From Vitrella brassicaformis CCMP3155 (Eukaryota > Protista > Chromerida): DNA of 64,000 nt. This document shows, piece by piece, positions 1-64,000 of this stretch. The DNA lies in assembly GCA_001179505.1 (NCBI GenBank), contig CDMY01000478.1, forward strand, positions 5,067 to 69,066, written 5' to 3'. The notes below the pieces were generated by a model, which saw nothing but the letters and a program-made list of their open reading frames with translations, ran no database searches and was not told the DNA's origin. The position numbers and the translations under genes are program-made. Positions within the stretch are counted from its first letter, which is position 1. The number at the start of each line of letters is the position of its first letter.

Positions 1-2300
1 AGTCGTCCCCCCATGCGGGGGGGGGCACGTAAATAAGGGAGAGCTTGATGGCCGGTGAGATGGGGTGCGACGAGAGGAAGCCCACCAGCCCTGAACCCGC
101 GGGAGCTGGGCTTGCCGGCTGCTGATCCGCCACGGTCAGAAAGTCGAAGAAGGTGACGATCTGTGCATATACGCCCACACATCAGTATGCATGCAGTGCG
201 CTGTCGGTGATGTGTGGTCTTTCTTGCCCAACGCACCTGCTGCTCCTGCTGTTGCTGCTGCTCCTGTCCGCTGCTCTGCAGTGTGGTCTCGGTGCTTGTT
301 GTGTCCTCCCCCGCCTGAGAAAGACAGGCAATAGGAACTGTGTCTGTGTGTCTGTGTGCCTGTGTGTCTGTGTGCCTGTGTGTCTGTGTGTCTGTCTTTA
401 TGCGTGTGTGGCTGACCTGGGCTGCCGATGCATGGCTATCGGGCGGCAGAAACACGGCTGCATCGCCCTCCGAGGCCTGCACCCAGCACATGCAGGACAC
501 AGGAACCATGAGAGAAGCAGCGGCCTGCAGGTGCCTTGTGAAAGGGACGCATTGGCCAATCATTCACGCACGTACCGATGGAGCGGAACCCGCACCTGCG
601 CCCTCAACCACACCCCCGCCACTCGACTGAACACGCACACCAACACACACAGATATTGAAGTCGTCCTGTTTGCGTGTTGTGCTGCGTGTCGCTCACCAT
701 GCTGTCATCAGTTCCCCCTGCCAGTTCCTTCGGCAACACGACGAATCTCCCCTTCAGCGCCGCTCATGTCCGCCACAGAGGAGCGACGCTGATACAAGAG
801 ATTGGACCTCTCTCTCGGCGAAGAAGAGAAGCACAGGAGGAAGCTCAAACAGCTGAAGCACGAAAAGACCTCCTCGGAAAGACCGATCGACAGTGGCTCG
901 CTTCTCCCTCCCGCATTTGGCGCATCATCTCTTCAAGGTGCGAGTGTGCTCCATCCACTACACCACCTACAACATAGAGGCAAGTCGAGAGGCAGAAGCA
1001 CGAGTGAGAGGGAGGGAAGAGATGATGGCGATGTTGAGAAGGGTGGAGGAGGACGTCTGTTCCTTCTGTGGGGTGTGTGGCCTCAGCTGAAGTCAAGGAC
1101 AACCGCCTCACACGGCCGTCCTCGTCGACAGCCCCTCCCTCCGTTCCACTATCCTACTTCGTCCCGCATCAAACCGCCCTACTCTTCTACCCCGTCCCTC
1201 GGACCGTGACGACGGCCTTATCAGTCCAGAGAGTGCCTCTGAGGCCGGCTGACCGATGGCACAGCGGCCAGACGGCCGCAGGCGAGTGAATTGCACTCTG
1301 GAGCTACCTAAGAAGAGGAGCCCCAGCAAGCAGCCATGGCAATGAGCGGCCTATCGTGACCCTTTCGTGGACTTACGTCTTCTGCTTTCAAGAAAGATTA
1401 CAATCTCGACTCTTCCCGCCAGGCGAGATGCGCGTCTCGTCGTGGGGGCCTCCTCCCCGGCCCGCGGCATGCATGCAGACGGAGAAAAGCTGCTCGCCGC
1501 TGGAGGCGTCGGATCTCTCACGGAATAGAGGATGGGCGAGCAACTGGGTGTTGATGAGGTATTCATTCCGGCACCGTCAGAGCGAGGAAGGTCAGGGAGG
1601 GCTGCACTATGCTTTTGGGAAGGCGGCGATCTATGGAGAAAACGCGCGCTTTTGTGACGAGGGACGCGCTTTCCTCCTTTCTCTCCTCTGGACAGTCTTA
1701 TGGAAGCCACGGGCGACAACAGATGTGACAATGTGTTTGGTGCTGAGGATGACTGTTGTGAAGCCGCCTGTCTGGGCTGGCGATCAGGACGGCATCTATT
1801 TTGGCAATGGGTGGTCGTTACGTTGATCGTTACTTGGCAACCGGTGGAGCTTCACCGCACCCGGCGGACGCCAAATCTGATCGAGGCTGCCCTTTAGGGT
1901 GGATGATGCCCTTTCGCGCGCCTTCCGGGTCAGAGAGGGCCGCACAAGAGCCTTGTTTGCTTGGCCAAGGCTGTTGACCAGCAGGCAAGTGAGAAAAACA
2001 CACAAACCAATGGACGCCTTTTCGTTGGCGTGCTGCTCACTTGACCGCTTTGTTGATGTGCGACAGGTCGACGTGGATGATATCACCAGGGTGTCGGTGA
2101 CGGTGGTGCGTGTCTTTTCACTTCCGCTGAGATGAAGCTATTGTTTGTTGGCGGCCACGACCACACTGTCGAAGCAGCGGTCGACACAAGCCTCTTCCCA
2201 GTGCGTTGTCGATCGTGCGTGGCAGCTGCTGGGGACAGGCACTGCAGAACAGATCGGGTGAGGAGCAGTCAGTCGACCTTCAGACAGGGGGGCGGTGTGG
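1..2300 (-). CDS. Multi-exon hypothetical protein, runs off the left edge; 5' extent uncertain
   Basis: Minus-strand coding-like segments flanked by GT/AG, e.g. exon ~1-160 (IVTFFDFLTVADQQPASPAPAGSGLVGFLSSHPISPAIKLSLIYVPPP), ~237-310 (EDTTSTETTLQSSGQEQQQQQEQQ), ~415-530, ~575-625, ~700-760 (ALKGRFVVLPKELAGGTDDSM). No recognisable domain. Confidence 0.45.
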
Positions 2301-3653
2301 CTGTCTAACACTGACACAGATGGCGAATTGGTGGCACTCGATCGGTAGAGGCAGGAGGGATGGTGCCCGGGTTGTTGTCGGCCTTCCAGCGGACAAGTAG
2401 TGAGTGTTTCGTGAAAAGACCTTCCAATTGGCCGTGCTGGGATATCAATTACTCTTCTGTGCTTCGGTCGTGCGATGATGCAAACCCATCCAAATCCATC
2501 GACTCACGCCACACACACCGGCGATGTCGGTCAACTGTCAGTCAATCAGGCTAGCCAGGCTAACTATCAGCTTCAGTTCACAGCGTGTCATACGTACGTA
2601 CGTACATGCGGCAGAGACAGCAAACTGGACTACTGCCTGTCTGTCGACGAGCTGCCGAGGACGACCGGCAACACACCACAAGATGCAACGCACAGATAGG
2701 GAGCCACCCATGGATGGCATCTGACATGCGTCCGCGTGTCTGCTGTCTTGTGTCTTGTGCTGTGCTGCGTGTGTGCGTGTGTGTCTCTCCCTCTCGTCTC
2801 TGGTCACTCCAGGTGAGTACATTTCGGTTCAAATTTTCCGAAGAAAACTCGGCTCTCGGCAGACGGCCGCTGCAAAGATTCCATCCTGTGTGCCACCAAG
2901 TGACCATGCAGCCCAGGAGGGTTGAGGCCTCCCGAGGGTGTTCTGCTTTCGGGAGGCCTCAACGATATCGCAGGCTGGGACGTCATTTAGACGCATCATC
3001 ACCACACAGCGTCACTCACCATAAATAGACAGACGCATTGACATGAATCGATCTCTACACCCCCTCCCCTCACCCTTTCCTCCCCGCCCCGCTGGCTGCT
3101 GATGCCGCTGCTTGATACTGAGCCAACGCACGTTGAACAAGGAAGAGAGCGCGAAGTAAGCAATGACCATGCAAACCCCAGGGCATCACAATGAGCGAGA
3201 TCCCACCAAAATACACCACACCATCCAGTCAATCCATACATGCGAACAAAACGGCAGACCTCCCCGTGTTGCTGCGGTTCGCTTTCCGTGTGTTGATCTC
3301 GGTAACTCATCCATCTGCTTACTGAGGCACTTGTGAGTGAGCGCCTCCGGCTATCTTGCACGCCCCTCACCATGCCCCTGTGCGTTGCCGTGGCAGTGAA
3401 GAGTATAGACAAGAGAGCTATATGCAACGGAAACCATTCCATTGAGTCCGGCCGTCCGTCGCTTCCTATCCACACACGCACACAGTGTGACACGAAGCGA
3501 CGCAGCCATCTGAGATGCACACACCATTTCATGTCATGCGCCCGACCCACCCTTATCTCTCTTGCCCGTCATAGCAACCATGTACGTATGTATAGCCTCC
3601 TTCTCTCCACCCCCCACCCAATCAGTCAGTGAGTCGGTCAGTCTGTCAGTCAG

Positions 3654-4441
3654 TCAACGAGTCGCCTCAGCCCTGTTGCTGCGTCCAATTCTGCCATCCG
3701 TCGCCCACGGCCACGCCCCTCTGGTGATCCGCCCAGCTGTGTTGCCCGTCGGCGGCATCGGGTGCATCAGGTACTGCGGTGGTTGGACTTGATTTGGCAT
3801 CACCATCCCTTGTGCTGGGGCTGGGTTTGGGGCGGGGAGCACCACGGCAGGGCCCGGTGGCCACGGCGGTTGCGGCATGGCAGCAGTGGGGTGAGGCGTG
3901 AAGGGCGGCGGGCAGATGTAGCTGGGTGTCTTAGGCCTCACTGAGGGTGCTAAGGAGGGCGGCGGGCGAAGGTGAGGGGCCTGGTATGGCACAGGGGAGG
4001 GTGAGAAGCCGGGAGCAGCAGCAGCCACCGGTGCCGCCACCTGAGGCACAAACCGATGCACACATCGACGACGAACGACATCTCCGGAAGCATCAAATAC
4101 GTCTTGATCCATCTGCTTACAGAAGCGATGTTGGCGACTCCAGAGCTACTGGTGGCCGATCCAGGCACACCCGATGTCGCGGCGATGGCTGCCGTGGCCG
4201 CGCCAACTTGCTGTCTGAAGCTGGGCGGTTCATCACACCTCTCGCCTCCACCTTCTTGGCCAGACACCTCGTCCACGGACGGCCGCACTGCACCGCCACT
4301 CTCACTTCCTGCACAGACACATGGAAGGCTCAGACAGCCCATCAACAGACAGACAGCCTTGTGCTCACCGGTGATGTGGTCGTTGGCGGCATTAATAGCG
4401 ATCTGGGCCTCTGACATGAGCAACTGCACGGGACTCTCCAT
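3654..4441 (-). CDS. Small three-exon Pro/Ala-rich hypothetical protein (may continue into further downstream exons)
   Basis: ATG at 4441 (MESPVQLLMSEAQIAINAANDHIT), donor gtgagc, then exon GSESGG...VANIAS|gtaagc, then Pro-rich exon VAAPVAAAAPGFSPSPVPYQAP... ending at TGA 3654. Confidence 0.4.
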
Positions 4442-7300
4442 GGCACATGAGAGCGAGTGAAAGTGACTGCATGGATGGACGAGGGAGCAATGCACACACA
4501 TCACTGACCTGCTGTATGTCGCGAGCTTTGAGCAGCAGACGATAGCCGAAGCAACCCTCCGCCGGCTTCCTCCTCAATGTGCCGAATGTCTTGCCGTGTC
4601 GCTGCTGCATCTCGCCTAACAACGCGTGGATTGGGTCTTCAGGGCCACCGATGCGGACCTCCGATGCCCCACGGAGTTCCAACTCGAACTGCTGCAGGTC
4701 TCGCAGACGGCACAAGGCCTTCACACCGGCTAGGACATCGGCAGCAGGATAGACGGTACGATCGGCAACTGTGTGGAAGCGGACAGATGTGATGAAGAAG
4801 AAGAAGAAGAAGAAGAGTGGCGCACTTGTTGTGTACCTGGCACAAACACTTCCGCGCTCTGTACTACGGGCAGGTGAGTCGGATCAGCAGACTCGAGGGC
4901 GCGGAAACTAGGTGGATCAAAGGAAAGTCGCAGCGTATTGAGCGTCCGCCCGCCGCCCATCGCCGTCAGCAACCCTGCTACATCAGCCTTGTCCACTACC
5001 ACCTCCTCCAGTGAGCTCATGCCGATCACCGCCGCCTTGGCCGCAGCCATGCCCTGATGGCCCCTGACCAACAGGTTCTTGACGCGGGGCAGAGACGCAG
5101 GGGGCAGTGGATTGGGGGCGGGGGGTGGAAGGCCAATGTCAAAACCCTCCAGACTCACGCTGCGTGGCACCCGGTCGCCGATCGATCTCAGCATGTCGAC
5201 GATGTCAGGTGCAGCAGACGTGATTTTCAGGTGAGTGAGTGCAGGCATCCGGCTCGTGAGATCCGCAGCTGCCTGGGGCCCCTGGAGACCGACGGGTCTT
5301 GCCCCCACAAACAGCCCTGTCGCATTGGGGAATGCCTGGGGGGAGAGGTGCTCGAGAGCGGGGATGTAGGGAGGAGGGGCGTCCTCGGGGATGTCCAGAT
5401 CCTCCGCCGCCAAGATCACCACCTTCTTCACCTTCTCGAATATGATGCTGGCTGCCGTCTGCTGCGCCCTCTTGGTGAGGGACCCCATCACTTCGCTGCT
5501 GCCGTCGATGATGGCCTGCGTGACCTCCAGTGTGATGGCGCCCCCCTTGCGGAGGGGGTCACCGAATGGGGCGATCGTCCCGGCTTCCTTCGCGATGGCC
5601 TGGAGGGGCTTGGTGAGAGAGGGTGTGTCGAGCAGTGCCGGATCGAGGAATGTGTTGAGGCAGCCCACAGGCTCGGACAGGCGGCAGTCGATGTCGACGG
5701 AGGGCGACGCGACTGCCTCGGCGAAGGCCTTGAGGGAAAGGAGCCAATGACGCTCCCCTTGTCGAACGTCTCCGGCCCGGAAAGGCACGGTGCTGCGAAC
5801 CCCGAGATGGCGGATGGACTGCTTGCATCCGCGAGAAACCAACAACCTCTGAGGAGGAGACCGACACAACACAATGATGTGTGAGCTCTGCGGCGCCTTC
5901 CCTCTGGTTGCCTGAAGTTCTTCGAAGTCCTCCCTGGGTCCCAGGAAAACCGTCGACAGGTGCTCGAGCCCCGCCAGTGGCCCCCTCTCCCCACTCTCGC
6001 CCCCAGGCATGTCGGCTAGGACATCGAGCGTCGCGTTGCGCCAAAGCCCACCCACGGCCAGCCGCTTCAGGGACCGAGACGTCTTGATCAGCTGCCGCAG
6101 AAAGTGGACGAAGTCGTCCGTCGCGAGCCTGAAGGTTCCTCCCGTGGTCACGACCTCCAGTTGAGGCATCACCCACCCCCGTTCGAGCATCTTGTGGGGT
6201 TCGAGCATCTCGTGATCTTCACGAACACGAAGACCGGTGATGCTCTTGAGGGACGGCAGCTGGAGACGGGGAGAGGGGCGGCTTAGATAATCATGATGCG
6301 GGGGCCGGGATGGATACACATGGCTGGCACGGCCGTCGGTCGGGCAGCTGAAGTGGATGGACTCGATGGAGCTCTCTCCCTCCCGCGCCACCCGGCGGCC
6401 CGCAGCATGGCCCTCCACAATGGCCGTCAATGTGTTCACGCACCATTCCGGATGGGTGTGTGGCTGCGCCACGTGAGCGGACGTCAGGCTGGTCAGCCGT
6501 CTGCCGAGCTTGAACGCTTCCTGTGTGGTGGTGCTGGCCCAGAACTGACACTCGCCGGGGGTGGATGCGTCGATGGTGATGTTTGTGTGCTGCCGGACGG
6601 CTCCATTGCGGACAAGGGAGCGGTGTGGGAAGAGGGCGGACAGCCCGCAAGGGGTCATGAAGCTTAACAGCGATGCCAACTCGTCATTGCCGAGACGGTC
6701 AACGGCCTGACAGGGAGAGGGAAAGCAACGATGAAGGGTGAACAGACCGGAGAAAGGGGTGGCATCCGTGTGCTGTGTGTAGGGTATGTGTACCTTCTTG
6801 CTGCCGTAGTGTGTTTCCTTGAGCGGCTTCCTTGAGCGGAGATAACGGAAGCCGTCACACACCTGCACTCAGACAGAATGGGCACATGAGTGGACCAACG
6901 AGGCAGTTAGCTTCTCGTACGTAAGCTCACCGCGTGTGGCGTCAGCTCTGTGGGTGGAATGGTCTTGGTCGGCACAGTGACTTTGAAGTCCTCCCCGCCG
7001 CCCACCTCCCGGAAGTACACCGTCCTCCCATCGATGCGGTAGACGTCCGCCTTGACCCACTCCTGCTCGCCTTCGTCACGCTTCTCCGTCACCACCCACA
7101 CACGACTGCCCTTCTGGTCACCACAGGGCCCACGGCATGGCGCCACCTGATGAAACGAACAAAGGAGGCAGACCTCAGCAACGAATGAGTCTGGGTGTCT
7201 GGGTGGCCCACATACATGCGGTGCTGGTGCCGCTGCTGCAGCTGGTGACGACGATGATGACTGTGCAGCTTGAGCCGCCATCACTGTCACCGAGGCTGAA
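4392..7300 (-). CDS. Lineage-specific (Vitrella-type) F-box-like/LRR-like family protein with an N-terminal SH3-like (myosin-N-type) module
   Basis: Exons ~7300-7180, 6931-7146, 6794-6862, 5912-6706, 4837-5848, <=4729. The 712-aa ORF 4730..6868 reads through in-frame introns. It shares motifs with the gene at 43154-45300: T.ITID, W+...L..G..LT.LT, WC+......+EGH.AGRR.A, GPLAGL, L.SRGC..S+..L. Both ends approximate. Confidence 0.75.
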
Positions 7301-9574
7301 GGCAAAGCACATGTGTGATGGTGTGATGGCAGCGGGTGTTGCTCACCAGGCGATGTGACGATGGGTAGGTGTAGGCCGCCTCCGTCTGGCCACTCATCTG
7401 TACGCGAGGGAGCCGGGGCGCCAGTTGAGGCGGGCGGACAAGGAGATGAGGTGACGCAATCGCATTTCCTCAAATCCTTTGCAGAATTGCACCTACCGAC
7501 CTGTTCTACGGTGCCCACTGGCCTCCTCTCTTTCGACAGCTACAGAATGTTTAGTATGGAGGCCGGATCGTGGAAGCTGAGCGAGCAACTTGAAGGAAGC
7601 CACACCCCGCGAGCAACACTATCCTTCCCTGGAAGCTGCTGCTCGGCAGCAAGCATCGATTCAGCAGCCGGCATCCATAGGAGCAGATGGGTTCGACCGG
7701 CAGGCGCATCGTCAGATGCTCAAGCCCCGCCAAGTGATTGATGTGTTCATCGAAAGTCCAGGTCGAGTCTGTTGGTCCAGGTCGATGTAATGAACTGCGT
7801 CAACATCGACCAACATGCCAGCACCATCCTCAGCGCCCGCCTGGCGCGTATCTTCTAGCGGCGCCGCCCACCCTGCACACACATACTCGCACTACGCGCC
7901 AACGCAACAGACAGACGAGCACGAACCCACCCCATCACCTGGCCGTACGACTTGCCTGCCCACGCAGCCCGAAAGTCCAGGTCGCCTTACATTCACACTG
8001 GGACGACAGTGCGCTGTCACCGGCAGCTATGAAGAATGAAGGACCACACACACACACACACGAGGGTAAAGGCCAAGAACACATATATAGAGAGCCAAGT
8101 TGTCACGCCAATACTCAAATGGCTGCCGCCGACGGCCGGGATGGGAAAAGGAGAGCGATGCCGAGTACAAAGGCGATCTTCATGGCGTGACGATGGCACA
8201 ATGTCATCTGTCATCTGGGGGGCGCGCAGGACACAAGCGATGAATGACGCTACCAAGTCAGTGCTGTCTGTCTGTCAGTGAGTCAGTGGGTGAGGTCAGC
8301 TACTCACTTATATCCACCCACCATAAACACACTGCATTCAGGTAAGGTAGGTGGTGTGTGAGTGGGATCAGATGAGTGTAGTGCATGGCCATTCAGACAG
8401 TCAGCCCGTCCGTGTGTGGTGTGTGTATGTGTGTGTGCCTACACATTAAAACACCTGGCTGGTGAAACAAACAGGAGGAAGTGTTCTCCTCTCTCGGTGC
8501 ACGCCTGGCTAGAACAGGTCAGGTCAGGTCAGGTCAGGGGGAAAAACAAAGACAGGAAAACTGCATGAAAAGTCATTCACAAATAAGTCAGTCACGCAAC
8601 CAGAAAGTACCCACCAGAAAGTGCCAATGTCTACACCGACACTCCGACATGATGGTGTGCTTACACACCATTGCCCCTCCCCGCAATCCACCCCCTCCTC
8701 ACGCTCGCACGCACTCGCCCAGAGGAAGTACCAGAAAGTATCTATCGTCTGTCAGAGAAGTGCCGTACGCATACACCCCGACACGCCCGCTCATCCTTTA
8801 TCAATCTCTGCCGGCCGAAAGAGCTCACAAGTGCGCAGACCGGCTGGCCCAGCGGCCCCATGCACCACACCCACAGTACACCGTCACAGACATGATGCAC
8901 GCCACCACGCTCCACTCTCTCCAAGGTGACCGGCCGGCGCGCCACAAACGGCGCTCACCCGACGGCTCCAGCTCGTCCAGCGACACAGACGGACGGGCGC
9001 GGGGAACCTTGGCAGCAGCCAGGGTGTAGCGGCCATACTGTCGTGACTCGGTGGTATGGCTCCGACGGGCCACTCGCCCTCTCCCTCGGCCAGACTGACT
9101 CACCGGTGTGTTAATTGGCCGCGCCATCTGGCATCACTCGGGCCCCCCCATCAAGGCGTTCAAGACCGCTCACTCACTGAGGAGTGTACGGCTTACTAAC
9201 CTGCAGACAGACAACAAACACACCGAGACATCCACACAGGTTGGGCCGTGTCTGTCTGTCTCAGTCGCGTGCGCCCATGCGTAGGCACTTACCCAGACGA
9301 GAAGGGCCCTTAGCCGACGGCCTGTGGTGGCCGGAGAAGGCAGGATGGCGTCATTGTGTCTGTCGATGGCCACGGTGCCGTGTTTGAAGATCTCGTAGCC
9401 CATCGATGGGGGCAAGGGGTTCTGCCTCTTGCCCGCTCTCGCGAGGGGCGCGGTAGGTCTGCACTGATGCAGCCGGTCGGCTGCGAATGGTGCGGCTGGG
9501 GAGGGGAGGTAGGTCGGCTGCTGAGTGTCTCGCTCGTAGTAGAGCTGGCCTTAGTGTGTGGGCTGCTGTGGCCG

Positions 9575-9702
9575 ACGGGTCTGCCGGATGGCCTCGCCCG
9601 TCAAGCGCCGAGTGACCAACGGGTCTGCCGGATGGCCTCGCCCGTCAAGCGCCGAGTGATCAACGGGTCTGCCGGATGGCCTCGCCCGTCGGTTGCCGAG
9701 TG
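9575..9702. repeat. Tandem repeat, ~3 x 44 bp (acgggtctgccggatggcctcgcccgtcaagcgccgagtgayca)
   Basis: Unit starts at 9575, 9619 and 9663. Units abut with no spacers. Confidence 0.9.
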
Positions 9703-9909
9703 AGAAGGAGGTTGGTCTTGAGGTCCTTGATGCCGTGGATCTCCCCAAGCAGCCTGAGGATGGCTGACACCCGCGGGTTGCGGCGGCCGAAGTCTTGCTC
9801 TCCTTGCACGCCTCCAGGATCTTGCACGCAAGCAGCAGCAGCAGGATCGTCAGAGTGCCGGTCTCGTGGGCGTGCACCAGCATCTCCCTGACGCTCATGT
9901 CCTTGGCCG

Positions 9910-11581
9910 CGCCAATATGGTGTGGCTGCGCGCTATGGTCAGCTGGCCCACGAAGGCACCCAGGTTCTTTCAAGAGCGACTGGCGGTAGGCGAAGGTCTC
10001 GTCGCCGGCGGCGTCGACGAAGCTGAGCATGGACGAGATGACTCTGTGTGTGGAAGATGACCCGATCCATGAGCTTCGGGTGGGCCTGGTAGCCGTCGCC
10101 GCCCGTGGTGAGCTTGTCGCAGGGCGTGCAGGTGGGTCTCCTTGGAGGCGCGCTTGCTGACGATGTAGAAGTCCAGCAGTGGGTACTGTACAGATCGTCG
10201 GTGATTACAGCAGAGGCAAAACGCGCCTGAGATATCTGCGATCGATCGATCGACCGACACACAGAGATCTCGATGGATGCCTTCCTTCTCCATTCATTTG
10301 TGTGTGTGTTGTGGGGCCAGCCACTGTCTGTCTGTGTGATCTACCTTCTGCTCGACATTGGCTATGGTGACGGTGTTGAATATCTGCACGAACTGGTCGC
10401 TGATGGGCGGTGGGGGCCCGATGATCTCCCGCATCAACTCCTGCTCATGCATCAGCATCTCCACGTTGCCAAGACCGGACCCTCCCATCGCACCAGCCGC
10501 CTGCTGCGCTTGGCTGCTGAGCCGTACCCGCACCGGGCATCAAACCGCCGGGACGTTTGGGGCGGGACTTTTTGGCAGACTGCAAAAGCCCTCCCNNNNN
10601 NNNNNNNNNNNNNNNNNNNNNNNNNNNNNNNNNNNNNNNNNNNNNNNNNNNNNNNNNNNNNNNNNNNNNNNNNNNNNNNNNNNNNNNNNNNNNNNNNNNN
10701 NNNNNNNNNNNNNNNNNNNNNNNNNNNNNNNNNNNNNNNNNNNNNNNNNNNNNNNNNNNNNNNNNNNNNNNNNNNNNNNNNNNNNNNNNNNNNNNNNNNN
10801 NNNNNNNNNNNNNNNNNNNNNNNNNNNNNNNNNNNNNNNNNNNNNNNNNNNNNNNNNNNNNNNNNNNNNNNNNNNNNNNNNNNNNNNNNNNNNNNCGCCA
10901 ATATGGTGTGGCTGCGCGCTATGGTCAGCTGGCCCACGAAGGCACCCAGGTTCTTTCAAGAGCGACTGGCGGTAGGCGAAGGTCTCGTCGCCGGCGGCGT
11001 CGACGAAGCTGAGCATGGACGAGATGACTCTGTGTGTGGAAGATGACCCGATCCATGAGCTTCGGGTGGGCCTGGTAGCCGTCGCCGCCCGTGGTGAGCT
11101 TGTCGCAGGGCGTGCAGGTGGGTCTCCTTGGAGGCGCGCTTGCTGACGATGTAGAAGTCCAGCAGTGGGTACTGTACAGATCGTCGGTGATTACAGCAGA
11201 GGCAAAACGCGCCTGAGATATCTGCGATCGATCGATCGACCGACACACAGAGATCTCGATGGATGCCTTCCTTCTCCATTCATTTGTGTGTGTGTTGTGG
11301 GGCCAGCCACTGTCTGTCTGTGTGACCTACCTTCTGCTCGACATTGGCTATGGTGACGGTGTTGAATATCTGCACGAACTGGTCGCTGATGGGCGGTGGG
11401 GGCCCGATGATCTCCCGCATCAACTCCTGCTCATGCATCAGCATCTCCACGTTGCCAAGACCGGACCCTCCCATCGCACCAGCCGCCTGCTGCGCTTGGC
11501 TGCTGAGCCGTACCCGCACCGGGCATCAAACCGCCGGGACGTTTGGGGCGGGACTTTTTGGCAGACTGCAAAAGCCCTCCC
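9910..11581. repeat. Near-identical ~686 bp direct duplication (9910-10595 / 10896-11581) on either side of an N gap
   Basis: Offset is 986 bp. I spotted one mismatch (gtgatctacc vs gtgacctacc). Confidence 0.9.
10596..10895. other. Assembly gap (300 N)
   Basis: Run of n characters. Confidence 0.99.
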
Positions 11582-13649
11582 AGCCCTGCCTGCCACGCAG
11601 GGCCCTGTGGGTGCCGGGGGCATGCCGCTGACCCTATCACCGCTGGGCCCTGCGATAGATACCTCAGGCACCGCACCTGACATACACACATACAGACGAG
11701 AGGAGCAGACATGAATGAAGGCTCGCCCGTTGTGTTTGTGTGTGTCTCCTGTGTGTGTACCTTGTCCAATCACGGCGGTCCCTGCGACCCCTGTCCATCG
11801 AGGGGTCGGCCAGCTGCCCTCCCACACCATACGCGAAGGCCTGGGTGCCACCCATATCGGGCTGAGGGCCGCCACCAGCGACGGGAGGCGCCGCTCCCTC
11901 GCCCGGTACAGCAGCGCGTTGCTGGGCCTTTTCTTTGCTGGTCTCGTCGATGAGGTAGCTGACGTAGTGCGTGTGCGTCCCTGGGTGCGATGACGAGCTC
12001 GCGCAGGTGGCCTGGGAAGATGCTGAAGAGCGAGCTGATGAAGTGGGAGTACTGGCCGGAGACCTCCTGGATGTAGCCGATGGGCATGAGGGTTATCTGG
12101 CCGCTGGGGTCCTTGCCCACAGGCGTGTGCACCACAGCGAGCCGGAACACTGAGAGATCGCAATAAACAGAGACACACACATCCCCACCTTAAGAGTGCG
12201 AGTGACACAGGCACGGGCCGGTCAGTGAGTGCATTGTGTTGCTCACCCTTTCGAGCGCCACGATGCCAAAGGCGAAGATGCGTTGATTGGGCGACTTCTT
12301 GAGCGCCTCGAGCACCGTGCGGACGTCAGGCAGCACCGAATACCGTGGCGGTATTCTTGAGCTCGTGGGTCGGATACTTGGGGAAGTACTTGCTCCCCTG
12401 GATCAGCACGCAAACACATGGCTACCCATCTCCCGCTGGCTGGTGCCGGAATCGCTCGTGATCAGATCCTTTATCAGCCGCTCGTGATCAGATTCCTTCT
12501 CCATCTCCTCGAGCGGCCCCAGCGGCACGTCAGCCGGACGCAATCCATGCGGGTTAGGAAGCAAGAAGGTGCTCTCACCAGTGGGCGCCGCGGCCGCCAG
12601 CTCCACGCCCTCTCCTTGCCCGCCCCGCTCGCCTGCGTCTTGCTCAGCTGCCGCGGTTTTCATGGGTCTATTGGACTTCTCCTGCCCATGGCGACTGCGG
12701 CAGGCTGGTTCTCGGTCCGTTGTGGTTGGCAGCAGCGTGGGGGCTGTTGGGCGCCTCCGGCGCCTTGTCGGTCTCCCCGTTGTGCGCTGCGGCGGCCGCG
12801 GACGAGGCCGTGTGGTTGGCAGAGAGCGTAGAGAGCTCCGGGAAGCCTGAGACAGGCAGACAGACAGACAGACGCATGAATGAGAAGCCCGACTCTGTCT
12901 TTCCCTCTGTCTGTCTGTCTGTCTGTGTGTATGCGTACCTGGATGGCAGCAGCGACGAGCGAGCTGTACTCCTTGTCTTGTGTGTGGTGTCCTTGACGTC
13001 GATGCCTGTCGAGAAGGGCTGCAGGATCGACATGAGCTGCCCGCTTGACGTGGTCCCGCACCTCGGTCCGGGGCATCTTGCTCTTGAGGAATGCCACGCA
13101 GCCCGCGATGGCGGCGTTGACGTCATGGCGCAGCTGATGCGTCAGCCACTGGTTGAGGTTGAGGTTCTCACACTGGACGAGCCCGTCGCTTAAACAGGAA
13201 GGGCGACGTGCTCGTCTGCATCAGCACCGCGTTAAGGCCCACCCGCCTCTCGTCGAGCACGTGTCGAGCAGTTTCCGCAGGACACACCCGGGGTCCCGCG
13301 CCCACATGTTGTTGAGGATGACCGTGAAGTGCCGGGGGAAGTCTGTCACCACCCGCCGCTGCACCGCCTTGGTGTTGCTGTGAGTCTGCGTGAAGTACTC
13401 GGGCACCAGCTGGTCCAGTAGCCACTGACCCACACACGTGAGGGTCCGCCATGTGGGCGGCGTCGTGAGGGATGCCAGCTAGTGCCGTGTTGAGCTCGTC
13501 GCTGTCTGCTTGCCCAGCAACGACTCGCTGAAGGCTCCTAACCCCTCCTCTCCGCCACCCTCCCCATCACCGTCGAGCAAACCCTCCTCCTCGCCGTCAT
13601 TGTCACCACTGTCACCACTGTCAAACGTCCGGCTCCACCAGCCCGCCGT

Positions 13650-13752
13650 CGTTGACAATGTCCGCCTCAATCACCTCATTGTTGCCGTGCTCGTCCGCCA
13701 CGTTGACAATGTCCGCCTCAATCACCTCATTGTTGCCGTGCTCGTCCGCCAC
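13650..13752 (-). repeat. 2 x 51 bp tandem duplication encoding (V)ADEHGNNEVIEADIVN in an acidic linker
   Basis: gttgacaatgtccgcctcaatcacctcattgttgccgtgctcgtccgccac starts at 13651 and 13702. Confidence 0.9.
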
Positions 13753-13783
13753 CACATCGGTGTGGTCGGTGGCTGCGATGCCT

Positions 13784-16638
13784 TCAAGCCCTCCCCAGCT
13801 CATGGTCCTCCCGCGCCATCCTCTCCTGCTCCACCAGCTCCTCCACAGTCAGCCGATCTCTCTCGTCTGGGGCCATCCCTCCCTTGATGAGCCGCGAGGC
13901 CATCTCAAGGTCTCGCACGGCCTCCTGCCGCTCCTCCACCCGTATGGCCTCGTCCCTGCTCCGGTCCTCGTCCCAGCTGCCCTGGATGATCTCTGCGGCG
14001 GCCTTCTCGACTATTTGCACCAGCCAGCGGTGTCGGTCCTCGGCCCGCTGCAGCGTGACCAGCTGGCTGGCGGTCTCGGCAAGGGATGCCAGCTCGGTGG
14101 GCGTGGCTGTGGGGCTGGCTGCCGTCTCGACGGCCTTGCGCAACGCCGCTGTCTCCTCCTCCATGGGGGCCGCGAAGTACTGCTCGAAGGCGGGAGTGAT
14201 GCTCTTGCCCTTGAAATAGAAGACGGTGAAGAACTGCTGGTGGGCTGGGCTGTCGGGGGCGAAGAACTTTCCCCTATGGTTGAGGACCTTGTCCATGTGG
14301 GGGGACAGCAGCAGGTGGACCAGGAGCGAGCACAGGCCGTATGTGTCGGCGGCCCGACTGAAGGGGCCGTGCTCGGGAGGAGCGGCGCCACTGCAGAGGT
14401 GCCCCACTGTGCGGCGGAGGCTGGTGAGGGACTTGAGGTTGCTGGCGGGGTCCGTGTGCGGGGGGTTGATGGGCGACAGGTCAACGTCCTTGGCGTGTGT
14501 GGGTGGGGGCTCGAGGGGTGACTCGGCCGCGGCGATGGCCTGGGACATCTCCAGGTCCACCCACCGGTCGGCCAGATGCCCGCCCATCACCCCATCGCTG
14601 GATGGTCGCCACTCCACCAGAATGTTGGTGCCGCTGGCGTCGCCGTGGATCACCCCAGAGGCGAAGATGTCCGCCAGGGAGGCCAGTGCGGACAGGGCGA
14701 GGGCTCGGTAGTGGGGGGAACTCACGGCGAGCTGCTCGAGGGTGGTGGTCAGCCTGTCGGTCTTGTTGAGCAGGTCCATGTCTGGCAGCAGGTCGGCCCT
14801 GGTGGAGATGAGGTCGGCGAGCGACACGGCGTCCGACCATACAGGGTCCTGCAATGCCGCATCGATGGCCGCCTGCTGCTCCGCGTTCCTCCTGGCCTCC
14901 TCCGCCTGAGCAGCCAGTGCCGGCCCCCTCTCCGCATAGAAAGCGGCCAGCGTGGCGGGGCTGACGGCGTCTTCGAGGCGGACGCCCGTGAACTCCTCCG
15001 ACTGCATCTCCCTGTCGAACTCCTCCCTGGCGGCGTCGATGGCGGGCGATGCGCGGGAGTCCAGTTGCTGGCGCAGCTGCTCGGCCACTGGTGGTGGGAG
15101 GAAACCTGCAAAAAGATGTATACCGAAATGTAGGAAGCGGTCAGTGCCCCGCCCTCGTGTTGTGTGGGTAGGCTTACTGATGTAGTCGGAGAGGTAGAAG
15201 AAGCCCCTCACGCCTACAACAGTGTCCCGAAATGGCCTCTGCTGCCGCACGAACTGCACTGGGTAGACGCCCGGCGCTGCCTCGCCTCGCCCTTGTGGCC
15301 AGGGGAAGACATGGCCGGCCGGCACGTGCCCATAGGCCGCCAGTCGTGGGACGATGCTGCCTCTTCTCGCCGCCAGTCGACTTATCACCGCCACCTCGTG
15401 CCTCAGCTTGTTGCCCAGCTGCACCACATGAGCGCCGCTGAGCTCAGCGGCTGGGGGCTCCCCCATGCCCTGTGGCAGGGCGCACTTGAGGACGAGGCGG
15501 CGGCCGGCTGACTGGCCCTCGACGACAGCGAAGGCCGTGTTACTCTGCAGCAGGTGCTGGCCGGCTGCTCGGAAACTAGACAAGAGATCCAGCGACTCGG
15601 GCGTGATGGTGGGCGGGCCATCCGTGTCCGTTGGTGGGGCAGGGGCGAGCCTCGCTTGTGGCAGCAGCGGCGACGACGCATCTGACCCCCCCTCGTCCTC
15701 CGTGTCGCCCTCTGCCGGCAGGCCTGCGATGGGCTGTTGCCGCTGGTGGCAGTCCTCCTCCTCTATCAACACCTCTCTCTCCTCTCTCCTCCCCTCCCCA
15801 CAGCTCCCCTCTCCCTCCGTGGCTGGTGCTGGCGATGGCGGTGACGGTGCGGGCGGGGCTTGGGGTGGGGCTTGGGGTCTGGCGCGGCTGTCCTCCTCGT
15901 CTATCAACACCTCCTCCTCCTCATCCTCCTCCTCCCTCCTCTCCCTCTCGCCTCCCTCCTGCTGCCGCTGGTGGCTGGTGGCTGGCAGACTGCGGCTGTC
16001 CTCCTCCTCGCCCATCATCACCTCCTCCTCCTCCTTGTCCCTCCTCATCTCCCTCTCCCTTCCCTCTCCCTCCCTGGCAGGGGCAGCAGCCGGCGGGATG
16101 ACCATCCTGGACCTCGCGATGGGCGGGCGGATGGCTGCAGCGTGGCGCTGCGTGCGGCCAGTGCGCATGAGCCGATGTGGGGCGCCATACAGGCGGATGG
16201 CGGAACAAAGCCCCAGCCAGGAGCATGCGCGGCCGGAACACCCGATGCAGCGATGGGAGGCGGCTGGTAGAGGTGCTGCTGCATCGTGTTGGGCGGGGCC
16301 GGCATGGCAGGTGGCGCATGCGCGCCGATGGGCGCCGCGGTCGCACCATACGAGTCCTGCCGAGCCCGGAGGCAAGGCGGACAGACGAATGGGTTGACGC
16401 GCGTGCGCCAGGGAGCGCCACGCGTGTGGGGTGTGCGTCGCGGCGTTCGCGCTGGCGGTTTGCACCGCCTCCGAGCGGGGGTCCGCTCTGTCAGCCTGAG
16501 GGGCACAGGGGGAGGGGGCGGCCACATGCAAGAGGGGTGTTGCGGGTGCTGGTGCTGCTGTTGCTGCTGATAGAGCTGCGTGAGGGCGGGTGCCATCCCG
16601 CAGAGGACGACCTGCTGCTCATATACGAATGAAGGCAT
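13784..16638 (-). CDS. Atypical ePK-fold protein kinase with Q/P- and E-rich N-terminus; probably frameshifted (possible pseudogene)
   Basis: 915-aa ORF 13784..16531 has LVLK (subdomain II Lys), RHEVAVISRL (III), VPRLAAYG (IV), VIHGDASGTNILV (catalytic loop), WVDLEMS (DFG equivalent), ADTYGLCSLL (IX) and GMAPDERDRLTVEELV (XI). There is a probable in-frame 72-nt intron at 15106-15177. The most protein-like N-terminus (ATG 16638, MPSFVYEQQ...) is in another frame and switches near 16140. Confidence 0.75.
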
Positions 16639-17506
16639 CGTCGTTGTTGCCGTCGATGTCCTTGAATATGAGCAGCAGGCAAGAAAGAAGAGCTCGCAGA
16701 TAAGCTCGCAGGCTCGGAAGGAGAAGAGAGGAGAAAAATGCGCATTGACGGTCTAGATACGTCAGGGACCAGCTCATATCTCGAGCACTGCAGTGTGTTG
16801 GGGTGCATGGGCGCCGTGTGTGCGTCTGCGTGCAGGCAGCCGCAAGGAGCACGATATTTGAAGAGATGCACTGACATAGGTGAAGGACGCAACACTGACA
16901 CACTCTGGCGTATGTACCGCTGGGCCATGGGTTGTGGCTGCAGGCGTGGTCTCACCTGTCCAGTCCTATGGGTGGCTCACGGTCATTCACACACCTGGCA
17001 CAGCTGCCGTGCGACTTTATCTAATGCCCGATGATCCCCATGTAGCTGTGGATGGGTGTGTCGGCTTTCCAATCGCTGCTGTGTGTCGGCAGATATGTGG
17101 CGCTGCCTATCGTCGTTTTGGTTGATCTGTCGTCAAGTAGAGTATTCGCCCGTGTTCGTAGTCGCCTGGATACACAGTGGGAGGGATGGAGGTGGTGCTG
17201 GTCGTTGTTGCGGCTCTCTTGCTGGCCGTCCACACAAGTAAGAGCAGAGAGGCACCACACAAGTAAGAGCAGAGAGGTTCTCCACTGCTGTTCTGCTGTG
17301 TGCAGGTTCGCCGTCTGTCGTCACAGCTTTACTCTCTTGCTGACCTGCCGTGACGACACCAGCAGCGGCCCATCAGCACTGTGTGTGTCGGCCATTGTGC
17401 GTCTCTATCTGAAGGGCGGCAGCAGAGGGAGACTAATCTCGCACACACCGCACGGGTGGCTGTCTGGGGTCTGCCTGATGTCGCACTTTGGGACGTGTTT
17501 CGTTTG

Positions 17507-18400
17507 GATCTCTCTCGCCCTTCATGGGTTCCCTGCTGAGCTGCTGCTTCTTTGCCCCGCTGTTTGTCGGACTGTGTGGATGCCTGCACACCAACACACA
17601 GGTCAGTTTGTCGGCAGCGCCGGCCGCACACAAACAGGCAGAGAGCACAGACACCGACATCAATCTCTCTCTCTCTCTCTCTGTGCGTGTGTGTGCAGCC
17701 GTCTACTGATCCATCATTGTTCATCGGCCCCGCCCCCCTCACTGCGTCGCGGCCGCCCCCACTCGCCACTCCCGCCGCCCCTTCGCCACTCACAAGGCCC
17801 TTCGCCAGCGGGAACCGTCATGACTGGGCTGGCCTGGCTGGCAGCTCACGTCACCGTTGACCTCATCTACAGAATGGTCAAGAGGCACCCGTCATACCCA
17901 CCCGGTGAGCTACATGGGCGTTGCAGTCCACACCCTCGAGGAGCGCACCGTCGACGTCGGCCTGCCCGTCAGTGAGGGACTTGCCGGCAAGGGCGACAGC
18001 TCCTTCGACCCCATCCGCCTTATCGTCCAACGGCCGCCGAGTGAGTGAGTGAGCGATGGAGGAGCAAGGCAGCCAGAGCGGGATGGAGGGAGGGAGGAGT
18101 GCATCGCTTGCTGACCCGCCCACGGCTGTGCAGCATGGATGTGTGCGCCACGCCTTTAGGTAGCGAGCGGCCCCGATTCGTCGGCCTCCCCCTCGGCTTT
18201 CCCTTTGGGCCTGTATACTTCTAGATGGCAGTTTCCATGGGTGGGTGACCGACACATTCGCACACACAGAACTGGGCTGCTCCTGGCTGTCTGGTCATCC
18301 GTCTGTGTGTTTGTGCCTTCAGGTGCCCATTGTTGCGGTCCGTGCGGTAGCTAGTGGTGACTGCAGTGGAGGTTTGTTCGGTTCGACCGACTGACGGATG
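17507..18400. repeat. Left arm of a ~0.9 kb inverted repeat pair (partner 59365-60326)
   Basis: Sequence is the reverse complement of 59365-60326, with substitutions and one internal replaced segment. Both ORF sets share RNNGHLKAQTH..GAAQF.VCECVGHPPMETAI and VSYMGVAVHTLEERTVDVGLPVSEG.AGKGDSSF.PIRLIVQRPPSE. Confidence 0.92.
17524..18159 (+). pseudogene. Decayed signal-peptide + Crinkler-type ubiquitin-like header gene (copy 1)
   Basis: Exon 1 MGSLLSCCFFAPLFVGLCGCLHTNTQ|gt; exon 2 PSTDPSLFIGPAP... It has a short frameshifting deletion, and the first half of the header is replaced relative to copy 2. The C-terminal header motif AGKGDSSFDPIRLIVQRPP|gtgagt is retained. Confidence 0.6.
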
Positions 18401-18860
18401 TGTACAAAGGGCACTTGAAGAAGCTTCGCTCCCGCCCGAGAGACTCTCGTACGTAAAATGACCCGCGAGTTTTTGTGTGTCGATGCCTTCACTGCACGCA
18501 TGAGAAGAGCTCGAGGGTTGTGCGACTGGATGAATGGATGGATGTGTGCGTGTGGGTGGGTTTGTGGGTAGAAAAGGCCACTCAGACGCATCCATGTCAT
18601 CAGTGCGTGTGAGACCGTCCGCTGCTCGCTTCGTACTCCTCCGTTGTCCAGTCCACAGAGGATGCACACACCTTCACTGTCGCTAGACCCATTCATTCAC
18701 TGATCGGATTTGTGAGCGGATCAAAACGACGCTGGGCTCTCATGCACAAGTGCACACACTGGTGGTTCTCTCCTAGCACACGTACGCATGTGTCTGTCAA
18801 TCAGCTGGGCTTATGCACAGACGTCCCAAGACTCACACATCAACGCGGCCCAAAGCCTGG

Positions 18861-21660
18861 CTATCGGACGCTGAGCAGGTATCCGGTGAGGTATTCACTC
18901 TCGGCATAGAAGGGGTCCCGAGGATGGTCCCCAGACGCATGCAGCTCACGCACCACACAAAGCTGCACATGAACACACACAGATGACGCAAACGGACCCT
19001 GACGGCTGGCTGCCCGGTGGCACACCCGTGTTGATTGCCTGCCTGTCTGTTGGCTTGCTGTGCGGCCAGCTTAAGCACGTCGAGGAAGGCGCCGCTGTGG
19101 GTGACCACCTGCAACCACCACACACACACACACACACATTTATAGGGCCGCCTGCAAGTGTGTCCCGTTGTGTGTACCTGTGAGCATGTGCACGTCAGCA
19201 GGAGGCCCTCAGACCTCACCAGCTGACCAAACCACACACACACACACACAGGCAGGAATCAACGAAGATACCAACGATAAGTAAATGCTTTATATGATGT
19301 ACCCACACGTACCTTGATGACGGCAGCATTGAGGTGCACCAGCTGCTCGACGGCCTCTCCCACGCCCCCTCCCTCTTCCCATGCCGACGTGCCACCCACG
19401 TTGGCCCTCTTGGGTGGGTCGCACACCACCAGGTCATAGACGCCGCCCGCCTCGCCCTCCCGACACACATACTCCATGACGTCGCTCTGCACCGCCCTCA
19501 CGTGGCCCTCCAGGCCGTTGAGCTGCGCGTTGCGGTGGAGTGTGGCGATGGCCTCGGGCGAGTGGTCGACGGCGGTGATCGACACAGCCATGGGGGTGGG
19601 AGGGGGGCGGGATGACTGTTGTTGGGCGGTGGCCAGGTGGTGCTGGTACGCATGGGCCATGTTGAGGGCAAACCCACCTGGGGTGGTGTGGTAGATGGAA
19701 TGGCCAACAGGACATAGATACATGTGTGTCTCAGCGAGGTGCTGGTGTGTGCCTACTTACCTACCTGTGTATGAGAAGAGGTCGAGGCCTCTGCATTGCC
19801 TGACGGCCGACCACTGCGTGTGGTGCCTCTGTGAGACGTCGCGCCAGCTCCTCTTGTGCTCGCCACTAATGCGATCCAATAGACGCGAAAACAGGTCGCG
19901 CACCTGACCAGCCATACATATCAGACACACAGAGACATGGGCTGCCTTTCTTTCTGTCTGTATGAGTGTGTGTTGAGTGGTGTACGGTACGTATGTACCA
20001 TTAGCCTGTTGTCCCTCATGTCGATGAACCACCCGGTCTTCTGGCCGCGCCACGGCGACACCTCATACCGCAGCCCGCCCTCACATATACACACCGGCGA
20101 CCCGTCACTCGCACCTGCACACGCACATCAATGGCCGGCCATCTATCTGCATTCATTCGTATGAGCACCCTTGTCTGTCTGTCTGTCTGTCTTTGTGTTG
20201 TGTCCGCACCGCTGGGCCCCTGGTTGGCGGCTGGGGTATGGTCGCCTCTCTTGGGCTGCCAGCCGTCCACTTTGAGCTGGCCCATGCTGCGACGCCACCA
20301 CACGGCCGGCCGGCTGCCCTCATGGTGGGCATCAGTATCGCCACGTGAGAGGGGACGGGACAGCTGGGAACGGAGCGCCTGATGTCATTCATGCATGTAA
20401 CAACCAGACAGGGCAGTGAGTGAGTGAGTGCATCTCTGATGGACGAGCAGCGCAGTGTCGCCTTGTGTGTGCCGTGCCGTGTGTGAAGATTTGTCAACTG
20501 ACATGCATACATACATACATACGTGGTGTATCTCCGGTCGCCATATCTCTGTCCACAGCGCCGATGGCCTGACGACGACGTGGCGGGCGTAGACATCGAC
20601 ACAGAGTCCCGAGAGCCCGTCGCCCTCCACATTGACCAGCCGATAGGCATCGGTGACCCCCTCACACGGGAGACCCAGACACAGCCGTCGCTGAGGTGTA
20701 ACAAACAGCACACAATATGCACACGCAAGCACTGCACTGCACTGCTGCCTCCCATGTCCCACAGCCGGTATGCATTTCTTACGCACGTTCCTGGCCCGCC
20801 GTATTTTGTCGTGCATCATGGTGTGTACGTCCATTGTGTCGCTGGCACTTGAGGCAGCCCCCATGGCCATGAGCCGGACACGAAAGACCGACAGCGGGTT
20901 CCAGAAGCCCCACCCCAAGACCTCTCCCCGGCCGTCCACCGCCACCGCCAGGCAGCCTGGCGGCGCACTCACGGGGGCGGTGCGGATGTGCACCGATGAA
21001 GGACCAGTCAAAGCACACCACGCAACGCTGCACAGCGAGAGGAAAAGCCAACACCACACGTGACAAGAGTGCCCCTACCACTGCCTGCCCCTCCCTGCCT
21101 CACCGTCTGACGGCGGGTGCCCGCACGACAGGCGAGCCCTCCTCCCAGTGGTTGGGGTACCGACCCACCGCAGAGGCCAGCTTCTCATGGTCGCCCTCAC
21201 GCCGCACACACACCACACACACGTGACGCTGCGCCTCACGCCACTCCAAAGGAGCCCGGCCGGCAGGGAAGGCGAAGTATCGACACACCAGCCCACGAAC
21301 CGCCGCAGACAGCCACACGGGCAGCTCGGCGAGGGACAGATCAGAGGGGGGTAAGTCTATGTGCCAGGCCGACTGCTGCTGGGCGGCTGCCAGGGCATCG
21401 CTCTCCTCGGCAGATGAGCAGATCGCCCGTTGGTCCAGTTGCTGCCTTCTTATAGCTGCGAGGGCCTCAGCTGCCGCCTGCTGAACCACCCCTGATGACG
21501 GCCGGTGCTTGTGAGTCGGTGCGGCATCCTCTTTGGGCGGGTAGGGACTGCCGTGGCGAGTGGCCTCGACCGTCGCGATGGGCCTTATCGACGCACGGCG
21601 GGCGGACACGATGAGATGAGGGCCTCCAAGCCGAGAGCTGACACACGTCCCTGTGAGCAT
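18861..21660 (-). CDS. rlmI: RlmI/RlmK-like SAM-dependent rRNA cytosine-C5 methyltransferase (PUA-like + MTase) with N-terminal extension
   Basis: Spliced motifs in order: [19 protein letters not shown]; [20 protein letters not shown]; [26 protein letters not shown]; [15 protein letters not shown]; [10 protein letters not shown]; YDLVVCDPP; [23 protein letters not shown] (TAG at 18861). The start ATG is approximate. Confidence 0.88.
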
Positions 21661-21931
21661 CACCAACTCATCACTTTGACACTCAAGCTGAAGATCTCTT
21701 CATAAAGTGTGAAGCCCGTCGCTCCATCAACCCCATAATTGCTTCACAGAGAGGAGAAACGAAGACAGGTGCCACGCATCTGAGCTCGCAAAGATCGAAG
21801 CGAAGCCGGGGAAAGCTGTGCGTCGATTTGGGAGCTGCATCGACACAGCCAAGTCCGTCGAGACTGTCTGCAACAAAAGGGTATCGAAAGGCGCCGCGGC
21901 CGAGGACGGCGGGAGCTGTCGTAGGCATCTG

Positions 21932-24738
21932 ATGGGTGCCGTCAGAAGCCACGGCTGGCGCCAGTGGGGCTGGTGTTGCGCCGCTGTCAATGCTGCCACG
22001 TGCCACCTGGTCCTGCCGCTACTTTCCTCGGTTGTCGCAGTATGCTGCTTGGTCAAAGAAGGAGGAGGCCTGGGGATGATAGGCCTGTGGGTTTGCGTGG
22101 TGGCAGCATCTGTGATGATGCATCCGTGCTTGCGGGGACAAGGCTGGCAGGTAGGCAGCAAGCCAAGAACACAGGAAAACACCGTAATTGCAGGCGTTCG
22201 TTTGTACGTGTATCATGTGTCTGGGCTCGTTCATGGTTTAGGTGGCCAGACTGGCGGTCTTGGTGGTCAACGACATGCTCACGGGGGACAAATCGACAAC
22301 CACTGCGGTGCGTACTCGCAAGGACAGCAGGGCATGCAAAGGAGCTCCTTGCCATTTCTGTGGCGTACATACCTCTCTCTCCCTCTCTCCCTCTCTCTCT
22401 GTGTGCGGTGTGGCCACAGGTGATGCTGACGGGCTTGCTCCAGCTTCTATGCATAGTAGCGTGGCTCGTAGAGCGCATGGCGAGCGGGTCGGCCGTCCCG
22501 CCCCCCTCGAGGGCCAAGGAGGCCCGTGAATCGCCGCCTCCATCCACGACGGCCCACTCCACCGAACACCAGCACACCATTACCGACCGCAACGCAGACC
22601 TGGTAAGATCCATCCGTCCATCCATCATGCACCTCTTGCTGCAGACAGTGAGTGCAACACTGCCTGGTGTGTGTCGGTGCTGCTTTGCAGGGCATTCCCA
22701 GGACCACTCCATTCTCCCCGACCCGCCTCTTCTCCTTCCTGCGGCCGCCCAGCGACCTGTCGGCTCGCCAGGAGCCCTTCAAGTGTCACAGCAAGGCGCG
22801 CGACATGGTGCCCATCGGATTCACCCCCACTGACGATGGCGTCTACCTGACGACTGACCAGGACCGCCACGCCAACAATTACGCGGACACGCAGACCGCC
22901 GCCAGTCGCCTCATTGGGCAGGCGCTGCACACCATGCTGGGATCATTGCAATGGGGCCCTATCGACGTATGCTCCTCGCTCATGCGGCAGATCGAGGCGT
23001 CGCCCATCATGGCCCACACCGTCACGACCGAGGAGTGCCTGCTCTCCCTACCATTCGATGAGGCGCGCGGCTGGGGCGTGGCGGTCTATCCTTTACTCAA
23101 CAAAGGCCTCTTCGGTGGGATGAGCCTGCAGCGGGGGATGGGCGGGGGCAAGAGGGAGGCCACGCACTGCGGTGTTGTCATCGGCACCCCCGAGAGGCTC
23201 ATCAATGGTGTGGGTCACGTCGGGTAAGTAAGGCAACATAGTGGATGGATGGTGCGGATCCTATCGCATCACCGTCCATCCATCCATCCATCCATCCAAT
23301 GTGTGTGTTGTGTTGTGGTGTGGTGTGTCGTGGTGTGGTGTGTGTGTTATGCAGGCGCGCGTCTCGGCTGGGTGTCTTTGTTGAGTGGGAGCGCATGGTC
23401 AAGGACTGCGAGCGAGAGAGCATCATGAAACTAGCACAAGGCGTCAAGAAGGTCAGGACTGGTCACGTGTTCTCTTTTATGTGCGTGATGTTGATCCATG
23501 TATGTATCTCAGGAGGGCCAGGAGTGTCTGCTGGTGGGTCTGCTGCCTCTGAGTGCCATGGACATCCCCGCCCTGTTCCCCTCCCCCCTGCACCCCAACA
23601 CCGACCTGCTCTCGTGCATCATCTCGCCCGACACCCCGCCCGCCCCGCCACCCCTCACCATCCAGTCGCTCTGGCATTCCTTCCTCGAGCACACGGGCTG
23701 CTTCGACGGCATGCCCATGAGTGCGGTGACCGGCCAGCTGCCCGCCAAAGCGGCTGGCGTGCTGGCGCTGGGTATGGTGGCCCAGGAGAAGCGGGAGCAT
23801 GACCACAAGACCAGGGAGGTGGACACGGCTGCCTCGGCGACACCTGTGGGCGGCGGAGGGGGCGGTGCTGGTGTTGGTGTGTGGTGCGACGCCAACACGG
23901 TCGACGGCAGCAGTGAGAGCGAGCTGGAGGGTGGCGTGAGTGAGGAGGCCGTCACCGATCAGGAGGGCAAGTGTGCAGAGGGAGGGGTTAGTGACGGTGA
24001 GGGTGTGGCCTCGGCCTGTTTGTTTGAGGCCGCCTTTCTGGCGGCGTATGTGCTCCTGTTGAGCGGCATCTGGCAGCCCATACAGGTGGGTGAACACGGC
24101 ACGCACAAACACATGAGCGGAAAGCCGGAAGGACCGTGTTTGCTGCTTGGTTCCCTCAGGTATTGCTGTTTGTGGTGTTTACGGTTACCCTGCCGCCCAC
24201 CACACGGCCGCTCCTGTCGGCTGTGCCGCTCGGGGGCCTCATCATGACCATAATCGTCGCCACACACATGACGTGTGGCGGTGGTGCCGTCAAACAGACG
24301 GCCACTCTCATTAGGTACGCTTAAACCCACCAGACGGCTACATGGGTCGCTCATGACTCACTCCGTTGTGTTGTCTGTTGTCTCTCATGGATGCGATGTG
24401 CGCAGCGGTTGGCTGACGGTGGTGCTGGTGTCTTTGGCCAGCAGTGGTGCTAACACGGATGGGGGGCTGGTGGTAAGGGGCACGTGTGTGCTGGCGGGCA
24501 GCGTGGCGGCACTGGCTCTCTGGACGAACCTCTACATGGCCCTTCCCGCAATGCCCATACTGTGAGTGAGAGCACTGACGGCTGGCCCACGGGCAAATGT
24601 CACAGAGCAAATTGCTTTCTGTGTGTGTGTGTCGTCAGGTCTATCATATCGTCGTGTTGGTTCCCCTTGTTTGGCGTCACGATAGCAAGCGGCACAGCCA
24701 AGTGGCTGACGTCCATCGACTATGGGGGCGCTGACTGA
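21932..24738 (+). CDS. Multi-exon hypothetical multi-pass membrane protein
   Basis: Exons splice consistently in phase: MGAVRSHG...GQGWQ|VARLAVLVVNDML..|VMLTGLLQLLCIVAWLVER.., later FEAAFLAAYVLLLSGIWQPIQ|VLLFVVFTVTL.., and ...WLTSIDYGGAD*. It has several hydrophobic stretches. No family recognised. Confidence 0.6.
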
Positions 24739-25316
24739 CACACACACACACACACACACAGGGTGGCCGGGAGAGGAATGAAGGCGCTTTAGTCGGCAGC
24801 ATCGCTGTTCATGTAGATACATACGAACATACATACAGGTGTCTGGCTGTGGGTGTGGGTGTCTGGTGTGATGTGTCGTGTCTCGGCCTGCCTCTGCCCG
24901 AAGGGCACGCCGGCAATGTGTTGGTTGATGTTTTTCGCCACCTTTATACGTACGTGTCTGTCTGTAATCGGCTGACGGCGTCATACCATTCTACATGGGT
25001 TTATATTATGCATGGACGCGTGTGTCTGTCGAGTGGCTTATGTCCCGTACGTGACGATGACGCCTTTCTGCGTGCGGGCGTGCGTGACAGCCAGACACTT
25101 TTTGGTTTAGTTGTCTGTTCATTCGTTGGGACGGGCAGCTTCATGTGTTCATGTGCATACGACACGGCCAGTGAATGGGACAGTGTACAGACCTGCCTCG
25201 GCGCAAAACACCCTCCACCATCACAAAGAGCTAGGGCTATGTCGCTCCGCCAAACCGTAGCTTAGCTCGCACCTCCCGAACGCTCTCCCGCCAGATCTGG
25301 GGCGTTGGTTGACAGG

Positions 25317-25972
25317 ATGGTGCAACGTTTGACATACCGGCGCAAGGTGCGCTACAACACACCGTCCAACAAGCAGATAGTGGTCAAGACACCGGGTGGC
25401 GTCAACACGTACCACCTCGCCACCAAACGCAGCGCCAGGCCACGGTGCGCTCAAGCCAACTGCCACATCCCTCTCGCAGGGGTAAGGAACGAAGCCACAG
25501 ACAAGACACGACGCAGGAAACACGCACGACACGAGCCAGATCTGGACCTACACACGCTCACACAGACATCGCCACGCCTCTTGATTGCTCTGTTGGCTGC
25601 CTGTTGTCTGTGTGTGTGTAGATCCCCGCTGTCCGTCCCCGTGAGCTCAAGTATATGAAGAAGCGGCAGAGGCGCGTGTCGCGGGCGTACGGCGGCAACC
25701 TCTGCCACATATGCACTCGCGACAGGTGGGTGACCATACACACACTCACAACCACCCACCCAGACGCTGGTCAATCAACCTGTTTGTTTGTGTGTGTCTG
25801 TGTGCGTGTTGGCTGGTTGGTTGTCTTGGTCAGGATTGTGCGTGCATTTCTGATAGAGGAGCAGAAGCTGGTGAAGAAGGTGCTCAAGGAGAAGGAGGCG
25901 GCCAAGTCAGCCGACAAGGCACCCGCCGCTGTCGCATCCACTGCCGGCAAAAAGAAGAAGGGATCCAAATAG
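25317..25972 (+). CDS. rpl34: 60S ribosomal protein L34 (eL34), 3 exons: 25317-25481, 25622-25725, 25834-25972
   Basis: MVQRLTYRRKVRYNTPSNKQIVVKTPGG...CHIPLAG|IPAVRPRELKYMKKRQRRVSRAYGGNLCHICTRD|RIVRAFLIEEQKLVKKVLK. Canonical splice sites with consistent phases. Confidence 0.97.
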
Positions 25973-26317
25973 GCCAGCCAGGGTGGTGACAGACTGACGC
26001 TCGGCCACAAAACACACACACAGCCTGCCGGCCTGCTTTGGTTGTGGGTGGGTGGGTGGTTTGCGTGGTGCGTGGCTGCTTAAGGTTGCCTCTCTTCTCG
26101 TGAAGCCGATATCAATGTGGTGGTGACGCGACTCCATTCATGAGCCTGAATGAATAGTACGTGAGTGACATTGATGTATGCACGCTGCGGCGGCAAGCCC
26201 AGATCTTCTTCCTACATGCCATGGATACCATAGACGTCATCCATCCATCCACTGCCTACCGACCTACATAAAGCAGTCCTGGCTGTCTCCCTGCCCTGCA
26301 CACGCTTTCCTCCCTAG

Positions 26318-28430
26318 CTACACGTCAGTCGTGCAGTGCATGTGTGGGGGGCTTTGTGAGAGAGCCACAACCAGCTTCTGCACACGAAGGTGAATCCCTT
26401 CAAATGGGGGTGTGGGCAGGAGACAGACAGACAGACAGACGGATGCATGGATGGATCCCACACCTCTCTGTAAGAGTGTAGGGTATCTGCACTCCCTCAC
26501 TTGAAGCCAACAGCTGTTGTTTGGCGATGAGTGCGGCAGTCCGCTTCTCGCCCTCGTGCAGCGCCTCGCGATGCCGACGCACACGAACACATATCTGGTT
26601 CACACACCAACATCCACACAGACGAAAGCATTGTTGCCGTACACGTGTCTCTGCGCACCTCGTGTGCCAGGTCAGGCGTCATGGGGGCGGGGCTGGTCGC
26701 TTCTTGCGGAGGCGGTTTCGGTTCAGAGGTGTGTGGGAGATGCCCATCGGCTATCTCTGGGTCAGCCACAGCCACAACACCAACGTCAGGAGCAACCGGC
26801 AGCCGTGTGGCGTGTTGTGGTAGAAGTGGCGCCCCGGCGATCAAAGACACGACGGGCGAGTCCGCCCCCTCGGCCCACACCACGTCGTCATCATCAGCGT
26901 CGCTCGAGCCATCACTCGGTCGCTTCCTGTGCGGTGGGGGGTGAGAGGGCACCCCCAGCTGCTGGTGGGGGGGTTTGCGTTGGGGCGTGGGGCCAGCAAA
27001 GCTTCTGGCTGAGAAGCCGAGCATGGATGGGCCGACACTGGGTTTTGGGATGGGCATTCTGAAGCGCCTGGATGGCGAGTGGGAGTCGGCCTCCTCTTGC
27101 ATCGCCTTGACCTGCTGCTCCATCTCCTGATCCATCGGCCGGTGCAACAAACAAACCACATGACATGGGAGGGAGACACGAGTGGGAACAAGGAAGGCTT
27201 GCCTCACCCAGTAGGCGATTTGGAACTTAAACCCCACCAGGCCGACGGGCATCGATATCACCTGCACACACGTACGTAGAGAGAGAGAGAGAGACGTGAT
27301 GTGAGAAGGGGACGAAACAAGTGCCCGGCGTCGGTCGGTATTGACCTCCCGACCATGATGCCGAAGACGGACGCTACTCCGGCTATGCACCGACCCACGT
27401 CCGTCTGCAGGCGGCTGCCTAACCACACCAGCAATGACACAAAGGACGACAGCACATGTGGCACTGACAAGCTTGTCAGGGTGCCCTCCTCTACAGTTGT
27501 CTCTTGTCCATCTGCACACACCGTATCCGACTGTAGTGAGCGTCAGGAGTGAGAAGAACATGGCGGAAGGAATCGACTCGAAACCCCTGACCGGATCAAG
27601 AAGAGCCATGTATCCGCCAATGGTGGCTTGGTGGCCCCTCGGCCTTTGTCTCACTCGGTGTTGTGGCCAAACTCCGCTGTGTACAGTAGACTCGAGAAAA
27701 CTATCACGCCTACAGACAGACAGACAGACAGACAGACAGACCGACGAGAAAGGAATGCCTGCACGGCCTCATTGAGACTCGTCGTCTGGATACATACATA
27801 CATAGTGCCAGTGAGAAGACCATGAGGTTGAGGGGTCCGAGTGACGCCTGGATGCTCACGAGCATCAGCTGCAGGCCGGACGAATAGCGCGACAGCTTCA
27901 GGACACGAAATATGCGGGTCAGGCGGACGGCACGCAGCACACGAAGACCCTTCAGGGAGTCACTCAGCTGCACACAATCACACACACGCAGACATTTCAT
28001 TTGAGAGAGGAGAGAGACGTCCATATGCTCATCTGTTTTACTGACCGAGCCCAGGATGACTTCCAAGTAAAAGGGCAGAATGGAAATGAGGTCAAACCAG
28101 TTCAGATAAGCTGCACCCACACATCGACACAAAGACAGCAAGGGCGAGGCCTCCTACCGTCTGTCTGTCCGTCTGTCTGTCTGTCTCTGCGTGTGTCTTC
28201 TGTCTGTGCTCTCCCATACAAGCGACAAATTCCCAGTGTGAGTTGCCGTGTGAGGTCCAGGCCCAGATGCGCAGCACGAATTCGAGCGTGAAAATGACGG
28301 TAGTGCCCGCCTCCAAGCTGAACCACAACGCCGACAGGTCCTCACGATCCTTCAACGCAGGCAACGTCTTCTGCACGGACAGCGCAAGAACACACACAAA
28401 GAGAGAGAAGATCACCCACCTGTGTGTGTT

Positions 28431-28464
<34 letters not shown>

Positions 28465-28831
28465 GATGATGAAGCTGGATATCGAGATGATGATGAGTGT
28501 GAGTATGGCCACAGCCACTATCTGTGCCGTCTGCGAACTGTCGGGGTACTCCAGCAGCAGATGGACCGACTTGCGGCAGCTGAAGCAGACATAAACAACC
28601 CGTACATGCAAGCCCACAATCGCCACGAGTTTGCGTGTTTGCGTGCCCCTCTTACACATCGGGGTCGCAGAGCACTGCGGCGATTGTGGACCCCATGCTT
28701 GGCTGTCGTGGGGCTATGTGTACGTCTGTTTGTCGCTTCAGCAGGCGGCCGACCGTGGTCGACCTCTTCACCAAAGGCCGGCGAGCGGCCTTGCGCATGT
28801 AGCGCTGCCCAGCTCCAAGTATCGTCGACAT
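26318..28831 (-). CDS. Voltage-gated potassium channel alpha subunit (6-TM, Kv/Shaker-superfamily-like)
   Basis: LLLEYPDSSQTAQIVAVAILTLII (S1), LEAGTTVIFTLEFVLR (S2), NWFDLISILPFYL (S3), LRVLRAVRLTRIFRVLKLSRYSSGLQ (S4), FESIPSAMFFSLLTLTTVGYG (pore and selectivity filter, ~27521-27600), GRCIAGVASVFGIMVISMPV (S6). Both ends approximate. Confidence 0.92.
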
Positions 28832-29002
28832 CGAATGGCCACCGAGACGCGAGCTGGCCCCCACTCGGAGGCCCGCAGTCTCGTCCTCGGTTCGGCCATC
28901 GGCAGCCTGAGGCGCAGAATCCGGGTCAGTGGCGCCTTGTCTGTGAATTGAAGCGACGGCCCAACACTTCCACGGGCCCTTCCCCCTCCCCCCTTTTCCG
29001 CT

Positions 29003-30585
29003 ATGTCTGTCGAGGCTCCCCCAACCTCTGCTCCCCCAGTAGCCCCTCCTGCCGGTGTGCGGTGTGCGTCGGCGTCGGCGACGGCGCAATGGGACCCCAC
29101 ACTCCTCCATGCTGAGCGGCTGCACGCCAGGAGGGCCGCAGCAGCGGGGGAAAACCCATGGTACACATACTGAGTCTTTTGGGGGAGAATGAACGGGATG
29201 GTCGGTTCTCCTGTCATGGTTCTCTTCTTTGTTCCTGTTTGTCTGTGGTGATCAGGCCTAACTACCAGCCGACCAAGGACAAGCTGAAGCTGACGGCCTA
29301 CCCACTGAAATACTCAAGGCCGGTGAATGACGAGATGACCCCCTCGCCGCATCACCGAGGTGTGCATATGACTTGAATGTATGTGACACACACACTGATG
29401 TGACACACACACGTGTGTGTGAATGTCAGCCCCCTACACCTTCATCGACGAGACGCCCCTAACATTCAAGTCACATACAAAGAAAACATGGATCTTGGTG
29501 CCTCTGAAATGTCTGCCTCCTCAGGTCCCATCGTGTGCCTTCGATGCTTTACTGTGCTCGCGAGCCGGACGTGCGTCTGGGGTGGGAGAAGATCCAGAAC
29601 ACACCGACACTGCGGACATCGGCCAGGAACATTCTCAAGAATGCACACAAGTTCAAGTATTCCGGCCACCCGCCACTTCATCACTGCACACAGGTGGACG
29701 CCCAAACACTCAGACAGTCACCCCATTTCACAGAGGATTCGTTTGCAGTCCATTCCGCCCCCTGAAGTTGCGAATCCTCTGCCGCGGGACGGCCAGAGGA
29801 GCGGCGAGGGGGCGGGCCAGGGCCCCCTGGCATTCAGGAAGGAGGACGGGCCGGACGGCTTCTTTTTCTCCGGCTATCCCTACCTGTACCCATCAGCACA
29901 GACCTACTTCGAGCCATACAACACAGAGGTGCCAAGGATAGCCTCACTGGCGGGCACCAAGAACGTCGAGGAGCTCGTCGAGGCCGAGAGACAGCTCACT
30001 GGTCGGCCGGCGACAGTGCCGTTGAGGGATGTGGTGGATAAGATGCGGCAGGACGCGGAGTTCCGGCAGACGATGAAGCAGAGATGGCGGACAATGATTG
30101 CCAAAGCAGACCACCCACACTTGCATGGGTCGGGCAGTGGGTGCACACCCAAGAATGCGTGGATGGATGGATGGATGGATGGATGGCCAACGACGTCTCT
30201 CTGTTCTGGTGACGTGCAGAGTGTTCCCGGCGCATGTGGCGAGGCGTTACAAGTTGGCGACGGTTGCGGTGGGTGAGGGGCAGAGGGAGGCTGCTGGCAC
30301 TGTCGGCGCGCGGGAGAAAGACAGGGGGGCCACAACCATGAGGGAAACACCCCAATACAGCATCAAGTGAGCGAGACACACAGGCTTCAGCGTGTGTCTC
30401 TCTTTGTCGTGTGTACGTACGGTTGGTTCCTCCTGTCTGTCTGTCTGTCTGTCTGTCTGTGTGTGTGTGTTTTGATCGATCGATCGATCAGGGGTTATGG
30501 CAAGAGCCATCCTTTGACGCACAAGCAAATCATCCCGCCCTACTCGAATAAGAAACATCCACTTTATGAAGCCAAGACGCAATGA
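29003..30585 (+). CDS. Multi-exon hypothetical protein
   Basis: ATG 29003 MSVEAPPTSAPP...ENPW|PNYQPTKDKLKLTAYPLKYSRP.., then IPPPEVANPLPRDG..GYPYLYPSAQTYFEPYNTEVPRI.., and ..GYGKSHPLTHKQIIPPYSNKKHPLYEAKTQ*. GC3-biased codons and GT-AG junctions. Confidence 0.65.
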
Positions 30586-30770
30586 GTGTCCGGATACTTG
30601 GACGGACAGGCGTGGAGGGGTCTGTTGCTCATGGGCTGCGCACCACGCACTGCAGGAAACAAGACCTCCTCTGTGCTACTCTCCTAGAACCGAACGGAAA
30701 CGAACGCTCTCCCACTCACAATACACACCATCCATCAAGGCCACAGATACGCCCGCCCTTTATCTGTCTA

Positions 30771-33421
30771 TCACGCCACATCATCCTTCCCGCTAGAGAT
30801 GCAGTCAGTGTGCACATGAAACCAGCACGAAACCGCGTATCTCTCACAATAGCATGGCAGCACCTGACACACACATCCATCCAGCCATCATTCCTTTCTG
30901 TGTGTGTCCATCCATCCATCCATCCATGTCCTGGATCTGCACCCACACCGCACCCACCTCGTGTTCGATCATGTCGCTGCGGAAGAGCACGAATGTGTCC
31001 ATCAGAGGGGGGATGTCGACCTGCTCAGACTCTGTCAAGGCACGCAGCTCGCCTCCATGCTGACACACACAGACACACACACACACACGTTTACACACTC
31101 ACACTCACAAACGATGTCTCACCTTTGTCTGCCAATCGGGGTTGAGGTAGACGATAAGCGTGAGAAGCCGGTTGTTGCCTGAGCACCAACACACAGTGAG
31201 TAGCTTAGCACCTGTCCAGAGGTATGCCATGCAGTGCTGAGCTGCAACCCTCCTCAACCATTAGCTCACTTTGCGATGCGTCCAGGTGCCGCACATACCG
31301 AGACCCACCACCTGAATGATGAAAGAGAGAGGTCCACCAAGCAAGGCAAGGACGCTCCGCTCTGTCTGTCTGCCCGAGAGTTACCTGGGTATCTTGTCAG
31401 CTGAATCTCAGACTTGCTGAAAGGGCCGCCATCCTCCTCATCCAACGGCCTGTTGTCTGCAGATGCCCTCTCAGGGACGTTGGCGGGTCGTCGACGCATG
31501 TGCACGGAGTTGAGGCGCCGTCGAACCGACTCGATCCTGGAGAAACGAACGCACCCACCCATGTGCTGCGAGGCCCTGTGGCCTTCTGTTTCTGTTCGCT
31601 CACTTGTGTGCGATCTGTTTGAGTCCCCGCAGGTCAAACAGGTCCAGCGACGCCTCATTGAGCCACATCAACTCGTCGCCACGCGCACCGGAATCCTCAC
31701 GCCTGGGTGGGTGGAACACACCATACACGCATCTCGGAGAGGTGGCACTGCCCATCTCGAGGGTGTGCATCGCCTCACCTCACCTCTCGGAAGGTCTGCC
31801 CATGCCGGCGCTCTTGAAGTGGCCTCCCTCATGGAGTCCCTCGGCCTCCTTCCTGGCCTCTCCACAGACGTCATCACCCACAAAATGACTGCCTGCAGTG
31901 CATGCAATGCAATCACACACAACAACCATTTCACGAAAGAAGCATTGCACTGCATAATGCATTCCTTTCCTCGTGTCTGACAGCTCCCCGCCTCACTCAC
32001 CACAGATGATTGGCAGCGTGGCACGTGGGAAAGATCCGCTGGCTTGCTCCCTCTCACCATCTGGGTAGCCGAGCAGGGCCTCCAGCTTGCTGTCGTCATT
32101 CAGAATATCGTCGAAAACGCACTCCAAGTCCCTTTCAGCGAAGCGAAGCAAGCGGCACGAGTGAGGAAACGTTCATCGGGTTGGCAGATCCGCCATCGGT
32201 GGTTCCCTGACTCACTGTGGTTTGAGCTTTCGGATGGGTCTTGTGTCGAGGTACTGCAGCAAACTGAAGAACACGGCCTCATTCACGTTCTTCTGCATCT
32301 CGGTGTGTGTGCAGGGGTCCCCTCTGTGGGGTTTAGGGTTTGAGAAACCCTGTTGCCGGGAGGGCCATGCATGGACACACGGCACAGCTGTACTGTACAT
32401 GAAGTCAGTACGCGTATGCGTGTGGAGCTGCATGCATTCATCGTGTACGTGACTGACTTGCCCCGCCCCCTCTGTACAAACATCCCTCGGGCCCGCACAG
32501 CTGCACCCTGTGTCCTCCACCTATCGATTGACCCCCCTCCCCTCAGCCATCCATTCCCTCCTCGGATGCCTTTTTCATGACCTTCTGGGCAGCGTCCAGC
32601 AAGAAACTGTCGAAGCGAGTGACGCGGCTCTGCAGACACACACAGATCGATCAAACAAGACAGGAAAAACATGGATGGATCCACCCACCTATGCATCGCT
32701 TGCCATTGACTAGACGGCTGACCTGTGTGTACTGAGCGAGTTTCTTGACGGCGAGGTGCCTCTTCCTCTCAGCGCGCGAGTCATCGCTCAGCGACACCTG
32801 AATACTCACATCTGCACACAACACGGGCGGGCCATGGTGCGGGCAGGCGCCATACTTGCCAGTCAGCCTCAGACGTATACCCACCTTCGAGTGCGGCGGA
32901 TCGTGACCAGTGCACGTCTACGTTGGTGGCCTCCGCAAACTGGCGAAACACACTCATGCATTCGTCCCTCGGCCGACCGACACACTCACTCACCTGCACC
33001 AACAGACCAACACACATACACACGTCAACCCTCGGGCAAACCACAGGCCATGTGATGTGTCGAGGGTGTGTTAGTGGGTGCATACCCTCTCCCAGTCCAC
33101 CAGGGGCAGCTTGACGGGTGACTGCGTCATCAGCGGATGGGCGTCAGCGGCGCTGTGGCCACGGCCACTCTGATTCAACATGTCCCCAACCTGCGCGAGA
33201 GAGCAGTCTCAAACAAACAGACAGCAATGATCCAGAGGTTCTTGGATGCATTCCTCCCTCCCTCTCTGTCTGTCATCTCCCACCTGTTTGCTAATCTCCT
33301 CTACGAGAGCGAGGATGAAGTCGATGTCGGTCGCCGTCACGCCTTCTTCATCCGAGTGGACCGGGTCGTTCTGGCCCGCCTGGATCTGACCCACCATAGC
33401 GTCCCAGCTCAGGTCACCCAT
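30771..33421 (-). CDS. EGLN/PHD-like 2-oxoglutarate Fe(II) prolyl hydroxylase
   Basis: Spliced: EARKEAEGLHEGGHFKSAGMG; ARGDELMWLNE; EIQLTRYPG|GGSRYVRHLD (HxD); NNRLLTLIVYLNPDW; GGELRAL..DIPPLMDTFVLFRSDMIEHE|VLPCYCERYAVSCWFH (distal His and 2OG-binding Arg). The motif order matches the EGLN catalytic domain. 5' start (MGDLSWDAMVGQ.., 33421) is tentative. Confidence 0.85.
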
Positions 33422-34572
33422 CGCCAGACACGCCACTGACGCAACTGTTGAGAGATGAACGGACGGATGCCAGGGACTCAGTTTGTCAGGCACGGCTGTC
33501 GCTGCAAGTGGTGGATTACTCGACCCGCATCTTCTTGCGGAGCCACTCTATCGGCTAAGCACCAGAAAGGGGCAGAAATCAAAGTGGCGGCGAGAATTTG
33601 GAAAGAATTCTCGACGGGGAGACAAACCCTAAAGCCTACGATACATTTCTTCACAATTTGTGCTCTCCAGCCTTTCCCTCGCCGTATCTCCTCTGTTTCA
33701 TCGTCTTGTCGGCTGGTCTTTGTCTTTTGTGGCTCGCCTTGGTCTCTCCCAGGCCCCCTCTCAACGGAGACGGTCGCCACTTCCTCATTGCAGCCGCCTG
33801 CAGCGGGAAGGCCTGACGCCTCCCTGACGCCAGCCAAGTGCAGGGCAGCCTCCTTTCGCAACGACCGCCTCGCAGCGAATGTTCAGTGTATGTTCGTCAG
33901 CCACACGAAACTGAGGAGTTGGCGATTCGTGTGTGCCGTCTCTCAGCATTCTCGCTTGGTTTGTGCGTGTCGCCTGAGTCTCCCATGCAGGAGGGTAAAG
34001 GGTCGACATCGAGAGAGCGGATGTGCTGTTTGTACCTCCCGCAGAGGAGGCTGAGGATAAATATTTTAATTCACAAAGAGAGTGTCCTCAAGAAATAATC
34101 AGCCGTGCTGTTTCTGGTGGTTGTGGTGAGATCAGAATGCAGCCCCGACGACGCGGCAACCTGCTGTCCGGACGAGCCGTTGACGAGACGTTGGAAAAAA
34201 AGGAAATGATCACCCCTCAGGCGCGGCTACTGTTTTCTGGTGGTTGTGGTGTAATCAGAATGGTTACGGCGGGGGCCTCAGGCATCCGCCGACGACGCAG
34301 CAACCTGCTGCATCCTCGGAGAACAAATCCTTGACGCCGTTGACGAGACGTTGGTGAGAGAAAGAAGTGAGTTCCTTTCTGTTGCCGTGTCGGCGTCGAA
34401 CTGTGTCCCCTTGTGTTTCAGTTCTAGTCTTCCGCAAGCTCATACCGGTCGGCTCTTCGCGCTGCGCCAAGAGCCGCTCAAGACATCACGGACGCTGCGG
34501 GAGGTCCCGCTCAACCGACTCTCAACCAACCCCTCCCGTCTTCAAGGTTACACGTGGGAGGCAACAAAAACG

Positions 34573-35575
34573 ATGATGACGATGAAGGACGACGCCCAGG
34601 AGAGGGCCGGTGAGACCGAGCTTGAGAAGCTCGAGAAGATGGTTAGACGTGACCGCGAGCTGGCAGCAGGTGAGCCTCGCTCAATCGCATGCCAAATTTG
34701 TTGCATACACGCAGAGGGGGGGCACAGGTAGCTGGGCAGATGGGCAGTTAGCTACGTGGGAGCGCTGCGTGTGTGTGACGGCACTGCACACATGGTTGGC
34801 CTCAATTGGTGTTGGTTCTGTGGGTCTGGTGTTGCAGAGCTGGCCCGTTACGACCGCCGGCAGCTGCTGGAGCTGTGGACGGAGAAGGAGCACCTGCAGG
34901 GTAGGCCCCAACACCAGCATACCTCCCTGTCAGTCGCGGTCAGTTGTTTATTGACGAGTGGCTGTGTGTGGTCCGCGGCGTGCAGGGCTTGTGAATAAGT
35001 GGCGGGAGAGGCAGCAGGCCGACGCAGAGAGGCTGAATAAGGCGCTCAACAACATGGAGAAGGCCAAATCGAACCAGGTGCGTACACGAATGTGCGTCGT
35101 CGGCATGTACGCACGGCACGGCACGGCACTGCCTCCGTGCTTGTGTGCTTGTGTGTGATGTGGATGCAGAACATACTCGTCGCCGCTGCCGCCAAACTGG
35201 AGGTCAGAGGCTGAGCCCCCCTCTCCCCCCACTCACACACACATAAGCACAGAGAGAGATACCTGTCTTGTCCCTTTCTGCGTCTCACAGGAGAAGAAGG
35301 AGGAGCTGGAGAAGGAAAACGCCTCGCTGAAGGCCACGGTAGCCAAGCTGCAGCAGGTACACATGCATACTCCACAGACAGCTCAAAGCACACAGAGAGG
35401 AGCATCCATGCGCACACACCCAACACACATGTGCTTTGTTCGTTCGTGTTGCACATATCAGCAACTAGAGGCGGTGACCAGCCCAGCCCAGCCGTCCACG
35501 GCGTCGGGCAGCCCGGCCTCAGCGTCGGCTTCCCCGTCACTCTCAGGTTGCAGCTGTTCCGTCGCACAGCACTGA
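34573..35575 (+). CDS. Small multi-exon coiled-coil protein
   Basis: MMTMKDDAQERAGETELEKLEKMVRRDRELAA|ELARYDRRQLLELWTEKEHLQ|GLVNKWRERQQADAERLNKALNNMEKAKSNQ|..|EKKEELEKENASLKATVAKLQQ|QLEAVTSP..*. Heptad-rich. Confidence 0.65.
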
Positions 35576-35664
35576 GAACCCCCTTTTCCCGTCATCGGCC
35601 CCGCACCGGACTCGCCCCACGAGTCCCTCTCGCTGCTAGAAGAGACATCAAGGCGATCAGCCTA

Positions 35665-36922
35665 AAGAGGAGGAGGAGAAGGTATGGGTGTTGTTCCCTC
35701 CATGTCCTTATCTGTCTCTGCTGCCATGTCTCTGTGTGTGTTTTGTGTCTTCAGCCGCAGTGTATCGCTGCCTTCATTTTATATCTGTGGACATATTTGC
35801 TTCACTTCTTCGGATGGGTCTCTGTTCTGCGAGGATTTTGATGCAGAGCGTACCTCCGCGCAGAGGAGGCCGATAGAAAAGCTGGTAAGAAAGATACTTT
35901 CGCGAAACACATTTTCTTCCTTCCCTTTCCCGGCGGCCGAGAAGGCACGCAAGTAAGGCAGAATAGAGAGGAAAAAGCACATAATTGCACATGTCCTTTA
36001 TTTGCTTTATTCTGCCTCGGAAACAATGTGTGCTGCTGTCCTTTCAGTACCTCGCTGATGGACACCCTGACGTCGCCCTACTGGAGATACAGGACGATGA
36101 CACCGTCCGCGGCACAGCCCCGGCCCAGATCGCAGCCGACAATGGTGGGTGGCGTCGAGTGCATCTTACGATACCATTTGCGTGCCTTCGCTGCTTCTGT
36201 TGGCGCAGCTAGGGCGTCTGCGGTGTGCCTGCAAGATGCTGGGGGTGTCTGAGTGGGACAACAAGACGCTGGTCCGCCACGCCTACCACAAAGGCCCTGC
36301 AGCACCACCCCGACAAAGGCGGCACCAAGAGGGCTTCCAGCGGCTCAAGAGGGCGTACGAGCTGGTGCATGCAGCGCCGCCATCGCCCAAGAGCTGTGAG
36401 GAGGGCGAGGCCACGGGTGCGTGCCTCGACAGGCTGAGTGGTCTGTGCCCTTAGTGCGCCAAGATGTACCAGGTGCGTGCATTGCGTTTGTGAGAAAGTC
36501 ATGTCTCTCTCACCTGATGTTTCCTCCATGGGTCGTCTTCTCGTCAGGCCGAGATGGAGGCGGCGTTGAGGGAGATGACGTGGGAGGCCGAGGCCAAGGC
36601 GGCAGTGGCAGAGGAGGAGGCCCACGCCGCGACCACCCCCGCCGCCACGGTCAGCAGCCGCCCCTCCTTTCACACCGACCAGAGGCCGCCCGTCACCAGC
36701 AGGGGGGAGGGGCTCTGGAGCCGCTGGTTTCCAGACCCCTTCTGCACCTGCTGCGGCTTTCCAAGAGGACGACTAACCTGAGGAAGAGGTATGGGCGTCG
36801 GAAGATACTGCTTCTTTGACCGATGTCTCTGTCTCTGCTGCCGTGTCTCTGTGTGTTTTGTGTCTTCAGCCGCAGTGTATCGCTGCCTTCATTTTATATC
36901 CGTGGACATTCTTATTTCACTT
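35665..36922. repeat. Diverged ~135 bp direct repeats (about 35665-35810 and 36785-36922)
   Basis: Both copies have gag|gtatggg... and the core tgtctctgctgccrtgtctctgtgtg..ttttgtgtcttcagccgcagtgtatcgctgccttcattttatatcygtggacat. Confidence 0.85.
36047..36781 (+). pseudogene. Frameshifted J-domain (DnaJ-like) gene
   Basis: CKMLGVSEWDNKTLVRHAYHK / ALQHHPDKGGTK / EGFQRLKRAYELV. The HPD (36306-36314) is out of frame with both flanks. A further frame break lies just upstream of CKMLG. Confidence 0.8.
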
Positions 36923-37169
36923 CAGCGGCGCTGGATTCCCTACAGCAAGGAAAGCGACAGGTTAGAAAAGAAGACCGGAGGCATGGAGACAGGTCGATGA
37001 AACAAACACATTCTCTGTCCGTCAGCTTGCCTTCATCCCTCTGCTATAGTCATTGCCTTTATCCCTCTGCTGGTCGACTACAGCCGAATTCAGCTCATTT
37101 GATAAATTCTCAGCTGACACCAGCCCATCAAAGCTCTAACAGGTCCTGTGGGTTGCTGCCTGCCTTGTC

Positions 37170-38850
37170 TGCAGGTCCCACCTCCATGAGGTCGGCTGGC
37201 AGGACTCGGAGGTCAGCGAGTCAGAGACGAAAAGCCTCAGCGAGTGCGCCCGCCAACTCAACATACTGCACGGCCTACTGGACAAGTACTGGAGGAGCTG
37301 GCGGACACTGGCGGCAGACCGGACCCTGACTCAATCAGAAGGAAGTACTCTATCGCCAGTGAGTTGCGCGTACACACAGAGAAGGGAGGTGGATGCATCA
37401 TCCCTCCACGGTGACATTTGTTTTCTCTTGGTGTGCAGCTGGAAGTGTAGGTGGCCGAGATCCTCAAACGGCGAGCAGCACGTCAGCAACAAGCCGACCA
37501 GTATCATCAGCCTCCTGACCGTGTTGGCCATCCCGATGGTGGTCAAGATCGACCCTCTCCACGATGTGGCCGACCCCCTGAATGAGAAACACTATCCAAA
37601 AATATGAGGGGTGCGTTGAGGGCCCGCAGCGGGGCAATCGCCACAGATGAATACTCGGAGGATGCACTTATCTTGGCTGTCTATCTGTCTATGTGTCTGT
37701 CTGCCTGTCGGTGCTGTGTTCAATTGTATCTGCAGATCAGCAGTCAGGACTGGAGGTTCTCGAAGTACGAGAACCCTCGTCTTCCAGAAAGTCAGAGTCC
37801 CAAACTCGTTCATGCGGGCCTTCTTCCGCCACCTGCCCCTGGGCGAGGCGCCCCCTGCGCCAACAAACAAGAGCCACCAAGTTAAGCGCCGACACAAGGA
37901 CAAGATGGCCCAGTTGGAGCAGGTCTTGAACGAGGTCCGTCGTGGCGTGAGGCAGAATTCGGACCAGCTCAAGGCGGGCGATGTGCAGATCGTCGAGCCA
38001 GAGGAGCTGTCACAAGGTCAGGGAGACAAGAAATGAATGCGATATGTGACAGGCAGGTTACTGAATGGTTGGACGTGTATAGTACTCTGTCCATGTGTCT
38101 GTGTGACAGGTGCTGGTGGTGCCATGAATTGGGTGGAGTTGTCGCCTGCGCCGACCGTGGGGCAGCAGCGAATGTCCCTGCCCTCCAACGCTCAGCAGCA
38201 GCGAGAGCCGTCGGCCCCCCGCCTCACAGGAGGGGTGGTTCCTCCGCGAGTCCGCTGGCCACCCCGAGTGGCTGTATGAGCGGCACTTCGCCGGCCCCGT
38301 GAGGCAGGAAGCCCACAAGATGCGCACGGCCGCCAACTCTCACATGGCCATGGCGGTCAGCGATCTGCAGAGGGTGGCAACGGAGGGGAGCGCCATGCAG
38401 ATAATATATGGCTGCTGAGGGCGGTGGAGAAGCGGCTCCGGTGGGAGGAGGAGAGAGGGGCCGGAGGCGACGAGGAGGCCAAGAAGGACCTGGCCATGGC
38501 ACAGGCCCTGATAAGGTGGGGGATGGACCCGTGTGAGGAGGAGAGGGAAGTCACAGACGCCATCATCAAGTGAGAAGAAACACACACGGCTTGCATCGGC
38601 TCTTTGCGCGCTGTCCATACCAAAGATGTGTCTGTTTGCGCGTTGTCCGCTGTTCCCTCGCAGGCGTTGCCGGGCATTCGTGTAAGGGCGAGGGGCTGAT
38701 GGCATCGCACAGAGGAGATAGGGGGGCGGGTGCTGTATGGATATTGTGATGAGGTTTGGAGGCTCGAGCGTCTGAAGGGCGCCCAGCAGCTGACTTGCGG
38801 TCGGGCGCTGATCCCATGGCAATATCGGCAAGACCGAGACAGCCTCGTGA
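37170..38850 (+). pseudogene. Degenerate multi-exon gene of unknown function
   Basis: GC3-biased coding segments with GT-AG boundaries repeatedly switch frame or hit stops (LEV*VAEILKR; EKHYPKI*; MQIIYGC*). Intervening blocks read well, e.g. FQKVRVPNSFMRAFFRHLPLGE..AQLEQVLNEVRRG and WFLRESAGHPEWLYERHFAGPVRQEAHK. Confidence 0.5.
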
Positions 38851-40070
38851 GTGAGCTGTGGATAAAGCATAGGATGTTTGCTATTGTATGTCTCTGTTTG
38901 TCGGCATTGTTTGTGTCTTCATGCAGCCCCATCACATCGCTGTTTGCATTTTATATTCGTCGTTGGTTGCTGAGTTGTGTCCGCCAGCTGTGATGAGGTG
39001 CGTGCCGTGACCAAAACGATAGGCTGAGGGACTCACTCGTCGGTCAAATGAGCTCGATGACCAGTACACGTGCACGGTCGTTCAGCAATGCAGACACATG
39101 TGTCCACAACACGTCTATGCGCCCGTACACACATACATCCTTGATACACACAGACATGAGAAAGCCATAACACGTCATGCCACCGTTCACTCCCCCAGGA
39201 TCACACCCATCTGGGTGGCGACGCGATTCATGTTCTGAATCTTGACAGCGCTTCCCTCAGTCTCTCTGATATGGCCGGTCGTCAGAAACAATTAACGTGC
39301 GAGCCGTTGGCCCCTCAGCCCATCAATGTCCAAGGCCAACACAGGTCTTACATTAGGATTGGCAATTTGCCACTGTAACTGATTTGGACCTCCTCTGCGC
39401 ATACGCACGAACGGATGAATCGATTTCTTTTCTGGTGAGCCCAGGGCGCCGCAGACGTCATTGATTACCCTGCGGAGGCCTCAGAATCAGCAAAGGGCCT
39501 CATCTTCCCGGCGGCATTGGCGAGCTCAGATCGCGGAGGACAAACGCGGCTCCTCGCGACGTGACTGTCGATGAAGGAAGATGAAGGAAGGCCTCCTGAA
39601 GTGCTGCAAGTCTCCTCTCCTGAAGATCCTGCTCCTCCCTCCTCATCTCGCGGCGTCCGCTGCGCAACCTCGGGAGGCTTGTTCACTGCCAAGGCCGCCG
39701 TGCCCCACCCACATCGATGTGAGCCGCAATGGCATCCCTCCCAACGCCGACGCTGCAGCGCGGACACCCGCCACGTGAAGATTCTATGAGTGTGTGGGAC
39801 ACTCGAGCACCCACCAGCCACTGCCAGGGCTGAAATGACGGAAGGTACACACACACGACACGATCAGAGAAAGAGAGGGGGAAGCGGATGGTCTGAGGTC
39901 TGTTCTGCTATGTGGTGTCTGTTGTGCGAGGCAGTAGGGCATTCGCCACACAGACGGAGGGAAGGAGTCCCATTGCGACGGCCATCCTTCCTCGTGTGGA
40001 CATGACTACAAGCGAGTGCACTCACCGCTTTCTCATTCTGTGCGGTGCGACTGTGTCGGTGTGTGTTCAG

Positions 40071-40911
40071 GTGCCGCTTTCCGTCTGCTCGATGATCCAT
40101 AGCGAAGCGAGGAGCGTGCTACGCCATCCCACCGCCACCGTCACAGATGACCTCTTCATGGCCTCCGTCGACCAACTCTTCGTGCTGGTGAGGAATGACT
40201 CGGCAGCCTCGAGTGAGTGTGAATGTAAGTGTGCGTGTGTGTGCGCGGCTGTAGGTCAGAGAGGTGAGGGAGGCAGCCTCGGCCGTCGTCAGCCGCCATG
40301 AAGCAGGCAGGATGTTCGACTCGTTCCGGTCCGCGGGCACGCGGCTTTGCGCATCTGTACACATACACGTGTGTACACACATATACATACATATGTGTGT
40401 GTGTATGTGTACAGGTTTGGGTGTCGGCGGCTCTGCAGAGGGCAGAGAGAGGCGGCTGATTCGATTGTGTCGCAATGGCCGACAGAGACAGAGAAAATCA
40501 AAAGTTCAACTCGTACGTCAAAGGCCCGCTGACGACTGTCATGAAGGGAGCGCTGTCCACAGCCGGCGCATCTACCACTTTGGCCCGCACCATACCGTCG
40601 GCTTCCGAGCTGACGATCAATCGGGTCGAGAGGGAGATCGAGACACTCAAGGCCACACTGACTCGCCAGGTGACTGACAGGCAGACACTCACCACTGAGG
40701 CAATGACTGATTGATTAATGAATCACTGTGAGTGAATCAGGTACTCAGCAGCGTGGAGCGACAGTCCGTCATCGCCATGAAGAAGAATCTTGACGACATC
40801 CGCACGGCCGCCTCCACCAACCGAGATGCGCTCCGCCACCTCACGCCAGTGCAGAAGACGCACCTGGTGGCGATGATCGACAGCGCAAGGCCGTCCATCG
40901 AGACAAAGTAG
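40071..40911 (+). CDS. Hypothetical protein, 3' exons (5' end unclear, possibly from ~39570)
   Basis: Exons VPLSVCSMIHSEARSVLRHP.., ..NRVEREIETLKATLTRQ|VLSSVERQSVIAMKKNLDDIRTAASTNRDALRHL..SIETK*. Confidence 0.5.
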
Positions 40912-41069
40912 GTGCGCACGGCACTGACCTGCCAGAGAGAGAAAATCACTCACTCACCTGCGTGTGTTGAATGCATTGGATGGACCAGGATGAACAAGCT
41001 GCTGCCGCAGGGGCGCGAGTGAGTCACTGAGTGAGTGACTGAGTGAGTGACAGGCGGACACAAAGGTGA

Positions 41070-42470
41070 GAGGCTGTGCGGACGGCTCTGCACGACGTGG
41101 AGGTGCTTGAGGTAGTCTGACTCGTTCTTTCTTTTTGTATCTCTCTGTGCCTGCGACCGCCTGCCTGTCTCTGTCCGGATGCTTTCATGTTTTGAACGTG
41201 TGAATGTCTGTTTTGAGACCGACAGACACATTCGTTATTGGTTCATTCACACAGTCGAAGGCAAACACACAGTCGAAGGCCACGATCAGCAGGGCACTCA
41301 TCCACACACATACCAAACACAAGAACGACACGCACACAGCCACGTGGAAAAGTGTGTGTGTGTGCGCCTGGGAGGGCTGAAGTGGCCACCAGGGCGGCAA
41401 CGTCACTCGCGTGAGCAGCAGCAGTATGGTTGCCTGGCGAGATTATCAGATGCGACAGTGGACATGGATGCAGCGACGATGGAGATCATCATCCAGGCAC
41501 CTGCACACACACACACACAGATGGATGGATGGGTGGCTTGTGTGTGTGTGTGCTGACCGAGGAGAGGCGGGAACTCGTTGGTGAACATCTTCAGCGGGCC
41601 ATTCTGCACACAGAGATACGAACACCGGATCAAACACCCACTCGGCGAGGGAAGCAGCACCTTCCTGCACACCATCATCCATACACACACACACACACAC
41701 ATGCGCGTTGACGTGTGTGCATTGAGACATCGGTCAGTGGCGTACTGTGATGGTGCCCTCAGGGTTCAGCACACGCATACACGCACACACACAGACCCCG
41801 CTCATCATCCACACACTCGCGTACCTGCAGGGCGTGTGGCCCGTACGGAGTTTCCGCGCCGTTCTGCCGACGAACGACCAAAAGAGACCCAACACGATCG
41901 TCGCGATACCTGCAGCACAGGCACACACACACGAACACACAGAAATGGGCACATGGCAGGCACACAAGCATATTGCGTGTGCATCATTCACATGTACCTG
42001 GAAGTCGAGGGCCATAAGGTTGCCGAACGCCAGCACGAAGATCGTGCTCCAATTCGGTTCGGCGTTGGCGAAAGTCGCCTGAATGCACACATGCAGACAC
42101 CACACACACTCATGTGAGCGCCACGCATATCCCATCCATCCATTTGTGCACTCGCTGCTGCGTACGTAGGCGTCTAGAGAGTCTCTCATCCCGCCTCAGA
42201 CGATGGGCGTGTCGCCACAACGATACGCGGGGCCCTTGTCAGGGCCTGCATCGGCACCCAGACAGAGGGGCGTGAAGCGGCACTGCCTCCGCCTCCCATT
42301 GCTGTGGGTGCCTGTCTGCACACAGACAGACAAGACACAGAAGAGCACGAGATGCAGACAGATGTCTCCTTTCCTCCTCACTGTATCCATCTATCCCCAC
42401 CAGCTCACCTCTTTCTCGGTTGTCGTCTCGCAACTAGATCCCTCAAGCAACGCCTCTCCGAACGCTCACT
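41070..42470 (-). CDS. Possible multi-exon membrane protein
   Basis: Short hydrophobic exon-like blocks with GT-AG ends: ATFANAEPNWSTIFVLAFGNLMALDFQ, GIATIVLGLFWSFVGR, GAWMMISIVAASMSTVASDNLAR. Phases not fully reconciled. Confidence 0.35.
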
Positions 42471-43153
42471 CGGTCTGATGTCACACACAACCAACGGGGG
42501 AAAACCACGTGCACTCACCAGGTCCACTCACTCACAATCACAGGAGATCTGTGCGCGCCTGTGTTGTCACCTTGCCGATCTCCAATCGCACGATAGCGAC
42601 GACCCACGGACGCAGTCTGTCTCAGATCTGTACAAGGTCAATGAACAGAAGAGCATCCACCGTTGCCTTCATGTCAAGCGCATTCCATCCCTTTCTGTGG
42701 GGTTCATCCAGCGCTTACCACAGCCGGCTGTGCGTGGCAGGGGGAGTTGAGTGATGATTGATGGGCCTCAGAGAGATCTCAGCAAACCCTGCAGCCCGTA
42801 ACCCTGCAGCCCATAACCCTGCACCCCATAAACCCTTGACCCGACGATTGCATTTGCTTTGGCGGAGGGCCGCTATCGCGTGATTGAGAAACCGTTGTGC
42901 TCGTGAGCATGCGTGAGTGCTGTGATTAGCGCATTTCGATCAGCAGCCTCAGCCAAGAGGGCCTCTCGCCGGTAAGCCATGGCGATGGATGGATGGGTGG
43001 ATGACCCCCTCATGGACACGCACACACGCGCGACTCGTGGCTTGACGGATGGCGTGTGTGCTGCAGGTGGGCAGCAGACAGAAACGACCGCATCTCCCAT
43101 CCATCAGTAACACAAGAGTGAAGTCTGCTGCTTGCTTCACTCGGTGACGGAGG

Positions 43154-45300
43154 ATGTCTGACACTGCTGCTGCTGGAGATGACGGCCGTCAGGTGAGGCT
43201 GCAGCCATGAAGGGGGTCATGGTGATGTCAGCTCATCGTTCACTCTTCTGTGTGTGTGTGAGATAACAGGCCACATCTGCCGCTGCTGCAAGCGATGAGG
43301 ATCAGCGACGCCCAGAGAGGGAGAGGAAACTCAGGCAAACCATCGCAGACACGGTAGAGCAAATGACTCAGACAGGCTGAATGAAGCACTGACTCACTCG
43401 CTGTCGCTCTTCTGTGTGTCTTTGCCTTTGTGCAGCCTGGTCTTGTCAACTGCATCACGGCCTTTCTGCCCCTGTATCTGCTCGGCCTGCTGTCGACCAC
43501 GGCCTGGGACCCCACAGCGCCCACACACAGCCACCTCACCATCGACAGCACCAACAGCAACGAGCGGTCGGTGTGGCAGCGGGTCCCTCTCGCTCTCGGC
43601 ACCCAATGGGCCAACAAACTCACTCGGCTGACGACAATTACGTTGCGCTATCCCGTCGGCGCGGCTCTGTGGTGCATCGACGTCTTTATCACCGTGATCG
43701 AGGGCCATGTTGCCGGCCGGCGGGCTGCCAATATGAATGGCGGCACCCTGCGCACCATCACATTGGAAGGCGTGAGATTGGCTGAGAGGGAGATGAGTAC
43801 CGTCGGCCGACCACAGCAGCTACCCCCTGACCAGATCCCGCCTCTCGTCCCGCCTCCATCCCTTGATGCACTCACGACCATCACTGGCCTCCTCGACGAT
43901 CATCACGACCTGGCTGACAGAGGCTGGCGGATGCCGTCACTCGAGACAGTGGAGCATCACCGGTGGGGGGCCGATAAGCTGGGCCGCCTCATCTGCTCGT
44001 CAGAGTCGCTGCAGCTCATTTGTGGGGATCTGCCGGCGGCCGAGGAGTGGGCCAGTGTGTTCGAGCGCATGCCCGAGGCAGCTGCTGGGCAGCGGGGGCC
44101 CCTTGCAGGTCTGCGGAGTATCGGCACTATCGATCTGGGCTTCGATGCTGACCGGGCGCGGGCAGCGGTGGACAGACTGCAGGTAACTTACCACCAATGG
44201 ATGCACGTGTCAGCGAGGTGTTAACGGTGATCTCACCATGGGTGTGTGCTGTAGGTGGCGCTCACGTCACGTGGCTGCCGCCGGTCGCTCACTCAGCTGG
44301 TGGTGTCGATGAGCGATTGGATCATCGACAGTCGTGTCCTTCCCCTGTTGCAGTCCCTCGACTCGCTACACAACACGTGCTGCCGACCCGAAGCCGAAGT
44401 CGCCGTCGAGTACCTTGATGCTTACTTTTTCGACCTGTCGTTCTTCTACAGCGACGATTTTCCCACCAACCCCTCCCCCCTCTTCAAGACGGCCATCCAG
44501 GCGGCCGCACGGAAGGTAGACGAGGTGAGGTATGTCATCAGCCAGCATGACCTCACCCACCCCGTCGACAGCCCCAGCCAGGCGGCCATCGACCTCGCCA
44601 AGACACTCACATTCGACAAGGTGGAGGACGTGTGGGTCAACGACGCCGATGGCTTCATCCCCCCTCCCAACGCCCCCTCACCGCAGCCCACCATCATCAC
44701 ACACCTGCAGCAGTTCCCAAGGGCCACATGCTTGGAGGTCAACAGCGGTGTGGGCAGTGCTGCGGGTCGGCTGATGGCAGAGAAGATGCCCAGGGTGGTC
44801 GAGTGGTTGGAGTTCAACTCAGCTGTGAGTGGAGAGGACAGAAGGGCCGTGTTGGAGGCGGTGGGGGCGAGGAGGGAGGTCGACACTGTCGAGGTCGATG
44901 AGGTCAGTCTCGCTGAGGGCGCATTGGACGGCTGGCAATCGGACTGCTGCCCATCGATTCACAACCTAGTCATGCATCTGTCAGCTACCCAATGGATTCC
45001 AATAAACACTTCTGGCTGGCTCATTTTATGTGTGCATTGCTGCCGTCTGTGTGCTGTCATTCAGTGCCCGATGGTTTGGAGGCCTCTGCGGCTGCCGAGC
45101 TCATCCGCGACGGCGTCTCATCAATCGTGGGTGGCGTCCGAGGCCTAAGGCGTTTGACGCTGACATTGCGGTGCGGTAAAGCCGTTCGCGGCGCCATTGC
45201 GCTGCTGCTTCCAGACGGCACAGAGGTCGGTGACAACTTCACCACCACCACAAGTCACCGCACCGTCTTCATTCGCCTGGACGTAACTCGTCGCTCTTAG
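43154..45300 (+). CDS. Lineage-specific (Vitrella-type) F-box-like/LRR-like family protein
   Basis: RKLRQTIADT|PGLVNCITAFLPLYLLGLLS..HSHLTIDSTNSNERSVWQRVPLALGTQWANKLTRLTTITLRYP..WCIDVFITVIEGHVAGRRAA..GPLAGLRSIG..RLQ|VALTSRGCRRSLTQL..PDGTEVGDNF..VTRRS*. Paralogous to 4392-7300. Possible frame break in the short second exon (~43300). Confidence 0.75.
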
Positions 45301-46692
45301 AGGGTGAGAACAGGCAGAGCAATGAATCATTGCCTTCACATAACGTGTGTGTGTTGATGTGTTTTCCAGGCTGTGTGTCGAGAGCATACGACATGACACA
45401 ACAGCATCCTACCGTAGCACTCACACCCCGTAGAAAGAGAGGGAGGGAGGGAGGGTGTAACGGATGGATGGACGGAGACCTGGTATGCCATTGTATACCT
45501 GGCGGCTGTCTTTGCCCATGACTGCGGTGGACAAGTGTGCGCCTCAGTCATTCCGCCGCCCCTCTGGTCGGCAACTGCTTGAGCAGTTGTGTCACACGTA
45601 TGCTATCATCGGGGTTGTGATTGTGTGTTGGTGGTGCTGAAGGGCTGCCTATCGCTGCCATGCTGGTGCGTGTGTGTGTGTGTGTGTGTGGGCGTGTGGG
45701 CGTGTGTGGGCGTGTGGGTGGCTCGTCGGGCTGTCTGCCCGAGCGCACACATGAAGACACCACGTTACGCAGCTTTACTGCTGACTGCCTGGCGGGCGGG
45801 GTGTCTGAATGGTTGCTGCTGTGTGCCGGCTGACGCGGCCCATCCCACCACACACACACACACACACACACACGGGGCACAATACAAACATCAACCCTCA
45901 CATCAAGAGGCAGGTAGGTTGCGCTTGGTGTGCCCCCACCCCCACTCAAGCTGCTGCCATGTCCCTTAGTGCGTGTCTGTGTCTGAGCGTCCGCACGTGG
46001 CTCGTGGGTGGACTGATGGACCCGTTTATCGACTGGCTGACTTCCATCTGTGTCTGCGTGTGTGTGCGTCGGTCTCTGTGTTAGTGTGAAGCTGTGTGAA
46101 GTTCCATCGCGAAGCCATTCATCGCGTCATCCAGCCATCCATTATCTCACGGCTATGCAGTCTCTGTTGACACACGCAGTCGAGAAGCGTCCACCCACAC
46201 ACCTCACACTGACACACACACAGCACGACCCTTTGTTTGGTGAGTTCATGGCTGATCGATGGCCCAGAGGTGCAGCTGTGCACCTGCACACCGTCGCCAA
46301 GAACGATCTCCACCCAGCAAACAGAGTCAACACAGCGGGCCAGCATGCATCTGTCTGTCTGTCTGTGCTACGTGGCTTGGCTTGTCGGCTGTGTGCCCTG
46401 TGTGCCCTCTGCGTACCATTCCTCAACACCCCACCCTCGACCCACAGAGAGAGACAGAGAGAGGGAGAGAGAGTGAGGTGGGCGGCCGGGAAGGAGAGAG
46501 CACGTCTCTAAGAGACAGACATACGAGGTCTCCATCCATCCATCCGCCAAGTAGCCATGCGACACATACGTACAAACACGATAGGTACGGTGTTGTTGTC
46601 TCATGGCTGCATAGACACACAGCCTGGAACACAACAACACACACAGTATGAGGGCGATGGACGCATGGGGCTGCCTCTTCCCGCCTCACCCT

Positions 46693-47301
46693 CTAAGAGC
46701 GACGCGTTGCAGTCAGGATCATGCCGTCTGACATGTCATCCGTGTCGATGCTGAAGTTGTCGCCGACCTCTGTGCCGAGGTCGGGGAGCAGCTGCTGGAT
46801 GGCGCCACGAATCACCAGCAGCTGCTCCCCGACCTGTAGGTAAGGGAGAAACAAACAGCCCATTGGATGCGGCCCGACACATACATACATACACACACAC
46901 ACATACATACCGCCTTCCTCGATGAAGACTTCCAGGTGATGGATCTCCGGCAGCAAATCCCATTCGTCTCCCCACTGCAGTCCGGCCTCGCCCTCTCCCA
47001 GCTCATCGACATACAAGTGCACACGCGCCAGCTTTCTCCCTGAACCGACCGCCTTCAGCAGCCCCAACACCTCGCCAGCAGGCGCCGAGTAGTAGACCCC
47101 CACCTCGTTCACCTGCGGCATCAACTTGGCCAAATAGCACGCAGCCCTCAACGCGGAGCCGCCGCCCTGCATCCCGAGAGATGGGATCCGCCTCGGGCGA
47201 GAGGTGGCGGAGCAGAGCGGGGTCGGGTGTTGGTATAGTGGGAGGGACACCGACCTCAATTGCTGATAGTGCCTTGCAGCCGTGGGCAGCCAACACACGC
47301 C
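46693..47301 (-). pseudogene. C-terminal fragment of a third member of the same lineage-specific family
   Basis: RVLAAHGCKALSAIEVGVPPTIPTPDPALLRHLSPEA (frame change) SLGMQGGGSALRAACYLAKLMPQV..|VGEQLLVIRGAIQQLLPDLGTEVGDNFSID..ATRRS*. The ending parallels the 43-45 kb gene. No matching 5' half found. Confidence 0.7.
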
Positions 47302-47962
47302 CTGATCGACACACGAAGGGGGAGGTCAAGTAAATCCCACTACTGCGTGCGTGTGCGTACCCTCCGGTTTTGTTGTTCCTGATCCACGCACAGAAGGAGA
47401 GTGGATCAATCCCCGCTGAAGCCTACCGGTGCTCTACGGACGGCGGTGGCTTGTTGCCTCTCTTGACGGTTGCCCCACTCACTGGTGTGACGCTGACGAC
47501 ACACAGACGTACCAATTGCGCCACGCCATGCTGTGTATGTCAGCATCTGTTCGTGTGTCATACTCTGTGGCGCAATGTATGCATGATGTCGATGTGTGGC
47601 GCCTGTTGTGGCCCTGTTGTGGCCCTTGGCCGCCGTCAGCGAGAGCTCCCAATGAATGAAAGACCTGTGCATGGGACGGCGGCGATGAATGGCACGCAGC
47701 AGAGAGACGACAGGTCAAGGCCACTCCAGGCGTTTGTGTACCTCTTCTACGAGCAGCTGTCGAGGCCCACCTCCCTCCTGTGCCATCGTGATCTGCAGCT
47801 CCGAAGAAGGCAACATCAATAGTTGGGAGATCCGTGTCGCCGTGCCTTCTGTGTGACGTACCTGAGCCTCCGCGCCCTGATAAATCTGCTCGATGCCATG
47901 ACAACTCACTCGTTAGGGTCAAGCGTGCAGGGTTTTACACCCTACCACCCCACCATCGTCCG

Positions 47963-48269
47963 ATGTCGAAGCGCAGTGGCTCTTCTGCCGCCGCAGCCGC
48001 AACGGAGAGGCTGACCAAGTATGTCAAGCAAGAGGAGAGGTCGACCGCTACCCCCGTCAGGATTCCCAGGGACAGCATTGTCATGGAGCTGAAAAGAGAA
48101 ATCGCTGGCACTCTGGTCCGTGCTCAAGACTTGGAGCTGGTCGACGGCGATGGGAAGGTTATGGAGGTGAACCTCGACGCCTCGGTGACGGACGCACTAG
48201 CCGGACGCGGCGACTCTCAAGACATGCCCATCGTCTACAGATTTCCGAAAGAGGTATGCACACGTACAA

Positions 48270-48308
<39 letters not shown>

Positions 48309-49198
48309 CGGTGTTGCGTTGACATGTGCAGCGCCCTATGTACGAACTGAGTAAAATGCCGTCCGAACTCTATCGCAAGCCGTCCGATCTCGGCCTCAGC
48401 ATCACACCGTGGAGAGAAGACCTGCCGACAGAGCCGTTCAACGAGCATTCATTCACCAAACCTGCGGGCGATGCAGACCATAACGCCGTGTTGAAGCTCG
48501 TTACCGACAAGATTCTTCCGGCAGTCCTCAGTCACGTCCCACCAGGCAAATGGGCGTGGGCGGATGTCCAAGATCAGCGAGACGAGCTGAAAGGCGACGA
48601 GGACATGTCTTGTGACCTATCGGGCTCGCCTGGCGATATCATCATTCTGCCGGACCGCTATGTGAAGATTGGGGAGAGTGGGAAACACGAGCTCAAACTT
48701 AGCCTGCCGACCGCTCTGCAGATCACTGAGGTGGTGATTGAAGCCAAGAGCAAGACAGCGAAGATGGAGAAGAGCGGCAACTTCTCAGCTCAACTATGTG
48801 GACAGCTACTTATGACTAGGCAACATCAGAGGACTGATCAGCCCATTCTCGGGCTGCTGATGGATGGAGAGGGATGTTGGCTGAGGGCGCTGAGCAAGGA
48901 GCGACATATTCAAGAGATATTCGTTTCGGTCCACGAGGCAGCCAACCAGCTGACGCAGTACCTCCGAGGACGCGAGCCTCATATGAGGGCGTCGGCAGAG
49001 CCAACGGACGAAGACGAGGATGACGACTACGAATTTGAGGGGAGAGAGGAGCACAGGGCCATTGTACGCCAGTCGCAGCTAAGGGCGTGCATCTCACAGT
49101 ATGTGGAGGGCGTGAGAGAGGGACGAATCGCAATCCCCCACGGGTGGACATGGGAAGCGAAAGAGATGAAGGAAGTCAGTGGACCAGAAGTGGTGTAA
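47963..49198 (+). CDS. Crinkler-like (CR-type) protein: ubiquitin-like header + PD-(D/E)xK restriction-endonuclease-fold domain; exons 47963-48253 and 48332-49198 (385 aa)
   Basis: Header: TKYVKQEERSTATPVRIPRDSIVMELKREIAGTLVRAQDLELV..DALAGRGDSQDMPIVYRFP, ending at a phase-0 intron. Nuclease-like motifs: LSGSPGDIIILP, VVIEAKS, AQLCGQLL, PILGLLMDGEGCWL. The frame is open to TAA 49198. Confidence 0.72.
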
Positions 49199-51277
49199 GT
49201 GTGATGGGTGGGTGACGGCTATGTTGGCATATGGCTGGCATGTTTGTCGCTATATGAGACACTGATAACGCTCACCCAAGCCATGAATCAATGGTGCGTG
49301 CTGCCTATGTCTTGGATGCGCCGTGAATCCGATTTTTCATTCGAAGTCTTGCCAGTGCTCGTCTCACAGCACGCGCACGTGCCAACACGGACAGACACAC
49401 CTTCAAAACCACCACTCACCGCACCCTGCCCTGAGCAGTCACATGAGCAGTCACACGCAGCGTTAATCAGTCCACACGCAAACACATACACGCCACCACA
49501 CGCATCGCATCAGCTTTGACAGCTCCCTCCGAATTAAGCCAGAGCACGCTCGCATCACGCTCACATGAGTGAATGGCAAAAATCGGGTCTAACTCTCCAA
49601 AATCGAGCCTTGACCAGCAGTGAAAAAACGCACGAACTTGCCCTTCCCCCCCTCCCTCTGTCATCCACATTCACCGTCAAACACCGCCGGCAACCGATGC
49701 ATGAGATGCCGTCGCGGATGCGTCGCTGCCTTCATTGTATATCCCTCGTCGGTGTCAGTGTGTGAAATCAATGCACTGAGCAGCTTATTCAGTCAATCCA
49801 TCATGATGCGAGAGAGTCCATGTGAAGACATATATGAACAGCTTCTCTCAATCAGTCCTTGAAATGCAGGCCTTTACCAAGCTCCCTCACACCGACTTGA
49901 CCAAAGTGTCTCGCAGAGAAAGGCGCGTTCGCCTGACTGCTCCACAAAGCCCCTTGTGTATGCACAAAGCCATACCGTCCGCCACTTCGCCCCTCCATGT
50001 GTCTGTCTATCCGACAGTCACCACATAATGAGTAGTTGGCTGCCGGCCCGACGATGAACTTGTGCATGTGCCGTCAGATGCATGTGCATCTGTCTGATCT
50101 GTCCGACCTCTCAGTCATCAGGCAGGTCGTCCCGCTGCCGCCTCAGTTCAGATGTCTATCAGCTCCATTGTCAGCTCACATCAGTAAACGTCGGTACCTA
50201 TACACACACACAGACGGATGGCTGGCTGGCTGGCGGGCATAGCCTTTCGCCTCTTCCTCATGGCATACTGACCACAGACAAAGACAGGTGCGCATTGCAT
50301 CTCATTAGCCTCCTAGCTGCACACTCACTCTTCTCTTGAACTCAGCCAGACTGCGAGCGGAACACCCACTCACACCCACACCCACACACACGCACACAAC
50401 ACAGAGAGGTGACGGTCGAGCGCATGGCGATGGGATCAAGTCGTGTGTGTGTGGTTGGTGGCTCACAATCTGTCCAGATATCCGTCATGTCCTCGGCCCC
50501 CTCAATCATCAGGATGCGCTGCGGATCGTCCAGGAAGTCCTTAAGCTCTGCCACACAATACAATACACCCATACGCAGATGTGACATGCAGGATCTGCAT
50601 GCTGTGCATACGCGGCTCACTCTTGAGGCCCTTCCTCCGATGCCGCTCAGCTTGTCCAGCCAGTCCATTGCTGCGCACTGAATAGCCTCTCATACGGACC
50701 GCACGGCCAAGAAATGAAGCGACCCAAGAATAATACCCATCGGATCTTCTGCGACGGATGACGGATCGCTCATCCGCCGTCCTTGCCTTTGTTTGTCCAC
50801 TTCTTCTTCTAAGCTCGCACTCCAGGGAGCTCGCAGGTCCCTCCGGGTACTCTTTTCCATTGTTGGAGCAGTTGCATTCGCAGGAATAGACGAGAAGCGA
50901 GAATCCAGTCACGCGAGGAAGCAAGGGACCCGGCACCATCGTGTCCTGCCCGAGGACCGCGCAGATCCTACCAGAGAGTAAGTGGGATGAGACCATACAC
51001 ACACACTCACAGAGGAGGTCAGGCAGCCAGACCGATGAGAAGGGACCCAGGTCCGAGGGTGGGCGAGTGCACACAGACCAGGCAGACGGGCCAGGGAGGT
51101 GTCGGCATGTGCGCATCACTGCCATGCACATCGCAAGGCAACACCCACCAGAGACTGAGGGGGACAGACAGGCACAGCACGCAGCACAAACTGTCATGAG
51201 TGGTGTCCATGGCTGGGTGGAGGCAACCTGTCCGCCCTTCTCATGTCTGTGTGTCGGCTTGTGTCTTGTGTGTCAGG

Positions 51278-53430
51278 ATGCGTCGCGTCGAGGGCTTTCA
51301 GCAAGACTCATCGCAAGACAAGAACCATCAGCAAACATTCCTTGGTCAGTCAGTGACACACGCGACTGCTGTTCGTGCGTCAGCCAACTGACGTGGTGTG
51401 TGGCTGTCTTCGCCCTGCGTGTGTGTGTGCCTTGTGCGTGTGTCAGGTGGTCGTGATGGCCATCACCGGCCTGCACCGTTCTCAGGGGGAGGGCGCACAC
51501 CTGCACCGCTGAGACCGCACATACACAATTACACCGGTACGCAACCACACTCAAGAGTGCTCAGTCAGTCAGGCAGGGGAGGGGATACATCCATCGTCTG
51601 TGTGGATGGATGGTGGTGTGATGTGTGCAGCTTCCCAGGGTTCCGATTCCTACGGCGGGCAGCCACTCTGGGGCAGCGAGAGGGACAGGTACGGGCACAC
51701 ACATACACATACACATATACAGACGCACCATCATCCTATATATGTGACAGGGGCCCGTCATCCTCCCATCTGTCTGGCGATCGTGCGTTCCACCCGCCGC
51801 CACCACACCGTCCCCTCACCACACCCCGCCACCCATCACATCACCAGGGCATGCCGTTCAACAGAGAAGGGGAGCACACCAGTGGAGAGGGCGGCCGGCC
51901 GTCACAGCAGCAGGAGCAGGCCACAGGTGGCCTCAGGAAGTGGACAGGCATGATGGAGGATGACGACGCAGGTGAGTGGGGTGGGATGGGGCGTCCCCAC
52001 TCACTCATGCTCATTCTCATGCACCTCACCTACATGACATCCATATTATGGTTGGCGGTCTGTCCTTCTGTGCATGCAGGTCACGAGCAGAGGGCCGTGC
52101 GTCCATTCCTGCCTCCCCGCCTCCCCTTCTCGATACCGAGAGGTGGCTTTCCCCCACCGAGAGGCCGGGGCTTTGGGCCGCCCGGCATGGGACAGGGACG
52201 GCCGAACGGGCCGGAAGGTCGTGTGCTGCCCATGAAGCAGCAAGGGATGCACCATTCTCCGCACTACCCGGGGTGGCAGGGCGACAGTGGTCATAGCCCC
52301 ATCAATCTACCAGGCGGCGGCCGGTCAGGACATGGCTCCCAGTCATCCCACGAGGCGGGCTATCGCCCGCCCGTCTCCGGCAACCATCCTACCAAGGGCT
52401 TCCCGCAGAGCCAGCCCTTCCAGCAGCAGCAGCACATGCAGGGGCTGCAGCACGGTGGCTCGCAGATGAGGATGGGCCAGCAGCAGCACCAGCAGCCGCC
52501 CCCCGGGTCGCCCTACCCCCGCCGGCCCGAGCAGCATCGCAGCCCGGGAGATGGGGCCGTCCGTCAGTCTCAGCCGCCACCCCTATCGCAGGTCCCACCG
52601 CCGTTCGGGCAGCCGCCCCTTCCACCGCCCCAGGAGCGGTACACACACGCTCATGGGTCCCAGGAGTTGCCCGAGTCGCCCGAGTCGTCCTGTGAGGGGC
52701 CGCCCACTCCGCAGCCGCGCAGTCCGCCTGACTTCGAAGGACCGATGTTTGATTTCGACGAGCCGGCAGAGGCCCAGCAGCAGCAGGTGCCTGGTTTCGC
52801 TCCGTCGCCCCCCGACCAGCAGCCCCAACAGCAGCAGCAGGGCGGAGGTCATGCTCAGGTTGGGGGAGGGGCGAGTGCGAGCGCAAGCGGTCTGAATGCC
52901 GACGCTGCTCCGTTAGCTGGGGTGTGCGAGGGGGTGGGCGGCGGTGGCGTTGTTCTCCAGCAGATGGGCGAATTGATCAATGGATCGATGCAGGGTGAGC
53001 AATGGATGAACCAGACAGACAGAGAGACAGATCGACAAACGGGAGGGAGGAAGGGAGGGAGGGAGGGAAGCGCACCACACACCCACACCGTGTGTGTGTT
53101 GTGCTGTGTATGTATGTGTTGCGTTGTGCCTATCTATCAGGTATGCAGTACGCGCATAGTCAGAATGGTGACGGCTCCCAGGCGACCATGTCGTCCCCCA
53201 CACCCCATGCCTCCAACGACTACCCCCTCCAGGACCCATCTGCTGCAGGCGGCATGGCATTGCCCAACCAGATGCAGCCCCCCGACGGCAGCATGTCCAT
53301 CGACTCATCGCAGGCGAGCCCCGTGGCCGCTCCTGCCATCCAGCAGGCCGGTGCGTTCGGTCACGCCGGCTTCCCCACATGGCCTCACCACGTTGCGATG
53401 CAAGGCATCGCCAGCCAGGGCATGGCAGTC

Positions 53431-53462
<32 letters not shown>

Positions 53463-56400
53463 GCCGCAGGGAGGCGACATGGCCATGCAGCAGCAGCAAC
53501 AACCCCAGCCACAGCCCCACCAACAGCAGGAGCAGGCGGACGTGTGGCAGCAGCAGCAACAACTTCCCCAGCCGCAAGGCCAGGCTCAGATCCAAGGGCA
53601 GCAGCTCGCTGGTCGTGGCGTCAAGCAGAACTTTGGCTCCGACGCCACACTCATCACCCAGTGGTCCCACAGTGGGGACTCTGGAGGAGTCAACACGAAG
53701 AAACGCATCGCAAACGCGCCTCTGCTGCATGGCCCGTCACCGGCCCAGAATCAGTCGGCGTCGGATCTGCAGCTAGAGGCCCACTCCACCGCCGATGGCC
53801 CCCCTGCTGGCCACCCCATGGCGGCCTTCCACCCGTCTGTGCAGCAACAGCAGCAGCGTCCGCAACAGGAGATTGCTGTGGGGCCTGCTGTCGATGGCTT
53901 TGTGCTGGGCGGTGGGGTTCACGCCAGACCACATGCAGGCAGCCCTGAGGTTCCACCGGCCCAGGTCAGAGCCCAGCAGCAGCAGCAGCAGCAGCGGCAG
54001 AAGGCGCCGACGGACGAGGCGAGAGGTTGCGGTCCCTTTCCCCCTCCAGTCATCCTGCCGACGCCCGGGGAGCAGCCGCCTTACCCCGCACGGCCTGACC
54101 CGCTTCCTGCTGATGCGGGTCAGGCCGCGGCGGTCCCATCTCTGTCGGCTTCCGACAGCCGTCAGTCATCGCCACCGGGGGGGCAGCACCAGCAGGTGGG
54201 TCGGGAGAGGGTCGAGAGGGAGCGGGACGACCGTGGGGCCCCAGGGTCTCCGAGACACGCGGCTCTTCCATCGACCTCTGCTCTGGGCTCTGCTCTGGGC
54301 GGCGCCTCTGCGCCACCCGATGACATCGACCTCCCGCTCAAGTATGCCATGGCAGGGCCGAAGGATTTGCAGGAGTACCACACCATGCTGGTCAAACGAA
54401 TCGACGAGCACGAGGGGATTGGCCGAGATGCGAAAGCTAAGGCCAAGCGCAATCTGCAGACACTCATCGACCGCGTCAAGACAGAGACCTCCACAGAGCA
54501 CTTCTGCCAGATCTTCGGCAGTGGCAGCTGCGTGTACGTAGCATCCCTGTCCAGCCTGTTTGGCGCGCGCGTCTATCTCATGAGCCTGACACCCGACAGC
54601 GAGCCCGTCTCGATCTTCAACAGGCTCAGCACCGAGGTGCGGGACTGTCTCAAGGAGGCTGACGAGGTCGGCTGTGCGGCCCTCCGCACGATGCTCGACG
54701 CGAAGGATGATCGCCAGGCAGAGGAGGAGGCCCAGGCGGCTGCCCACATCACATACATGACAGGTCCCGACTTCCAGGACCGTTCAGGTATGGGTGGGGG
54801 GATGGAGGGATGGATGGATGGATGGGAGAGGGCGCATTCCTGTCAATTTGTCTTGATGTGCCACCTTGTGTTTCAGTTCGGGGCCTCCGCAAGCTCATAG
54901 CGATCGGCCTGCACCTCTTCAAGGACGAGCCCATCGAGGCCCGCCTGACCCTACTCGACATGGTCAAGATGAACCTCGAGAGCAGCATCGAGGCCAACTA
55001 CATGGCTGACATTCGCGTCCTGACGGACAGAAAGGGGATTATCCAGATGTTCAAAAAGAAACTCGCGGAAAAATACGGTGCGGGAACAGCAGAGGGGGAG
55101 GCAAGGAGGGATGTGTGTTTGTGTATGGGCTTCCTCAGAGTCTGAGATGGAGCTGCAGAGCACAGATGAGATCTTCACGACGACCGGTAAGGAAGACAAA
55201 GACAACACCACATCTAGCGGGGCAGGGCAGGGGAAGACAAAGGAGGGACGGAGCATTGGGTTCGATCTCTCTCTCTCTCTGTTTGTCAGGTGAATCTGAC
55301 AGGGCGACTTCGACAAGAGCGGCAGAAGCCAAAAAAAAGGCAACAGAAGACGGTAAGGCACCACCGCCAGATGAGTCGCACGAAAGAAAGAGGCAGGGAG
55401 GCAGGGAGAATCGAGTGTATTCGTTCGCTGTGTGATGTGTGTGTGTGTGTGTGTTTCCTCCTCAGTCGAGGCGATCCGGGAAAAATTGTCGTCTGCGTTC
55501 CCGTCAGACCCGAGCAAAGAGGAGATCAAGAACGTCAACGAATCCATCAACCAATCCATCATCGACAACTTCCACAGGACAGTGGCAGAGCCGATGGGTA
55601 CGTGGCCGACCGCTCCGCAGCTCTGCACTCGTGCACGCGCGCGCGCGCGTGTGTGTGTGTGTATTTGGCAGCGAAGGCGGAGGTCGCCGCCCTGAGCGCT
55701 GACGAGGTCATCAGTAGATACGCAAGAGATGTCGTCGAGAAGAGACGTAAGCAGGGGATGGAATGAGGGAAGGAGGGAGGGAGGGAGGCGGGGAAGAGCA
55801 GAAAGTGTCCGTCTGTTGTGTTTGGCATGGCCCACAGATGAGTACGCTGACGTTGCGGTGGTGTCGTTCGTCGTGTGCCGGCTCTTCGACATCCCTGTTC
55901 GCATCTGGAACTTCGTAAGTGACTCAACACAGGCAGACAACGCATTCATTTTCTTGATCCGTGTGTGTGTGTGTGTGTGTGTCAGGACTTGTCGGAATCG
56001 GGCACCACACACGGTGAGATCCTCTATCCGCCTGACCCGCACCAGTTCAACGCAGCCAAGGCCGCCCTCAAAGGCTACGCCATAGAGATCGCCCGCAAAC
56101 AGATCCCCAGCAAGCCAGGCAGCCCACTCGGCACAGAGCACGCCGACCTGCTCCTCAAGTGAGTGATCCACACACGCGCTCACACACACACGGGGGGGCA
56201 GACAGTCTCTCGCTTGTGTGCGTGTCGCAGCCCGACAGTGGGGCAGAGGTTGATCCAGTTCGTGACGGGCCAAGATGGCCATGAGATGGACGCGGACTGC
56301 ATGTGTTCGAAGTGCTACTACCTGAAGAAGATGAAGATCCATGTAAGCAAGAGCCCGCAGACAAGGCACACAGACAGGCACACAGCGACCATGGATGGAT

Positions 56401-58982
56401 GGATGGATGGTTCTGTCTGCTTTGTTTGCGTGTGGCAGACGGATATCAAGACGACGGACTACAGCTGTTTCTGCCGAGTGTGCCACGAGTGTGAAGAGCT
56501 CAAGAACGACTGGCTCAAACGCCATCCAGGGGTAATACCCACACACATCATAGCGCACCACACACAAAGGCAGACGTCTGTGGATGCGTGCAGTTCGCCA
56601 GCACTGACAACTCATATCAGTGCGCAGCGTGTTCGGGGCTCCCGCTGGCCGACGAACCATGCTGCATGTGCCGCAAAAGCCCATCCCTGCTCAAGAAGCT
56701 CTGCTGCGGCGAGGTGAGTCTGTTGACTATGACGCACAGACACCTGCACACACACCAGAGTCGCCTCTCTCTGTGTTTGTGTCTTGGACGTGGTGCCAGA
56801 TCATATGTTACTGGTGTGCGATGGACATCATTGTGGCGCGCGACGCCAGAGCGCGCGAATCCACAGGCGAAGGGGAGGTACTACCACACACAACACACAG
56901 CACAGCACAGCACAGCGCAGCACATCACATCACATCACATCACATCACACGCAGCCCATGTCCGTCCGTGTGTGTGCCCAGCAGCTCAAGTGTGAGGCCA
57001 AGCCGAAGTGTGAGGCCTTCGCCATCACCGACCTCATTCCCGAGAAGGAGACCCGCCTCCTGCCGCCCCTGTGCGAGCTGTGCGGTGCGTCGATCGCCAC
57101 CGGCCTGCCCGACACCCAGATCACCACGCAAACCAAGCGCCGCCCTGCCGGTGTCGTCTGCTGGCGGTGCTATGAGACCGAGGCAAAAAAGGCCGAGAAC
57201 CAAGGAGAGGTACAGTACCAACACAGACATGCACAGACATGCACAGGCAGCCAGGCAGGCATGCACGTGTGTATGTGTGTTTCCTATGTGTGTCTTGCGT
57301 GCCCACAGACCACGTTCGTCATCACGGCGGAGAGGTTCCCCAACTTCAAGGACAAGGTGTCGGTGTACGGCTTCCGCAAGGGACGTGTGAGGCTCCGCGG
57401 CCCCCGTGTCGCGCGCAGCATCGGCATCGACCTCGAGAAGTTTGCCAGCGACCAGTCGAGACGACTGCAGTACGAGGCGGATGGGGGCAGGCGTGACGAG
57501 GCGCGAGGGGGCCTCACCGAGCAGAAAATGCAGGCGGTGCTTGACGGGCAGGCTGCCACCGTGGAGGATCAGAGGTCAGCAAGAGAGAAAGGCAGGGAGC
57601 AGGCAGACTCATGCACCATCGGCTATTTCCTCTCTTGTGTGTCTGGGTGTGTTGACCTTGATCAGCCATCGCTTCACTGGCGATGGGCCCGGCCCCAGTC
57701 ACTCGCCTCAGCCGCCCAGCACGCCGTCCAACATGCCGCCCCCACCGCAGCAGCAGCCGTAAGACCATCCATCACACGCCCTTGGTGTTCTCTGTATCAC
57801 TTCTGTGTTGTTTGTGGCATGCGCATGTGTGTGTTTCGGCGCCAGCAGCTCGGCCACACCTGTCTCCAAGGGATTGGTCCTCATCGAGACCGCCAAGCGA
57901 CGGCCACTCGGCAAAGTGAGCATTTCCCAGCGCTTTGGCTTCCCAGAACTCATGGACATCCTCATCAAGACTGCTGGTCAGCCAGGAAGCGGGCAATGAC
58001 GATGTGTGTGTTTCCACCAGTTAATGTGTGTGTGTGTATGTGTGTGTGTGTCAGGTTACAGCACTCAGTTGACGTACCATGTGTCGACGCTGCCGCAAGG
58101 GCGGACGAAGATCACCTTCTCCCGTCCGCCGCTGTACATGCCCAGGCAATACTTCGACAACGACCCCAAGGCCATCTGGGAGTTTTTGCGAGACCTGTGC
58201 CACAGCCCAGCTCACATATTTGCAGACGAGTGTGAGCTGGACCGCAACTTCGCCACACTTGCACGCGCCTGCGGCATTCTGAGCAACACCGTCAATCGAT
58301 ACCTGATCGAGGCGGCCAGCGACGTGAGCATCGCCAAGATCCCCGACGCCTTCCAGCAGAGCGAGGCATACAAAGACAAGATATACAGAATCGTCAGGGT
58401 CAGCAAGAACAAACCCAAGATAGACAGAGGCGGGATGTCCATCGATGTGTGTGCACTCTGTCTGCATGGCATGCAGCTCGATGAGATGATTGGCGGTCAG
58501 CTGAAGATACTCGAGGCCCACATGGCAGAGCGAGGGATGCTGTAGGACATCTTCGCCGGCCTCATGGCCATCTATCATCCCGTCCTCGAGACGCTGCGCA
58601 TCGAGGCAGACACGGTTGGCGACGTCGCCAACCAGAACCTCTACAAAGAGATCAACCTGGTACGCCCAATCCATCCATGTGCCCATCCAAATGTGCATCT
58701 TATGGTTTGTGTGTCTGTGTTGGTGGATGGATGCAGTTTGTCGTGCACTTGGCCGAGTACGTGCCCGAGTACGAGGAGTACTGCTTCAACGTGCACGAGC
58801 AGCTCTTCTTCATGCGCTTCCAGACACTCGACCAGCAGCAGACTTCCTAACGCCGCCATATGGTGGCTAACGAGCCCCCCTCTGTCTACGGCGAGAACAG
58901 GAAGGCGCGCACTCAGGAGAAGAAGATGCAGAAGCTGAGGGAGGAGGATGCAGATCAGATGGTGGAGGGGCTGAAGGAGTGA
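51278..58982 (+). CDS. Very large multi-exon protein: Q/P/G-rich disordered N-half, putative otubain-like OTU domain, Cys-rich RING-like region; in-frame stops in the 3' exons
   Basis: About 20 GT-AG exons with strong GC3 bias. QIFGSGSCVYVA (Cys codon 54529-54531), NFHRTVAEPM, EYADVAVVSFVVCRLFDIPVRIW, TEHADLLL (His codon 56139-56141); CMCSKC, CFCRVCHEC, CAAC, CCMC..CCGEIICYWC..KCEAKPKC, CELC, CWRC. 5' end uncertain (may begin ~50.9 kb). First in-frame TAG is at 58543. Confidence 0.7.
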
Positions 58983-59364
58983 CTAGGCGTGTGTGAGAGG
59001 GTGGCTTATAAGGTGGGGAGGTGCTGACCCACGAAATCATGTGATGCGTCAGAATCTTCTCCTTTCGTCTCCTGCTGCAGTCTAGTCTGGATGGCTTGAC
59101 TGTGTGCTATGATTTCTGTCTTCTGTGAATAGTCGGCGTGTGGCTGTGATTTGCTCGATGTCATCGCTGTGGTTTGTCGTCACTCAACGGCCCACCACAG
59201 CTCGGGCCTTTGGTGACGGTGGTGGTGCAGCGAGAGATAATATCGATACCACCGTCGGATGTCATGGTGCTTTTCTCATGGATGGGCGACTGGCTGGCTG
59301 GCTCTTTTCTGAACAATGCGTAGAAAGGTCTCACATACAACCAACCCACTGACATGCGTCTACT

Positions 59365-60326
59365 ATGTCCATCAGTCGAACCAAACAAACGTCCACTGCA
59401 GACAGACAGCACATCCACTGCATCCACCGCAACAATGGCCACCTGAAGGCACAAACACACAACAGACGGATGACCAGCCAGCCAGGAGCAGCCCAGTTCT
59501 CTGTGTGCGAGTGTGTCGGTCACCCACCCATGGAAACTGCCATCTAGAAGTATACAGGCCCAAAGGGAAAGCCGAGGGGGAGGCCGACGAATCGGGGCCG
59601 CTCGCTACCTAAAGGCGTGGCGCACACATCCATGCTGCACAGCCGTGGGCGGGTCAGCAAGCGATGCACTCCTCCCTCCCTCCATCCCGCTCTGGCTGCC
59701 TTGCTCCTCCATCGCTCACTCACTCACTCGGCGGCCGTTGGACGATAAGGCGAATGGGCTCGAAGGAGCTGTCGCCCTTGCCGGCGAACCCCTCACTGAC
59801 GGGCAGGCCAACGTCGACGGTGCGCTCCTCGAGGGTGTGGACTGCAACGCCCATGTAGCTCACCGGGTAAAAGGGGTGCTTCTTGACCATATCCGTGACG
59901 AAGATATAGGCGGGTGTCCCGGCTGTGACACGGATGGGAAATGGTCCTCTGCTGATGCTGCCGCCCTCCACCAGCTCCACCCATTTCTCGAGCACCTGTC
60001 GTGAGCTGCGAGGGCTGGCCGTCGGAGCGTTGGGGAAGGCACTGAGGGCCTTGTGAGTGGCGAAGGGGCGGCGGGGGACAGAGGCGAGTGGGAGCGGCCG
60101 CGACGCAGTGAAGGGGGCGGGGCCGATGAACAATGGTGGATCAGCAGACGGCTGCACACACACACACAGAGATTCATGTCGGTGTGTGTGCACTCTGCCT
60201 GTTTGTGTGCGGCCGGCGCTTCCGACAAACTGACCTGTGTGCTGGTTTGCAGGCATCCACACGTGAGCCAAACAGGAGGGCCAAGAAGCAGCGGCAGCTC
60301 AGCAGGGAACCCATCGAGAAAGATCT
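59365..60326. repeat. Right arm of the ~0.9 kb inverted repeat pair (partner 17507-18400)
   Basis: Reverse complement of 17507-18400. Confidence 0.92.
59609..60314 (-). pseudogene. Signal-peptide + Crinkler-type ubiquitin-like header gene (copy 2; header complete, 1-nt frame break in exon 1)
   Basis: Exon 1 starts MGSLLSCRCFLALLFGS. Exon 2 frame: PSADPPLFIGPAP...VLEKWVELVEGGSISRGPFPIRVTAGTPAYIFVTDMVKKHPFYPVSYMGVAVHTLEERTVDVGLPVSEGFAGKGDSSFEPIRLIVQRPP|gtgagt. The next exon reaches a stop after ~8 codons. Confidence 0.6.
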
Positions 60327-60513
60327 CTACGTGATTTCGCTGGCATCGCTGCCCTGCCCGTCGATGAACAGAATAAGCTCGTCGTAGATAGCAGATCTCA
60401 ACCCCATACCGCTGACTCCCTTCACTGTCGCTGGGTGTACGGTGTTGGGTTTTGTGGGTCTAGGGTTTCACTTTGGCGAGCTTGCAGAGATCTGAGCCCT
60501 TCTGGCGTAGCTC

Positions 60514-62844
60514 ATGGCGTTCGGGCTGTTGGTCGGCGAGGCCTTGGTGGCGGGAGGCATCCTCGCGGCCTCGTTTGTGCCAGAGAAGACGTGGCGGAGG
60601 CTGAAGGAGAGGCTGGGCCTCTTGTGGCGGGGTATGCGCTCACTCACGTTCGTCCACAGGGCAGGGCGTGGCCGCATGTGTCCTCGCTTGCTTGTACGGA
60701 CCTATGTATGTGTGATTGTTTGATGCCCCCCCCCCCCATTCAGGCCTGCCCGAGAAGGTGGACAAGGAGGTCCAGTGCCCTGACGTCGCACGACGTCATT
60801 CCTTCCCATCGTCTCGGGGGAGCCCCGCTGGACAGGTCGGGGCGGCTCCGGCGGCGATGCAAGACGGAAACACCCAGACAGGTGGGCGAGCGAGTGGGTG
60901 GTATTCTCAAGCCGAGTGAACACACGGACTCCCACATGTGGTTGGTGTCCATGTGTGTGTGCTTTATAATACAGAGGGAGATGCCGTCGTGTCTGGCCAC
61001 CAAGGAGTGTCAGCCGCCGATAAGAAGAAGCGGGTCGCGCACCTCATGATTCAAAGGCTGAGGCAGGTCAGTCCGTGGTTGCACCCATGAAAAATACAGT
61101 TACCGAATAAATGCGGAGTATCTGTGTGGCTGCCTTTCTCTGCCTGTGTCAGGAGGTGCGAGACGTCAGCAATTCTGTCGGTGTGTCGCGTCCCCGGCCA
61201 TCCCCAGCCCCTGAGCACCAGGAGCAACACCCGGAGAGTTGCGGACCCCTCAGCCCAGCAGGTGAGCCACCGACCGAGACTTAAACCCAATCATTGTTAT
61301 GCTGGTGGCATCCATGTGTTGCTGCAGGCTCAGACACCAGCAGTGATCAAGGGCCTTTGGCTCTCGTACAACCCCCGCCCACTCGGCCTCTCGCCACCAC
61401 ACTCTCATCAGCGTTTCGCGGCAAGTTTGCTGCTACCGCGGGTCCCCCTGCACTCATGTCGCCCCTGCGCGGCGGCGTCACGCCTACCGGCCATCGTGCT
61501 GCTCACATGGAGACGGCGCACCAGCGGCAAGCCCAGCCGAAGATCCTACGTCCAACACGAGCAGCGGCGGCTGGCAGTGGAGATTCTGGGACGTCTGTGT
61601 TGCCGCTGCGACGGGGGTGGGATGCAGGGGGGATGAGGACACCCAGCAGTGGGGGGAGTGAGCATGGCACGTATCTGCCGCCACCACTGATCCCAGCGGA
61701 AAAGATGATGCCGAGTGGCCACAGTGCTGATCCCTACAGCAAGCTTCACGTCCAGCCGGAGATGGCGGCAGCCGCGGCGGCCAGCAGTGGGGACACGTTC
61801 AGGCCCTCCTTCGCGCCAAGACGTGGGTGGGACGGAGGGGGGCTGAGGACGCCCAGCAGCGGGGGTGCATCCGAGTTTGAGGCCGATGATGGAGGTAGGT
61901 AGGATGGATACACAATGAGGGGGCGGGGAGGGGTACGTACATACCGCTTCTCTTCTCGTTTGTGTGTGTATGCTGGCAGGCACGCGTGGTGGTGCGGCTG
62001 GGGCTGACAGCCTCGGGCTGGGGGTTGGTGGGCTGCCACCCTGGATTCATCCACAGCAGTATCGCCCACCGCAGCCCTTCCTCGGCCGCATCGTCCACCG
62101 CGGTGTCAGCTCAGGCTTCGACTTACAGCGAGTGTTTTTCGGACATCCTCCCAGGACCACCAGCAGCAGGAAGAGTGGCGGCGGGGGCAACGAGCCGACT
62201 CTCGCCAGTCAGCCTGAGGAGTATGCAGCAGCGGCCGCGAGTGGGGCGGGAAGGCGATTCCGCATCGACAGCGGTGAGTGAGTCACTCGTGAAGAAAGAT
62301 GGGAGGTATGAATGTACATTGATTGTGTGTTGTGTCGTGTTGTGTGTGGCGCCTCAGGTGAGGGTCGTCAACACAGCAGCAGCAGCGGTCAAGGCAGCGT
62401 GCTCGGCAGCCACGAGCTGAGCTCTCGTGAGAGCGGGCCACAGCCAAGTCGGGGGCCCTTACGATCTCCACTGGGCGTCCAGCTGATCGATGACGACGGA
62501 GACAGTCACAGCGGTGAGTGAGTCACTCAGCCACAACGGGGTCAGTCAGATGGGGGGAGAGAGATGCCGCCAGTCGCAGGTCATGGTATGACACTTCAGG
62601 CGGCCCCACCGTGTCTGATGACGACAGCGATGGCGGAGAGGTCATGATATGGAAGAGGCCAGAGGTTGACGCCAGACATTCGGAGCGGCAGCAGCAGGAG
62701 GAAAGCGATGACAGCAACACGAGCGTCATCCCGCAGGCCAGCCAGCAGCAGCAGACAGTTGGTGTGGGAACGGCCGTGGGGCAAGCTGGGGATGATGCGA
62801 GGGTGCGACGTGAGAGGGTTGTCCCAAGAAGGGGGTCCGGGTGA
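60514..62844 (+). CDS. Multi-exon low-complexity hypothetical protein with an N-terminal hydrophobic segment
   Basis: MAFGLLVGEALVAGGILAASFVPEKTWRRLKERLGLLWR|GLPEKVDKEVQCPD..|EGDAVVSG..KKRVAHLMIQRLRQ|EVRDVS... Internal repeat RRGWD(A/G)GG(M/L)RTPSSGG occurs twice. 3' end approximate. Confidence 0.6.
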
Positions 62845-63413
62845 GGGAGGGAGGGATGGGGAGCTTCGCTGATTCTCAAGAAAGAGACTTTCCTTTGGGG
62901 GTTGGTGGGATCAGTGCTGGCTGTGACTTGCTGCTGGACTGTGGTGCTGTGTATGTCCTATTTTCAGCTGACCTAAGTGAGTGCAGTGGTGTTAGCATGT
63001 GACCTGACTGTTGCTGAGGAAGAACATTGGGCGCAGTGAGGGCTACATGGACGCTGTGCATGCACCTGTCTCTTATAAGGAGCGGGTGTGTGCGACGGGT
63101 GGGTGTCTGGCTGCGATTGAGACATTGCTTGCAAGGGATGGGGGACTGAGGACTTGATGGTATGTGGGATAGACATGTCAGGTGCCTGTACGTACGTTGG
63201 TTCAGTAAGGCTGGCTACTGGAATCCCATGGATTTGTCCCGTCTCAGTCAAAAATCCGCATGAGATGACACCCACACCTGTCCTGTCAAAAAACTTAAAA
63301 CACCTGACTCATACCACTTAACACACTTAACAACGCTACGGCAACCTACTCGCATGTGTGCACTCTCTTGCGTACGCCACGCTCCCATCTACTTGCTCTC
63401 TGGTCGTTGATTC

Positions 63414-63936
63414 TCACGAGGCAGCAGTGGTGAGTTCCCTCTGTTCCTTCTCCTCTTGTGTGCCTTGCAGCGGGATCCAGTCGACGGGCTTCTTGAGGAC
63501 GGCGAGGGTCCTGCCCTCCCACGAGTCATCCGCCGGGATGTGCTGATACTCCCAACGAGCCGTCAGCGGCAGCGACATCAAGATCGACTCTATCCCTGCA
63601 CACACACACAAAGGTGCCTTCCTTGCCGTGTGTGTATCATGACGCTGACTTGAGTTGGGAGTCTGCAGGCCGAACTTGGTGCCTCTGTCGAAGAGGAGGT
63701 TGAACTCCACATACCGCCCCCGCCTCAGCTGCTGCCAGGCCTTCTGTTCGTCCGTGTAGGGGTCGTCCTTGTGCCTCTCAACCAGCGGCACATAGCCGTC
63801 GACGAAGCAGCGCAGGGCGTCACGGGCGAAGGCCAAGCTCTTCTCGGGGTCGCCGCTCTCGTTGAGGTCATCGAAGAATATCCCCCCCACCCCGCGAGTC
63901 TCGCCGCGGTGCTGCAGCAGGAAATACTCGTCGCAC
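63414..63936 (-). CDS. hemF: Oxygen-dependent coproporphyrinogen III oxidase, last two exons (63650-63936, 63414-63595); continues beyond the right edge
   Basis: [55 protein letters not shown]|[19 protein letters not shown], the canonical HemF/CPOX C-terminal signatures. Confidence 0.97.
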
Positions 63937-64000
63937 CTGCACATGAAGGAATGATACCACTGGTAGTCTGTTCTGCCTGTGATGGTGTGTCAGCAGCGCC

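Follow-up and report, generated by a model that had tools for sequence, protein, structure and literature searches.

A two-exon gene and its transcript

The gene described here lies on contig CDMY01000478.1 (assembly GCA_001179505.1) of Vitrella brassicaformis CCMP3155, within a stretch of 64,000 nucleotides that was analysed as a whole and is referred to below as the window. It occupies window positions 47963-49198 on the forward strand, with the ATG at 47963. A query with the second exon retrieved P0001, a public hypothetical protein of 385 amino acids from the same strain, at 100% identity, and the sequence of this protein equals the product of exon 1 followed by that of exon 2, exactly. 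The parts of the gene are as follows.

47963-48253, forward strand: exon 1, 97 codons from the ATG (residues 1-97 of P0001), encoding a short hydrophilic N-terminus and then a ubiquitin-like domain
48254-48331, forward strand: intron of 78 nt, GT..AG, phase 0
48332-49198, forward strand: exon 2, 288 codons plus TAA, encoding a linker, a nuclease-like core, an acidic stretch and a C-terminal helix
49199..49307, forward strand: 3' untranslated region, matched at 100% identity by transcript contig L002 up to 49307, which is as far as the contig reaches

Internal stop codons are absent from both exons, and the intron, which is mainly a (CA)n(GA)n microsatellite, carries an in-frame stop. The transcript contig L002, assembled from sequencing run ERR558152, aligns to 47845-48253 and then to 48330-49307, and carries an uninterrupted frame of 385 codons. 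Since the intron is missing from L002 and the frame is unbroken, the exon junction is supported by transcript-derived sequence, which answers the check on RNA that the earlier note had proposed for 48254-48331. In the nuclear genome of Vitrella brassicaformis this is thus an ordinary gene, intact, expressed and correctly spliced. A transcript that kept the intron would yield a header-only product, and the gene has a divergent neighbor on the minus strand with which it overlaps. Public data already carry it as a hypothetical protein, and it is not a gene new to the databases. The earlier note had described an intact two-exon gene in a chromerid-like genome, and on both counts it was right: the reading frame and the identical public protein confirm the gene, the source organism is a chromerid, and every sequence motif quoted from exons 1 and 2 is present.

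A ubiquitin-like domain followed by a nuclease-like domain

The domains and conserved positions of the product map to the window as listed below; h stands for a hydrophobic residue.

48005..48247, forward strand: ubiquitin-like beta-grasp domain, residues 15-95, from AlphaFold2 and Foldseek
48479..48967, forward strand: predicted PD-(D/E)xK (REase-fold) core, residues 147-309, with a helix, three strands, a helix, one or more strands and a helix, from AlphaFold2 and fold matches in the PDB
48623..48652, forward strand: best-conserved block of the family, G-x-P-G-D-h-x-I-h-P, also picked as the top conserved stretch by a scan of the locus
48635-48637, forward strand: invariant D199, at the start of core strand 2
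48731..48748, forward strand: V-V-h-E-h-K block, on core strand 3
48740-48742 and 48746-48748, forward strand: invariant E234 and K236, on core strand 3
48791-48793, forward strand: invariant Q251, on the helix after core strand 3
48971..49039, forward strand: acidic stretch, residues 311-333, predicted to be disordered (pLDDT < 50) and acidic in all four family members
49043..49117, forward strand: conserved C-terminal helix, residues 335-359, from the family alignment and AlphaFold2

The product of exon 1 is confidently predicted to fold as a ubiquitin-like beta-grasp domain. The AlphaFold2 model of this N-terminal domain, or header, has pLDDT values of 68-89 over residues 11-90 and the element order beta-beta-alpha-beta-(alpha)-beta, and all 50 of the 50 best Foldseek matches in the PDB are ubiquitin-like domains, a result at the level of the fold, which is generic to beta-grasp domains. 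Among these matches are the ULD of TBK1, the UBL of RAD23, ISG15 and variants of ubiquitin, with probabilities of 0.98-1.00 and target TM-scores of 0.5-0.71 for the single-domain entries. The beta-grasp pattern that the earlier note had read into exon 1 is thus matched by the structural model. For the header, no PDB sequence was matched significantly in profile searches, the best beta-grasp entry being the PB1 domain of Bem1 (E 0.3). The last modelled strand of the domain stops at residue 93 and exon 1 at residue 97; the intron therefore sits at the domain boundary, as had been proposed.

The C-terminal Gly-Gly is absent, and the domain is for this reason not a conjugatable ubiquitin. Its closest counterparts are non-conjugated ubiquitin-like domains, such as the TBK1 ULD, the RAD23/Dsk2 UBL and ISG15, with which it has the beta-grasp fold in common (target TM-score up to 0.71) at a sequence identity of 8-22%. 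These counterparts are docking modules within larger proteins. The Vitrella domain may likewise serve in docking to other proteins or in regulation, and would bring the C-terminal domain to a partner.

A linker of about 50 residues leads from the ubiquitin-like domain to the part of the protein for which the earlier note had proposed a REase-type nuclease. The AlphaFold2 model of the exon 2 product, built on a four-sequence alignment, has a pTM of 0.54, with pLDDT values of 70-87 in the core blocks (first helix and strands 1-3) and of 43-46 in the helix that bears Q251. Its elements, in the numbering of the exon 2 model, are a helix at 50-67, strands at 74-78, 102-107 and 134-138, a helix at 151-164, a strand at 172-177 and further elements, an order that fits the alpha-beta-beta-beta-alpha-beta core of PD-(D/E)xK nucleases. 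In a REase core, an acidic residue is expected where strand 2 begins and a (D/E)-x-K motif on strand 3. All four family members have D199, E234 and K236, which the model places on the strands where such a core would have them; together with Q251 these residues are among just 58 invariant columns of the four-member alignment, and the two core blocks with the highest conservation coincide with the two putative catalytic strands.

Fold comparisons point in the same direction. The top Foldseek match of exon 2 in the PDB is 9y1l, a putative restriction-endonuclease-domain protein (E 0.018, probability 0.93), followed by 3ot2, a putative nuclease of the DUF820 family (E 0.031), and the nuclease-bearing enzymes DrdV and EcoR124I HsdR are found lower in the list. 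All of these matches are weak; none reaches E 0.001, and the target TM-scores are 0.42-0.45. The two leading proteins, which belong to the DUF820/Uma2-type and related putative REase-fold proteins, have in common with exon 2 the alpha-beta-beta-beta-alpha-beta core and acidic residues on strands 2 and 3. They differ from it in sequence, with an identity of 9-11%, E-values of 0.018-0.031 and no sequence-profile relationship, and, unlike the Vitrella protein, they are bacterial, stand alone and lack a ubiquitin-like domain.

The search for a PD-(D/E)xK profile that the earlier note had suggested turned out negative for exon 2 and for the family in Pfam, NCBIfam, PADLOC, PHROGs and the PDB. More generally, both exons and the four family members gave nothing above threshold in Pfam, NCBIfam, PADLOC and PHROGs, and sequence and profile searches of the PDB with P0001 and with alignments A2 and A4 (header) gave nothing significant. 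When Pfam was searched with the four members at E-values up to 10, the sub-threshold families DUF6941, FOG1-like_PR and CSD_RNase_II were the only ones to appear; the FOG1-like_PR match is taken as a chance match, scoring 17 bits where the cut-off is 27 and occurring in one member only. A missing profile match is common for divergent members of the PD-(D/E)xK superfamily, and for this reason the negative result lowers the nuclease claim but does not dismiss it. The proposed nuclease thus stands in its core order, its invariant D, ExK and Q residues and its top fold matches, but not in any recognizable sequence family, and exon 2 probably encodes a divergent PD-(D/E)xK domain of the REase fold.

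We also considered the possibility that the C-terminal domain is something other than a nuclease, that the D/ExK residues coincide by chance in another alpha/beta fold, such as a kinase-N-lobe-like or a binding domain, and that the protein is a ubiquitin-like adaptor. Every fold match is weak and no nuclease family is matched by profile, which leaves some space for this reading, and the longer alignments in a library of viral structures include two to DUF5898 proteins of pandoraviruses (E 0.056-0.063, query TM-score 0.35-0.36), a family that Pfam places in the protein-kinase clan (PMC9758233). However, the same library also gave weak matches to PD-(D/E)xK nucleases (YqaJ-like, Cas4 and an exonuclease), the two top matches in the PDB, with the highest probabilities, are REase-fold proteins, and the invariant acidic and lysine residues are found where a REase core has them. 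A kinase-like fold of the DUF5898 type was rejected because about 75 residues remain after the conserved L-H-[EQ]-A-A-N helix, the last of the core, of which 22 are acidic and disordered, so that there is no room for a C-lobe; moreover, none of the four members matched a Pfam family of the kinase clan. A domain other than a nuclease is in our view unlikely.

If exon 2 is indeed a divergent PD-(D/E)xK domain, D199 on strand 2 and E234 and K236 on strand 3 would form a metal-binding catalytic site that cuts the phosphodiester bond of DNA or RNA, and Q251 on the next helix may assist in catalysis. Beyond the core, the acidic stretch is followed by the conserved C-terminal helix, which was the sole match to a tail profile in the 64-kb window, and by a conserved turn, G...P-x-G-[WF].

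A small family with a conserved intron

A phmmer search of 1.84 billion representative proteins recovered four family proteins in all, each matched from end to end: three dispersed paralogs from Vitrella and one member from a cultured marine protist (an MMETSP transcript). All four are collinear, with the header joined to the same C-terminal domain in one fixed architecture, and the Vitrella paralogs are 31-40% identical to each other. The public proteins of the three Vitrella genes were mapped onto the DNA, which placed the introns of P0002 and P0004 at the same alignment column as that of P0001, within one codon. The intron at the domain boundary is thus common to all three Vitrella paralogs.

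Additional searches did not enlarge this set. Word-indexed searches with exon 2 and with the header region alone returned the gene's own product and nothing else, the family alignment found P0001 and P0004 as the known members among the matches listed, and a metagenome scan with the alignment gave 199 pattern matches, of which none was confirmed. The earlier note had also reported header-only copies, which we did not recover. Neither tblastn nor profile searches of the six-frame translation revealed paralogs or header copies elsewhere in the window, where the best other place for the header profile was 17824-18045, with 8.9 bits and an E-value of 0.14, and a profile search of the six-frame translation around the paralogous loci gave no significant further copies. 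The best reading of these comparisons is that the family is old, small and lineage-restricted, with a fixed architecture.

Mobile elements often carry REase-fold nucleases, and the earlier note had suggested a selfish element or a conflict effector. One may therefore ask whether the gene is selfish or mobile, a nuclease gene that either resembles a homing endonuclease or derives from a transposon and can still move. A proposed origin of Crinkler/RHS (CR) toxin domains from prokaryotic transposon-linked proteins, mentioned in PMC5289972, could be taken in favor of such a history. However, a search for terminal repeats, inverted or direct, on either side of the gene yielded microsatellite matches only, and the three Vitrella copies, at 31-40% identity, sit among unrelated cellular genes with neither similar flanks nor common neighbors, for instance a partner of the immunity type. 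That the spliceosomal intron is conserved speaks for the duplication of a gene already resident in the genome, and transposon DNA is scant in Vitrella, about 1.5 Mb (PMC4501334). A selfish or mobile gene thus seems extremely improbable. The product has neither a signal peptide nor a membrane segment, and is best read as a soluble, intracellular protein. The proposal of a selfish element or effector finds no backing in these data, with terminal repeats, common flanks and a signal peptide all absent and the intron retained in the paralogs.

Relation to Crinkler proteins and significance

The earlier note had classified the gene as Crinkler-type, and the comparison with CR proteins is an obvious one. 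In the account of Zhang et al. 2016 given in PMC5289972, CR proteins have a ubiquitin-like header directly before an enzymatic domain, often a REase, and the headers lack true signal peptides. The Vitrella protein is similar in its domain order, with a ubiquitin-like domain at the N-terminus and a predicted PD-(D/E)xK domain after it, in the absence of a genuine signal peptide and in the break between exons and domains right after the header. CR-like proteins are moreover known from free-living eukaryotes (PMC12957317). Vitrella itself is, by the description in PMC4501334, a free-living alga and not a parasite. The AACRN/AACRNL proteins offer a precedent for a ubiquitin-like header joined to a toxin-type enzymatic domain in non-pathogenic eukaryotes, with the difference that their enzymatic domain is an ADP-ribosyltransferase (ART), as compared to the predicted REase in Vitrella (PMC12957317).

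It could accordingly be argued that the protein is a true CR effector, in which a CR-type ubiquitin-like header and a CR-REase toxin domain are used in conflicts, either among organisms or inside the genome; the fold of the header, the intron exactly at its boundary and the lack of a signal peptide are all in line with this. Yet none of the four members matched any Crinkler profile in Pfam, even at E-values up to 10. The hallmarks of CR headers are a strand motif resembling LxLFLAK and a terminal motif resembling HVLVxxP, which marks the recombination point. The Vitrella header has a hydrophobic h-x-L-h strand and the invariant residues P89...R93...E97, and the terminal proline of the h-V-x-x-P motif that had been proposed is present in just two of the four members.

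Other features of the family also speak against an effector of this kind. CR proteins form a shuffled and expanded repertoire, as opposed to a header with a single fixed partner in four members, from a free-living algal host. We found neither a header joined to another C-terminal domain nor a lineage-specific expansion, among the 1.84 billion representative proteins, in the window or around the paralogous loci. Relatives with shuffled headers, whose absence the earlier note had itself named as telling against its reading, did not appear in these searches; only the four collinear proteins did. Nor does the nuclease-like domain come with an accompanying NTPase, HTH or kinase domain, unlike in the CR proteins. 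The divergence of the paralogs, which are old, and their common intron fit the slow divergence of cellular genes better than the rapid turnover of effectors, and a transposon context is lacking. A true CR effector is therefore distinctly unlikely in our judgment. The protein resembles the Crinkler/RHS proteins in architecture, and membership in that family is not supported by the tests that we ran.

Another hypothesis is that the proteins represent an undescribed family centered on the chromerids, in which a ubiquitin-like header and a REase-type toxin domain were joined, be it independently of the classical Crinklers or in a lineage that branched very deeply from them, to give an intracellular nuclease for conflict or self-defence, with viruses or invading DNA as possible targets. 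The intron at the domain boundary and a header-like remnant at 17824-18045 would on this view be left over from exon shuffling in the past. We regard this scenario as very doubtful. The explanation that we favor, and consider reasonably likely, is an old, small, lineage-restricted family of intracellular nucleases with a ubiquitin-like domain, which are similar to the CR proteins in architecture only.

In the absence of any sign of mobility, expansion or secretion, the present value of the gene is as a lead for structural and comparative work and not as a new system. If the nuclease assignment holds, the family would represent a very divergent branch of the PD-(D/E)xK superfamily, for which sequence comparison detects no tie to named families, and would place an architecture of a ubiquitin-like domain and a REase domain in a free-living photosynthetic relative of the apicomplexans. 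Such an architecture would bear on the spread of Crinkler-like architectures outside the pathogens, and on the question of a single or a repeated origin.

Gene structure and transcription

The gene lies on the plus strand and is adjoined upstream by a divergent gene on the minus strand.

Features of the gene and its neighbour
47963-49198, plus strand: the gene, two exons
47963-48253, plus strand: exon 1, 97 codons
48254-48331, plus strand: intron, 78 nt, GT..AG, phase 0, with an in-frame stop inside
48332-49198, plus strand: exon 2, 288 codons and TAA
46601-47786, minus strand: coding sequence of the neighbour, 216 aa, no Pfam match

The start codon is the ATG at 47963, upstream of which no in-frame ATG occurs as far as the preceding stop, and neither exon contains an internal stop. 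The splice model was searched exon by exon, and full-length searches used the public protein P0001. With exon 2 as the sole query, P0001 was the one protein retrieved, at 100% identity. Its record (385 aa, "unnamed protein product [Vitrella brassicaformis CCMP3155]") holds the products of exons 1 and 2, directly joined, and the window sits within contig CDMY01000478.1 of assembly GCA_001179505.1 (Woo et al., 2015; PMC4501334). Hence the earlier note was right about both the splice model and the "chromerid-like" genome, which is that of V. brassicaformis CCMP3155; the peptide motifs it quoted are all present in the exon translations, and its observation of the gene is confirmed.

The gene is also covered by L002, a contig of 2,962 nt assembled from sequencing run ERR558152, which encodes the 385-aa product without interruption and aligns to 47845-48253 and then 48330-49307, the coding part being 100% identical. 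The 78-nt intron is missing from L002, and this spliced structure indicates that the contig is derived from RNA. Its upstream part lacks six more short segments with CT..AC ends on the plus strand, which are introns of the minus-strand neighbour, and thus L002 joins the transcripts of two divergent genes whose 5' ends overlap (window 45849-47862 and L002 1-1600). The two genes possibly share a bidirectional promoter.

The intron consists chiefly of a (CA)n(GA)n microsatellite, and GA and CA/GT microsatellites fill short introns and spacers at 48254-48331 and 45660-46910. If the intron were retained, the frame would stop inside it, yielding a product with only the N-terminal domain, or header. 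An imperfect inverted repeat of 93 nt (73% complementary; arms 45216-45308 and 46685-46777, 1,376 nt apart) lies upstream of the gene and overlaps the 3' part of the neighbour.

A ubiquitin-like header and a nuclease-like C-terminal domain

An AlphaFold2 model was built on the four-sequence family alignment. Residues 11-90 were modeled with pLDDT 68-89, the remainder of that model being poor, and the order of the elements was strand, strand, helix, strand, short helix, strand. All of the best 50 Foldseek matches in the PDB were ubiquitin-like domains (probability 0.98-1.00, E 0.002-0.02; target TM-score 0.5-0.71 for single-domain entries), examples being the TBK1 ULD, RAD23A/B UBL, ubiquitin variants, ISG15, Dsk2, the parkin Ubl and FAT10. 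A PDB profile search gave no significant sequence match for the header, the best beta-grasp match being the Bem1 PB1 domain (E 0.3). The beta-grasp fold proposed for exon 1 is supported at the fold level, and we take the ubiquitin-like (Ubl) domain to be real.

A separate model, made for exon 2, reached a pTM of 0.54, with pLDDT 70-87 at exon-2 residues 31-80 and 101-140.

Elements of the C-terminal region (exon-2 residue number plus 97 gives the protein number)
Exon-2 residues 50-67: helix
Exon-2 residues 74-78: strand
Exon-2 residues 102-107: strand
Between exon-2 residues 107 and 134: insert, small hairpin and helix
Exon-2 residues 134-138: strand
Exon-2 residues 151-164: helix
Exon-2 residues 172-177: strand
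Exon-2 residues 181-187: strand
Exon-2 residues 194-199: strand
Exon-2 residues 200-212: helix
Protein residues 311-333: acidic disordered stretch, C-terminal to the core
Protein residues 335-359: conserved helix, C-terminal to the core

The predicted order of elements is that of a canonical PD-(D/E)xK core with a hairpin insert. The 58 invariant columns of the family alignment include D199, which starts core strand 2 of the model, E234 and K236, both on core strand 3, and Q251, within the helix that follows; conservation in the core is highest in the G-x-P-G-D and V-V-h-E-h-K blocks. No Foldseek match in the PDB reached E 0.001, the first being 9y1l, a putative restriction-endonuclease-domain protein (E 0.018, probability 0.93), and the next 3ot2, a DUF820 putative nuclease (E 0.031), with DrdV and EcoR124I HsdR ranked lower. 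Nor was a nuclease match found in the sequence libraries (Pfam, NCBIfam, PADLOC, PHROGs and PDB). The REase core that the earlier note saw in exon 2 is favored by the element order, the invariant D, E and K residues and the top structural matches, and weakened by the modest E-values and the lack of a sequence-library match; we consider that the C-terminal domain probably has the REase fold.

A viral structure library gave weak and mixed matches, including PD-(D/E)xK nucleases (YqaJ-like, Cas4 and exonuclease). The longest alignments, also weak, were to two pandoravirus proteins with DUF5898, which Pfam assigns to the kinase clan (PMC9758233). A kinase-like reading was rejected, because the approximately 75 residues that follow the last core helix leave no room for a kinase C-lobe.

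Relatives, intron conservation and genomic context

A phmmer search of 1.84 billion representative proteins with P0001 as query (E up to 0.001) retrieved four proteins including the query, all with E below 1e-30, and every match spans the header through the C-terminal helix.

Family members and their identity to P0001
P0001: 385 aa, self
P0002: 403 aa, 40%
P0003: 393 aa, 36%
P0004: 483 aa, 32%

P0002 (CEM03606.1) and P0004 (CEM11395.1) are Vitrella proteins encoded on other contigs. P0003 is an MMETSP transcript, and JGI samples 3300017297 and 3300017148 contain two copies nearly identical to it; its GC3 of 0.67 resembles the value for the Vitrella gene, and it could represent either a Vitrella paralog missing from the annotation or an ortholog in a related alga. 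P0003 and its variants P0006 and P0007 (393 aa, 99.5-99.7% identical; L003 33-1214 and L006 37-1218) are known only from MMETSP-derived transcript assemblies. No further relatives were added by the family-profile search (among the matches listed), a header-only region search or a metagenome scan. The annotated P0004 has an N-terminal extension of 110 residues from two extra small exons (L005 6001-6415), in which a K/R-rich run looks like a nuclear localization signal; the extension could be an annotation artefact.

To place the introns, the public proteins were mapped by script onto the genomic DNA of the three Vitrella genes. The only intron of P0002 (69 nt) follows residue 107 and falls in the alignment column that holds the 97|98 junction of P0001. 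Of the four introns of P0004, one, also 69 nt long, is placed one column further on, which is within the ambiguity of the mapping. Since the boundary intron is common to all three genes, it is older than the duplications. The neighbors of these loci are unrelated (a PDZ/S41 protease, an AAA proteasome ATPase and a CPSF_A/RSE1-like protein), no common neighbor or flank similarity was found among them, and a repeat search around the gene returned microsatellite matches only. There is no sign of a mobile element or of a two-gene cassette that is conserved, which leaves the selfish or conflict role proposed for the gene unsupported.

Elsewhere in the window, the family header profile scored at one place alone, 17824-18045 on the plus strand (8.9 bits, E 0.14 for the window; best of 2,000 segment shuffles, 3.4 bits), and the "header-only copies" of the earlier note were not found with this profile. 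The match at this stretch covers no more than the final third of the profile, the last 35 or so codons resembling the header end (L-A-G-[KR]-G-D-S ... P-I ... R-P), and the open frame ends at a series of GTGAG donor-like sites, like the header exon of the gene. No match to the nuclease-like domain follows downstream. The stretch may be a remnant, or else an exon that belongs to a different gene, and is not evidence by itself.

Comparison with Crinkler/RHS proteins

A Ubl domain akin to the N-terminal part of fungal Ssk1/Mcs4 often serves as the header of Crinkler/RHS (CR) proteins; the C-termini are enzymatic, often an REase with an NTPase or kinase, and the headers recombine extensively with different C-termini (reviewed in PMC5289972). 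The protein studied here is similar in having the same architecture and no signal peptide; a hydrophobic N-terminal or membrane segment was found in none of the four family proteins (maximum 19-residue hydropathy 1.52 or lower). Unlike the CR proteins, however, no family member (0/4) matched a Crinkler profile, and no shuffled relatives were found in the phmmer, family-profile (among the matches listed) and header-region searches. Neither a header with another partner nor the C-terminal domain alone was seen in these or the metagenome searches. Membership in the "Crinkler-type" class was thus not borne out, and the interpretation in the earlier note is supported in part. The protein looks, and perhaps works, like a minimal CR protein, yet is not classed as one. 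Because the gene is already annotated as encoding a hypothetical protein, the novelty is a divergent family in which a nuclease-like domain is fused to a Ubl domain.
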